Source: Deltaproteobacteria bacterium (GTDB lineage Bacteria > Desulfobacterota > Dissulfuribacteria > Dissulfuribacterales > Sh68). From it: a stretch of 42,075 nt of DNA. Position 1 is the first letter of the stretch, and every line of letters begins with the position of its first letter. Position numbers and translations under genes: made by a program. The DNA is taken from positions 1 to 42,075 of the forward strand of contig JAJYLJ010000003.1 in assembly GCA_021787835.1 (NCBI GenBank), given 5' to 3'. Of the stretch, positions 1 through 42,075 are shown piece by piece. A model generated the notes under the pieces. That model was not told where the DNA came from. It made no database searches and was given only the letters and a program-made list of their open reading frames with translations.

Positions 1-409
1 TTATGGCTCTCGTCCTGATCTGGGTCGGGGCCTCCTCGCCGCTTATGTAAAGGACCTTTTTGCCAGAGGCCGCGGCTTTAGCAAGGACTTGCAAAAGCAA
101 GGTCGATTTGCCTATGCCAGGTTCACCACCAAGAAGCACTGTAGCGCCAGGAACCATGCCGCCACCCAGGACTCTGTCAAACTCCTTGATGCCGGTATTG
201 ATCCGGTGCCCGTCAGGCCCCCCGGGGACATCTGCAAGCGGAACGGGACGGCACGATGGCATATCAGCCGCCTGTGCAGATCTGCCATCGTCTGCGGCCT
301 CTTCTATAAACGCATTCCACGCTCCACACTCAATACAACGCCCAAGCCACTTGGGCGACTGATAGCCGCATGACTGACATATGTAAAAAATTTGAGGTCT
401 CCTGCCCAC
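1..409 (-). CDS. radA: DNA repair protein RadA/Sms, N-terminal part (continues past the left edge of the window)
   Basis: Absent from the ORF track (GTG start, edge-truncated). Hand translation of the minus strand from GTG at 409 gives MGRRPQIFYICQSCGYQSPKWLGRCIECGAWNAFIEE...FDRVLGGGMVPGATVLLGGEPGIGKSTLLLQVLAKAAASGKKVLYISGEE. This is the RadA CxxC...CxxC zinc finger followed by a RecA-like Walker A. The plus-strand ORFs 60..362 and 89..373 are shadows of it. Confidence 0.85.
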   Translation of the reverse strand, partial: MGRRPQIFYICQSCGYQSPKWLGRCIECGAWNAFIEEAADDGRSAQAADMPSCRPVPLADVPGGPDGHRINTGIKEFDRVLGGGMVPGATVLLGGEPGIGKSTLLLQVLAKAAASGKKVLYISGEEAPTQIRTRAI

Positions 410-417
410 TCGCTCTC

Positions 418-1830
418 CTAGTCGGCCCCCTCTTGGGTCACATCGTCAGAAACTGGTATCACAACCTCTACAACAGTTCCCTTTGGCGAAGCCCCGTTGG
501 CCGTTAAATCCTTAAATGAGATAGAACCGCCCATTGATTCAACAAGACGTTTTACAATCCCTAGACCAAGGCCCGTGCCCCTCGCCTTTGTCGTGACAAA
601 CGGTTCAAAGAGCCGCTCCTTAACGGCATCTGGAAGACCCGGGCCGTTATCTTCCACTCGTATCACAAGCCCTGCTACGTCATATTTCAGTCTGAACTCC
701 ACCCTCCCCCCCTGTTCGCCAATGGCATCAATGGCGTTCTGCGTGAGATTGAGTGCTATCTGCGTAAGTTTAGCCTTGTCCGAATATACGCTTGAATGAT
801 CACAGCTAAATGTAAGGATAATATTATCCGCAGGCATTATCAAACCGCTTCTTATATCCTTACAAAATTTTTCTATCTCGAACACCTCTAAATACGGCCT
901 TGCGGGCCTTGCATAGGCAAGAAGATCAAGTGTCAGGCGTTCAAGCCGTTTGGATTCATCCACGATTATCTCCATGTCTTGCCTCAAGGCGGTCGGCAAA
1001 TCTTCTTCAAGATGAAATTGGGCAAAACCCTTTATGCTGCTAAGCGGATTCCTGATCTCGTGGGCCAGGACGGCGGCCATCTCTCCAAGCGATGCAAGTC
1101 TTTCCTGCTCATAGAGCATCGCCTCAAGCCGCTCGCCTCTCCGCCAGGCAAGAAAAAAGAAAAAGGTGATAACCCAGAGTATTATAAGCGAAAACACTGC
1201 AATAAATATCTGAAAATTCGCCTTTCTTACAATACCCTCGGCTGGATATGGATGAATGGCCACTCTCAGGCAAAAGACCTTCTCTATCTTTTCGTTATCT
1301 TCATTCACATGATAAGGAGTCTTTTCAAGTTTATCGATCCTTTTTTTTAAGAGCTTGTAAGCGCGCACGAGCTTTTTGTGAAGCTGAAACGGAAAGTCCA
1401 GTATGAATACATCTTCGCCGGTCGCCAAAGTTGAAAAATGTATGGACGGCACCTCATCTTTTATCACCTTCTCAATGTATGCATCTTTTTGTTCTCTTCC
1501 GATAAGCTTTGGATTCGAATGTAAAATTATCATACCTTCCTGATCATAAAGACCAAGAAAAGCCAGATCTCCGCGCTTCTCGGTCCTTACGACCTCGGGC
1601 AAGAGTCCCTCCTTAAGGCCGAACCTGTCAAGGGTTATACCTATATTCACTGCTATATCAATGGCCCGCTTTTCCATGAGGTTCTTCGCCCCATCAATGG
1701 ATATCTCGTAGGTTCCGATGGCGCTTATAACCACTACCACCGAAAAAAGCATCAGCAAGCCCAATGCTATAAGCTGATAAGGCATTGAGACGACAGAATA
1801 TTTATTGGCTTTTCCTCTATCTTCTGCCAT
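418..1830 (-). CDS. Sensor histidine kinase (two TM segments flanking a roughly 165-aa extracytoplasmic region; HisKA + HATPase_c)
   Basis: 470-aa ORF with H-box LAHEIRNPLSSIKGF, N-box LNLTQNAIDAI, G1 VEDNGPGLP and G2 GTGLGLGIV. Hydrophobic segments are YQLIALGLLMLFSVVVVISAIG and FQIFIAVFSLIILWVITFFFFLAW. No response regulator gene lies next to it. Confidence 0.85.
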   Translation of the reverse strand: MAEDRGKANKYSVVSMPYQLIALGLLMLFSVVVVISAIGTYEISIDGAKNLMEKRAIDIAVNIGITLDRFGLKEGLLPEVVRTEKRGDLAFLGLYDQEGMIILHSNPKLIGREQKDAYIEKVIKDEVPSIHFSTLATGEDVFILDFPFQLHKKLVRAYKLLKKRIDKLEKTPYHVNEDNEKIEKVFCLRVAIHPYPAEGIVRKANFQIFIAVFSLIILWVITFFFFLAWRRGERLEAMLYEQERLASLGEMAAVLAHEIRNPLSSIKGFAQFHLEEDLPTALRQDMEIIVDESKRLERLTLDLLAYARPARPYLEVFEIEKFCKDIRSGLIMPADNIILTFSCDHSSVYSDKAKLTQIALNLTQNAIDAIGEQGGRVEFRLKYDVAGLVIRVEDNGPGLPDAVKERLFEPFVTTKARGTGLGLGIVKRLVESMGGSISFKDLTANGASPKGTVVEVVIPVSDDVTQEGAD

Positions 1831-2090
1831 TTTGTGCGGTTCCAGGACCTTTCATACACTTCTCAAGAGAATAACACAGTCCTTATCGTGTAAAATTTTC
1901 AGCTTACTCGCAACACACCGGCTTGATGACACCGCCGTGCTTGGCATAGATGATTACCTGGCTTGACATCACTGAAGCCGTAGAATTTCAAGGTGCGGCT
2001 AAACGGACTTGCCTGACCGATTTTGTTAACAATATTACGCCAAGCGAGCCAGCATCTCTATTCGGGGTCTTTTGAGGTCTTTAAAAATTA

Positions 2091-3887
2091 TTATTTGTGA
2101 TAAATTCCTCCTTTTTTTATTATGTCTTCGTATCTGTCCAGTTCTTTTTTATACAATGCATCGTCCTTCACGAGGGGTATGGAGAAGTCACCTTTGACAT
2201 GCCACTTATCCTTCAGATAATACCATGGGGCAAAGTCTTCGATCTTCCACCCATCTTTCACCATAATCTTTGTAGTAGCCCGCATATCCTTTATGGATAA
2301 ACCGTTTTTGTCGGCCACTACCGTATGCCTGCCCTTGAACGGCTCCGCGCCTTGATCGCTGTATTCCCATGTGACCTCCTGACGCTGCGCCCCGTCTTTT
2401 GTGTGGCAGCTATCACAGCTCCTTGCCTTGCCGTACTTGTGTGACAGCTTGTCCATCTGTATCCATGCAAGGGCATCGCCATCTGATGGAAGCCCGCCCA
2501 AAAGCCCGACAAAGGCATACGCATCGTCTGTCCTTTTGAGATCCGGAAGATTTGCAGGGAACCGCCATGCCAGGCCTGGTTTCAAATTGCCGGCTGTTTT
2601 TTGGTTCAAAACGGCGTTGATAAATGGTTTCACAGGGATCCATCTTCCCCTCTGATCCTTGATAAGAATAGGTTCCTCCATGACGCCGTAGTATTTTTTA
2701 TATTTGAAGAAAGGCGTTGCAACCCCTGCTATCTTGCCAGGGCCCCAGAATGTTGCGGTATAGGCGCCTACATCCTGGATATGGCACGCCTCGCATGAAA
2801 CCCGCTCGTGGACGGATTTTGCAATTGATTTCACCGCAGCACCATGACATTTAGAGCAATCAACCTGCCTCTTTACCTGCCCGTGCAAAAGTGTTTTGTC
2901 TTTTGCAGGCGTGTCGTGGCAGTCAAGGCATGAAAGCCCTTTTGAATAATGGATATCCGGTATCGCGCCTTTTGGATTTGCATAGAGCCCGCCTATGTAC
3001 CCGGCGCCCCTTCTTCTCTCCTCCGGTCCCGCGTGGCACAATGAACCCCTGCCGCCGCCATAGCAGGACTGTGCTGATACACTTTTTGTAAATGTATGCG
3101 GACCAATTGCAGGATCATTCGGGTCGTTACTTCTAGGGGTGTAGTGGCAATCAAGACACCCGACATGGCAGAGATTGCAGGCCTTCTGGTTGACAGACGC
3201 CATCCCTTTCGTAAACGGCACATTGGTGCCTTTTGCGATTTTCTCATAGCCGTCTGCAAACCAGGCGCCGCAGTTGTGCGGGCCCCTATCCTTGTCGGTC
3301 CATGTCTTATATTGGCTCTGTTTTGCGTTGCGGCCCATGGCGGTCTTCTTGAACTCATTGACTTCTTTTTGATGACACATACCGCATGTCTTTTCGGTCG
3401 CCTCATAATTGCCGAAAAGGGTCTCAGGGTCTATATCATGGAATAAGATGGTGTCTATCTGTGGAATCCTGACAAACCTTCCGTCTTTCTCCGCCATCGG
3501 CAGGAGCTCTGTCAGCGGATTTTCCCCTCTCGGCTCCATGGATTCCGGCTTGTATCTTTCGAGCTTATCCCTTGTGACGGCCTGAAGACCTCCTGACCTT
3601 AAAACATAATAAGGTCTCAGCATCCCCTTGTGCGCACCTTCTTTTGTAGGATCGGCAGGGTTGCCCAGATGACAGTCAGTGCACGATGCGGGCATCTTCG
3701 TCTGTTTCTGCGTCTCCTCATTTGTTATCGTGAATTGAGGATATCCAAACCCTTTCATCTTGGATGTGTCGGCATGACAACCAAGACAGCTGTTGATTTC
3801 CTGTTTTGGCCGGGCGGCTGCCTGATTGTTTATAAGGAATAAGGCAGCCGTGCCAAGCATCAACATAAATATTATACGCACCTTCAT
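2091..3887 (-). CDS. Secreted multiheme c-type cytochrome (9 canonical CxxCH sites plus one atypical C-x8-CH-like site)
   Basis: 598-aa ORF with an N-terminal signal-like segment MKVRIIFMLMLGTAALFLINNQAAA. CxxCH sites are CLGCH, CTDCH, CGMCH, CNLCH, CLDCH, CLDCH, CSKCH, CEACH and CDSCH, plus CYGGGRGSLCH. An SD (aggaggg) lies just upstream of the ATG at 3887. Confidence 0.85.
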   Translation of the reverse strand: MKVRIIFMLMLGTAALFLINNQAAARPKQEINSCLGCHADTSKMKGFGYPQFTITNEETQKQTKMPASCTDCHLGNPADPTKEGAHKGMLRPYYVLRSGGLQAVTRDKLERYKPESMEPRGENPLTELLPMAEKDGRFVRIPQIDTILFHDIDPETLFGNYEATEKTCGMCHQKEVNEFKKTAMGRNAKQSQYKTWTDKDRGPHNCGAWFADGYEKIAKGTNVPFTKGMASVNQKACNLCHVGCLDCHYTPRSNDPNDPAIGPHTFTKSVSAQSCYGGGRGSLCHAGPEERRRGAGYIGGLYANPKGAIPDIHYSKGLSCLDCHDTPAKDKTLLHGQVKRQVDCSKCHGAAVKSIAKSVHERVSCEACHIQDVGAYTATFWGPGKIAGVATPFFKYKKYYGVMEEPILIKDQRGRWIPVKPFINAVLNQKTAGNLKPGLAWRFPANLPDLKRTDDAYAFVGLLGGLPSDGDALAWIQMDKLSHKYGKARSCDSCHTKDGAQRQEVTWEYSDQGAEPFKGRHTVVADKNGLSIKDMRATTKIMVKDGWKIEDFAPWYYLKDKWHVKGDFSIPLVKDDALYKKELDRYEDIIKKGGIYHK

Positions 3888-4312
3888 ATTTCCCTCCTCT
3901 ATACATGCTAATGACAGACATTAAGATGGCCGTGCTTCAGGGCCATATTTTATAGATTAGAATAAATGGCAGCGTTTTTCAAAATCTTACTACAGTCTCT
4001 AGCAAAAAAATAAAAAATGCCATCCTGAATAATGTCTCTATAATCATTTCGCCGCAGGCAGTGGCGATGACGGCATAGCCCTCTTGCGCCTACTGCACCC
4101 TGATATTACCTTCAAAATGACAAGTCTTGCTATTCTTTGAGGGACATCGGTTGCCTCTACTACGTATTTTGCAGATAGAGGGATACTGGATGCCGCGGTG
4201 GAGCCGAGAGTCATGATCTTCAATGGCAGGATAAAAAAACTAAACTGAATCTAATCTGACAGAGACCTTTGAAAATCTGGTAACTGTCAGATCAAATCGA
4301 AACTACAAATAA

Positions 4313-4346
4313 AAAAGGCGGTTGCACAAAGCATTCCCCGCCTTTT
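4313..4346 (-). terminator. Putative rho-independent terminator downstream of adk (A/T-flanked, potentially bidirectional)
   Basis: The stem aaaaggcgg (4313-4321) pairs with ccgcctttt (4338-4346) around a 16-nt loop. It sits 28 nt after the adk stop, with T-rich flanks on both strands. Confidence 0.55.
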
Positions 4347-4373
4347 CGTCTTTCTAATTTGTCTAGGCCAAAA

Positions 4374-5045
<672 letters not shown>

Positions 5046-5154
5046 TCAGAATGGTTTGAATTGACTATATTGTAATTTATCTAGAAAGCAAACGCTGAAT
5101 ACCTTTATTAGCCATAAATAAGCCGCCGTTGACAAGTTAAAGTAATTTAAATCA

Positions 5155-7176
5155 CTATAATTTCTTAAGTTCAAACAAAAGCTGCCCCTCTTGCACAGAT
5201 TCATTAAGTTTTACACATATCTCCCTTACCAGGGCGTCAAACGGCGCGATGATAGCGTTTTCCATCTTCATTGCCTCTAGGTTTGCTATCTCCTCACCCT
5301 TATGGACCATATCCCCTGCCTTCAATGCGCCTCTTTGCGGATTCCCTATGCGCCACACGCTGCCATTTATCGGAGCGCCGATCTGGGTCTGGCCTTTAGC
5401 CATGCGTATCTCCACCTTTTTGGCCCTTGGCGTCTCGACCGTATAGACCCTGGTCTTGTTGTTCACGCGCATAACCACATGTATGACGCCTTCATGCTCT
5501 CTGCCAAGAGAAACGAGCTCTATACAATAAGGCTTGCCCCAGAACTCGAATTCAACCTTGTCACCCTGATTCTTTAAACCTTCTCTCCATACATTCGTAG
5601 GCAGCACCATCGGAGTCTCTCCGTAGGTATCCCTGAATTCTATAAATGTAAGGGCATCCTTCGGGTGCATAAGATAGAGGATAAACTCTTCATCTGTTGG
5701 TCTGCGTCCAAGATGTTCAGAAAGGTCACCATGGATCTTTTCAAGGTTATCCTCAGGCAGGGTGTCAAGCGGGGACAATTCCTTGCGCTCCTTAAGCTTT
5801 TCTTCCCAATCGTCGCCAAATGCGCTCCTATAAACCCATTCCGCTGGCCACCCCATAGGAAGCCTTCCGTAATGGCCCAGGATGAGATTTTTGAAATCTC
5901 CAGGGGCGTTTCTAAACAGCGTTAGAAGCTCATCTTGCTCCTCCAGGGACATGGCCCCAAATTCTTGACCTTTTTCTTCAACAAACCTGGCAAGAAGATC
6001 TATTACATGCATTACGCCCGCCTCACCCTTGGCCTTTGCATATTTATTTACAATGCCGCTGCAAGTGACCCAGGTTATCTGTGAGCCAGGGGTGACATCA
6101 AAATATTTGACTATGCGATTATAAAGAGACATCACCCTGAGTATCGCGGGCATAAGGTGCAGAAACCCGCCCTTTTCAGCCTGCTCAAATGAACTTGGGA
6201 AGGCCCCGCCTGGCATTTTATGGGCGGTGACAGTGTGATCAAAACCCTTGAACGGCGACTCGGCCCACTCATAGTGTTTGATCCAATCCCTGATTTTCTG
6301 TGAGGCCCTTACCGCCTCTTCCCTGTTGAGCGCAGTCTTTACTCCGGATTCCTCAAAATACGCCTGGACGGTAAGCATCGGCGCCTGGCCATAGAAACGT
6401 GTCAGGGCATCCTCTTCGACATCGATTATCTTGGCGCCCGCCTTTGCAGCGGCAAGGAGCGCCGGCACGGCAAGACCGTCTGTGGCGTGGCGGTGATACT
6501 GCACCACAAGTTCCGGATAGGCCTGTTTTATTGCGTCCACCAAGCTACTGATACGCTTAGGACTGCCGACGCCGGCCATATCCTTGATGCACAGAATGAT
6601 TTCATCCATACCGCCGCAGAGACCGGCTATCTCATCCACAAGCTTTAGATAGTATTCATTTGTAGCCCAATCAGCCTGAGTAAAAGAAATTGCCGGCTGG
6701 AAAAGCCTGCCTCTTTTCATCACGACATCCGCAACGGCCCTCATGTTCCTGATGTCATTCAAAAATGAAAAGCACCGCCATACGTCTATATCGACATTTG
6801 CGACAACGTATTCTATTACATTTTTTGGATAGGGCCTGTAACCCCAAAGATTCGTCTCACGGATAAGTGTTTGGAGAAGCACATTAGGCATCCGCTCCCT
6901 CAGGAGACATATCTCTTCAAAAGGGTTCTCCTTCCGGTTCATGATGCCGACATGCCATCTGGCCCCGCCGTGGCACTCGGCGCTGAAGATATTCATTCTT
7001 TCATAATAAGGAGCGAGGGTTACAAGATCATATATCCGGTGGCGGTTTTTATAATCAGACTGACCGGCGTCCCTCATCCCGGTTGAAGTAAAAGCTACGC
7101 CATCGAGCGCCCTCACTGCGTTTACTATGTCGCCCGGCTGCATACCAGGCCTCACAAAATGACCAATCTCGTTCAT
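5155..7176 (-). CDS. pycB: Biotin-dependent carboxylase, carboxyltransferase + C-terminal biotinyl-carrier subunit (pyruvate carboxylase subunit B-like; 2-oxoglutarate carboxylase large subunit not excluded)
   Basis: The C-terminal biotinyl domain has the EAMKMEN biotinylation motif. The N-terminal part is a 5S transcarboxylase/HMGL-like region (RDAGQS..., HRHATDG). It is paired with a biotin carboxylase gene immediately upstream. I prefer the start MNEIGHF at 7176, one nt after the upstream TGA, over the track start at 7200. Confidence 0.7.
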   Translation of the reverse strand: MNEIGHFVRPGMQPGDIVNAVRALDGVAFTSTGMRDAGQSDYKNRHRIYDLVTLAPYYERMNIFSAECHGGARWHVGIMNRKENPFEEICLLRERMPNVLLQTLIRETNLWGYRPYPKNVIEYVVANVDIDVWRCFSFLNDIRNMRAVADVVMKRGRLFQPAISFTQADWATNEYYLKLVDEIAGLCGGMDEIILCIKDMAGVGSPKRISSLVDAIKQAYPELVVQYHRHATDGLAVPALLAAAKAGAKIIDVEEDALTRFYGQAPMLTVQAYFEESGVKTALNREEAVRASQKIRDWIKHYEWAESPFKGFDHTVTAHKMPGGAFPSSFEQAEKGGFLHLMPAILRVMSLYNRIVKYFDVTPGSQITWVTCSGIVNKYAKAKGEAGVMHVIDLLARFVEEKGQEFGAMSLEEQDELLTLFRNAPGDFKNLILGHYGRLPMGWPAEWVYRSAFGDDWEEKLKERKELSPLDTLPEDNLEKIHGDLSEHLGRRPTDEEFILYLMHPKDALTFIEFRDTYGETPMVLPTNVWREGLKNQGDKVEFEFWGKPYCIELVSLGREHEGVIHVVMRVNNKTRVYTVETPRAKKVEIRMAKGQTQIGAPINGSVWRIGNPQRGALKAGDMVHKGEEIANLEAMKMENAIIAPFDALVREICVKLNESVQEGQLLFELKKL

Positions 7177-7177
7177 A

Positions 7178-8635
7178 TCACATCCATTCCTGCGGCCCAA
7201 GGGCCGAGACCTTCGCTACGAATTTTGCGATCTTCAACACCTCGTCCTCCATGCTTTTTTCCTTGAACATGGAAACAAGTTCACTCATATGCTCCTCGAT
7301 AAACCGTGTCGAAAACTCTCCTCGCCTGAATGATTCATGTCTTATTATGCTAAGAAGAAGCGGCGCAAGGGTCTTGATGCCCTCAACCCTAAAATTCCTG
7401 CTGAGGACCCTGTCCATGACCCTTACGGCGTCATCTCTGTCAGAGCCGGCCGTCATTATGAGCATTACAAGTGAATCATAATAGGCCGGTATATCCGCCC
7501 CCTCATATGCCCCCTGGGATATTCTGACACCTGGCCCCTGCGGAACCTCCATGCGCGTTATCCTCCCGAATGACGGGCTGAAATTCTTCGGGTCTTCCGC
7601 ATTGATCCTTACCTCAAGCGCCCATCTGTTTGGGTGTATATCGGCCTGCTTAAAGGAGAATTTTTTGCCGTCCGCCACGTCTATCATGAGACCGGCGATA
7701 TCAAGACCTGTTATGAGTTCTGTAATGCCATGCTCCACCTGTAGACGGGTATTGACCTCCAAAAAATAAAAGCGCTTTGATGCAGAATCAAAAATAAACT
7801 CGACCGTACCAGCGCTTGTGTACCCTATTTCGCGCATGAGTCTTGCCGCCGTAAAACACATCTCGTTTCTTATGTCATGATTTATAGACGGAGATGGGGC
7901 CTCTTCTATGATTTTCTGGTTGCGCCTCTGAAGCGTGCATTCCCTCTCATAGAGGTGAAATACATTGCCGTGCTCATCCGCGACTATCTGGACTTCAATA
8001 TGGCGGCCCCGCTCAATATATTTTTCGACAAGGAGCTTGTCATCGCCGAACGACTTTCTGGCCTCGGATCTAGCCTGCTCGAGGGCTATCAAGAGACCGT
8101 CATCAGACTCCACCTTAACCATGCCCTTGCCGCCGCCGCCAAAGGCTGCCTTGATTATTATTGGGTAAGAAACGTCTTCATCCTTGATCCATTTTTTTAT
8201 CTGCTCCACATCAGTAACACCGCTTATGCCCGGAATGGTTGGGACATTGGCCCTCATGGCGAGTTTTTTCGCCTCCATCTTGTCGCCCATGACCTTTATG
8301 ACCTTTGGAGGAGGCCCTATCCAGACAAGTCCTGCATCAATAACCATTTGGGCGAATATGCTGTTCTCAGCCAAGAACCCCCATCCTGGGTGTATGGCGT
8401 CGGCTCCGCTCTTGAGTGCGGCGCCAATCATCTTTTGCATATTGAGATATGACTCGGCAGGCGGGGCCTCGCCAATATAAATTGCGGAATCAGCGACTCG
8501 GACATGATGGGCCAGACGATCAGGCGTGCTGTAAACAGCGACAGTGGGTATCTTCCTGTCGCGGCATGTGTGGATGATACGCACCGCCGGCACGCCGCGA
8601 TTTGCAATAAGTATCTTTTTTATCTTCCGCTCCAT
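7178..8635 (-). CDS. pycA: Biotin carboxylase subunit (pyruvate carboxylase subunit A-like, ATP-grasp)
   Basis: Motifs KKILIANRGVPAVRII, AAFGGGGKGM, EVNTRLQVEH and a biotin carboxylase C-domain. The start is set at MERKIKK (ATG 8635) because aggag lies about 7 nt upstream. The track start at 8677 adds an unlikely 14-aa extension. Confidence 0.85.
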   Translation of the reverse strand: MERKIKKILIANRGVPAVRIIHTCRDRKIPTVAVYSTPDRLAHHVRVADSAIYIGEAPPAESYLNMQKMIGAALKSGADAIHPGWGFLAENSIFAQMVIDAGLVWIGPPPKVIKVMGDKMEAKKLAMRANVPTIPGISGVTDVEQIKKWIKDEDVSYPIIIKAAFGGGGKGMVKVESDDGLLIALEQARSEARKSFGDDKLLVEKYIERGRHIEVQIVADEHGNVFHLYERECTLQRRNQKIIEEAPSPSINHDIRNEMCFTAARLMREIGYTSAGTVEFIFDSASKRFYFLEVNTRLQVEHGITELITGLDIAGLMIDVADGKKFSFKQADIHPNRWALEVRINAEDPKNFSPSFGRITRMEVPQGPGVRISQGAYEGADIPAYYDSLVMLIMTAGSDRDDAVRVMDRVLSRNFRVEGIKTLAPLLLSIIRHESFRRGEFSTRFIEEHMSELVSMFKEKSMEDEVLKIAKFVAKVSALGPQEWM

Positions 8636-8766
8636 CTGGTAACTCCTATCTGGCCATCGCCACAGCCTGGATGTCAATCGTAAGGCAAGTGATTATCATC
8701 AACAAAATAAAAAATTGTATTTAAGTCAAGCCCTCCTTAAAGGGCCTTATGGAGCATTATATTATT

Positions 8767-9126
8767 TTACTTTTCACCTATAAGCTCACTCAATGCCTGC
8801 TGAAATTCCTTATCGGATGCTGCCCTCTTGAGAACCCCGGGATCTATATCAACCACATCGGCCTCTGTATTATGCCTTTCCTCCACCAAATCCGAAACAT
8901 CTATCTCTGTAAGCCTCGCAGCGCTTCTTACGGATATATCAATATCTTTATTTTTAATAGCCGCGCCTGATGCGTCAGCAGCATAGATTGCATCAAACCA
9001 GCAAAAGGAATCATCAGCCTTGATGATTTCGCCCAATAATTTTCTCGATGCAGTCAAATTCATGCCGCATCTCCAGCATTTTTCCAGATAATCAAAGGTT
9101 ATAATACCGCATTTCGGGCATCTCAT
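8767..9126 (-). CDS. Hypothetical protein with N-terminal zinc ribbon
   Basis: 119 aa. MRCPKCG...CWRCG gives a CxxC-x11-CxxC motif, followed by an acidic C-terminal half. SD gggagg upstream of the ATG. Confidence 0.55.
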   Translation of the reverse strand: MRCPKCGIITFDYLEKCWRCGMNLTASRKLLGEIIKADDSFCWFDAIYAADASGAAIKNKDIDISVRSAARLTEIDVSDLVEERHNTEADVVDIDPGVLKRAASDKEFQQALSELIGEK

Positions 9127-9231
9127 TTTTTTGACCTCCCTTTTCAGATAAATAACACCTGAGCATTTACAATTCCTTTAAAATATAGCATATAACCATT
9201 ATCTTTTTTATAAAATATCAGGGCAAAATAC

Positions 9232-9585
9232 ATGACTTTAACGAACAATCTAAAATCGACCATCACATGCATTATCATCGGCCTTTTTGTCGTCTCTCTC
9301 TCATCCTGCGCTGGCACCCCTAGAACACATCTAGTGGCTGACGCGTCCCTTATAAAAATAGGGCAGAGTCAGTCCGACATCCTTAAATTGTTCGGACCGC
9401 CCCACGCCAGCCAAACAAATTCATCAGGCCAGGAGGAATGGTATTATTACGAATCAGACAAACACTTCTGGCAGCGCATCCCTTTTCTGGGAAAATACCT
9501 GGGCACGGAAAAAATTAATGCATTACAGATTGTCTTCGATTCAGGAAAAATTATAAAGATCCGGTATTATGTCCCAAGCAGCTAG
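9232..9585 (+). CDS. Lipoprotein, SmpA/OmlA (BamE-like) fold suspected
   Basis: 117 aa. Signal peptide with lipobox [24 protein letters not shown] resembles the BamE/SmpA_OmlA N-terminal motif (from memory). Confidence 0.55.
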
Positions 9586-10240
9586 CAACTCCTGCAACGA
9601 TCAATTCAAGATAGCCAGGGAGAGAATGGTTGCGCAACAGCTCAGGCCCTTCGGGATAACGGATGAAAGGGTCTTGGCCGCCATGAGGAAGATTCCAAGG
9701 CATCTTTTTGTGGAAGAGGCCCTATGGGATCAGGCCTACGGTGATTTTCCGCTACCGATTGGCTACGGGCAGACCATATCCCAACCATATATCGTAGCGC
9801 TAATGACCCAGGAGCTTGGCCTAAAAGGCGATGAAAAGGTGCTTGAAATCGGAACAGGTTCCGGGTATCAGGCCGCGCTGCTTGGAGAGCTTGCAAGGTC
9901 TGTGTTCAGCGTGGAACGCGTATCGGCGCTTCTTGCCAGGGCCAGAAAGATTTTGGACAAGCTTAACTATTCAAACATATATCTCAAACTTGACGACGGC
10001 ACATGGGGATGGAAGGATGAGGCCCCATTCGACGCCATAATAGTCACAGCAGGCTCTCCGGCTGCGCCACAACCACTCCTGGATCAATTAAAGGACCCCG
10101 GTGTCCTGATAATACCGGTGGGAGATGAATATTCTCAAACATTGGTCAAGATCATAAAATCAAACGGGGAGCTATATCATGAGAATAAAGGCGCTGTTCG
10201 CTTCGTAAGACTGATAGGCAATCATGGATGGAGTTCTTGA
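9569..10240 (+). CDS. pcm: Protein-L-isoaspartate O-methyltransferase
   Basis: 223 aa. Motifs [30 protein letters not shown] and the C-terminal VRFVRL are typical of Pcm. Confidence 0.9.
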
Positions 10241-10284
10241 GTTTTAAACTGTTGGGCACCTAAACGATCACGGGTGATATTTTC

Positions 10285-10737
10285 ATGATGCGAAGGATAG
10301 GAGTCATAGGCGCTGGGCTATGCGACCCGGATACCGCCAAAATCGCCGAAAAAGTAGGGGGCATGATAGCCGGTCGAGGGGCCATTCTTTACTGTGGTGG
10401 TCTTGGCGGAGTAATGGAAGCCGCCGCCAAAGGCGCATTTGAGGCTGGCGGCGTCACGGTAGGAATACTTCCAGGATCCAAAGCTGCCGAAGCCAACCGG
10501 TATATAAAAATACCTATCGTTACAGACATGGGATATGCGAGAAACGTGATACTTGTTAAATCATGCGAGGTCCTGATCGCCATCTCCGGTTCATACGGGA
10601 CATTGGCCGAGATATCGCTTGCGCTTAAAATGTGGAAGCCTGTAGTGGGCCTTAAGACATGGGAAAATTTTAAGGGTGTCAACTATGTGACCAACGCCGA
10701 TGAGGCCATTGAAAAGGCCTTCGAGATGTTACCATAG
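10285..10737 (+). CDS. TIGR00725-type / LOG-like Rossmann-fold protein
   Basis: 150 aa. RIGVIGAG..., CGGLGGVMEAAAKGA and GGVTVGILP match the small LOG/lysine-decarboxylase-like family pattern (from memory). Confidence 0.65.
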   Translation: MMRRIGVIGAGLCDPDTAKIAEKVGGMIAGRGAILYCGGLGGVMEAAAKGAFEAGGVTVGILPGSKAAEANRYIKIPIVTDMGYARNVILVKSCEVLIAISGSYGTLAEISLALKMWKPVVGLKTWENFKGVNYVTNADEAIEKAFEMLP

Positions 10738-10770
10738 AAATATAGAAGGCAAAAAAACTAAAACGAGGCC

Positions 10771-11427
10771 TTGATGCAAACTTTCAACTCGATGATCGAC
10801 CTATTACTGCACCTTGATAAATACCTCGGGTTAATTGTCCAGACTTATGGACATTTTATATATCCCATCCTTTTCCTGATCATATTTTCTGAAACAGGGC
10901 TCGTCGTGGCGCCGTTTCTTCCTGGAGACTCCTTGCTTTTTGTAACAGGCACATTCGCAGCTGCGGGCGGGATGGACATTAATCTAACCCTTTCAATCCT
11001 GATAGCCGCAGCCATTCTGGGAGATACGATAAATTACTGGATAGGTTATTACACCGGACAAAGGGCATTGCACTGTAAAAATCCGCAGTTTTTAAACAAG
11101 AAACATCTGGACAGAACGCATGAATTTTATGAGAAATATGGCGGAAAAACCATAATAATTGCTCGTTTTATACCTGTAATCCGCACGTTTGCGCCATTTG
11201 TGGCCGGAGTTGGCAAGATGAACTATAGACGTTTTATTGTCTATAACATGGCAGGCGGAATCTTATGGGTAACACTTCTTGTGCTGGCCGGCTATTTTTT
11301 TGGCAATCTATCCTTTGTGAAAAGGAATCTGACCGCCTTTATCTTTCTTATTATCGTACTTTCGATAATGCCCGGCGTCATTGAATACCTCCGCCATTTT
11401 CAGACAAGAAGCAGCGCAGCCGAATAA
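10771..11427 (+). CDS. DedA family inner-membrane protein
   Basis: 218 aa. Motifs ETGLVVAPFLPGDSLLF and GGKTIIIARFIPVIRTFAPFVAGV, with multiple TM segments. The ATG at 10774 is an equally possible start. Confidence 0.85.
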   Translation: MMQTFNSMIDLLLHLDKYLGLIVQTYGHFIYPILFLIIFSETGLVVAPFLPGDSLLFVTGTFAAAGGMDINLTLSILIAAAILGDTINYWIGYYTGQRALHCKNPQFLNKKHLDRTHEFYEKYGGKTIIIARFIPVIRTFAPFVAGVGKMNYRRFIVYNMAGGILWVTLLVLAGYFFGNLSFVKRNLTAFIFLIIVLSIMPGVIEYLRHFQTRSSAAE

Positions 11428-11430
11428 CTT

Positions 11431-12534
11431 TTAACTCAAATTGGCCTCAAAAATACCCTGCAATATCCTTACATGACTTTCCCAGCTGTATCTTTTGGCA
11501 ATCGCCAGGGCCCTTTCACCCAAAGAACCCCTCGCCTCGTCCGAAAGCCCAAAAAAATGCCTTAAGGCGTTATAAACATCATGGGCCGATGCGCTCTCCA
11601 GCACCAGCCACCCGGCGACCTCACCTGCCAATTCGCATGCTCCGGCTGATTGTGTGGTAAGCGCGGGAGTACCACAGGCCATTGATTCCAAGACCGTATT
11701 TGCAAATGTATCATACAGGGTCGGAAGGATAAAAAGATCTGAAGCGCTGTACAGCCGCCGCATATCTTTTACATAGCCAAGCCACCTTACCTTCGCCGAG
11801 AATTCCGCACGCTTTATCTCGGCGTCGATAGCCCTGTCTCCATACGACCCAGCGATAAGAAGGGTGAAATCACGGCGGCGAAGACCCTTCAATCCATCTA
11901 TTAGATGTTTCAGACCCTTACGCCTCAAATCAGAACCAGCGAATAGAAGTATTGTATCACTTTCGGGTATTCCCATATCAAGCCTCAGGGCGATACGCTC
12001 TCCCGGAGACATTGGATAAAAAGCCTCTAAATCAATCCCATTATAGACTACATGGATATTTGAAGAGGGGACATTGTAATATTGGCGGAGCTGTCTTTTT
12101 ACAAGGTTGGAAATGGCCACAACAGCCCTGGATTCCTCAATGGCCCTTGACTCCATCCATAAAAGCGCCTTGTGCCTCGGCCTCAAACACCTAAGCTTGC
12201 TTACACCGCCATATCCGAGTTCAAGCCATGCGGCGTGAAGGGGATCCGAAATCCTCAATATGTCAACAGGGGCCACTCTTGAGAGTCCATAGGTTAGATC
12301 AAAACCATCTTTTTCTAATACCTTCTTTACATTGAAAAAAAAACTCAAATTTTTAAGGATACTCCCACGCCCGAAGACCTTGGCCCTTGAAAAATTACAC
12401 TCGACCCTTGATCTGTCGGCCACTACCGTAACTTCATGGCCGAGCCTGGAGAGCCATCTGCATATATTCGCACAATAGGCCTCTGCCCCGCCAAATCCAA
12501 AACCACATTCCCTGCGAATAACCGCAAGTCTCAT
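11431..12534 (-). CDS. Glycosyltransferase family 4 (LPS core-type, RfaG-like)
   Basis: 367 aa with GT-B architecture: N-terminal GFGGAE and a C-terminal E-x7-E-like region PTLYDTFANTVLESMACGTP. Its start overlaps the stop of the upstream kinase gene (12531-12534). Confidence 0.8.
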   Translation of the reverse strand: MRLAVIRRECGFGFGGAEAYCANICRWLSRLGHEVTVVADRSRVECNFSRAKVFGRGSILKNLSFFFNVKKVLEKDGFDLTYGLSRVAPVDILRISDPLHAAWLELGYGGVSKLRCLRPRHKALLWMESRAIEESRAVVAISNLVKRQLRQYYNVPSSNIHVVYNGIDLEAFYPMSPGERIALRLDMGIPESDTILLFAGSDLRRKGLKHLIDGLKGLRRRDFTLLIAGSYGDRAIDAEIKRAEFSAKVRWLGYVKDMRRLYSASDLFILPTLYDTFANTVLESMACGTPALTTQSAGACELAGEVAGWLVLESASAHDVYNALRHFFGLSDEARGSLGERALAIAKRYSWESHVRILQGIFEANLS

Positions 12535-13373
12535 TGCGAGGCCCTTGATTTAAGTTTATAGTCATGTCTTGCTATCTGAAGGACCTTTTTCTCAATCCTT
12601 GCCACTATCCCTTTGGAGCCGCACTCAGGAAGTCTCGCCGTATAGATGTCCCAAAATATCCTTGACAGCTTATCCCATTCGCCCGCACTCAAGACCGCTT
12701 TTGATGAATATGCGAGCTGGGCTATGTCTTTTATCAACCATGAAATGACAATGGGTTCGGCCCTGCGAAGCCTCTGTAGATCCACGACAGAGACATGGCC
12801 GTCTTGCTGCTCGTCCCAAAAAAGATGACACAGATAGAAATCTTGATGGCTAAGGCCAAGGCTATGAAAACGCGCAGCAAAATGAGCCAGCCTGCTTACC
12901 ACTCTAGCCTTGTGATCAAATGGAATATCTCTTGCCAAAAAATCATTGATGCGCACACCCGCAACTTTTGTCATGACGACAATTGACCTTCCACTGACGT
13001 CACTGCCTGCCGCCACAGGATCAAAGGTCTTAAGCCCGGCTTCTTTCAATATACTGGCACCCGACCATTCAACCTTGCTGCCTTCAGGCCTTAACCAAAA
13101 AAAAGGCCATCTTTTATCTTTATGATAACGCTTTACAAAGAGCGTCTCTCCGCAAAGCTCCATTGTACAGATATCCCGATCGGCCTTTTTTTTGAAAATT
13201 TTTAAACGTTCAGACCCCCATAACTCGCCGAAGTCTGAAAGCCCTGCCTCATTAAAATACCGGCTCCATCCATCAACGATCTCCAACCCGTCCTTTACGG
13301 GCAGCATCGGATAAAGAGTGCCACCAAAAGGCCACATCCAGGGGCGGGCGCGGCTTTTTAGTTTGCCTCGCAT
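12531..13373 (-). CDS. Lipopolysaccharide kinase (Kdo/WaaP/InaA) family protein
   Basis: Kinase-like catalytic segment GLSHQDFYLCHLF, followed by VDLQR. It lies between bioC and a GT4 gene. The start is uncertain (13412, 13373 or 13337). Confidence 0.6.
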   Translation of the reverse strand: MRGKLKSRARPWMWPFGGTLYPMLPVKDGLEIVDGWSRYFNEAGLSDFGELWGSERLKIFKKKADRDICTMELCGETLFVKRYHKDKRWPFFWLRPEGSKVEWSGASILKEAGLKTFDPVAAGSDVSGRSIVVMTKVAGVRINDFLARDIPFDHKARVVSRLAHFAARFHSLGLSHQDFYLCHLFWDEQQDGHVSVVDLQRLRRAEPIVISWLIKDIAQLAYSSKAVLSAGEWDKLSRIFWDIYTARLPECGSKGIVARIEKKVLQIARHDYKLKSRASQ

Positions 13374-14128
13374 AAAAAAACCTGATATGAGGCCCTTACA
13401 GCGCCAAAACACCTTCTATAGAGATGGTCCATGCGGTAAATGCGGGCTGGGGTAAGGCGCAGTGGATGGGTGGGCTGTATTGACAAAGACACGCCGGTAC
13501 CTTTCAGGCTGCGAAACAAGGAAAACAAGTTATCATATTCTCTGCATATCAATAATTCATCCATATAAACGCGCTTAAATATGCTCAAGAGCAAGTCCTT
13601 AATTTTTTGATAATCAGGAAATGACATGGCAGGCAGTGCAATATCGTAGCCAAAACTTTCAGATAAGATACAAGCCAACTCCCTTAACGTCAACGGACCG
13701 AAAATGGAGAACACGATCGTTCCTTTGCTTGAGAGCAGGCCTTTGAATATCCTGAATGCCGCCTCCATGTCTTGAAACCAATGGAGCGCGCTGTTCGCAG
13801 TGATGAGATCAAAAGGCCCTTTGATAAAAAACGGCAGATCCTCTCCGTCCGCGACACTGAAATTGAGTCTATCGTTTTGAAAAAACTTCTTTCTGGCCTC
13901 GGCTATCATGACCGGAGATATATCAATGGCCTCAATAATTGCATCCTTAAAGACCTCTAAAAGCATTTCCGTATAACATCCAGTGCCGCAGCCGATCTCA
14001 AAAATACGCTCGCATGACCTGCCTGTTAATTTTGATTTAAGACGGCGGGCCGCCTCAAGCTGTACGTCCGCATAATCATCATAGGTAAGAGAGGCCCTGT
14101 TGAACGATCTCTCTATTGTTGTCTTCAA
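13358..14128 (-). CDS. bioC: Malonyl-ACP O-methyltransferase BioC-like (class I SAM methyltransferase)
   Basis: 256 aa. N-terminal FNRASLTYDDYADVQ, SAM motif I IFEIGCGTGCYT, and ANSALHW. It sits in a bioF/bioH-like cluster. Confidence 0.75.
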   Translation of the reverse strand: MKTTIERSFNRASLTYDDYADVQLEAARRLKSKLTGRSCERIFEIGCGTGCYTEMLLEVFKDAIIEAIDISPVMIAEARKKFFQNDRLNFSVADGEDLPFFIKGPFDLITANSALHWFQDMEAAFRIFKGLLSSKGTIVFSIFGPLTLRELACILSESFGYDIALPAMSFPDYQKIKDLLLSIFKRVYMDELLICREYDNLFSLFRSLKGTGVSLSIQPTHPLRLTPARIYRMDHLYRRCFGAVRASYQVFLCEAN

Positions 14129-14799
14129 GACGCTATAAGCACCCTTTCAAACTCAGGAGATAAAAATGGAAGATGACCGGATGAATTGATTACTATGATA
14201 TCCATATCTTCATGTCTTGGCGCAGGGGTCAACGGCGCCACAAGGTCTCTGGCGCCGTAAAAAAATCTTATACTCCTATCAGGATGAATACATCCGGCCG
14301 CACCAACGCTTCCCCTTGAAAGATAATCGAGACCGGCTTTCAACCCTGTTGGGTCAAGACCCATCAAATGCGCCTCCTCAAGATCCCTGATAAACCATTC
14401 ATAATCTTCCCTCTGACCTATAAAACACCGCCGATAGAAACGCCTGAGCATATCAATAAAATTTCTTTCCATACTATCAAGCTGATCCTTGATTTCTTTT
14501 CTTGGGAAACGCCTCCTAAAAGAAACAAGGAACAAGTCATTTGTCATGGACGGATATTTACGGCAAAAATCAATGGCTACATAAGAGCCCATTGACCACC
14601 CTAAAATAGATACAGCCCTAATATCTTTTTTGCGTAAAAAATTGCAAAGATAGTCGGAAATATCTCCATACACAGGCTCAGCAGGCATGACATAGTTATA
14701 ACAAAGGCATACGCGCGAAAAAATAGCCGGAAGAAACCCCCATCCAGGTATCAATGCCAAATATTCAGCATATCCCCTTTCCATAATACGAAAATCCAT
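14125..14799 (-). CDS. Alpha/beta hydrolase, probable pimeloyl-ACP methyl ester esterase (BioH-like, short form)
   Basis: 224 aa. Nucleophile elbow GWSMGS and a C-terminal SGHLPF (catalytic His context). It lies between bioF and bioC, with overlapping stops and starts. Confidence 0.55.
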   Translation of the reverse strand: MDFRIMERGYAEYLALIPGWGFLPAIFSRVCLCYNYVMPAEPVYGDISDYLCNFLRKKDIRAVSILGWSMGSYVAIDFCRKYPSMTNDLFLVSFRRRFPRKEIKDQLDSMERNFIDMLRRFYRRCFIGQREDYEWFIRDLEEAHLMGLDPTGLKAGLDYLSRGSVGAAGCIHPDRSIRFFYGARDLVAPLTPAPRHEDMDIIVINSSGHLPFLSPEFERVLIAS

Positions 14800-15925
14800 C
14801 AGCCAACGCCTCCAAAAGCATGTCTATATCCCTAGGGCCATGGTCAGCGGTTATGGATAGTCTGATCCTTGAGCTACCTTCTGGAACAGTAGGAGGGCGG
14901 ACGGCCTTTACAAAAAAACCCAACGCTCTCAAATGATCCGCAAGTGCAACGGCGCTTTTGTCTTCCCCGACTATGACGGGTACAATTTGAGACCTGCCAG
15001 CGGGGTTTATGCCTAATTGTCTTTTAAGTCTCGCCCGCATGTGTGCTGAATTCTTCAAGACCTTTTCCCTCCTTTTTTTTTCGCTGGCAAGAAGCTTGAT
15101 GGCGGCAATATTTGAACTTACCACAGGTGGCGGAAGGGCTGTCGAGAATATAAAGGTCCTGGCCTTATTGACTAAAAAATTTTTTAAAGTCTTAGACACA
15201 GCCACAAAGGCGCCGTATCCGCCCAAGGCCTTCCCGAATGTGCCAATGATCAGATCGACCCCGTCCGCCAAGGAAGAATCGATGAGGCCTTCGCCGTTGT
15301 CGCCAAAAACTCCAACTGCATGGGCCTCGTCCACCATTAGCATCGCGCCGTAACGCTCCTTTGTATCTATGAGTTCACGGATCATGGCCTCATCGCCTTC
15401 CATGCTATAGAGACTCTCAACTAATATGAGGATATTTTTATACTTATTTCTGTTTTCTCTAAGAAGCGCCTCCAGGGATTCCAAATCATTGTGGCGAAAT
15501 CTGAAAAAACGTGCGCCAGAAAGGATGATGCCGTCTATAATACTTGCATGATTAAGGCGATCCGAGAATATTGCATCTCCATGCCCGCATATGGCTGGTA
15601 TGGTGCCAGTGTTTGCCAGATAACCGCTGCCAAATATAAGAGCGGCCTCCTTGCCCTTTAAAAAAGCGACGGCCCTTTCAAGCTCATGATGTATCTCCAT
15701 ATCTCCGCTCATAAGCCTTGAAGCCCCGGCCCCGGCCCCCCACCTGTCCATGGCCTCGATCCCGGCCTTTATTAGGGCTGGATGATGGGCAAGGCCAAGA
15801 TAATCATTTGAAGCGAAATTCACCAACCGCTCGCCGCCAATTATAACAACGCCTGGCCGCAACGCCTCAATGGGCTCGAGATGCCTCGGTAGGCTCATTG
15901 AGGAATAGTTTGGGGAAATAGTCAT
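14765..15925 (-). CDS. bioF: 8-amino-7-oxononanoate synthase
   Basis: 386 aa. Motifs NDYLGL, SGYLAN, DEAHAVG, and PLP-lysine context GTFGKALGGYGA. Confidence 0.9.
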   Translation of the reverse strand: MTISPNYSSMSLPRHLEPIEALRPGVVIIGGERLVNFASNDYLGLAHHPALIKAGIEAMDRWGAGAGASRLMSGDMEIHHELERAVAFLKGKEAALIFGSGYLANTGTIPAICGHGDAIFSDRLNHASIIDGIILSGARFFRFRHNDLESLEALLRENRNKYKNILILVESLYSMEGDEAMIRELIDTKERYGAMLMVDEAHAVGVFGDNGEGLIDSSLADGVDLIIGTFGKALGGYGAFVAVSKTLKNFLVNKARTFIFSTALPPPVVSSNIAAIKLLASEKKRREKVLKNSAHMRARLKRQLGINPAGRSQIVPVIVGEDKSAVALADHLRALGFFVKAVRPPTVPEGSSRIRLSITADHGPRDIDMLLEALADGFSYYGKGIC

Positions 15926-15990
15926 GTAGGCCGATTAAAGATATTTTTGCCGAAATTTGAATATAACACACCGAAGATTAAAAATAAAAA

Positions 15991-16020
15991 TGCCCTTCAA
16001 ACCATAGAGCTTGAAGGGCA
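15991..16020 (-). terminator. Rho-independent terminator after the c7-like cytochrome gene
   Basis: A perfect 10-bp stem, tgcccttcaa (15991-16000) with ttgaagggca (16011-16020), around a 10-nt loop. On the minus strand it is followed by tttttatttt. Confidence 0.7.
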
Positions 16021-16041
16021 TTTAAAAAAAATTAAAAAAAA

Positions 16042-16386
16042 TTATTTATGACATGTGGCGCAGGCCTTACCCTTTGGAACCTTCATTGCGGTATGGCATG
16101 GCCAGCACATCTTTGAATGAAAATCATTCATTATACCTTCTTTTTTTACGATATCGAACTTAAGCTTGCCGCCAGCCGCACTTGTATGGCATTTATCGCA
16201 TGTCAATTTAGACTGATGCATTGCGTGCGGGAATATGACAGCGCTCTTGCTGCCAGTAATGCCATATTTTGCCTTTAGATCTATGGTGGCAGGCCCTTTA
16301 TCCCCGGCAAATGCCAAAATAGGTGTAACTACCAACAATGATGCCGCTATTAATCCTAATGATCTACCCCTCATGTTTGTGAGCAC
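16042..16386 (-). CDS. Periplasmic triheme cytochrome c (c7/c3 family-like)
   Basis: 114 aa with a signal peptide. Three CxxCH sites (CDKCH, CWPCH, CATCH) with interspersed His (FPHAMHQ). The layout resembles Geobacter PpcA-type c7 cytochromes (from memory). Confidence 0.8.
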   Translation of the reverse strand: MLTNMRGRSLGLIAASLLVVTPILAFAGDKGPATIDLKAKYGITGSKSAVIFPHAMHQSKLTCDKCHTSAAGGKLKFDIVKKEGIMNDFHSKMCWPCHTAMKVPKGKACATCHK

Positions 16387-16452
16387 CTCCTTTTATTTTT
16401 TTTGGTATTAACAGAAAAAAATCTATAATGCAATATAATTTTATAATTAATT

Positions 16453-16725
16453 TTATACCCCTTCTGTCTGTCTGGTCTCGGGTCTTTCTTTTATATCCTT
16501 TACCAGTTGCCCTATCTGCAAACCAAGCGAAATGCACTGCTTACCCAGCATACAAGCATCCGCCTCCTCTGCTTCGAGATATGTCTCAAGCTTCTTGCCG
16601 TATTTTTCCAAATGAACAACCCATAGTTTTTTCTCTTTGTCATATCTTACATTTAAGTCAATCTGACACTGCCCGATATCTGGATATATTTTCCTGATCT
16701 TTTCACACAAATCTGCTGGATTCAT
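16453..16725 (-). CDS. Hypothetical small protein (4 Cys), unknown function
   Basis: 90-aa ORF with SD ggaggg 9 nt upstream of the ATG. It lies between lpxC and the c7-like cytochrome on the same strand. I recognise no family. Confidence 0.5.
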   Translation of the reverse strand: MNPADLCEKIRKIYPDIGQCQIDLNVRYDKEKKLWVVHLEKYGKKLETYLEAEEADACMLGKQCISLGLQIGQLVKDIKERPETRQTEGV

Positions 16726-16750
16726 TATTCATTACCCTCCTATTTTAGAG

Positions 16751-17695
16751 TTATAGAGAGGTGCCTGCGGAAACATCCTCCATTTTAGGGCTGAAGCTAG
16801 GCATCATGCGCCAATCTGTATCAAGTTCGACTTTGCGCCAAGCATATGGGCGATTAAGTATTTCTCGATTCAAAAGATTATGAATGGCATGACCGCCCTT
16901 AAATGAACAGACCCTGCCCAGAACAGGCATTCCAAGCAAAGATATATCGCCAATAAGGTCAAGGACCTTGTGACGCACGAACTCGTCTGAAAATCTGAGT
17001 CCGCCTTGGTTCAGAACAGAGACTTCATCCAACACGATAGCGTTATCAATGGTGCCGCCGAGCGCCAGCCCATTTTCCTTTAATCGTTCGATTTCTTTTA
17101 AAAAACCAAAAGTTCTGGCCCTGCTTATATGACGCTCAAAAATATTAGGCGTCACAAGTGAATCAAATTTTTGTCTGGCTATCGAAGGATGATCAAATGC
17201 TATCTCTGCCAATACATTAAAATCAGAACAAGGCGATATCGTTATATATTTATCGCCAGAGCGCACTGTAATCGGATCAAGTATCTCGATATATCGCCTA
17301 GGTGCACCCTGTATATAGAACCCGGCCTCCTTGATAAGTGAAACAAATGGATACGCACTTCCATCCATTGCCGGTATCTCTGGCCCATCAATATCTATAA
17401 TAAGATTGTCAACACCCATGCCGACCAAGGCGGCCATCAAATGCTCAATGGTCGAAACGGAACCGCTTCCATTGCCGACTGTTGTGGCGAGGGCGGTGTC
17501 TATTACATATTCAGCCGACGCTGGAATCAACGCGACGGGATCAAGGTCTGTCCTCACAAATCTAATGCCCGAATCCGCTGGCGCCGGACGCATCCTCATA
17601 GTTACTCTTGCGCCGGTGTGGAGCCCTATTCCAGCGGCCTTGATAGACCTCTTAAGCGTCTGCTGCAAACACGTCACATCCTTCTCCTTAACCAA
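16751..17695 (-). CDS. lpxC: UDP-3-O-acyl-N-acetylglucosamine deacetylase
   Basis: 314 aa. Motifs TLKRSIKAAGIGLHTG, TIEHLMAAL, PAMDGSA, and HKVLDLIGD...GGHAIH, all typical of LpxC. Confidence 0.95.
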   Translation of the reverse strand: MVKEKDVTCLQQTLKRSIKAAGIGLHTGARVTMRMRPAPADSGIRFVRTDLDPVALIPASAEYVIDTALATTVGNGSGSVSTIEHLMAALVGMGVDNLIIDIDGPEIPAMDGSAYPFVSLIKEAGFYIQGAPRRYIEILDPITVRSGDKYITISPCSDFNVLAEIAFDHPSIARQKFDSLVTPNIFERHISRARTFGFLKEIERLKENGLALGGTIDNAIVLDEVSVLNQGGLRFSDEFVRHKVLDLIGDISLLGMPVLGRVCSFKGGHAIHNLLNREILNRPYAWRKVELDTDWRMMPSFSPKMEDVSAGTSL

Positions 17696-17932
17696 AACGC
17701 GGCATTCATCGCTCTATACATAAACTTAAGATAAAAATTTTTTATCAGACGCTATGGCACAGCGCAATTATTTAAAGATAAAGCAATAACAGTGCCAACA
17801 TGTGACAATAAAAAATATTTAAAATTCAATAGATTAAATATCTTAATATAAAAAAATAAATATAACGTGACTATTAAGTCATGCTTTTTGAGAAAATGGG
17901 TCCAGAATGTCACATTAAAGACACAACCCTAA

Positions 17933-18536
17933 CTATTTAAGATGGCGTTCGTCCTTGGACCAATCTTTAAGCATCTTGATCCATAAATTCAGATAGATCT
18001 TGCGTCTCCACCTGCTCTCCAGCTCGACACGGGCAAGGCTCTCTATTTTCTTAAGACAATCTCCGGCCCTGCCTATTATAATTCCTTTATGGGATTGTTT
18101 TTCTATATAAATATTGGCCGCTATTTTAATTAGATCAATCTCAGCCTCTTCTTTAAATTCTTGAATTTCAACCGCTGTAGAATAAGGAATCTCTTGCCTG
18201 GCCTTTTCTCCATGCTGACGCATCAACAAACATAAGTATCAAAGCATCCTTTATGGCGCACATGGCGGAGTCAACCAGCATCTTATTTAGAAGACGCCTG
18301 GATGTATGTATGCTCGGGGGTGTCCACAAAGACAATCTGGCAATCACGGCTTGTGAGTATCCCTTTGATGTTGTGTCTCGTGGTCTGCGGCTTGGTGTTG
18401 CTATGGCTATCTTTTCACATAATATCTGGTTTAAGAGGGTTGACTTTCCAACATCGGGCTCGCCTATTATCGCCACGAAACCCGACCTGAAAAAGGTTGT
18501 TTAGCGCCTGACTGCCGGTTGTTTAGCTAGCTGCAT
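17933..18536 (-). pseudogene. era: Decayed GTPase Era gene (in-frame stop, two frame switches, internal loss of the G4/G5 region)
   Basis: Hand translation from the ATG at 18536 (which overlaps the rnc end) gives MQLAKQPAVRR-TAA(18503..18501)-TTFFRSGFVAIIGEPDVGKSTLLNQ (G1). The G2/G3 segment [26 protein letters not shown] is readable only in another frame (18393..18316). The frame then returns for [30 protein letters not shown]. The KH domain (EIPYSTAVEIQEFKE...IIIGRAGDCLKKI...IYLNLWIKMLKDWSKDERHL) follows almost immediately in a third frame. The whole locus is about 190 codons, whereas I remember Era as about 300. Confidence 0.75.
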
Positions 18537-19251
18537 CGCGGGTTTCTTCCTTTGAACCTATCATTTCCAATGCAATTCTTGCTGCTTTTTGCTCAGCCTC
18601 CTTTTTACTGCGTCCCGTAGCCCTGGCAAGCATCTTTCCTTGCAAGCTGAGCGCCACGGTAAAAACCCTTTCATGATCAGGCCCGGATATACACTCAACC
18701 GCATAGACAGGCATATCATGGCAAGACCTCTGGGCGGCCTCCTGCAAATTTGTCTTATAATCTTGCCCAAGACCCAAGCTAAGGGCATCATCCAACAACC
18801 CTCCAAAAGACCTTTGAACGAAAGAAAAGGCCGGCCCCATACCTCCATCCATATAAATAGCACCCACCAAGGCCTCGAAGGCATCGGCCAGAATGGAAGG
18901 CTTGTCATGACCACCGCCCCTTGCCTCGCCCTTGCCCAAGAGCAGATGGCCGGCCATCCCAAGCCTTCGGGACTGTCTGGCGAGCTGCGCCTCATTGACA
19001 AGAAACGCCCTCATTCTGGTAAGATCCCCTTCACCATAGTCATTGGCATATTTTGAAAAAAGCAAATGGCTTATCACGAGGTCAAGAACGGCATCCCCGA
19101 GAAATTCGAGCCGTTCATTATCGCATATCCTTGGAATCTGCTCAACGGCATAGGAGCGATGGGTAAGGGCCTGTTCCAATAATTCTTTTCTGACAAAATT
19201 ATAACCTATCGTTTTCTCAAGCCAGGACAAACCGCCTTTTTTTATCAGCAT
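18523..19251 (-). CDS. rnc: Ribonuclease III
   Basis: 242 aa. Signature ERLEFLGDAVLDL, then a C-terminal dsRBD (SGPDHERVFTV...GRSKKEAEQKAA). Confidence 0.95.
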   Translation of the reverse strand: MLIKKGGLSWLEKTIGYNFVRKELLEQALTHRSYAVEQIPRICDNERLEFLGDAVLDLVISHLLFSKYANDYGEGDLTRMRAFLVNEAQLARQSRRLGMAGHLLLGKGEARGGGHDKPSILADAFEALVGAIYMDGGMGPAFSFVQRSFGGLLDDALSLGLGQDYKTNLQEAAQRSCHDMPVYAVECISGPDHERVFTVALSLQGKMLARATGRSKKEAEQKAARIALEMIGSKEETRDAAS

Positions 19252-19395
19252 AATAGAATTTTGCTAGCCTAGAAGAAATAGTAATCTGACCTTAAATCCA
19301 GCCATATAAAATATGGCCGATCCTGTTTCGGGATAAAGGTATCTATCTTGAACATTAACCCAAGCGCAAGACGCAAACCTTGTGATCAAAGCCCG

Positions 19396-20625
19396 TTATT
19401 CATACCGTAACGCACTGATCGGGTTTAACAATGACGCCTTGTAGGCCGGATAAAACCCGAAAAATATGCCTGTCACACCTGAAAAGCTAAAGGCCAGGAG
19501 CACGGATAGGGGAGAGATAAGTGTCGGCCACCCGGATAAAGTTGAGATAGTTTTCGCCACGCCGACTCCCATCAGTATCCCCATGATGCCGCCAAGCAAC
19601 GAAAGGGTCAGGGCCTCGATAAGAAATTGCAGTCTTATATCCCATGCCCTTGCGCCTACCGCCATCCTTATTCCGATTTCGCGGGTCCGTTCCGTGACAG
19701 ATACAAGCATGATATTCATGATCCCGATTCCTCCTACTATAAGGGATACCGAGGCTATTGCGCCAAGAAGGAGCGACATGATTTGCGCCGCCTTTTCAGC
19801 CGCTCCAAGAATCTGTGTAAGATTCTTTACCGTAAAATCATTCTCCTGCTTTGGACCTATATGGTGCCTCTGTTTTAATAGCTCGGTGATCTGTTTCTCG
19901 GCAGGTTCCAGATAGTCAGCACCTTTCGCACTCACCAGAATAACCTTTATCATGCCGGGGAATGCTGTTCCGAATAATTTTTTCTGGGCCGTTGTGACCG
20001 GTACATATATGGCGTCATCCTGGTCTTGCCCGCTCGGGGATTGCCCCTTTTCATCAAGAACGCCTATCACGGTGAACGGGACCTTCTGTATGCGTATGAC
20101 CTGACCGACAGGGTCAATGGAGCCAAAAAGATTCTCCACCACCGTCTTGCCAAGAAGACAGACTTTCGTGGCCCCTCTAACGTCCTGTCCGGTAAAATAT
20201 CTGCCTGATGCCAGCGACCAGTCTCTCAGGTCAAACATGCCGCGGGTTGTGCCGGTAACCATTGTCGACCAGTTCTGATTGCCATAAACCACCTGGGCTA
20301 CGCCGCTTAGCACAGGTGCTACATAAAGCACCGCCGGACATTGTTTTTCAACGGCCTCGGCATCTAAAAGCGTAAGCGTCGGCTGACTGCCCATGCCATG
20401 GCTCATGCCGCCCGATGTGCTCGCACCTGGCAACACTATCAAGAGGTTGCTGCCTATGCTCGCTATCTGGTCTTCAAGCATCTTCCTTGCGCCGCTTCCC
20501 ACAGCCAACATTATTATAACCGCGCCAACGCCTATTATAATGCCCAGCATTGTAAGGATTGAACGCATCTTGTTGGCCCTGATGGCATCCGAAGCTATTT
20601 TAAAAGATGGGATGATTCCGATCAC
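19396..20625 (-). CDS. MacB-type ABC transporter permease (FtsX fold with large periplasmic domain)
   Basis: 409 aa. N-terminal TM, a roughly 230-aa periplasmic domain, then three C-terminal TMs with TERTREIGIRMAVGA and a YPAYKASLLNPISALRYE tail. Confidence 0.9.
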   Translation of the reverse strand: MIGIIPSFKIASDAIRANKMRSILTMLGIIIGVGAVIIMLAVGSGARKMLEDQIASIGSNLLIVLPGASTSGGMSHGMGSQPTLTLLDAEAVEKQCPAVLYVAPVLSGVAQVVYGNQNWSTMVTGTTRGMFDLRDWSLASGRYFTGQDVRGATKVCLLGKTVVENLFGSIDPVGQVIRIQKVPFTVIGVLDEKGQSPSGQDQDDAIYVPVTTAQKKLFGTAFPGMIKVILVSAKGADYLEPAEKQITELLKQRHHIGPKQENDFTVKNLTQILGAAEKAAQIMSLLLGAIASVSLIVGGIGIMNIMLVSVTERTREIGIRMAVGARAWDIRLQFLIEALTLSLLGGIMGILMGVGVAKTISTLSGWPTLISPLSVLLAFSFSGVTGIFFGFYPAYKASLLNPISALRYE

Positions 20626-21314
20626 GTCTTTTTGACCTCTTCATCATCTGTTACGCGCCCGTCTGAAAATTTAATGATACGCCTTGCAAATGCTGCTATA
20701 TCTGGTTCATGTGTTACGAGAATGACCGTAACATTAAGATCTTTATTTAGCCTTACAAACAACTTCATTATCTCATAGCTCGTCTTTGTGTCCAAATTGC
20801 CTGTCGGCTCATCCGCCAAGATAATAGGCGCATTGTTTACAAGCGCCCTTGCTATGGCGGCCCGTTGCTGCTGTCCGCCAGAGAGCTGATTCGGATAGCT
20901 GCCTGCCTTGTCTGAAAGCCCGACCGCCTCAAGGGCTTTCAGGGCCATCTGTCTGCGCTTCTGGGCCCCAACTCCGGCATAGAGCATCGGAAGACCGACG
21001 TTTTCAACCAGTTTGGTCCTCGGAAGAAGATTGAAACCCTGAAAGATGAACCCCAATTTTTTGTTTCGGATCTCGGCCAATTCATTGCCGTCAAGCCCTC
21101 CGACATCCACTCCATCCAGGAGATATGACCCGCTTGTGGGTTGATCGAGACAGCCTATCATGTTCATAAATGTGGATTTGCCCGAACCGGAAGGCCCCAT
21201 TACGGCTATAAACGCGCCAAGGTCAATGGTCAAAGAGACATCCCTTAAGGCATGAACCTCGACATCGCCGCTTTTATACACCTTGTTCAGGCCCTTGACC
21301 TCTATGAGCGCCAT
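20622..21314 (-). CDS. ABC transporter ATP-binding protein (MacB/LolD family)
   Basis: 230 aa. Walker [10 protein letters not shown], signature LSGGQQQR, Walker [12 protein letters not shown]. Overlaps the permease start by 4 nt. Confidence 0.9.
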
Positions 21315-21316
21315 GA

Positions 21317-22483
21317 CTAAAACATCCGCAGAGCCGGGCGCTGATCCTTTGGCTTCTCAAGGGATTCGACTATAACCCTGTCACCATCCTTAATTTCTCC
21401 CGAGGTTATTTCACTATATGTCCCGTCCGTAATGCCGACCTTGACAGAGACCCTTTTGGGTTTGCCGGCCCTGTCAAGCACCCATACATTAGAGCCCCTC
21501 GGCCCATTTCCTTCGTGTATTCCTCTTTGGGTCTCCTGTTCAGGCATGAATCTCAAGGCTGCGTTTGGAACGCTGAGTATATTTTTTTTGGAACTTACGA
21601 TTATAGAGACATTGGCGGTCATGCCCGGTTTTAATTTAAACTCAGGATTATCAACCTTTACCACCACATCATAAGTCACCACGTTTTGTATTGTGGTAGG
21701 GGCTATTCTGACCTCGGCCACCTTGCCGCTAAAAGGTGTCTCTGGATACGCGTCAACGGTGAACTCCGCATTCTGTCCGACAGCTACGGCGCCTATATCG
21801 GCCTCGTCAACATTTGTATCTATCTGCATCTTGGTAAGGTCTTCCGCGATAGTAAAAAGCGTGGGCGTCTGGAAGCTTGCCGCAACCGTCTGTCCAACGT
21901 CAACCTTTCTTGAAACAACAATACCATCCACCGGAGAGAGTATCCTGGTGTATTTTAAATTCGTCTCGGCATAATTGAGGCTTGCGCTAAGCTGCTTTAT
22001 CTGGGCCTTCGACGATCCAACCTGGGCCCTGGCGGTCTCATAATTTGTCTCTGCCGTATCAAGGTCGCTTCTTGCGACCAAATTCCTTGAAAAGAGCTCG
22101 CGCTCCCTATTCATGGTCCTCTTCGCATCAACCAAAGTCGCCTCGCCCTTCTTGAGGTCGGCCCTCGCGGCCTGCACATCAGCCCTCGCCTTTTCAACCT
22201 GGGCTTCAAAGAGAGCCGGGTCGATCTGGGCTATCAATTCGTTCTTCTTTACAGGTGAGTTAAAATCGGCGTATATATACTTTATTGTGCCAGAGACCTG
22301 GGTGCCGACATCGACCGTGGTCACCGCGTTTACCGTGCCGGTGGCGGTCACGGTGGCCTTTATGTCCCTCCTGGCCACTTGCTCCGTCTTGAATTTCGGG
22401 GCCTCTTTCCCGCCCCGCATCAAAAAAAATATCGACAGGCCGACAATGACAATAGACGCCAGGATAAAGACTATTTTTTTCAC
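21317..22483 (-). CDS. Efflux periplasmic adaptor (MacA/HlyD family membrane fusion protein)
   Basis: N-terminal TM, coiled-coil hairpin, and lipoyl/beta-barrel segments. The start is placed at GTG 22483 (VKKIVFILASIV...), directly after the TolC-like TAA and 6 nt after gggggag. The track start at 22534 would overlap the upstream gene by 50 nt. Confidence 0.8.
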   Translation of the reverse strand: MKKIVFILASIVIVGLSIFFLMRGGKEAPKFKTEQVARRDIKATVTATGTVNAVTTVDVGTQVSGTIKYIYADFNSPVKKNELIAQIDPALFEAQVEKARADVQAARADLKKGEATLVDAKRTMNRERELFSRNLVARSDLDTAETNYETARAQVGSSKAQIKQLSASLNYAETNLKYTRILSPVDGIVVSRKVDVGQTVAASFQTPTLFTIAEDLTKMQIDTNVDEADIGAVAVGQNAEFTVDAYPETPFSGKVAEVRIAPTTIQNVVTYDVVVKVDNPEFKLKPGMTANVSIIVSSKKNILSVPNAALRFMPEQETQRGIHEGNGPRGSNVWVLDRAGKPKRVSVKVGITDGTYSEITSGEIKDGDRVIVESLEKPKDQRPALRMF

Positions 22484-22484
22484 C

Positions 22485-23768
22485 TTACTCCCCCATCGCC
22501 TTTTCGAGCCCTGCAAACGCCACCTTGTAGTCATAAAGGGCCTGGATATGGGCTAACTTGGCGCTCTCAAGGGCAACCTCGGCGTCTGTAACCTCAATCG
22601 GGCTTCCGACGCCAACATTATACCTGCCGGTTGCTATCTCAAAATTTTCTTCTGCCTGCTTGACCGCAAGTTCAGCCACGGGCACCTGTTCTTCAGCCTC
22701 TTTTAGGTTGAGATACGACTGCTTCACATCAAGAAAGACGGTATTTTTAAGTGCCATCTCTTTTGCGGCGATGGAACTCAGATTCGCTCCCGCCTCTTCA
22801 ACCTGATATTTTGTAAGAAAACCACTGAATACAGGAAAGGTCACGTTCACCCCAACGCTCCAGCCGTCCTCCAGAGGAAACGACGCCCCGCCCATATTGT
22901 AGGAAGCGTTGCCGGCAACAGAGGGATAGTAACCTTTTTTTGCAAGCTCTATCGATGCCTGCGCCGCATTCTTCTGGATGAGCATCGAGCGAAGATCGGG
23001 CCTTGCATCATAGGCCTTTTTTAAGGCTTCATCAAAGCCTATCTTGACTGGAATAAACTGGAGGTTATCCTCCAATTCATATCCTTCCAGAGTTGTCATG
23101 CCCATTGCGTTATTAAGACCGGCCAAGGCAAGCCTCATGGTGTTTTTCGCCTTTATGAGATTTAATCTTGCATTGCTCAGATCGACTTGTGCCTTCGTGA
23201 CATCAAACTTGGGCCTGGTTCCGACCTCATAGAAACCTTCCGCCTGCTTGAGATGCAATTCAAACTGCCCTATCGTATCTTGCGCTACCTTGAGGTTGCG
23301 TTTAGCCTTTAGCGCAGCGAAATAAGCCTGTCTTACATTAAATATCACCTGACTTTTTATCCACCTTAAATCGAGACTCGATGACGCGAGATTAAGGCGG
23401 CTGATCTTGACCTGGGTCGACGTCTTCCCAAAGTCATAAATGTTTTGCGTAAGAGAAAGCCCGCCTGAATAGTCATCAAAGGCCCTATCGGTAATCTGGC
23501 TCACGGGTGAATAACGGCTGTATCCTGTCGCAAGATTAATTTGCGGCAGGTAACCTGACTCCGCCTGACCTATTCTGCTTTTTTTCGCTGCGACATCACC
23601 CATCGCCGAAAGTATATCGGGCTGATGCTTCAAGGCCAAATTTATACACCTGTCCAGGCTGAGAACCTCGCCCTTGCCGATGCTGTCGTCGCATTGTGCC
23701 TTGGAGACCAAAAGGACCGGGGAAAACGCCGCAAAAATAATAAAGCCGAACCATCTAAAATAGATCAT
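22485..23768 (-). CDS. TolC family outer-membrane efflux protein
   Basis: 427 aa with a signal peptide. It shows the two-repeat OEP architecture with the characteristic LxLxxAxxxALxxNPDL-type opening (LSLDRCINLALKHQPDIL). First gene of the efflux operon. Confidence 0.85.
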   Translation of the reverse strand: MIYFRWFGFIIFAAFSPVLLVSKAQCDDSIGKGEVLSLDRCINLALKHQPDILSAMGDVAAKKSRIGQAESGYLPQINLATGYSRYSPVSQITDRAFDDYSGGLSLTQNIYDFGKTSTQVKISRLNLASSSLDLRWIKSQVIFNVRQAYFAALKAKRNLKVAQDTIGQFELHLKQAEGFYEVGTRPKFDVTKAQVDLSNARLNLIKAKNTMRLALAGLNNAMGMTTLEGYELEDNLQFIPVKIGFDEALKKAYDARPDLRSMLIQKNAAQASIELAKKGYYPSVAGNASYNMGGASFPLEDGWSVGVNVTFPVFSGFLTKYQVEEAGANLSSIAAKEMALKNTVFLDVKQSYLNLKEAEEQVPVAELAVKQAEENFEIATGRYNVGVGSPIEVTDAEVALESAKLAHIQALYDYKVAFAGLEKAMGE

Positions 23769-23994
23769 ATAAAAATAATCATCTCAACCATAGTCATAAT
23801 TGCCATTCACAATGATAAAATATTGAGTAACCGCTTAGTGGTCAAGGCAATCATAGCCCTATTTCATCCCAATTTCCTTGACTGTCATATCAGGATAAAC
23901 TATTTATAAAAATTTGTAAGCGAACAAGACATGTGGCGTTAAAGCGCCTTCGGCAAAAATAGTTAAACGTCAGAAGGGATAAGGAGCAAAAAAG

Positions 23995-25485
23995 TTGAGT
24001 AAAGAGAATTTGATACTCAAGCAGCGCAGGGAAAAGCTAGAAGAAATTGAGGGGGTAAATGTAAAGCCCTATCCAAACAATATAAAACCACCCGAAAAAA
24101 TAGCGGCTTTGATAAAGGCATATGGCGGCGCGGACACAGAGGCTCTGAAGGCCTCTAAAGTAACCTTTAGACTGATAGGCCGCATAATGGGGCTCAGGCG
24201 TTTCGGCAAGGCGGCATTTCTTCACATTCAGGACTCATCCGGACGCATTCAGGTCTACGTTGCTAAAGATGGCATTGGAGAAGAGGCCTATGGAATATTT
24301 AAAAAATTTGACTTAGGCGATATACTTGAAACAAGTGGCGGACTCTTTCGTACAAACACAGGGGAACTCACCCTGGCGGCAAGCTCCGTCAGGCTCATCA
24401 CAAAGTCGCTCCGTCCGCTTCCGGAAAAATTCCACGGGCTCAAGGATAAAGAAATCCGCTATCGCCAGAGATATGTCGACCTGATAATAAACGAAGAGGT
24501 CAGACAGACCTTTTTGACACGCGCTAAAATAATCCAGATCGTAAGGGAGTATCTTGCACAGAATGGATTCCTCGAGGTCGAAACCCCCATGATGCAACCC
24601 ATAGTGGGCGGCGCCACCGCAAAACCATTTGTCACGCATCACAACGCCCTTGGTGTTGATCTATATCTCAGGATTGCACCAGAGCTGTATCTCAAAAGGC
24701 TCCTTGTGGGCGGATTTGAACGTGTGTTCGAACTAAATAGAAATTTTAGAAATGAAGGCATATCCCTTCAACACAATCCCGAATTCACGATGCTCGAGTT
24801 TTATGAGGCGTACGCTACATATGAAGATCTAATAAAAAGAACTGAAGAACTCTTTTTAAAAATCGCCCACGAAGTCCACGGACAAAACAAAATAAGCAAT
24901 CAGGGCCAGACGATAGATCTGACGGCGCCGTGGCGCCGTATCACATTAAAAAATTCGCTTAAGGAAGTAGGCGGGATACCCGAATGCGATCTTTTGGACA
25001 GGACAAAGATGACTGCAAGACTCAAAGAACTGGGGGTGGACATCAGGGGTGACGAACTCCAAGGGAAACTATGGACAAAACTCTTTGACCTTCTTGTGGA
25101 GCCGAAGCTCATACAACCCACATTTATTACGCATTATCCCACGGATGTCTCGCCTCTTGCGCGCAGAAACGAGGATGACCCATCAGTAACAGACCGCTTT
25201 GAACTCTTTATCGCCGGCAGAGAGATCGCTAACGCATTCTCAGAACTGAATGACCCTCGGGACCAGTGCAATCGTTTCAAAGAACAGATAGACGAAAGAA
25301 AGGGTGACGAAGAGATCCCGCCCGTACTGGACGAAGACTATGTAGCAGCGCTTGAATACGGAATGCCCCCGGCGGCAGGGGAAGGCATAGGGATAGACCG
25401 CCTGGTCATGCTCTTTTCCGACTCCCCGTCCATACGAGATGTCATACTATTCCCGCAGCTTAAACCGGAACCGGCCCTTAAATGA
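23995..25485 (+). CDS. lysS: Lysine--tRNA ligase (class II)
   Basis: 496 aa. OB anticodon-binding domain, class II motifs (FLEVETPMMQ, FRNEGIS..HNPEFTMLEFY, GIGIDRLVML). TTG start at 23995, with aaggag 8 nt upstream. Confidence 0.95.
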   Translation: MSKENLILKQRREKLEEIEGVNVKPYPNNIKPPEKIAALIKAYGGADTEALKASKVTFRLIGRIMGLRRFGKAAFLHIQDSSGRIQVYVAKDGIGEEAYGIFKKFDLGDILETSGGLFRTNTGELTLAASSVRLITKSLRPLPEKFHGLKDKEIRYRQRYVDLIINEEVRQTFLTRAKIIQIVREYLAQNGFLEVETPMMQPIVGGATAKPFVTHHNALGVDLYLRIAPELYLKRLLVGGFERVFELNRNFRNEGISLQHNPEFTMLEFYEAYATYEDLIKRTEELFLKIAHEVHGQNKISNQGQTIDLTAPWRRITLKNSLKEVGGIPECDLLDRTKMTARLKELGVDIRGDELQGKLWTKLFDLLVEPKLIQPTFITHYPTDVSPLARRNEDDPSVTDRFELFIAGREIANAFSELNDPRDQCNRFKEQIDERKGDEEIPPVLDEDYVAALEYGMPPAAGEGIGIDRLVMLFSDSPSIRDVILFPQLKPEPALK

Positions 25486-26777
25486 TTAACTTAAATATAT
25501 CGTTTGAATGGTTTACGGCCCTAAGATACCTCAAGGCAAAACGTAAACAGGCATTTATTTCACTGATAACATTGATATCAATAGCCGGCGTTGCCATAGG
25601 AGTCATGGCGCTCATCGTGGTAATATCGGTAATGGGCGGGTTTGAAGACCACCTAAGGACAAAGATACTCGGCATCAACTCCCACATCATTGTAAGGAGC
25701 TACCGCGGCTCATTCGGGGACTATAAAAAAATAGAAAGAAAAATACTCGACACATCCGTCGCGGAAAACAATATGCTGGAAAAAATATTCGGCATGGGTT
25801 CAAGGGCCAAGATCATAGCGGCAACACCTGTCATTTACATACAAGCGCTTCTAAGCTCTGGGCATGGAGTAAGCGGGGCAATTATACGTGGAGTCGATCC
25901 TGACACCCTGCCTACGGTCATAGACACTGGAAGGATATTGCTGGGAGAAGGCCTTTCCGCATTGAAACACGGACGCAAAAACGCCCTCCCGCCTATAATC
26001 TTGGGCAAGGAACTGGCAAAAAACCTTGGCGTTTCTGTTGGACAAACCGTACAGATAATCCTGCCGAGCGGCACCATCACACCTGTCGGCATGCTACCAA
26101 AGATAAGGGGATTCAAGGTAATAGGCATAGACACCACTGGCATGTTTGAATACGACTCATCCCTTGCATTTATAGACCTCTCTGATGCCCAAAAACTCCT
26201 CGGGCTCAATGACAGTGTTCATACTATCGAGCTTAAGGTCTCGGATATCTATGCATCCGACAGACTTGCGCAGGCCATAGAAAGAAAGCTCGGCCCGCCT
26301 TTCTTTGCAATAGACTGGCAACAGATGAGCAGGAGTCTGTTCTCCGCGCTTAAGCTCGAGAAGATCGCCATGTTCATAGTATTGACGTTGATAGTATTGG
26401 TGGCGGCATTCAACATAGTAAGCACTCTTATAATGATGGTTATGGAAAAACATCAGGATATAGCTATTCTAAAGGCGATAGGCGCAACAAACAGGCAGAT
26501 ACTCAAAATTTTTGTATATAATGGCTTAATAGTTGGGCTCATAGGGACATTTATCGGCGTTATCGGCGGGGTTGGCCTTTGCGAACTGCTTTCAAAATAT
26601 AAATTTATAAAGATACCAAGGGATGTATATTATACCGACTCGCTTCCAATCCTCTTAAACACAACCGATGTGGTCATAACAGCCGCATCCGCGATCATCA
26701 TCTGTTTTATCGCGACTATTTATCCGGCCAGACAGGCGGCCAAGGTGAATCCGTCCGAGGCGCTGAGAAACAGATAG
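25482..26777 (+). CDS. Lipoprotein-releasing system permease LolC/E family
   Basis: 431 aa. N-terminal FEWFTALRYLKAKRK, a MacB-like periplasmic domain, and a C-terminal FtsX domain. ATGA overlap with lysS. Confidence 0.85.
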   Translation: MINLNISFEWFTALRYLKAKRKQAFISLITLISIAGVAIGVMALIVVISVMGGFEDHLRTKILGINSHIIVRSYRGSFGDYKKIERKILDTSVAENNMLEKIFGMGSRAKIIAATPVIYIQALLSSGHGVSGAIIRGVDPDTLPTVIDTGRILLGEGLSALKHGRKNALPPIILGKELAKNLGVSVGQTVQIILPSGTITPVGMLPKIRGFKVIGIDTTGMFEYDSSLAFIDLSDAQKLLGLNDSVHTIELKVSDIYASDRLAQAIERKLGPPFFAIDWQQMSRSLFSALKLEKIAMFIVLTLIVLVAAFNIVSTLIMMVMEKHQDIAILKAIGATNRQILKIFVYNGLIVGLIGTFIGVIGGVGLCELLSKYKFIKIPRDVYYTDSLPILLNTTDVVITAASAIIICFIATIYPARQAAKVNPSEALRNR

Positions 26778-26800
26778 CGCTCCTTCACTCTTCACGCCTT

Positions 26801-28618
26801 TCACTTGCGCAGATGACTGCAAATATCTCTGGCGAGTTTGTTGGAAACACCCTGCACATTTACAATCTCTTCAAATGACGCATTCCTGACCCCCTCGAGA
26901 CTCCCGAAGCGCCTGAGAAGTCTGCGTTCGATTATAATGCCCACCCCAGGCACATCTCCAAGTCCTGAGCGGAGCCTTAACTTGTCGCGCCGTTTTCTGT
27001 GGAAGTTTATCCCGAACCTATGGGCCTCATCCCGGACCCTCTGCAAAAAAAGCAGAACCGGATGCGACCTTGGAAGAAACAAGGGTTCCACCCATGACGG
27101 CCTATATATCTTTTCACCTTCGCCGCCTCTTTCCTTGGCGATCGATACGATCTCAAGACCCTCCGACAACCCAAGGATGGAGGCCACCCCCAGGGCCTCG
27201 TTTAACTGACCTCTTCCACCGTCAATAATCAAGAGATCCGGAACACCCGCCTTTTGTGAGGCCATTAACCGCCTTGTAACCACTTCACGGATCATGGCGT
27301 AATCATCAACTCCCGTGACATCTTTTATATTGTAATGCCTGTACCCCTTCTTATAAGGCTTGCCATTCTTAAAGGCCACCAAACTACCCACGGGGAGACT
27401 CCCGCCGGTAGTTGATATATCGACGCACTCGACAAGGTTCGGCTGCGACTTGAGGACCAGCACATCTTTTAGGCTATTTAAAAGCACACGCCCTGCCAGA
27501 CCTTCTTTTCTTGCGCCGCTGAGGGCTAAGCGCGCATTCTCGGATGCCATATCTAAAAACTTGCGCCGCATACCGCGGACCTTGGAGCTATTAAGCCTCT
27601 TCATCCCCATCTCTGACAACCATTCCGACAGAGGCAAGACATCTAAAGGCTGAAACGGCACGACTATCTCTGGCGGGGCAGGGTTATCGCTATAATATTC
27701 ACGCAGAAAGGCCGACAAAACAGCCCCTTCTTCTTCACCGTTAACAAAAGTCATATTGTGTATTTCTTGACCCCTAACCACACCGGCCCTTACATGCAGA
27801 ACCGATACCACAGCGTACTCATCTTCCATTGCCAGACATACAGCGTCAAGGTCTGTATCCATGCCTACAACAATCCACTGGCTTTCCGTAATTCCCTGAA
27901 TGGCGGCCAGTCTGTCTCTCAAGATAGCGGCGGCCTCAAACTCAAGCTTTGAGACGGCCTCATTCATTTGGACCTCCAAAGAGTTGACCAAAGCGCTGGT
28001 CTTACCTTCAAGGAATAGCCTGACCTCTCTTATGCGTTCCCTATAGCTGAAAGATGAAATAGCCTTTATACATGGAGCCGAACAGTATCCAATCTGATAT
28101 TTAAGGCATGCCCTGCCCCTTGACGCCATAACAGAGTCGGTACATGTTCTTAGACCAAAAAGGGCCGTAACAAATCTAGAGGTCTCGTTAATGGCCTTAC
28201 CCGAAGGATACGGCCCAAAATAAATAGCCCCGTCCCGCTGCCTTCGTCTAACAATAGATAATTTAGGGAATTCATGCCTTACATCGAGCCGCAGAAACGG
28301 ATACGCCTTGTCATCGCGCAGCAAGATATTATATTTTGGTCTGTGTTCCTTGATCAGAGCCGCTTCAAGTATAAAGGCCTCTTTCTCTGTAGCCGTTACA
28401 ATGAATTCAAAGGTAACGGCACGCTTGAGCATGAGAGATGACTTCCCTGGCAAATCGGCCCCAGCCCTTAGATAAGAAGAAAGTCTCTGGCGCAAGTCTT
28501 TTGCCTTTCCAACATAAAGGACTTCCGCAGTCTCATTTTTAAAGAGATAGGCCCCCGGAGTCCTTGGAATCTTTGAAAGGACTCCGGGAGAATTTGTTGG
28601 AAATCCAAGAGAGGTCAC
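26801..28618 (-). CDS. uvrC: Excinuclease ABC subunit C
   Basis: 605 aa. GIY-YIG domain (PGAYLFKNETAEVLYVGKAKDLRQRLSSY), UVR domain, Endo V-like domain and a C-terminal (HhH)2. Confidence 0.95.
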   Translation of the reverse strand: MTSLGFPTNSPGVLSKIPRTPGAYLFKNETAEVLYVGKAKDLRQRLSSYLRAGADLPGKSSLMLKRAVTFEFIVTATEKEAFILEAALIKEHRPKYNILLRDDKAYPFLRLDVRHEFPKLSIVRRRQRDGAIYFGPYPSGKAINETSRFVTALFGLRTCTDSVMASRGRACLKYQIGYCSAPCIKAISSFSYRERIREVRLFLEGKTSALVNSLEVQMNEAVSKLEFEAAAILRDRLAAIQGITESQWIVVGMDTDLDAVCLAMEDEYAVVSVLHVRAGVVRGQEIHNMTFVNGEEEGAVLSAFLREYYSDNPAPPEIVVPFQPLDVLPLSEWLSEMGMKRLNSSKVRGMRRKFLDMASENARLALSGARKEGLAGRVLLNSLKDVLVLKSQPNLVECVDISTTGGSLPVGSLVAFKNGKPYKKGYRHYNIKDVTGVDDYAMIREVVTRRLMASQKAGVPDLLIIDGGRGQLNEALGVASILGLSEGLEIVSIAKERGGEGEKIYRPSWVEPLFLPRSHPVLLFLQRVRDEAHRFGINFHRKRRDKLRLRSGLGDVPGVGIIIERRLLRRFGSLEGVRNASFEEIVNVQGVSNKLARDICSHLRK

Positions 28619-28621
28619 TTT

Positions 28622-29467
28622 TTAGGTAAAAACAGCCTCTTTGAAAAAGGCTGGCAACATAAAGGCTGCCCTGCATATCTCGTCCGTAAAATATTTTGCG
28701 TTTACTCTGTGAGCAGCAAACCTTGCTGGATCAAAATCTTTGGATGGATCATATTTCTTGCTGGCCATGACCCAACTCCATAAGCCACTTGGATAGGTTG
28801 GAATAGCACCAATATAAAAATTGATTACAGGGAAACCAGCCTCACGGAGATTGCGATGCATCTCTTTTATAATATTGATATTATAAAATGGCGACTCGCT
28901 TTGGGCAACCAAAATGCCGTCGGGCCTCAGAGCGGCAAGGCATTTCTTGTAAAAATCCTCCTTAAAGAGACCTTCGGCCGGCCCTATTGGATCGGTTGAA
29001 TCAACAATGAGTATATCGAAAATAGATATATTCCTGCCCATGTATTCTGTCCCATCATCAACAACCACGGCAACCCTATCATTGCCATTAAGTTCAGAGG
29101 CGACGCGCGGGAAAAATTTTTTGCAGGTCTCTATAACCAATCCATCTATTTCACAAAGCACCACCCTTTCCACGCCGCCATGCTTGACAACCTCTCTGAC
29201 CGCGCCACCATCCCCGCCGCCTATTATTAAGACATTTTTGGGGGCCGGGTGGAGGTAAAGCGCCGGATGCGTTATCATTTCATGGTATATATGTTCGTCC
29301 CTGTCGCTTGTCATGACAAGTCCATCCAGGAGCAGGACGCGCCCATATTCATAGGTGTCAAGGACTTCAATGGTTTGATAATTAGACCTACCTACAAACA
29401 AAGTCTCTTTCACCTTGAGCTTAAGGCCTGCATTTGGAGTATGAAATTCAGTATACCAAAGGTCCAT
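28622..29467 (-). CDS. speE: Spermidine synthase
   Basis: 281 aa. Motifs WYTE, LLLDG, YHEM and VLIIGGGDGGAVREV, typical of SpeE. Confidence 0.9.
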   Translation of the reverse strand: MDLWYTEFHTPNAGLKLKVKETLFVGRSNYQTIEVLDTYEYGRVLLLDGLVMTSDRDEHIYHEMITHPALYLHPAPKNVLIIGGGDGGAVREVVKHGGVERVVLCEIDGLVIETCKKFFPRVASELNGNDRVAVVVDDGTEYMGRNISIFDILIVDSTDPIGPAEGLFKEDFYKKCLAALRPDGILVAQSESPFYNINIIKEMHRNLREAGFPVINFYIGAIPTYPSGLWSWVMASKKYDPSKDFDPARFAAHRVNAKYFTDEICRAAFMLPAFFKEAVFT

Positions 29468-29671
29468 CTTTTTTCATCGACCACCCAAAATATAAAAAAC
29501 AAGAAAAAGAGACAATGAATTCGTGATCGTTCAAATTTGGTCGCAATTGCTGAACGAAGTGCGAACCCATTTTGAGCAAGAACTTCTGCCCTGACGGGCA
29601 AAAACCCGCCCCAGCGGCGCGTCTCTGCGTCAGCAGAGAGGCAAAGCCCGCAAAATTCGCAGTGTTTAGAT

Positions 29672-29748
29672 TGGTCGGGGCGAGAGGATTCGAACCTCCG
29701 GCCCTCTGCTCCCAAAGCAGATGCGCTACCAGACTGCGCTACGCCCCG
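29672..29748 (-). tRNA. tRNA-Pro (anticodon UGG), CCA encoded
   Basis: The reverse complement reads CGGGGCGTAGCGCAGTCTGGTAGCGCATCTGCTTTGGGAGCAGAGGGCCGGAGGTTCGAATCCTCTCGCCCCGACCA (77 nt). It has a 7-bp acceptor stem, a D arm GCGC/GCGC, an anticodon stem TCTGC/GCAGA with loop TTTGGGA, and a T arm GGAGG/CCTCT with loop TTCGAAT. Confidence 0.9.
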
Positions 29749-29899
29749 AACTTCAGTGAGTGCTTTTTACCATATGGCACAAATGGCTTCAATAGATTAA
29801 GTTAATTTTCATAAACTAAGACATGGCTTGGGTCTTGACAGAATCCATATAAAAGCCTTATTTTATAATAATAAATAAATTAAATATAATCAATTAGAT

Positions 29900-30418
29900 A
29901 TGTTTAATTTGGAAAACAATATCTTCGGGGCTGAACACTTTAAAATCTTAAACGAAGCCTTATATATATCCGAAGAGATCACGACAGATTATTTTTTATT
30001 CGATAACAAGCGTTGGATGAAAAATCCATATGAGATCTTGACATTAAAAGATGTCCCGGTGAATGAACATCCTGATAAGGCACTTGCACATTTAGTGCGC
30101 TATACAAAAGATTTAAAACAAAAGAAAAGCGGCAGTGACGATAGGGCGTTTTATAGGATATGCCTTAATGACTACCGTATCCTTAAAAAAACTTTTGGCG
30201 GGGCTAGAGAAAAACTCCTACCTTTTCTATTATATATAATGACCCATGAGCTTGTGCATATAGCAAGATTCGCCCTTTTTGCCTCCCATCCTGTTATATC
30301 GACACATAAAAACGAAGAGAGGCTGACACACGACTTAACATGTGAGATATTGAAACCGCTCACGAGCATAAAAAGTCTTGCAGAGGTGGCAGACGGATTT
30401 AGAATAGGCTCTCATTAG
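29900..30418 (+). CDS. Hypothetical protein with an HExxH motif (possible small metallopeptidase-like protein)
   Basis: 172-aa ORF in the AT-rich block. Its only recognisable element is LYIMTHELVHIARF (HExxH), preceded by a hydrophobic helix. No family recognised and no signal peptide. Confidence 0.45.
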   Translation: MFNLENNIFGAEHFKILNEALYISEEITTDYFLFDNKRWMKNPYEILTLKDVPVNEHPDKALAHLVRYTKDLKQKKSGSDDRAFYRICLNDYRILKKTFGGAREKLLPFLLYIMTHELVHIARFALFASHPVISTHKNEERLTHDLTCEILKPLTSIKSLAEVADGFRIGSH

Positions 30419-30533
30419 TTATTTTGTTTTAAAAGGACCACGGCAATATATGAATTTCATAATAAAAATTGAGTTGTTATCACGGTTTAAATTTCAATCT
30501 AAAATATAATATTTTAGTCATGGAGGTATTAAG

Positions 30534-30827
30534 ATGCCAATATACGAATATGAATGCAATTCTTGCGGTAAAATTATTGAACACATGCAGAAGCTTTCCG
30601 ATCCTAATCCCCAAAAATGCTCATGCGGCGGCAGACTCAACAAGCTGATTTCCAACTCAAGTTTTCATCTGAAAGGAACAGGTTGGTATGTAACGGACTA
30701 TAAGGGGAAAAAGGGCGAGACCTCCAAAAAATCAAGCAGTAAGCCGCTGGCTGAAACAAAGACGCCCGCCAATCAGGACATATCTACATCCTCATCGAAA
30801 GAAACTCCGGCCGCCTGTAAGCCATAA
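30534..30827 (+). CDS. FmdB-family zinc-ribbon protein (CxxC_CxxC_SSSS type)
   Basis: 97 aa. MPIYEYECNSCG...KCSCGG is the canonical FmdB/TIGR02605-type opening, followed by a low-complexity Ser/Lys tail. SD ggagg upstream. Confidence 0.8.
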   Translation: MPIYEYECNSCGKIIEHMQKLSDPNPQKCSCGGRLNKLISNSSFHLKGTGWYVTDYKGKKGETSKKSSSKPLAETKTPANQDISTSSSKETPAACKP

Positions 30828-30904
30828 GCCCCCAAAGCCGCAGAATCAACCGCGTCCGCGTCGGCGCATTACGCGTAATAACTACAGCCATAATCAGGAG
30901 AGTC

Positions 30905-30938
30905 GGTTCGAGGCCACACAGTGCTTTTGCCTCGAACC
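30905..30938. terminator. Hairpin between the convergent FmdB-family and MerR-family genes (possible bidirectional terminator)
   Basis: A 10-bp stem, ggttcgaggc (30905-30914) with gcctcgaacc (30929-30938), around a 14-nt loop. There is no clean T-tract on either side. Confidence 0.35.
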
Positions 30939-30947
30939 AAATCGGCA

Positions 30948-31451
30948 CTACGAACAGTTTGGGCTAATGCAATTGGCAGGATTGGCCTCTCTTTTTTTAA
31001 CCCTTATGATCTTGAGATTTTTCTTTATATTTGCACATCCTGACGCCTCGTCCCTTGCTTCCTTCATGGCCTTTATATAGACATCACATTCCTGGCAATG
31101 ATTTAGCTCTCTGGCGCAGGCCGTGCTCGCCCTCTCCCAGCAAGGCACAATCTTATTTGCAAAGGCAGTGCATTTTTCTCTTCTTTCCGGAGGGCATTTC
31201 TTGATTTCCCAGCATGGCGTCAACTCAAGCAGCTTTTTTATGCCAGGGATGCTTATACCTTCTTCATGGATAAGATGACGCAAACAACTTATCCACTCGA
31301 CATCATCCTGAGAATAATAGCGCTTATTACCTTGGCGGGCAGGATTGATGAGGCCCTCTTCCTCATATACCCTGAGGGTTCTAGGGTGCAATCCGAGCAG
31401 TTTGGCCGCTACACTTATGGGATAAATGGGTTCATTTTTGTCGAGTTCCAT
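30948..31451 (-). CDS. MerR-family (HspR-like) transcriptional regulator fused to a Cys/Trp-rich C-terminal domain with two PCWE motifs
   Basis: 167 aa. N-terminal HTH ISVAAKLLGLHPRTLRVYEEEGLINPARQGNKRYYSQDDVEWISCLRHL. C-terminal TPCWEIKKCPPERREKCTAF...VPCWERASTACARELNHCQECDVY. SD ggaggg lies 3 nt upstream of the ATG at 31451. Confidence 0.8.
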   Translation of the reverse strand: MELDKNEPIYPISVAAKLLGLHPRTLRVYEEEGLINPARQGNKRYYSQDDVEWISCLRHLIHEEGISIPGIKKLLELTPCWEIKKCPPERREKCTAFANKIVPCWERASTACARELNHCQECDVYIKAMKEARDEASGCANIKKNLKIIRVKKREANPANCISPNCS

Positions 31452-32385
31452 TTTCCCTCCTATTTTATATGGTCATGTAACTTTAACAACTTTAAGCATT
31501 CTAATGTTTAACTATTAAAAAATATAAATTTTTATGTCAATATTTAAATTTGAATATCATTCATTTTTTAACTTTTTTAGCCTTTACCAAAATAATTCAA
31601 TAACGGTCTTTTAATAATTATAATATGATAGTTAAAGGAAAGAAACATCAAGAAGAATCTATTTTGATGAATTTTCTATAAAAACTAAAAATAAATATTG
31701 AGGCCATTAAGATATAACCATTACAACATATCGCATCCTGGACTGAGAAGAGGATTTGCAAGAATCAAATTTGCATTAGCGGCCCTGAGGATCTTTAGAT
31801 GCGTGCAATCTGATCTTAACATAATCATATAAGAAAATATCCTCACAAGTATATTGTTTTCATCAATCCAGCTAGCCATAATTATAAATGATAATATCAT
31901 GCAGCGCTAAGATAGCCATTTTTTTGTTTTAACCGATGATGTCAAAGACAGATAAGGCCCAAAATATTGCACTCGACAATAATCATACATATATGGAATA
32001 CTGTTGATCGGGAAGATAGTAGAATATCCAATGGCGTCAAAATTTATTCTTTTAACTAGCTAATTTTATTATTATTTATAAATTTTATTTATATTAAAAT
32101 TGTAAGAATATTAACAGATTAATTTTTTCCATTAATTACAATTAAAATATTTTACATTCACGATAAATATTTATCCATTTTTATTGATAGATTGAATATC
32201 ACAATTTTTTTATAATAAAAAATATCTTGATTTTAACATTTTAAATTGTCAACTAACTAATTGAAAATATTATTTTTTTCTTGACAAAACAAAAAAATAA
32301 TTTATTCTTTTAATTAAAGATATAAGATTAAAAGTCAATAAAAATACGCTTTAATTAACTTCTTGAATAAGGAGGAAAGCGGACC

Positions 32386-32628
32386 ATGAATAAAATGAAG
32401 GCAATAAAAACAAAACTGAAAGAACGTAGCAATAAAATTATCAATATTGATGATATATCAAGCGTTGATTTTGAGGAAGAGGTAGGCAACATAGGTTTGG
32501 GATCAGCAGGCATAGTAGCTGGACTTGTTGGGGCGTGGAGTCTTATCTGTCTTGCAGCTGGGCTTATAGCAGCTCATGGTCCTATTGGTTTTATAACAAG
32601 TTGGATTGGTGCAGTTATTGGCAATTAA
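32386..32628 (+). CDS. Small membrane protein, paralogue 1 (charged N-terminus, glycine-zipper hydrophobic C-terminus), unknown family
   Basis: 80 aa. SD aaggagg (32369-32375) lies 10 nt before the ATG. The C-terminal 44 aa, GLGSAGIVAGLVGAWSLICLAAGLIAAHGPIGFITSWIGAVIGN, align without gaps to the next ORF (23 of 44 identical, my count). Confidence 0.65.
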   Translation: MNKMKAIKTKLKERSNKIINIDDISSVDFEEEVGNIGLGSAGIVAGLVGAWSLICLAAGLIAAHGPIGFITSWIGAVIGN

Positions 32629-32657
32629 ATTAATTAATTCAGAAAGGAGGCTCTAAA

Positions 32658-32888
32658 ATGCAAAACGCTTATTCAACAACACAGGTAAAGGCAAAGGATA
32701 AGGCCGGCATAGACGTGTCAAGCACGAGTATAGAAAAAGAGATATCGAAATTAACACTGGCCGCAGGTGGTATAATGGCTGGCGCCGTAGGTGTATGGGG
32801 CCTTGTATGTCTTGCGGCGGGCATGATTTCTGCTGGCGGACCAATAGAACTCGCCAAGGCATGGTTTTCTGCTGTGACAGGTATGTAA
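32658..32888 (+). CDS. Small membrane protein, paralogue 2 (tandem duplicate of 32386..32628), unknown family
   Basis: 76 aa. SD aaaggagg (32643-32650) lies 7 nt before the ATG. C-terminal sequence is TLAAGGIMAGAVGVWGLVCLAAGMISAGGPIELAKAWFSAVTGM. The shared pattern is AG-I-x-AG-x-VG-x-W-x-L-x-CLAAG-x-I-x-A-x-GPI-x5-W-x2-AV-x-G. Confidence 0.65.
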   Translation: MQNAYSTTQVKAKDKAGIDVSSTSIEKEISKLTLAAGGIMAGAVGVWGLVCLAAGMISAGGPIELAKAWFSAVTGM

Positions 32889-32948
32889 TTTGTAATATAT
32901 AATCTAATATATTACAAATGATGGGACATCTTTTTGATGTCCCATCAT
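32888..32948 (+). terminator. Two consecutive perfect 13-bp hairpins after the small-protein pair (putative terminator)
   Basis: Hairpin 1 is atttgtaatatat (32888-32900) with atatattacaaat (32907-32919). Hairpin 2 is atgatgggacatc (32918-32930) with gatgtcccatcat (32936-32948), loop ttttt. T-rich sequence follows, but the T-tract is not immediately adjacent. Confidence 0.55.
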
Positions 32949-33096
32949 AAAGTTATCTTTCTTTTTCTCATTCATCAATTACCTCTCCATTAAAAAACAT
33001 CCTTAATCTATCAGATAAAGATGTTTTGCCCTTCCATTTACGCTAAGATTTAATTATTATTTTATTATTTGGTTAATGTTTATATTTTTGAACTTA

Positions 33097-33119
33097 AAGA
33101 TAATTTTTTTAATTATCTT
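33097..33119. repeat. Perfect 9-bp inverted repeat with 5-nt spacer abutting the SD of the ftsH-like gene (possible operator or 5-UTR hairpin)
   Basis: aagataatt (33097-33105), ttttt, then aattatctt (33111-33119). The SD gggagg starts at 33121 and the TTG start is at 33133. Confidence 0.5.
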
Positions 33120-33132
33120 CGGGAGGAAATAA

Positions 33133-35016
33133 TTGCGTTATATGATCAGGGCCTTAATGGCCATTATAATATTTGCTGCAATAGGAATAACCGTTTATTT
33201 GCCCTGGCACTTTGAAGATCAACTTCCAGTTATGAAATATAGCGATTTTATAACAGCCGTCAAAAAGGGGGAAATTTCAGAAGTAAAAATCGAAGGCGGA
33301 GAGCTGACGATAACAGATAACAACAGACGGACCTTTTTTACTTTTTCACCCGACATAAATAATCTTATCCCCACATTATTAGAACACAAAGTTTCAATAA
33401 AGACTGAATCCACCAAACTAGGCTTCATATTCTATCTCCTTATCGCAACAATATTCTTAAGTATAACAGGGCTTTTCATATTATGGTTCTTCAATAAGCA
33501 AATCAGGAAAAAAGAAGACAGTAAGTTTGCAAAAACCAAAATTATCAATCTCTGCGAACGCATCAAGTGCGCTACATTTGATGATATAAAAGGTATCAAC
33601 GAAGCGAAAGAAGAGGTGGAAGAAATCGTAGAATTTCTCAGGCAACCTTCCTCAGTAAGCCGCCTTGGCGGAAGAATCCCAAAAGGTGTCTTGCTCATGG
33701 GTCCCCCAGGCACTGGCAAGACATTGCTCGCCAGGGCCATCGCCGGCGAGTCCGGTGTGCCTTTTTTTAGTATAAGCGGTTCAGATTTTGTAGAGATGTT
33801 TGTCGGGGTCGGGGCATCCAGGGTTAGAGAACTCTTTAAGGAGGCCAAAAAAAATGCACCTTGCATAATCTTTATAGACGAAATAGACGCCGTAGGTAAA
33901 AACAGGGGAATGGGCGATGCGCCAGGCGGTCAAGAAGAAAGGCAGCAGACCCTCAACGCACTTCTGGTGGAGATGGATGGCTTTGAATCAGATGACAATA
34001 TAGTAGTTTTGGCCGCGACCAACCGGCCCGATATTTTAGACCCAGCCCTTTTACGTCCCGGGCGCTTTGACAGACGCATTTATATCCTGCCGCCCGACAT
34101 GAAAGGCCGCATTGATATCCTGAAAATACACACAAGAAATGTCGTTTTATCAAAAGACATAGACCTTGATGCTATCGCCAAAAGCATACCAGGCTTTACC
34201 GGTGCCGATATCCGCAACCTGGTCAATGAAGCAGCCCTTGTAGGGGCGAGGAAGGGCAAGGATGCCATAGAGATGGAAGACTTTGAGGAAGCCAAAGATA
34301 AGATCATTCTTGGGGTCGAAAGAAAGGGGATGGTAATGAACGAACAAGATAGACGGACCGTTGCCTATCATGAGGTGGGTCATGCCATTATGGCTAAAAT
34401 ATTACCCAATACCGACCCTGTCCACAAAATAACGATTATCCCGAGAGGAAGGGCTATGGGGATAACTCAACAGATCCCCCTTGATGACCATCATGCGTAT
34501 TCAAAGGAATACCTGACGAACAGGATTAAAATCATCTTTGGAGGAAGGGCGGCCGAAGAAGTGGTATTTGACAAAATAACGACTGCCGCAAGAGATGATA
34601 TCATAAGGGCGACGGAAATAGCCACAATGATGGTATGCCAATATGGAATGAGCGATAATATCGGTCCGGTCTCTTATCAGTCTACTACCGGCTCCTTTTT
34701 GTTAGGAGAGTCTCGCCCGCTATTTTTAAGTGAAGAGATAGCCAGCCTGGCAGACAGGGAAATAAAAGGATTTCTGGAAGAATGTTATGAATCTGCAAAA
34801 GATACGATAAAAAAGGAGAGGCAGCTGCTGACAAAAGTAGCTGAAATATTATTGATCCAAGAGACGTTGGACAGAGAAGAATTTGAGATAATTTATGAAT
34901 GCAATCAAAAACTTATGAAAGAAGATATGCAAAATTCCGACAAATGCTCTATCTGTAACATAGCTTGGTGTGAAAAAAAACTTGCAGGGCGCCAAGACGA
35001 AAGCACTGAAGCCTAA
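33133..35016 (+). CDS. ATP-dependent zinc metalloprotease FtsH family, divergent paralogue with Cys-rich C-terminal tail
   Basis: 627 aa. Two TMs, Walker A GPPGTGKT, Walker [33 protein letters not shown], protease site HEVGHAI. It departs from the usual FtsH consensus at [14 protein letters not shown] and TTAARDD. The C-terminus is [30 protein letters not shown] start 6 nt after gggagga. Confidence 0.9.
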
Positions 35017-35193
35017 GACGCCGACTATTTAATTTTATGGCCTGCCCAAAGTACCCTGTCGCAGACGTTCAGGGACACAGTGCATTTGGCGAAGGAAAAG
35101 ATGTTAGGTGAAGCGGCAGCTTAATGGGTGGTGGTATTAGATCAGGTCGCGGCTGTTATATATAATGTTCCATTGATAAGCAACAATCCCCTG

Positions 35194-36909
35194 CTACATC
35201 AAATCAGAGGCGATTTTCGCCTTTAATTCCTGAATTTTTTTCTCTATATCCGCCTTTCCCTTGGCGTCTTTGGTAAACTCAAGGGCCTTTTTAAAAAAAA
35301 GCATGGCATTCTTATAATTATTTCCGGCAAGATAGGCATCTGCAAGGTGTTCAATGATAGTCGGGTCGTCAGGTATGAGTCCGTTTGCCTTTGCGAGAAA
35401 CTCGACAGCCTTTTTATATTCGCCCTTCTTATAATAAACCCACCCCAAGCTGTCGATGATATATCCATCATCAGGCGCCTTTGTAAGGGCCCTTTTTATC
35501 AATCCCTCAGCCTCATCAAGATTTATCCCCTCTTCAGCGTAAGTGTAGCCAAGATAGTTGAGCGCAGAGACATGATCAGGGTCCAGCTTGATGACCTTTT
35601 TGACAAGACTTACAGCCCGTTGCCTGTATCCGGCCTTATCTTCCAGCATGGCCAAGGAAAATAAGAAAGTTACATTATCAGGGCTCGCCTCCAACGCCTT
35701 ATTAAGCACGGACTCCGCATCGGATATCCTGCCCGCATCCTCATAGAGCCCGGCAAGGCCCAATATCCACGGCTCGGCATTGGGTTGCGTCTCAAGAAGC
35801 CCCTTGAGTAATTTAATCGCCTTGTCAGACTCGCCTTTTCTCTTTAAAAGAAGGGCGAGCCGGTACTTTGCGTCAATAAAATTATCCTCGCCCTTCTTGA
35901 TCTTCTCCAAGAGATCGATTGCTGCGTCTATGTCGCCTTTTTGCTCATTTGCTATAGCCATGTAAAAGAGCACCTGACCGCTTTCAGGGTATGTCTTGGC
36001 GAGTTCCTTGAGTGTGGCAATGGCCTCGTCATATCTGTCAAGCTGAAGAAGCACCAGTGCGATCCTGAGCCCAATCCTCGGATCATCAGGAACCAGGGCC
36101 CTTAACTGTCTCAGCTCTTCAAGCGCCTCGTCATATCGCTTTTCCTCCACCAAAAGACCCACAAGCTCATCTCTGGCATCCGTGTTGCCTGGCTCAATGA
36201 CGAGAAATGCCTTACACATATCTATGGCCTCTGGCAAAGAACCCATCTGTTCATAGATGTTAGCCAAATCAAGATAAACGGCCGGAAAGTGCCTGTTCAA
36301 CTCAAGGCTCTTTTTCAGAAACTCCAACGCCCTTGGGTAATCCTTGGAATCTCTATAGAGCATCCCAAGATAATAATAGGCCAAAAAAGAGCGCGGGCCA
36401 GGTATCCGCGCCAACCTTTTAAAAGATTCTTCGGCCTTTGCAAAATCCTTGGCCTGAGCGTAAATAGAACCTTGCAGAAATAAGGCGTCTGAATAATCAG
36501 GGTTGGATTTTAAAATCTTATTTATAATGTCCAGCGCTGCACCGGAGTTATCATGCGCCGCATAACAACGGGCCAGCATGACTTTAAGCCCGATGTCTCC
36601 GGGATCGCTGGCTATGGCCCGCTTGGCCCATGTCTCACAGGCGTCGAAATCCCCTTTTTGAAAGGCGGTATTGGCAAGCTCTCTCATGATCGTCACAGCC
36701 CCGGGATCCAATTCAAGAACGCGCTTTAATAAATCCATGGCCGCATCGAACTTGCCGTTGTCCCTTTCTATATTAGCCTGCATATAATAGGCATAGGCAT
36801 CTTTACGGGCGGAATTTTCGTCCCCTGCGCCATCGCTTGAAGGGATCAAGGCCAATATGAGAAAAAATAAAAAAAGAAACCTTACGCTGCGCATCCGCTT
36901 TATGGTCAT
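35194..36909 (-). CDS. Secreted tetratricopeptide-repeat (TPR) protein
   Basis: 571 aa. Signal-like N-terminus (VRFLFLFFLILALIPSS), then TPR-like 34-aa repeats along the whole length (recurrent A-x3-Y/F-x2-A...P pattern). Its start overlaps the rpoH stop by 4 nt. Confidence 0.85.
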   Translation of the reverse strand: MTIKRMRSVRFLFLFFLILALIPSSDGAGDENSARKDAYAYYMQANIERDNGKFDAAMDLLKRVLELDPGAVTIMRELANTAFQKGDFDACETWAKRAIASDPGDIGLKVMLARCYAAHDNSGAALDIINKILKSNPDYSDALFLQGSIYAQAKDFAKAEESFKRLARIPGPRSFLAYYYLGMLYRDSKDYPRALEFLKKSLELNRHFPAVYLDLANIYEQMGSLPEAIDMCKAFLVIEPGNTDARDELVGLLVEEKRYDEALEELRQLRALVPDDPRIGLRIALVLLQLDRYDEAIATLKELAKTYPESGQVLFYMAIANEQKGDIDAAIDLLEKIKKGEDNFIDAKYRLALLLKRKGESDKAIKLLKGLLETQPNAEPWILGLAGLYEDAGRISDAESVLNKALEASPDNVTFLFSLAMLEDKAGYRQRAVSLVKKVIKLDPDHVSALNYLGYTYAEEGINLDEAEGLIKRALTKAPDDGYIIDSLGWVYYKKGEYKKAVEFLAKANGLIPDDPTIIEHLADAYLAGNNYKNAMLFFKKALEFTKDAKGKADIEKKIQELKAKIASDLM

Positions 36910-37856
36910 GCCTCTTCAATCCCTTCATTATAAGATTCAATATCTTTCACTCTGTCTTTTAAGAATTGCCTAATCTTCTTCTTTACCCTGGATTCTATCT
37001 GCCTTATCCTCTCTCTTGATACACCGAACTCCTCTCCAAGCTCTTGCAACGTTATCGGATCATCGGTAAGCATGCGTTTTTCAAAAATTATCTTCTCTTT
37101 TCCTTTGAGCGTGCCCCTCAAGTCTTCAAGGTGTTTTCTCAATTGAGCGAGCATCTCTTTCTTGGCGAAGGCAGATTCAATAGGAGGATCATGGCTTGGC
37201 AGGAAATCCATATGACTGTCATCTGAATTCTCTTGCATGGGGGCGTCGAGCGATACCTCCCATGATCCCATCCTTTGCTCCATGCCTATAACATCTTCTT
37301 CCGGCACGCCGAGGCTCTCAGAGATAAGCTTTGGAACCGGTTCGAAGCCAAGGGCGTAGAGCCGCTCCTTTTCCTTGCCTAAATTATAGAAGAGCTTTCT
37401 CTGGGCCTGTGTCGTTCCTATCTTGACCAGCCGCCAATTATCCATGATGAATTTTAATATATATGCCTTGATCCAAAAGGAGGCGTAATACGAAAACTTC
37501 ACGCCTTTATAAGGATCGAATTTCTTTACTGCGTGCATGAGCCCAATGCTTCCCTCCTGGACGAGGTCCATGAAGTTTTGCATCCAAAATTTTTGGAAAT
37601 CAAGGGCTATCTTCACGACAAGCCGGAGGTTGGCCGTCACTATCCTCGATGCGGCCATGGGATCATGGGTCTCATAGTATAACTTGGCCAGCCTCTCTTC
37701 TTCCTCCTTTGTCAAGAGTGGGTAATGGCCTATCTCGCTCATATATAACTGAATCGGATTTGTCTCGTCAGAAACCACCGCATCAAACCTGCCGAGCCTC
37801 AAAGCAGGCAGATTGCCCTTTCCTCTATTCACCTTCATCTTTATCCTATCCGCCAT
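36906..37856 (-). CDS. rpoH: RNA polymerase sigma factor RpoH (sigma-32)
   Basis: Sigma-70 regions 2-4 (LRLVVKIALDF, DLVQEGSIGLMHAVKKFDP) and an RpoH-box-like WRLVKIGTTQAQRKLFYNL. The start is set at MADRIKMK (ATG 37856). The track start at 37952 adds a 32-aa hydrophobic extension that looks spurious. Confidence 0.85.
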   Translation of the reverse strand: MADRIKMKVNRGKGNLPALRLGRFDAVVSDETNPIQLYMSEIGHYPLLTKEEEERLAKLYYETHDPMAASRIVTANLRLVVKIALDFQKFWMQNFMDLVQEGSIGLMHAVKKFDPYKGVKFSYYASFWIKAYILKFIMDNWRLVKIGTTQAQRKLFYNLGKEKERLYALGFEPVPKLISESLGVPEEDVIGMEQRMGSWEVSLDAPMQENSDDSHMDFLPSHDPPIESAFAKKEMLAQLRKHLEDLRGTLKGKEKIIFEKRMLTDDPITLQELGEEFGVSRERIRQIESRVKKKIRQFLKDRVKDIESYNEGIEEA

Positions 37857-38040
37857 CAGAACCTCTATAAAAATTGATAAATTAATTCTACAGCAAAAAC
37901 CTCTTTTCTCCAAAAGAATAAGAATACATCCACCAGTAAGAAACAAAATCAATATCTTGAAACCTGCCTAAAAAGATTTAAATTCCCTATCGAAAAAAAG
38001 GTACATATTCCATGCCTTCACGGCCTCTTGGCGCTTAAAA

Positions 38041-38382
38041 ATGACAATACTTTTAAAGACATCAATTTTACTTATGATATCAAATATATTTATGACATTT
38101 GCGTGGTATTCGCACCTAAGAAATCTCAGCGACAAAAAATGGTATATCGCGGCGATCTTTAGCTGGGGCATAGCGCTCTTTGAATATATGGTCCAGGTGC
38201 CTGCGAACCGCATAGGTTATCAGACACTGAATCTGTCGCAGCTAAAGATACTTCAGGAGGTCATAACCCTGTCTGTATTCGTGCCATTTGCCGTATTTTA
38301 CATGCATCAACCCATAAAATACGACTACCTTTGGGCCGCGCTCTGTATAATGGGGGCTGTCTATTTCATATTTAGAACCTAA
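38041..38382 (+). CDS. DMT-superfamily small membrane protein (DUF486-like)
   Basis: 113 aa with four hydrophobic segments. FAWYSHLR...WGIALFEYMVQVPANRIGY matches my recollection of the DUF486 family. Confidence 0.7.
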   Translation: MTILLKTSILLMISNIFMTFAWYSHLRNLSDKKWYIAAIFSWGIALFEYMVQVPANRIGYQTLNLSQLKILQEVITLSVFVPFAVFYMHQPIKYDYLWAALCIMGAVYFIFRT

Positions 38383-39582
38383 ATGAAAAACCCCGCGTGC
38401 GCAGTGGTGCTCAAGCAAGGGAGAGAGGCATCTGTCGCAAGGCGCCACCCCTGGCTTTTTTCAGGCGCGATCCAAAGGGTAAACGGTAGCCCCTGCATGG
38501 GCGAGACAGTCTCTGTAATGGCAAGTGACGGCAATGTGTTGGCATTTGGGGCATATTCTCCTCATTCACAGATCAGGGTGCGCATATGGACCTTTGAGAT
38601 GAAAGAAATAGGCCCTGCATTTTTGCGTTCAAGACTCGAGTGCGCCATTGAGGCCCGCAATAATATCAGGGTCGCTTCCCGCACGGATTCCTACCGGCTT
38701 GTAAATGCCGAGTCCGACGGCCTTCCAGGGCTCATAGTGGATAAATATGGCGCCTTTGTAGTCTGCCAGTTCCTTTCAGCCGGGGCTGAATACTGGCGGA
38801 ATGAGATAGCTGCACAGATAAACGGCCTTGTCTGGAACAGAGGCATTTATGAGCGTTCAGATACGGACTCCAGAACAAAAGAAGGGCTTGATTCTAGAGT
38901 GGGGGTCATATCGGGTGAAGAGCCCCCTGAATTTCTGGAAACGCTGGAGGGTGAATGCCGATTCCTTGTCGACATAAGACGCGGGCACAAGACAGGTTAT
39001 TATCTCGATCAAAGAGAGAACAGGCTGGCAGTTTCAAGATATGTATGGGGCCGCGAAGTCTTGAACTGTTTTTCATATACGGGCGGCTTTGGCGTCTGGG
39101 CGCTGAAAGGCGAGGCTAAAACGGTCACAAATATAGACACGTCCAAGGAGGCGCTTGAACTTGCCTCGCGTAACGTGGCACTAAACCATCTTGATACGGC
39201 AAGACTTGCCAACATCGAAGGAGATGTGTTCAAGGTCTTAAGGGCATACAGAGATACTGGGCGAGGCTTTGATGCAATCATACTCGATCCTCCTAAATTT
39301 GCGGGCACGAGGGCCGACATTGAAAAGGCGGCGAGAGGCTATAAAGATATAAATCTATTGGCGTTCAAGCTATTAAGGCAGGACGGCCTGCTCTTTACCT
39401 TTTCCTGTTCAGGGCTGTTGAAGCCAGAACTTTTTCAGAAGATCGTGGCAGACGCCGCGCTGGACGCAGGGAAAAACGTCCAGATAATAAAACGCATGGG
39501 ACAGGCGGAAGACCATCCTACAGCCCTTAATTTCCCTGAAGGGACCTATCTTAAAGGCCTTGCCTGTCTAGTCTGCGGTTAA
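38383..39582 (+). CDS. rlmI: 23S rRNA m5C methyltransferase RlmI-like (PUA + class I SAM MTase)
   Basis: 399 aa. N-terminal HPWLFSGAI, then RLVNAESDGLPGLIVDKYG, KTGYYLDQREN, NCFSYTGGFG, DPPKFA and LFTFSCS. Starts immediately after the upstream TAA. Confidence 0.85.
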   Translation: MKNPACAVVLKQGREASVARRHPWLFSGAIQRVNGSPCMGETVSVMASDGNVLAFGAYSPHSQIRVRIWTFEMKEIGPAFLRSRLECAIEARNNIRVASRTDSYRLVNAESDGLPGLIVDKYGAFVVCQFLSAGAEYWRNEIAAQINGLVWNRGIYERSDTDSRTKEGLDSRVGVISGEEPPEFLETLEGECRFLVDIRRGHKTGYYLDQRENRLAVSRYVWGREVLNCFSYTGGFGVWALKGEAKTVTNIDTSKEALELASRNVALNHLDTARLANIEGDVFKVLRAYRDTGRGFDAIILDPPKFAGTRADIEKAARGYKDINLLAFKLLRQDGLLFTFSCSGLLKPELFQKIVADAALDAGKNVQIIKRMGQAEDHPTALNFPEGTYLKGLACLVCG

Positions 39583-39672
39583 CACCGCAATAATGTTTAA
39601 GTGCATGACATCGATACGGCCGTTGTACTAGCCATCAGGCATGGCACCGGCCGGATTTATCCTCGCGCGCGG

Positions 39673-40914
39673 TCAAACCCGTGTCAGCGGTTTAAGGCTG
39701 TAAATATGCCGATCTGTAGCCCATATGATAATCGCCGTTACTGAATAGACAGCCCCAAGCGCGCAAACGCCGGCCCAGCCTTCATAACTGAATATCGCCG
39801 CAGAGGTTGCTGAACCAATCGAACCGCCGATAAAGAAACTCATCATATAGGCCGTGGTTAAGCGGCTTCTAGCCTCAGGCCTCAGCCTATATATCTCACT
39901 CTGGTTCAGTATATGGGTTCCCTGCACGCCGAAATCAAGCAGGATTATACCCATTACGAGAGACAATAGGCTTGTAGCGCCCATTGCCGCCAGCATAAAT
40001 GATATCAAAATCAAGCTCACGAAAAAACCCGTGGCGGATCTAGCATATCCCCTATCGGCCATTCTTCCGGCGATATTGGCACTTATAACACCTGATGCCC
40101 CTATCAGCCCGAACAATCCTATTACAGCATCGCTGTAGCCGTATGGGGGGCGGGACAAGATAAAGGTCAAGCTCGTCCATAACACGCTAAAGTCAGCAAA
40201 CACCAAGGCGCCGTATAGCGCCCTCTTCCTCAGGATGGGCTCCGTTCTCGCAAATTCCCAAACCGACCTCAACAATTGGACATAATTGAGCCTTGTATCG
40301 ACTTTATTTTCCGGGAGATTGATTGAAAGCAAAATAAAAAGGGCTGTTATAAATATAGAAGCAATTCCAAATACAAATCGCCAGCCAAGCAGAGATGATA
40401 TCATGCCACTTAATGTGCGTGCAAGAAGAATGCCCGTAAGAAGCCCACTCATTACTTGTCCGACGACCTTCCCTCTCTCATAATTAAGCGCAAGCGTAGC
40501 AGAAAATGGGACCAATATTTGAGCTACAACAGATGTCAATCCTATAGCTAATGATGATAGTATAAAAATTATAATTGAAGGGGAAAATGTAGCAGCTATA
40601 AGCGACAATACTAAAAAAAATAAAACAGAAAGTATTAGGTGTTTACGCTCAATAATATCTCCAAGAGGTACAAGAAACATCAATCCTAACACATAACCAA
40701 TCTGGGTAAAGGTAACAATAAACCCACTACTTATGGTATTGCAATGAAAGGTTTTGGCAATAGAATCAAGCAAAGGCTGCGACAAGTAAAGATTGGCGAC
40801 GCTGATTCCGCTTGCAATTGCAAATATAAAGACTATTCTAGGATTGAGGCGCTTAATATTTTCATGAGTTGTTATATAAATATTAACCGGTAAAGCGTCA
40901 TATTTTTTATTCAT
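39673..40914 (-). CDS. MFS transporter
   Basis: About 12 hydrophobic segments, with an MFS-type loop GDIIERKH between TM2 and TM3. The ATG at 40914 (MNKKYD) is preferred over the TTG at 40932. Confidence 0.8.
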   Translation of the reverse strand: MNKKYDALPVNIYITTHENIKRLNPRIVFIFAIASGISVANLYLSQPLLDSIAKTFHCNTISSGFIVTFTQIGYVLGLMFLVPLGDIIERKHLILSVLFFLVLSLIAATFSPSIIIFILSSLAIGLTSVVAQILVPFSATLALNYERGKVVGQVMSGLLTGILLARTLSGMISSLLGWRFVFGIASIFITALFILLSINLPENKVDTRLNYVQLLRSVWEFARTEPILRKRALYGALVFADFSVLWTSLTFILSRPPYGYSDAVIGLFGLIGASGVISANIAGRMADRGYARSATGFFVSLILISFMLAAMGATSLLSLVMGIILLDFGVQGTHILNQSEIYRLRPEARSRLTTAYMMSFFIGGSIGSATSAAIFSYEGWAGVCALGAVYSVTAIIIWATDRHIYSLKPLTRV

Positions 40915-41066
40915 AAATTTCAAGAGAATCAATGGCCGCTAGATATCATCGGCTTATCCTATCTCGCGCTTCTTGACCATAATATAGGCCGCATTGTCTG
41001 CCTTTGAGCACACTTGACTACATAAAGAGTCATATATTCAGATAGAAGAAAAAGGCGTTGGCTGCA

Positions 41067-41897
41067 TCATCTCTTGTCTGGCGTCATGGCCTTCTTGACG
41101 GCCCCTACAAATTCCCCAACATTTTTCACAAGCCCTGCCCCTGCCTTAAATACAGGACCTTTCCCGACAAGGTTCCGTTCGAGCAATTTGACGATCGCGC
41201 TTCCGACAATTACGCCGTCGGCATGCCTTGCCAACATCGCCGCCTGATCCGGCCTTGAAACGCCAAAGCCTACGGCCAAGGGCGTAGGCGTCATGGATTT
41301 TACCGTCTCTATGCCTTCAACCAGACCTTCGGGGAGCTCATTCCTGACGCCTGTAATGCCTGCGACCGAGACATAATAGACAAAACCTCGGCTTAAGGCG
41401 GCGATCTTTCTGGCCCTCTCTGGCGGGGTGGTGGGGGCGACTAGAAGTATATTGTCGATGCCGCACCTGCGCGAGACCGCATGCCAGTCTCCAGCTTCTT
41501 CCATGGGAAGATCAGGTATGATAGTACCGTCAAGTCCTGCGCCTGCAAACGCCTTGGCAAAACCCTCGATGCCGAACTGTAGGATCGGGTTATAGTAACC
41601 CATGAACACCAGGGGGATATCGCTCTTCCGCCTTATCCGCCCGATGAGTTTTACAGCGTCGTCAGGGGTGATGCCTCGGGCCAATGCGCGGTTGCTTGCC
41701 GCCTGTATTACAGGCCCGTCCGCCAGCGGGTCTGAAAATGGAAATCCCAGTTCTATGATGTCGGCCCCCCTCTTTTCCATTTCCATCACCAGGGCCTCGG
41801 TGACATCAAGATCAGGGTCTCCCATTGTCACAAACGGTATGAGGGCCGCTTCCCCTTTTAATTTAAGCTTTTTAAAAACCCCTGCGATACGGCTCAT
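41067..41897 (-). CDS. trpA: Tryptophan synthase alpha chain
   Basis: 276 aa. Motifs [29 protein letters not shown] and GFGVS. ATGA overlap with trpB. Confidence 0.95.
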
Positions 41898-42075
41898 CTC
41901 TCCACCCCTTGTCCCCTTGCCTTAAAAATCTCCGATACTGTCGCAACGTCTTTATCCCCCCTGCCCGAAAGGTTTAAGACCACTATCCGTCCTTTCTTAA
42001 ATTTATGAGCGTCTTTTTTCAGATAGGCCACAGCATGAGCGCTCTCCAGTGCAGGGATAATCCCCTCCAGTTCCG
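41894..42075 (-). CDS. trpB: Tryptophan synthase beta chain, C-terminal end (partial, continues past the right edge)
   Basis: Hand translation gives [59 protein letters not shown]-stop. [12 protein letters not shown] and LSGRGDKD are TrpB C-terminal signatures. Confidence 0.9.

Follow-up and report, generated by a model that had tools for sequence, protein, structure and literature searches.

An ordered set of small predicted membrane proteins encoded beside a dedicated FtsH paralogue in Thermodesulfobacteriota

Between a MerR-family regulator and a sigma-32-type operon, the 42,075-nt stretch of deltaproteobacterial DNA analysed here (the window) carries two tandem genes for small predicted membrane proteins, followed by the gene of an FtsH-clade protease (Table 1). 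An initial annotation had described a module of four parts: an HspR-like MerR regulator, a pair of small genes divergent from it across an A/T-rich spacer, an FtsH-type protease behind a double hairpin, and an rpoH operon converging on the protease gene. All four are present, and the base composition of the spacer, the double hairpin, the 4-Cys tail of the protease and the hairpin flanking its Shine-Dalgarno sequence can be read directly from the DNA. As had been claimed, the small genes follow strong ribosome-binding sites (AGGAGG, 9 nt before the ATG of the first; AAGGAGG, 6 nt before that of the second), and their products are paralogues with 49% identity over 57 aa (E = 2e-19). The convergent operon consists of a TPR gene and a sigma-32-type gene whose membership of RpoH is supported by NF005143, yet which misses the stricter TIGR02392 cut-off (268.8 vs 323.1).

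Table 1. Features of the locus, in positions of the window.
Feature	Position	Strand	Remarks
MerR-family regulator	30948..31451	-	167 aa; HspR-like HTH and C-terminal double Cys-Trp (PCWE) domain
A/T-rich spacer	31452..32385	.	934 bp; 23.9% GC vs 46.2% in the whole window
Conserved promoter/leader block of the small-gene pair	32222..32344	+	Conserved with respect to locus L094
Motif AAATTGTCAACTAACTA	32243..32259	+	Inside the promoter/leader block; one occurrence in the window
Sigma-70-like promoter	32281..32308	+	TTGACA-16-TATTCT; from a promoter scan
Small predicted membrane protein, A-type	32386..32628	+	80 aa
Small predicted membrane protein, B-type	32658..32888	+	76 aa; paralogue of the A-type protein
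Double hairpin	32888..32948	+	Two perfect stems with 13-nt arms between the small genes and ftsH; dG -29.6 kcal/mol
Hairpin AAGATAATT/AATTATCTT	33097..33119	+	9-nt arms; abuts the ftsH Shine-Dalgarno sequence GGGAGG
FtsH-clade AAA+/M41 zinc protease	33133..35016	+	627 aa; TTG start
FtsH C-terminal 4-Cys tail	34900..34971	+	C590-x14-C605-x2-C608-x4-C613
TPR gene	35194..36909	-	Overlaps the sigma-32-type gene; the pair converges on ftsH
Sigma-32-type gene	36906..37952	-	NF005143, 268 bits vs cut-off 241

The A-type protein is laid out as a polar N-terminal tail and a single long hydrophobic helix, which an HGP turn connects to a short helix at the C-terminus; its AF2 model places the helices at residues 27-63 and 66-78, with a pLDDT of ~90 for residues 40-80, and the net charge of the small-protein N-terminal tail is about zero. 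Queried in a word-indexed search, the 80-aa protein matched nothing but itself, and the family was recovered by an exhaustive HMMER profile search, in which it comprises 148 representative clusters at 50% identity (325 family clusters were counted in a word-indexed search). Members are typically ~70-77 aa long, and nearly all of the 148 clusters fall within 65-80 aa; on this basis a dismissal of the small ORFs as spurious was rejected. Near-invariant alignment columns are G, W, C, G, A and G, and all named members come from Thermodesulfobacteriota (Desulfocapsaceae, Desulfobulbaceae and Desulfobacterales MAGs). None of 44 members had a consistent match in Pfam or NCBIfam, the families of known FtsH modulators included; no PDB sequence matched even with E values of up to 1 allowed, PADLOC gave generic AAA and HTH matches and none to the small proteins, and a literature search found nothing relevant. 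Judged by sequence, the small proteins are outside every curated family, as the initial annotation had suspected.

Small genes were compared at ten loci besides that of the window, and in nine of them an FtsH gene lies beside the array; a narrow small-protein alignment used in the search for related loci found one metagenome locus. Where linked to FtsH, the small genes stand in tandem as ordered groups of 2-6; all array genes that were tested match the family profile, and no small gene was found within 6 kb at 80 other FtsH loci. The adjacency is kept in three gene orders: small genes and ftsH run in the same direction, diverge (L009), or have NrfD and MerR genes upstream (L096). Seven of the nine supporting loci have one architecture and are possibly phylogenetically close. 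In a tree, array members cluster by array position rather than by genome, the set being an A-B pair in the window and a 1-2-3 triplet, sometimes duplicated, elsewhere. The A-type protein clusters with the first pair genes of L094 and L096, the B-type protein with the second pair gene of L094, and the translation of the second small gene of L096 resembles the B-type. The closest relatives of the window's small proteins are those of L094, where neither FtsH nor MerR lies within 8 kb of the pair.

As small, Gly-rich and hydrophobic products of tandem multi-copy arrays that have strong expression signals, and with GG pairs in some sequences, the proteins might also be taken for toxins or for precursors of bacteriocin or RiPP type, exported or active on membranes, for which FtsH would be a processing, immunity or clearance factor. 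We consider this highly improbable: conservation across the family resides in the hydrophobic C-terminal part, whereas the N-terminus varies, the opposite of leader/core logic, array order is fixed and position-specific, and the context is chromosomal and respiratory. Neither a conserved double-glycine site or GG column nor, in any of the 11 loci, a C39/ABC exporter or modifying enzyme was found, and on these grounds a bacteriocin/RiPP precursor was rejected.

The protease itself is a bona fide FtsH-type enzyme by profile, scoring 731 bits against the TIGR01241 cut-off of 600, with the Pfam domains FtsH_ext, AAA, AAA_lid_3 and Peptidase_M41 and with Thermotoga and E. coli FtsH as top PDB matches (E 1e-165 to 1e-169). 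An N-terminal two-TM anchor is predicted from FtsH_ext (30.5 bits vs 25.5) and hydrophobic segments at ~5-24 and 97-120. Walker A/B, the pore-loop MFVG, the SRH, HEXXH (HEVGH in the window) and the third zinc-ligand Glu are intact here and in 9/9 clade members. Small-gene-linked FtsH sequences, that of the window included, form a separate and exclusive clade (bootstrap 95/100), so that the window FtsH does not group with the housekeeping orthologues; after L096 was added, the clade was recovered in 52/60 replicates, and the FtsH proteins of the window and L096 were sisters in all 60. The control and outgroup set came from an FtsH scan of genome contigs, whose matches rest on generic motifs and are mostly housekeeping proteins from many phyla; L020, outside the clade, has the neighbours ftsH-folP-coaX. 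The spacing C-x12-17-CxxC-x4-5-C is shared by eight of the nine clade members and L032; the comparison covered 75 further FtsH sequences, all of which lack it. At the nearest outgroups (L023, L027 and L035), FtsH stands in a sigma-54 and cytochrome context without small genes, and the protease lineage is therefore not strictly dependent on them.

Taken together, nine of ten loci, an FtsH clade of its own and the empty surroundings of the 80 other FtsH genes make the linkage between small proteins and FtsH well supported as a conserved feature of these genomes. At the level of the genes, the locus encodes an ordered set of ~75-aa paralogues just upstream of a dedicated FtsH that has a 4-Cys tail and, by its motifs, is catalytically intact. 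The double hairpin that separates the two is probably a terminator or attenuator; in each of the nine other loci tested, the last small gene is followed by a hairpin of comparable strength, and several of these hairpins come with a T-run.

How the small genes are controlled appears to differ between the window and most related loci. Conservation of the spacer elsewhere is limited to its final ~125 bp, and across 125 nt the promoter/leader block shares 81% identity with the sequence that precedes the orthologous pair in L094 (E = 4e-24). No Rfam match was found in 31400..33200, no sigma-54 promoter at the window locus, and the palindromes in its A/T-rich DNA are indistinguishable from chance. 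Eight of the nine small-protein loci without MerR have sigma-54 promoters, and seven of these also encode a two-component system; L094 has neither. The form TGGCAC-N5-TGCA stands upstream of every Desulfobulbales-type array, and most modules combine a sigma-54 two-component system with a setting among cytochrome c7, NrfD and 4Fe-4S genes.

This setting raises the alternative that the small proteins serve an NrfD-type quinone-interacting membrane redox complex (cytochrome c7, NrfD and NrfC-like 4Fe-4S proteins), as accessory subunits or as factors for its assembly, with FtsH no more than a co-regulated quality-control enzyme of the complex and no direct partner of theirs. NrfD-like genes occur in 8/10 non-window loci, on both sides of the module in the case of the complexes of L097 and L098; in L096 the small pair comes within ~35 bp after an NrfD-like gene, 35% identical to the NrfD of Desulfobulbales modules, a distance that would fit co-transcription, and in the outgroups L023 and L027 cytochrome or Fer4 genes still adjoin FtsH where small genes are missing. 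However, NrfD is absent from L094, from L009 and from the window's ORFs of at least 150 aa, and everywhere except in L096 the small genes are nearer to ftsH than to nrfD. With NrfD, the ~301-aa partner protein and the sigma-54 regulator as tblastn queries, no remnant of any was found near the window locus, and the sole match was a histidine kinase at 520..1101, far away. We regard the redox-complex alternative as unlikely, if worth keeping in mind.

Is the adjacent MerR-type protein the regulator of the module? Its N-terminal winged HTH belongs to MerR_1 (PF13411; E = 6.7e-20, 71 bits vs 21.6). The initial annotation's description as HspR-like was borne out to the extent that HspR (NF047375), the MerR-family heat-shock repressor, is the top-scoring NCBIfam model for the HTH; the score (80.2 bits) is nevertheless below the cut-off of 105, the protein has an added, invariant Cys/Trp domain, and the HAIR operator (CTTGAGT-N7-ACTCAAG) was not found in the locus, the one HAIR-like match in the window having 3 mismatches and lying at 23043 (chance expectation, 1.4). 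Some sources attach the name HspR to its homologues. The tail reads TPCWEIKKC...VPCWERAS...C...C..C, and the PCWE thus present twice resembles the two-CW domain (NF045718) in having two Cys-Trp motifs within a Cys-rich stretch of ~55 residues; it differs in being joined to a MerR HTH and in scoring 16.1 bits against a cut-off of 35 (E = 0.011), despite which both motifs are present and invariant. Seven Cys of the C-terminal tail, C55 and both Trp are invariant in 14/14 homologues, and the AF2 model of the Cys domain has a pLDDT of ~43.

Regulators of this type are widely conserved: 427 homologues were found, 58-85% identical among the matches listed, which include proteins from Dissulfurimicrobium, Dissulfurirhabdus, Dissulfuribacter, Thiovibrio, Desulfuromonas and Geopsychrobacteraceae. 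The top one among them (Dissulfurimicrobium hydrothermale, 85%) adjoins an RND efflux operon and retains a single neighbour, an FmdB zinc-ribbon gene; that of Dissulfuribacter thermophilus is likewise in an unrelated context, and at these two loci (L092 and L093) no small genes were found near the regulator. Neither dnaK nor clpB neighbours it in the window, L092, L093 or L096. While the neighbourhood comparison upheld the protease half of the proposed module, the MerR half recurs in L096 only (2/11 loci, counting the window), the regulator being absent from the nine other small-protein loci. It is about an even call whether the grouping in the window is partly coincidental, that is, a general MerR/double-CW regulator beside an independent small-gene/ftsH unit, with the rpoH operon unrelated. 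Convergence of rpoH is seen in no other locus, L094 retains the promoter block with no MerR gene nearby, and the top promoter-like site has a 16-nt -35/-10 spacer, shorter than the 19-20 nt that promoters activated by MerR typically have. Against coincidence, L096 repeats the regulator directly upstream of NrfD, small pair and FtsH, within non-syntenic flanks. Since regulators can act in trans, control by a non-adjacent regulator also stays compatible with these neighbourhoods. The link of the module to the MerR protein is weak, and we treat the latter as a neighbour that is possibly its regulator, the connection being uncertain.

What, then, could this module do? The initial annotation had proposed a sensor of heat, redox state or metals, in which the small proteins might be adaptors, inhibitors or dedicated substrates of the protease. 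Our preferred reading, to which we give slightly better than an even chance, is that the locus is a reduced version of a conserved Thermodesulfobacteriota module, in which ordered small membrane proteins are the client or modulator of a dedicated FtsH. That the small proteins would be produced in excess is suggested by the strength of their ribosome-binding sites and by the hairpin or terminator that lies between their genes and ftsH; they may insert into the membrane by one hydrophobic helix and a short return helix, leaving a presumably disordered polar tail of ~30 residues, and could form a mixed oligomer that is a specific client of the paralogue FtsH, either as its regulated substrate or as a modulator of its specificity. 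In most genomes a PAS kinase and a sigma-54 activator would switch on the set, and sigma-54 control together with cytochrome c7/NrfD/4Fe-4S neighbours suggests that, upon a signal of redox type, the module may help to remodel respiratory membrane complexes or to control their quality. In the window genome, a conserved sigma-70-type promoter would take the place of sigma-54 control, and the adjacent MerR/double-CW protein may be the sensor, which is the weakest step of the scheme. A bolder version, which we rate as doubtful indeed, has a small-protein hetero-oligomer gate or adapt a redox-sensitive FtsH (via its 4-Cys tail) onto NrfD-type complexes, under Cys-rich sensors: the MerR/double-CW protein here, the sigma-54 two-component system elsewhere. 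If true, sulfur-cycling Thermodesulfobacteriota would have a mode of regulated membrane proteolysis that is new and specific to their lineage.

To our knowledge, FtsH paralogues with private small-protein partners have rarely been defined. The present locus pairs an uncurated small-protein family with a distinct Cys-tailed FtsH clade in a way that lends itself to testing, provides regulatory handles in the form of sigma-54 promoters or the conserved sigma-70 block, and recurs beside respiratory-complex genes in poorly studied bacteria. Should the pairing be functional, it would represent a new control of membrane proteolysis and give a context to ~150 clusters (50% identity) of hypothetical proteins.

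Two known systems invite comparison. The phage-shock (Psp) response is a sigma-54 membrane-stress response with the small membrane proteins PspB/C/D/G, and most related loci are alike in that a sigma-54 activator is predicted to drive strong expression of several ~70-aa membrane proteins. However, the module lacks PspA and any homology to Psp proteins, it includes a protease as a fixed partner, and the window differs further in its promoter type. FtsH, for its part, has small membrane-protein partners in E. coli HflK/C and YccA, B. subtilis SpoVM and Salmonella MgtR, and the module is similar in placing a membrane AAA+/M41 protease beside genes for small membrane proteins that are possible substrates or modulators. 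In contrast to those partners, the small proteins here have no detectable similarity to any curated family and come as ordered sets of 2-6 paralogues, and the protease they accompany is not the housekeeping FtsH but a member of a dedicated, 4-Cys-tailed clade.

What do the two tandem small genes of the window encode? Their products, here called A-type (first gene) and B-type (second gene), are paralogues that share 49% identity over 57 aa (E 2e-19). While a word-indexed search retrieved nothing but the query itself, an exhaustive HMMER search that started from a profile of both paralogues returned 148 representative clusters, nearly all of 65–80 aa, and a profile of 44 members retrieved 325. 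Those members named at source are all annotated as "hypothetical protein", and the named organisms belong to Desulfocapsaceae, Desulfobulbaceae, Desulfobacterales or other Thermodesulfobacteriota. In the family consensus, a variable, polar tail some 30 residues long leads into E-x-SK-(hydrophobic helix)-G-x-W-x3-C-L-x2-G-x4-GGP-x2-L-x3-WF-x-AV-x-G, with six near-invariant alignment columns. In an AlphaFold2 model based on the family alignment, residues 1–26 are disordered and precede a helix (27–63), an HGP turn and a second helix (66–78), with pLDDT ~90 across the conserved half. Searches of Pfam and NCBIfam with 44 family members gave no consistent match, bearing out the initial annotation, which had been unable to place the proteins in a described family. 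A PDB sequence search and PADLOC yielded no match to the small proteins either. The N-terminal tail has a net charge of about zero among 244 family members. Together, this establishes a conserved, uncurated family of small membrane proteins. Could the genes instead encode a peptide toxin or bacteriocin? We consider this unlikely.

The ORFs, spacer and hairpins initially described for the locus were all confirmed in the sequence (see table). The 934-bp spacer has a GC content of 23.9%, compared to 46.2% window-wide. A 59-aa ORF within it is predicted by gene callers in three of four long assemblies, and the ~340 bp around it are less A/T-rich than the remaining spacer; neither homology nor an RNA family was found for this ORF. 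Contigs L002–L005, which carry the exact 80-aa protein, have the same gene order as the window and hence add no diversity. Elsewhere in the window, a tRNA-Pro gene was the sole Rfam or ARAGORN match, and a 172-aa ORF without a Pfam or NCBIfam family may, judged by its motif, encode a small metallopeptidase-like protein. For the sigma-32-type gene, the mechanical ORF (348 aa, TTG start) is longer than the public gene calls (316 aa), so its true start probably lies downstream of 37952.

Features of the window and of compared loci
Feature	Locus	Position	Strand	Remarks
tRNA-Pro (TGG)	window	29672–29748	−
172-aa ORF	window	29900–30418	+	HELVH (HExxH-like) motif
FmdB-type CxxC zinc-ribbon gene	window	30534–30827	+	converges on regulator gene
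FmdB-type CxxC zinc-ribbon gene	L092	9560–9874		converges on regulator gene
Regulator, 167 aa	window	30948–31451	−	MerR HTH PF13411 (E 7e-20); tail with PCWE twice
59-aa spacer ORF	window	31721–31900	−
Small gene, A-type, 80 aa	window	32386–32628	+	strong Shine-Dalgarno sequence
Small gene, B-type, 76 aa	window	32658–32888	+	strong Shine-Dalgarno sequence
Hairpin pair	window	32888–32948		perfect 13-nt arms; 3′ of small genes
FtsH gene	window	33133–35016	+	above FtsH equivalog model cut-off
TPR gene and sigma-32-type gene	window			downstream, converging on ftsH
Sigma-32-type gene, mechanical ORF	window	36906–37952	−
Small-gene pair with nif genes	L094	7742–16228
FtsH divergent from PAS/sigma-54 activator	L032	14–3810		4-Cys tail
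FtsH paralogue plus ~300-aa partner, two pairs	L007	279–3069; 7364–10144
~301-aa two-TM protein	L006	9451–10356
~301-aa two-TM protein	L007	2140–3069; 9239–10144
~301-aa two-TM protein	L008	10999–11904
~301-aa two-TM protein	L010	9305–10228
~301-aa two-TM protein	L011	9256–10161
~301-aa two-TM protein	L097	9799–10713
~301-aa two-TM protein	L098	9355–10260
TGCAACA/TTGCAAC-like repeat clusters	L006	4399–4815; 5600–6432
TGCAACA/TTGCAAC-like repeat clusters	L008	6014–6428; 7220–8016
TGCAACA/TTGCAAC-like repeat cluster	L007	6232–6502
TGCAACA/TTGCAAC-like repeat cluster	L011	6219–6502

The proposed tie between the small proteins and the FtsH paralogue held up in a survey of ten non-window loci with family members: FtsH adjacency is kept in nine, across three gene orders, and every array gene tested fits the family profile. 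Seven loci (L006, L007, L008, L010, L011, L097 and L098) have one architecture in common—PAS histidine kinase, sigma-54 response regulator, three to six small genes, FtsH-like protein, a ~301-aa protein, cytochrome c7-like protein, NrfD and a 4Fe-4S protein—to which L097 and L098 add an extra upstream 4Fe-4S/cytochrome c7/NrfD set. At L009, FtsH is divergent from a small-gene pair that is followed by two NapC/NirT-like cytochromes, and at L096 the genes run MerR, NrfD-like, small A, small B, terminator, FtsH. The pair most closely related to that of the window, at L094, immediately precedes a NifA-like sigma-54 activator gene followed by nifH, P-II, nifD and nifK; both FtsH and MerR are absent within 8 kb of this pair. 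As a control, 80 FtsH loci of many phyla contained no family member within 6 kb. The ~301-aa protein has two TM segments, and its gene comes immediately after the FtsH-like gene, with an overlap in some loci; it has no Pfam family, and tblastn did not find it in the window. At the C-terminus (LAAIINE-TNLSNGIINYAQLL) it resembles a histidine-kinase dimerisation helix, but with the phospho-acceptor His replaced. On the L007 contig, which has two FtsH/partner pairs, small genes precede the second pair alone.

Is the adjacent protease simply the housekeeping FtsH? The window protein scores 731 bits against the equivalog model (cut-off 600) and ends in C-x14-CxxC-x4-C. A neighbour-joining tree built from 84 FtsH proteins unites the eight with linked small genes, the window's among them, in an exclusive clade (bootstrap 95/100); with L096 added, the nine-member clade is recovered in 52/60 replicates, and the L096 protein is sister to the window's in 60/60. 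All catalytic motifs are intact in the clade. The 4-Cys tail is present in eight of the nine members and in L032, the next branch out, and in none of the other 75 FtsH proteins. No small genes are visible on the 5.9-kb L032 contig. The next outgroup (L023, L027 and L035) has a PAS/sigma-54 regulator upstream of FtsH, to which L027 and L035 add a PAS kinase, and lacks small genes; cytochrome or 4Fe-4S genes lie downstream in L023 and L027, and L035 ends at the contig end. Further out, L020 displays the housekeeping ftsH-folP arrangement. Clade, tail and outgroups thus place the window FtsH, at the level of sequence, in a specialised paralogue lineage, and ordered small-gene sets recur next to this distinct, catalytically intact clade.

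The sets are ordered in that array members group in the tree by array position rather than by genome. One group holds the first gene of each pair from the window, L094 and L096, and another holds the second gene from the window and L094; by sequence, the second gene of L096 resembles the B-type. Triplet loci fall into three position-specific groups, the whole triplet being duplicated in L006 and L008. Because members cluster by position, the paralogues appear to be non-redundant, which points most simply to a mixed oligomer. In all ten loci tested, the last small gene and ftsH are separated by a strong hairpin, often with a T-run behind it, consistent with high small-protein and lower protease output.

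How are the arrays controlled? A sigma-54 promoter (TGGCAC-N5-TGCA) precedes every Desulfobulbales-type array and that of L009; none was found in the window, L094 or L096. TGCAACA-like sites are repeated upstream of arrays in several loci, and the clusters, 150–250 bp upstream of the sigma-54 promoters, are probably binding sites of the adjacent sigma-54 activator. In the window, TTGACA-16-TATTCT lies within a 125-nt block whose counterpart in front of the L094 pair is 81% identical (E 4e-24). This block is a conserved regulatory region; L094 carries it without a MerR neighbour. Two alternative regulatory set-ups exist among the loci.

Does the MerR regulator belong to the module, or are it and rpoH incidental neighbours? 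Among the matches listed, its homologues (from Dissulfurimicrobium, Dissulfurirhabdus, Dissulfuribacter, Thiovibrio, Desulfuromonas and Geopsychrobacteraceae) are 58–85% identical, Cys domain included, and seven Cys and both Trp of the C-terminal domain are invariant. This domain is modelled by AlphaFold2 at low confidence (pLDDT ~43), and the regulator matches a curated two-CW domain model weakly (16 bits, cut-off 35). At L096, whose flanks otherwise differ, a 72%-identical regulator immediately precedes the NrfD, small-pair and FtsH genes. In Dissulfurimicrobium hydrothermale (L092, 85% identity), by contrast, only the convergent FmdB-type gene is common with the window, an RND efflux operon lying on the other side, and the Dissulfuribacter thermophilus locus (L093) has no neighbour in common. 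The heat-shock and MerR framing of the initial annotation is weakly supported: the L096 copy speaks for a MerR link, whereas no HAIR operator was found in the window and HspR, the best named NCBIfam model, scored 80 bits, short of its cut-off of 105. Given L096 against the other loci, the missing operator and a small-gene promoter spacing that is not that of MerR-activated promoters, we put the odds of module membership at about even.

We found no account of a small-protein/FtsH module in the literature. With NrfD genes so often nearby, the small proteins could be accessory subunits of NrfD-type complexes; FtsH, too, is a neighbour in most loci. In the reading we favour, the small proteins would build an assembly in the membrane, and this assembly would be a client of the paralogue protease, as its substrate or its modulator. 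The recurrence of the cytochrome c7/NrfD/4Fe-4S neighbourhood suggests that the module takes part in the handling of respiratory membrane complexes.

Follow-up and report, generated by a model that had tools for sequence, protein, structure and literature searches.

Small membrane proteins are routinely overlooked or labelled "hypothetical". As background to the locus described here, the psp and zraP genes are envelope stress effectors under sigma-54 control; PspB is a protein of about 75 aa with one span, and the level of PspC is under FtsH control. FtsH begins the degradation of membrane proteins at a free cytoplasmic tail, roughly 20 or more residues long. MgtR and MgtS are small membrane proteins that steer FtsH-dependent degradation, and MgrB is encoded in the regulon of the kinase that it inhibits and senses redox conditions via Cys residues (PMC12648545). 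A further relevant protein is DVU0533, protein 4 of the Hmc operon (PMC4265775). Small-protein biology of this kind is known; the family and the gene cluster reported here are new.

The window, that is, the whole 42,075-nucleotide stretch of contig JAJYLJ010000003.1 that was analysed, carries a tandem pair of small genes, A and B, upstream of an FtsH-family gene. The features of this locus are as follows:

30948..31451, - strand: MerR-family regulator, divergent from the pair (Pfam MerR_1, E 7e-20)
32230..32310, + strand: two tandem sigma-70-like promoters in a conserved region (promoter scan; TTGTCA-16-TATTAT at 32246-32273, TTGACA-16-TATTCT at 32281-32308)
32369..32375, + strand: Shine-Dalgarno sequence of A, AAGGAGG, ending 10 nt before the ATG (read from the sequence)
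32386..32628, + strand: gene A, 80 aa (ORF list; family HMM E 7e-24), the divergent paralogue, HGP type
32643..32650, + strand: Shine-Dalgarno sequence of B, AAAGGAGG, ending 7 nt before the ATG (read from the sequence)
32658..32888, + strand: gene B, 76 aa (ORF list; family HMM E 1e-27), nearer the family consensus, GGP...WFSAVTG
32890..32948, + strand: two perfect stem-loops right after the B stop codon (11 bp at 32890-32917, 13 bp at 32918-32948)
33133..35016, + strand: FtsH-family AAA+ zinc metalloprotease, 627 aa (Pfam AAA, Peptidase_M41 and FtsH_ext; TIGR01241)

Both small genes lie on the + strand where the initial annotation had placed them, separated by a spacer of 29 nt. Their paralogy, which it had described as gapless from about residue 22, is borne out by BLASTP (28/57 identities, no gaps, A residues 23-79, E 2e-19). 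The count of 23 identities over the C-terminal 44 residues is exact, and when the C-terminal segment of B was shuffled 100,000 times none of the shuffled versions reached 23 identities, the maximum being 17. The two proteins also have the D-x-SS-x3-E-x-E motif in common. Near-consensus Shine-Dalgarno sequences 7-10 nt from the ATG and an AT-rich context had likewise been reported, and both are present: the two ribosome-binding sites are those listed above, and the 935-bp spacer upstream has a GC content of 24% vs 46% for the whole window. Orthologue comparisons gave a dN/dS of about 0.28 for A (orthologues in L001 and L002) and below about 0.2 for B (orthologues P0003-P0005); since the ratio is about 0.1-0.3 overall with saturated synonymous sites, both frames are real coding sequence. 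Judging from these comparisons, A and B are under purifying selection, which together with the strong Shine-Dalgarno sites sustains the earlier view of real, well-translated genes.

The absence of homologues in related genomes had been named as grounds for regarding the two frames as spurious. An exhaustive profile search of 1.84 billion cluster representatives retrieved 185 representatives at E <= 1e-3, nearly all of 64-80 aa and aligned end to end. Further loci came from a degenerate DNA pattern scan, whose yield of at least 120 loci, with about 44 false positives (e.g., Streptomyces, Rhodobacter), was filtered by the family HMM. The family occurs widely in Desulfobacterota, a spread that the initial annotation had missed, with one to four tandem copies per locus among at least 76 Desulfobacterota genome loci and five copies in one metagenome contig. 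Cultured carriers include Dissulfurimicrobium hydrothermale, Desulforhopalus singaporensis, Desulfogranum mediterraneum, and Desulfobulbus alkaliphilus. A and B belong to an unnamed family of small membrane proteins, single-pass by prediction, of sulfur-cycling Desulfobacterota. The first impression that no family could be named holds: when A, B, and 52 relatives were compared with Pfam and NCBIfam, only scattered insignificant matches emerged, PHROGs gave no significant match for 10 members, the best E value of a sequence-profile search of the PDB was 0.44, and Foldseek found no match in the PDB for the AlphaFold2 model. A confident HMM match to a known family, which would have removed the novelty, was found in neither Pfam, NCBIfam, nor PHROGs, and no description of the family or the gene cluster was found in the literature.

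The members of this family share a fixed architecture. Across 248 of them, conservation reaches 98% at G49, 97% at W51, 92% at both A76 and G79, 90% at G65, and 89% at C55; the C-terminus is conserved, lying 0-2 residues past G79 in 96% of members, and the N-terminus is the least conserved part. Hydropathy reveals a single long hydrophobic stretch, in whose helix Gly-x-Trp is near-invariant, the Cys is usually kept, and one face carries small residues (Gly, Ala, Ser) at every 3-4 positions. Lys and Arg residues average 4.3 in the N-terminal region vs 0.9 in the C-terminal tail. The AlphaFold2 model, built on a 52-sequence alignment, shows no regular structure at residues 1-26, a helix at 27-63, a kink, and a helix at 66-78, with pLDDT below 50 for residues 1-18 and at 83-89 for residues 41-80. 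The N-terminal tail, some 25-35 residues long, is disordered and charged and is predicted to be cytoplasmic (N-in); a Gly-Gly-Pro kink follows the long helix, ahead of a 13-residue amphipathic end helix with a fixed end position. By prediction (hydropathy, charge, and AlphaFold2), A and B are small single-pass inner-membrane proteins, as FtsH modulators of the MgtR/MgtS type are.

This anatomy revises several details of the initial annotation. The two-span helical hairpin proposed there gives way to the one long helix, which includes the membrane-spanning segment, and the short end helix of the model; the 13 residues that follow the Gly-Pro are too few to cross the membrane a second time. Cys and Gly-Pro, which had been called invariant, are highly conserved but not invariant: the Cys is otherwise mostly Ser or Ala, the Pro is found in 74% of the 248 members, and the A orthologue in L002 has HGV, not HGP. 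The proposal of GxxxG-type packing stands, since small residues at every 3-4 positions fit an oligomerising helix; oligomerisation, like membrane topology, is inferred.

Several known identities were considered and rejected. Membership in GlsB/YeaQ/YmgE (Transgly_assoc) or Pmp3, which had been raised at the outset, is not supported: A and B have no Pfam match at E up to 10, Transgly_assoc was absent from the Pfam matches of the 52 relatives at E up to 1, and these relatives did not match Pmp3 either. GlsB/YeaQ/YmgE proteins have three membrane spans in about 80 aa, whereas A and B offer one hydrophobic helix and the end helix. They are not lipoproteins, as S-L-I, G-L-V, or G-I-T precede the Cys in place of a lipobox (L-[AS]-[GA]-C), and the layout is not that of a signal peptide, with the Cys at about residue 55 and an acidic hydrophilic region before it. 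A type IV pilin-like identity fails on the absence of a G/FxxxE leader and on the wrong orientation, and a hairpin like that of the ATP synthase c-subunit fails on the absence of a second membrane span.

The protease encoded downstream of the pair has the hallmarks of an FtsH. It scores 731 bits against TIGR01241 (cutoff 600), starts at a TTG located 6 nt after GGGAGG, and has two membrane spans with intact Walker A/B, pore-loop FVG, and HEVGH motifs. It shares 75% identity with the FtsH next to the L001 pair and about 50% with the cluster FtsHs of Desulfobulbia. Its C-terminal tail has the pattern C-x2-C-x5-C, and a Cys-bearing tail is common to the cluster FtsHs; with this tail and the conserved synteny, the gene may be an extra, dedicated FtsH copy.

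Comparison across loci places the pair in a reproducible neighbourhood. The small genes typically come after genes for a sensor kinase and a sigma-54 response regulator and are followed in turn by a stem-loop, the FtsH gene, and a gene for a membrane protein with a HisKA-like helix; genes for cytochrome c, NrfC, and NrfD often end this layout. An FtsH gene lies downstream on the same strand within 2.5 kb in 37 of the 57 listed genome loci whose flank reaches at least 1 kb, a count that singles out the link to FtsH as the one role first suggested for which there is real evidence, and anywhere in the locus (8 kb or less) in 45/76 of the genome loci listed. The association recurs in L004, L006, L008, L010, L011, and L012, and the pair-then-FtsH layout also in D. 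hydrothermale. About one third of the listed loci with enough flank have no adjacent FtsH gene, and in L002/L003 the pair adjoins nifA and nifH, and the 6 kb around it contain no FtsH gene. A sigma-54 -24/-12 element is found upstream in 43/81 of the loci listed (background, 0.02 for an equivalent stretch), and in 35 of 59 the small genes are immediately preceded by a sigma-54 response regulator gene. These data, which had no counterpart in the initial annotation, indicate that the family is under sigma-54 and two-component control in most genomes, among the loci listed.

The window exhibits a reduced version of this layout: a conserved sigma-70-like promoter, A, B, two hairpins, and FtsH. No sigma-54 promoter was found in it. 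In the promoter region most aligned columns are invariant across the window, L001, L002, and L003, while the synonymous sites of the adjacent genes are saturated. The stem-loops after B fold with -34 kcal/mol (z = -8.3), and similar ones follow the last small gene in L001, L002, L004, L006, and L011 (six loci with the window). A simple terminator scan did not call those after B because no U-run directly follows the stem; the hairpins before ftsH are probably a terminator or attenuator. With a strong promoter of their own and a stem-loop after them, the small genes are probably made in excess over the next gene, and this stem-loop also means that co-transcription with ftsH may be absent. The only Rfam match in the whole window is a tRNA. 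The divergent MerR-family neighbour has an HspR-like N-terminal domain (NCBIfam HspR, 80 bits; cutoff 105) and a Cys-rich C-terminal extension. Control of the pair by this HspR-like regulator was rejected, as it is not conserved beside the family elsewhere (a MerR-like gene occurs among related loci in L048 and L085 only, several kb off) and no HAIR-type palindrome was read in the promoter region.

Gene context suggests that A and B probably work with the adjacent FtsH. The fuller reading, that they are abundant, self-associating, N-in membrane proteins that serve as substrates or modulators of this protease, is offered tentatively, at somewhat short of an even chance. Accordingly worded as a mechanism, A and B would self-associate in the inner membrane as homo-oligomers or as A/B hetero-oligomers, and FtsH would engage their free cytoplasmic tail; acting with FtsH as abundant membrane substrates or modulators, they may tune a response to membrane stress or the quality control of respiratory complexes. 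A more ambitious and rather unlikely extension joins the small proteins and the Cys-tailed FtsH in an undescribed, Desulfobacterota-specific membrane redox/stress circuit, which in most genomes would also include the sigma-54 two-component system and its kinase-like membrane protein. Abundant A and B, with their intramembrane Cys, would then be sensors or sensor-substrates rather than accessory peptides; their oxidation or oligomeric state would decide extraction and degradation by FtsH via the free N-terminal tail, and this proteolytic switch could set the level or activity of Hmc-like respiratory complexes.

In many loci, the kinase-like membrane protein and the cytochrome c, NrfC, and NrfD proteins could be the true partners instead of FtsH. 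A and B might be accessory subunits or assembly factors of an Hmc-like quinone-interacting membrane redox complex made up of NrfC, NrfD, and a multihaem cytochrome c, a role like that of HmcD in the Hmc complex or of CcoQ/CcoS in cbb3 oxidase. The corresponding genes lie 1-5.5 kb downstream in L004, L006, L008, L010, L011, L012, L016, L045, L081, and L092; the best NCBIfam match of the NrfD protein is HmcC, far under the cutoff, and the cluster cytochrome has c7-type trihaem domains. Moreover, the next gene in L010 and L011 opens with a family-like membrane helix, and this 100-aa gene in L010, unlike the focal gene there, gives a weak match to HmcD (PF28260). A and B themselves have no HmcD match (the precomputed Pfam field is empty, also for all listed relatives), neither NrfCD nor cytochrome genes occur within 6-9 kb of the pairs in the window, L001, and L002, and up to five tandem paralogues with a terminator would suit a free protein made in abundance more than a subunit needed in one-to-one proportion; such a role is considered unlikely.

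The regulatory genes allow a different assignment, in which A and B act as feedback regulators of the adjacent two-component system in the style of MgrB on PhoQ, binding either the kinase or the HisKA-like protein inside the membrane; the Cys could be a redox input. The sensor kinase and response regulator directly upstream in 35 of the 59 loci listed favour this idea, as does a membrane protein that many loci encode about 2 kb downstream, with two spans and a HisKA-like helix, and the sigma-54 promoters imply that the small genes belong to the regulon of the system. It is nonetheless doubtful, because feedback regulators do not usually come in two to five tandem copies and because in the window, L001, and L002 the pair has neither a kinase nor a response regulator nearby and is served by a sigma-70-like promoter.

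Still less probable is an action on the membrane without a protein partner, as a pore, a holin- or toxin-like peptide, or a membrane-stabilising stress protein, even though the recurring small residues suggest tightly packed oligomers, the expression signals at A and B are strong, and most genomes, among the loci listed, show sigma-54 control as for the envelope stress effectors psp and zraP. The holin or pore role first suggested finds no holin profile match: PHROGs returned none for 10 members, and Phage_holin_3_6 appeared in only 2 of 52 relatives, at E of about 0.01, leaving no significant PHROGs or Pfam match. Holins usually carry a charged tail at the C-terminus, whereas that of A and B is N-terminal. 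There is no lysis, phage, or antitoxin context, the neighbours being housekeeping genes, FtsH, and regulators, and the stable chromosomal synteny with regulators and FtsH also speaks against this explanation.

Finally, it is very improbable that A and B give rise to an exported or modified peptide such as a microcin, a RiPP, or a two-peptide bacteriocin, with the hydrophilic N-terminus as leader and the Gly-rich C-terminus as core. Two-peptide bacteriocins and class II microcins superficially resemble them as tandem small genes with Gly-rich hydrophobic C-terminal halves, and several paralogues per locus are possible. However, the expected leader cleavage site lacks Gly-Gly (such leaders have about 15-25 residues and Gly-Gly or Gly-Ala/Ser at -2/-1, whereas the pre-helix stretch here is E-[IV]-x-x-I-x-L-[GA] and out of register), a variable N-terminus with a conserved C-terminus speaks against a leader and core, no NCBIfam leader family was matched, no C39-peptidase exporter or modifying enzyme is adjacent in the loci examined (nine annotated contexts for the exporter), and the MacB-type pump in the window is 9 kb away and without a C39 domain.

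The family is coherent, with a fixed architecture and a reproducible neighbourhood in Desulfobulbia and their relatives, a lineage of sulfate reducers and sulfur disproportionators that includes the cable bacteria; it merits a profile model at least. If the FtsH link is true, the cluster would represent a natural case of a dedicated membrane protease co-encoded with small-protein partners, and through it one could study how the quality or abundance of respiratory complexes in the membrane is controlled in anaerobes. In the cultured carriers, it is a defined target for transcriptomics.

Set against known systems, A and B resemble GlsB/YeaQ/YmgE, Pmp3, and phage holins in their length (about 50-80 aa) and Gly-rich hydrophobic segments; those proteins have two or three membrane spans, while A and B have one. 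With HmcD (DVU0533) the family shares the position of a small hydrophobic protein beside genes for cytochrome c, NrfC-like, and NrfD-like proteins, and in L010 and L011 the gene right after the focal one encodes an HmcD-like protein whose N-terminal helix is similar; A and B, however, do not match the HmcD profile, and no Hmc-like genes lie near the window pair. PspB and PspC are likewise small inner-membrane proteins with a sigma-54 promoter, but A and B, whose hydrophilic part is N-terminal and whose orientation is opposite, match neither PspB nor PspC in Pfam, and the clusters showed no homologue of PspA or PspF.

MgrB (47 aa, inhibits PhoQ) is single-pass and belongs to a two-component regulon, with its Cys residues as redox input (PMC12648545), and in Desulfobulbia the adjacent two-component system has this family as its first output. 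There is no sequence similarity between them, the cysteines of MgrB are periplasmic whereas A and B have one Cys in the membrane helix, and the window lineage is without an adjacent two-component system. MgtR and MgtS, which function via FtsH, are small single-pass inner-membrane proteins like A and B (PMC12648545). They have no sequence similarity to A and B, measure 30-31 aa, and act on Mg2+ transporters, whereas A and B exceed that length 2.5-fold and have a long tail predicted to be cytoplasmic; A and B also form tandem arrays linked by synteny to an FtsH gene, and MgtR and MgtS do neither. What the two groups would share is their presumed mode of action, helix-helix packing in the membrane.

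The two small paralogous genes, A and B, lie exactly where the initial annotation had placed them (32386-32888):

Gene A: 32386..32628, same strand as B, 80 aa, from the ORF list
Gene B: 32658..32888, same strand as A, 76 aa, from the ORF list

Their paralogy is borne out by a 57-residue ungapped alignment with 28 identities (E 2e-19), and the 23 identities reported over the 44 C-terminal residues were counted correctly, a number that none of 100,000 shuffles reached (maximum 17). The D-x-SS-x3-E-x-E stretch is found in both proteins, and both genes carry AAGGAGG-type ribosome-binding sites, ending 10 nt (A) and 7 nt (B) before the ATG, within the AT-rich setting previously described (24% GC in the 935-bp upstream spacer, 46% in the window). 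In Dissulfurimicrobium hydrothermale (L001) and a metagenomic relative (L002/L003), a 77-aa A orthologue is followed by a 75-aa B orthologue. Identity is 52-62% among A orthologues and 67-83% among B orthologues, as against 43-52% between A and B within a genome, so the duplication predates these lineages. Between orthologues, dN is 0.1-0.33 against saturated synonymous sites (dS at or above about 1), which points to purifying selection in both frames. These orthologous pairs, the selection acting on them, and the fact that public gene callers predict both A and B establish the pair as real genes.

The family to which they belong is equally real, and it is wider and more firmly set in a conserved cluster than sequence alone had revealed. 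When 1.84 billion cluster representatives were searched exhaustively with a profile (E <= 1e-3), 185 family representatives emerged, nearly all of 64-80 aa and aligning end to end; a word-seeded search recovered 5 relatives only. The named members, from Desulfocapsaceae, Desulforhopalus, Desulfobulbaceae, "Deltaproteobacteria" and Dissulfurimicrobium, are all called "hypothetical protein". A genome scan with a degenerate DNA pattern, taking one genome per species, matched at least 120 loci, of which the family HMM confirms at least 76, all in Desulfobacterota; because the pattern required the Cys, the Gly-Pro and Trp73, these counts are lower bounds skewed towards consensus-like members. Cultured bacteria that carry the family include Desulfogranum mediterraneum DSM 13871, Desulfobulbus alkaliphilus DSM 24258 and Desulforhopalus singaporensis DSM 12130. 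Searches of Pfam, NCBIfam, PHROGs, PDB sequences and PDB folds with A, B and their relatives gave no match, in agreement with the earlier statement that no family could be named; the family has no name and has yet to be characterised.

A comparison of 248 members shows variation in the N-terminal 25-35 residues and conservation of the C-terminal 45. The most constant positions (A numbering) are G49 (98%), W51 (97%), A76 and G79 (92% each), G65 (90%), C55 (89%, mostly Ser or Ala otherwise), G64 (79%) and P66 (74%), and the chain ends 0-2 residues past G79 in 96% of members. The hydrophobic helix bears a small residue every 3-4 positions. An AlphaFold2 model built on a 52-sequence alignment shows residues 1-26 without regular structure, a first helix spanning 27-63, a break at 64-65 and a second helix spanning 66-78, with pLDDT of 83-89 for residues 41-80. 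The two-span helical hairpin proposed initially is unsupported, since a second helix of this length could not span a membrane. Mean Lys+Arg content falls from 4.3 in the N-terminal region to 0.9 in the tail, a distribution that predicts an N-in orientation.

Upstream of A, two sigma-70-like promoters stand in tandem:

Promoter 1: 32246-32273, sigma-70-like
Promoter 2: 32281-32308, sigma-70-like

The non-coding stretch 32230..32310 has most aligned columns invariant among the window, L001, L002 and L003 despite saturated synonymous sites in the adjoining genes, and is therefore strongly constrained. By eye, it also holds a TTGTCAA...TTGACAA inverted repeat. Two perfect stem-loops lie directly 3' of B (32890-32948, z = -8.3); similar ones come after the final small gene of L001 and L002 and of the related loci L004, L006 and L011, the last three with U-tracts. 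From the promoter region and the stem-loops, the small genes appear to form a separate unit of high expression, with read-through partial at most.

In both the window and D. hydrothermale, the next gene encodes an FtsH-family AAA+ zinc metalloprotease (33133..35016, +, 627 aa in the window), whose score exceeds the FtsH equivalog cutoff and whose Walker, pore-loop and HExxH motifs are intact. Nine annotated contexts and at least 76 genome loci, each of these loci spanning no more than 8 kb, gave the following recurrent layout, with distances from the small genes:

Sensor kinase: about -2.1 kb
Sigma-54 response regulator: about -0.3 kb
Small genes: 1-4 in tandem in the genome loci listed, 5 in metagenome contig L006
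FtsH: +0.1 to +0.6 kb, same strand as the small genes
301-aa two-span protein with a HisKA-like helix, without an ATPase domain: about +2 kb
Cytochrome c, NrfC and NrfD: +4 to +5.5 kb, often present

Among the loci listed whose flank reaches 1 kb or more, FtsH is directly downstream in 37 of 57 and the response regulator directly upstream in 35 of 59; a -24/-12 sigma-54 element precedes 43 of the 81 loci listed (background 0.02 per equivalent stretch). Co-occurrence with NrfCD is under-estimated owing to the short loci.

The FtsHs linked to the cluster show about 50% identity across orders, rising to 75% for the window against L001, and have in common a C-terminal tail, ...EE[FM][ED]II[YV]xC..., often continued by C-x2-C-(P)-x4-C. 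The Cys tail lies at 34950..35016 in the window and occurs in L001, L004, L006 and about 40 other loci. It could form a metal or redox site; a tail of this kind is not known from characterised FtsHs. The conserved two-span membrane protein of 301-325 aa follows FtsH in L004 (8281..9186) and L006 (8945..9850) and the small genes in L008 (6393..7370). The phospho-acceptor His of its HisKA-like helix is apparently replaced in the first two of these loci, and the protein may pair as a pseudo-kinase with the soluble sensor kinase encoded upstream. Directly after the focal gene, L010 (7277..7579, 100 aa) and L011 (6521..6895, 124 aa) encode members of a second small-protein family, with an N-terminal membrane helix resembling the focal family (G-LWA--A); the C-terminal part of the L010 protein has a weak precomputed match to HmcD (PF28260, DVU_0533; Hmc operon protein 4).

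The window shows this layout in reduced form, with neither a two-component system nor NrfCD genes in the neighbourhood of the pair and with sigma-70-like promoters in place of the sigma-54 type. Across the spacer lies a divergent HspR-like MerR regulator (30948..31451, -), whose N-terminal domain best matches the heat-shock repressor HspR (80 bits, below the cutoff of 105) and which carries a Cys-rich C-terminal extension (CWEIKKCP...C...C...C..C). In L002 (4443..12228), the pair has a HemN-like radical SAM gene on one side and a nifA-nifH-PII-nifDK cluster on the other, with no FtsH gene nearby. L001 has, by eye, a tRNA-like sequence (4950..5045) and then about 350 bp of apparently degenerate DNA upstream of the AT-rich promoter region; in the window, a tRNA-Pro (29672..29748) precedes the pair by about 2.6 kb. 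Such tRNA sites could be integration hot-spots. Elsewhere in the window are a MacB-type efflux cluster (19396..23768, -; MacB permease, ABC ATPase, HlyD-family adaptor, outer-membrane factor) and a separate FtsX/MacB_PCD permease (25482..26777, +) adjoining a class II aminoacyl-tRNA synthetase gene, neither with a visible connection to the pair. About 28 kb from the pair, a cytochrome of 598 aa containing a c7-type domain (2091..3887, -) stands beside a histidine kinase (418..1830, -).

As the link to FtsH persists in reduced loci, we take it as the core association of the family. To begin on a membrane substrate, FtsH needs a free tail on the cytoplasmic side, some 20 residues long or longer. 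Small proteins of the membrane, MgtR and MgtS among them, direct FtsH-dependent degradation (PMC12648545). On gene context, our tentative and most parsimonious proposal is that A and B, as abundant N-in membrane proteins that self-associate, serve the adjacent FtsH as substrates or modulators, and that their role would concern membrane stress or respiratory-complex quality control. Judged on the same context, they are unlikely to serve the Hmc-like complex, whose genes often accompany the family, as small subunits or assembly factors, and equally unlikely to act as MgrB-like feedback regulators of the two-component system found in the fuller loci. Autonomous pore or stress peptides appear improbable, and precursors of exported peptides highly improbable.

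The finding falls within a known kind of biology, that of small membrane proteins partnering larger membrane machines; what is new here is the focal family and the architecture of its cluster.
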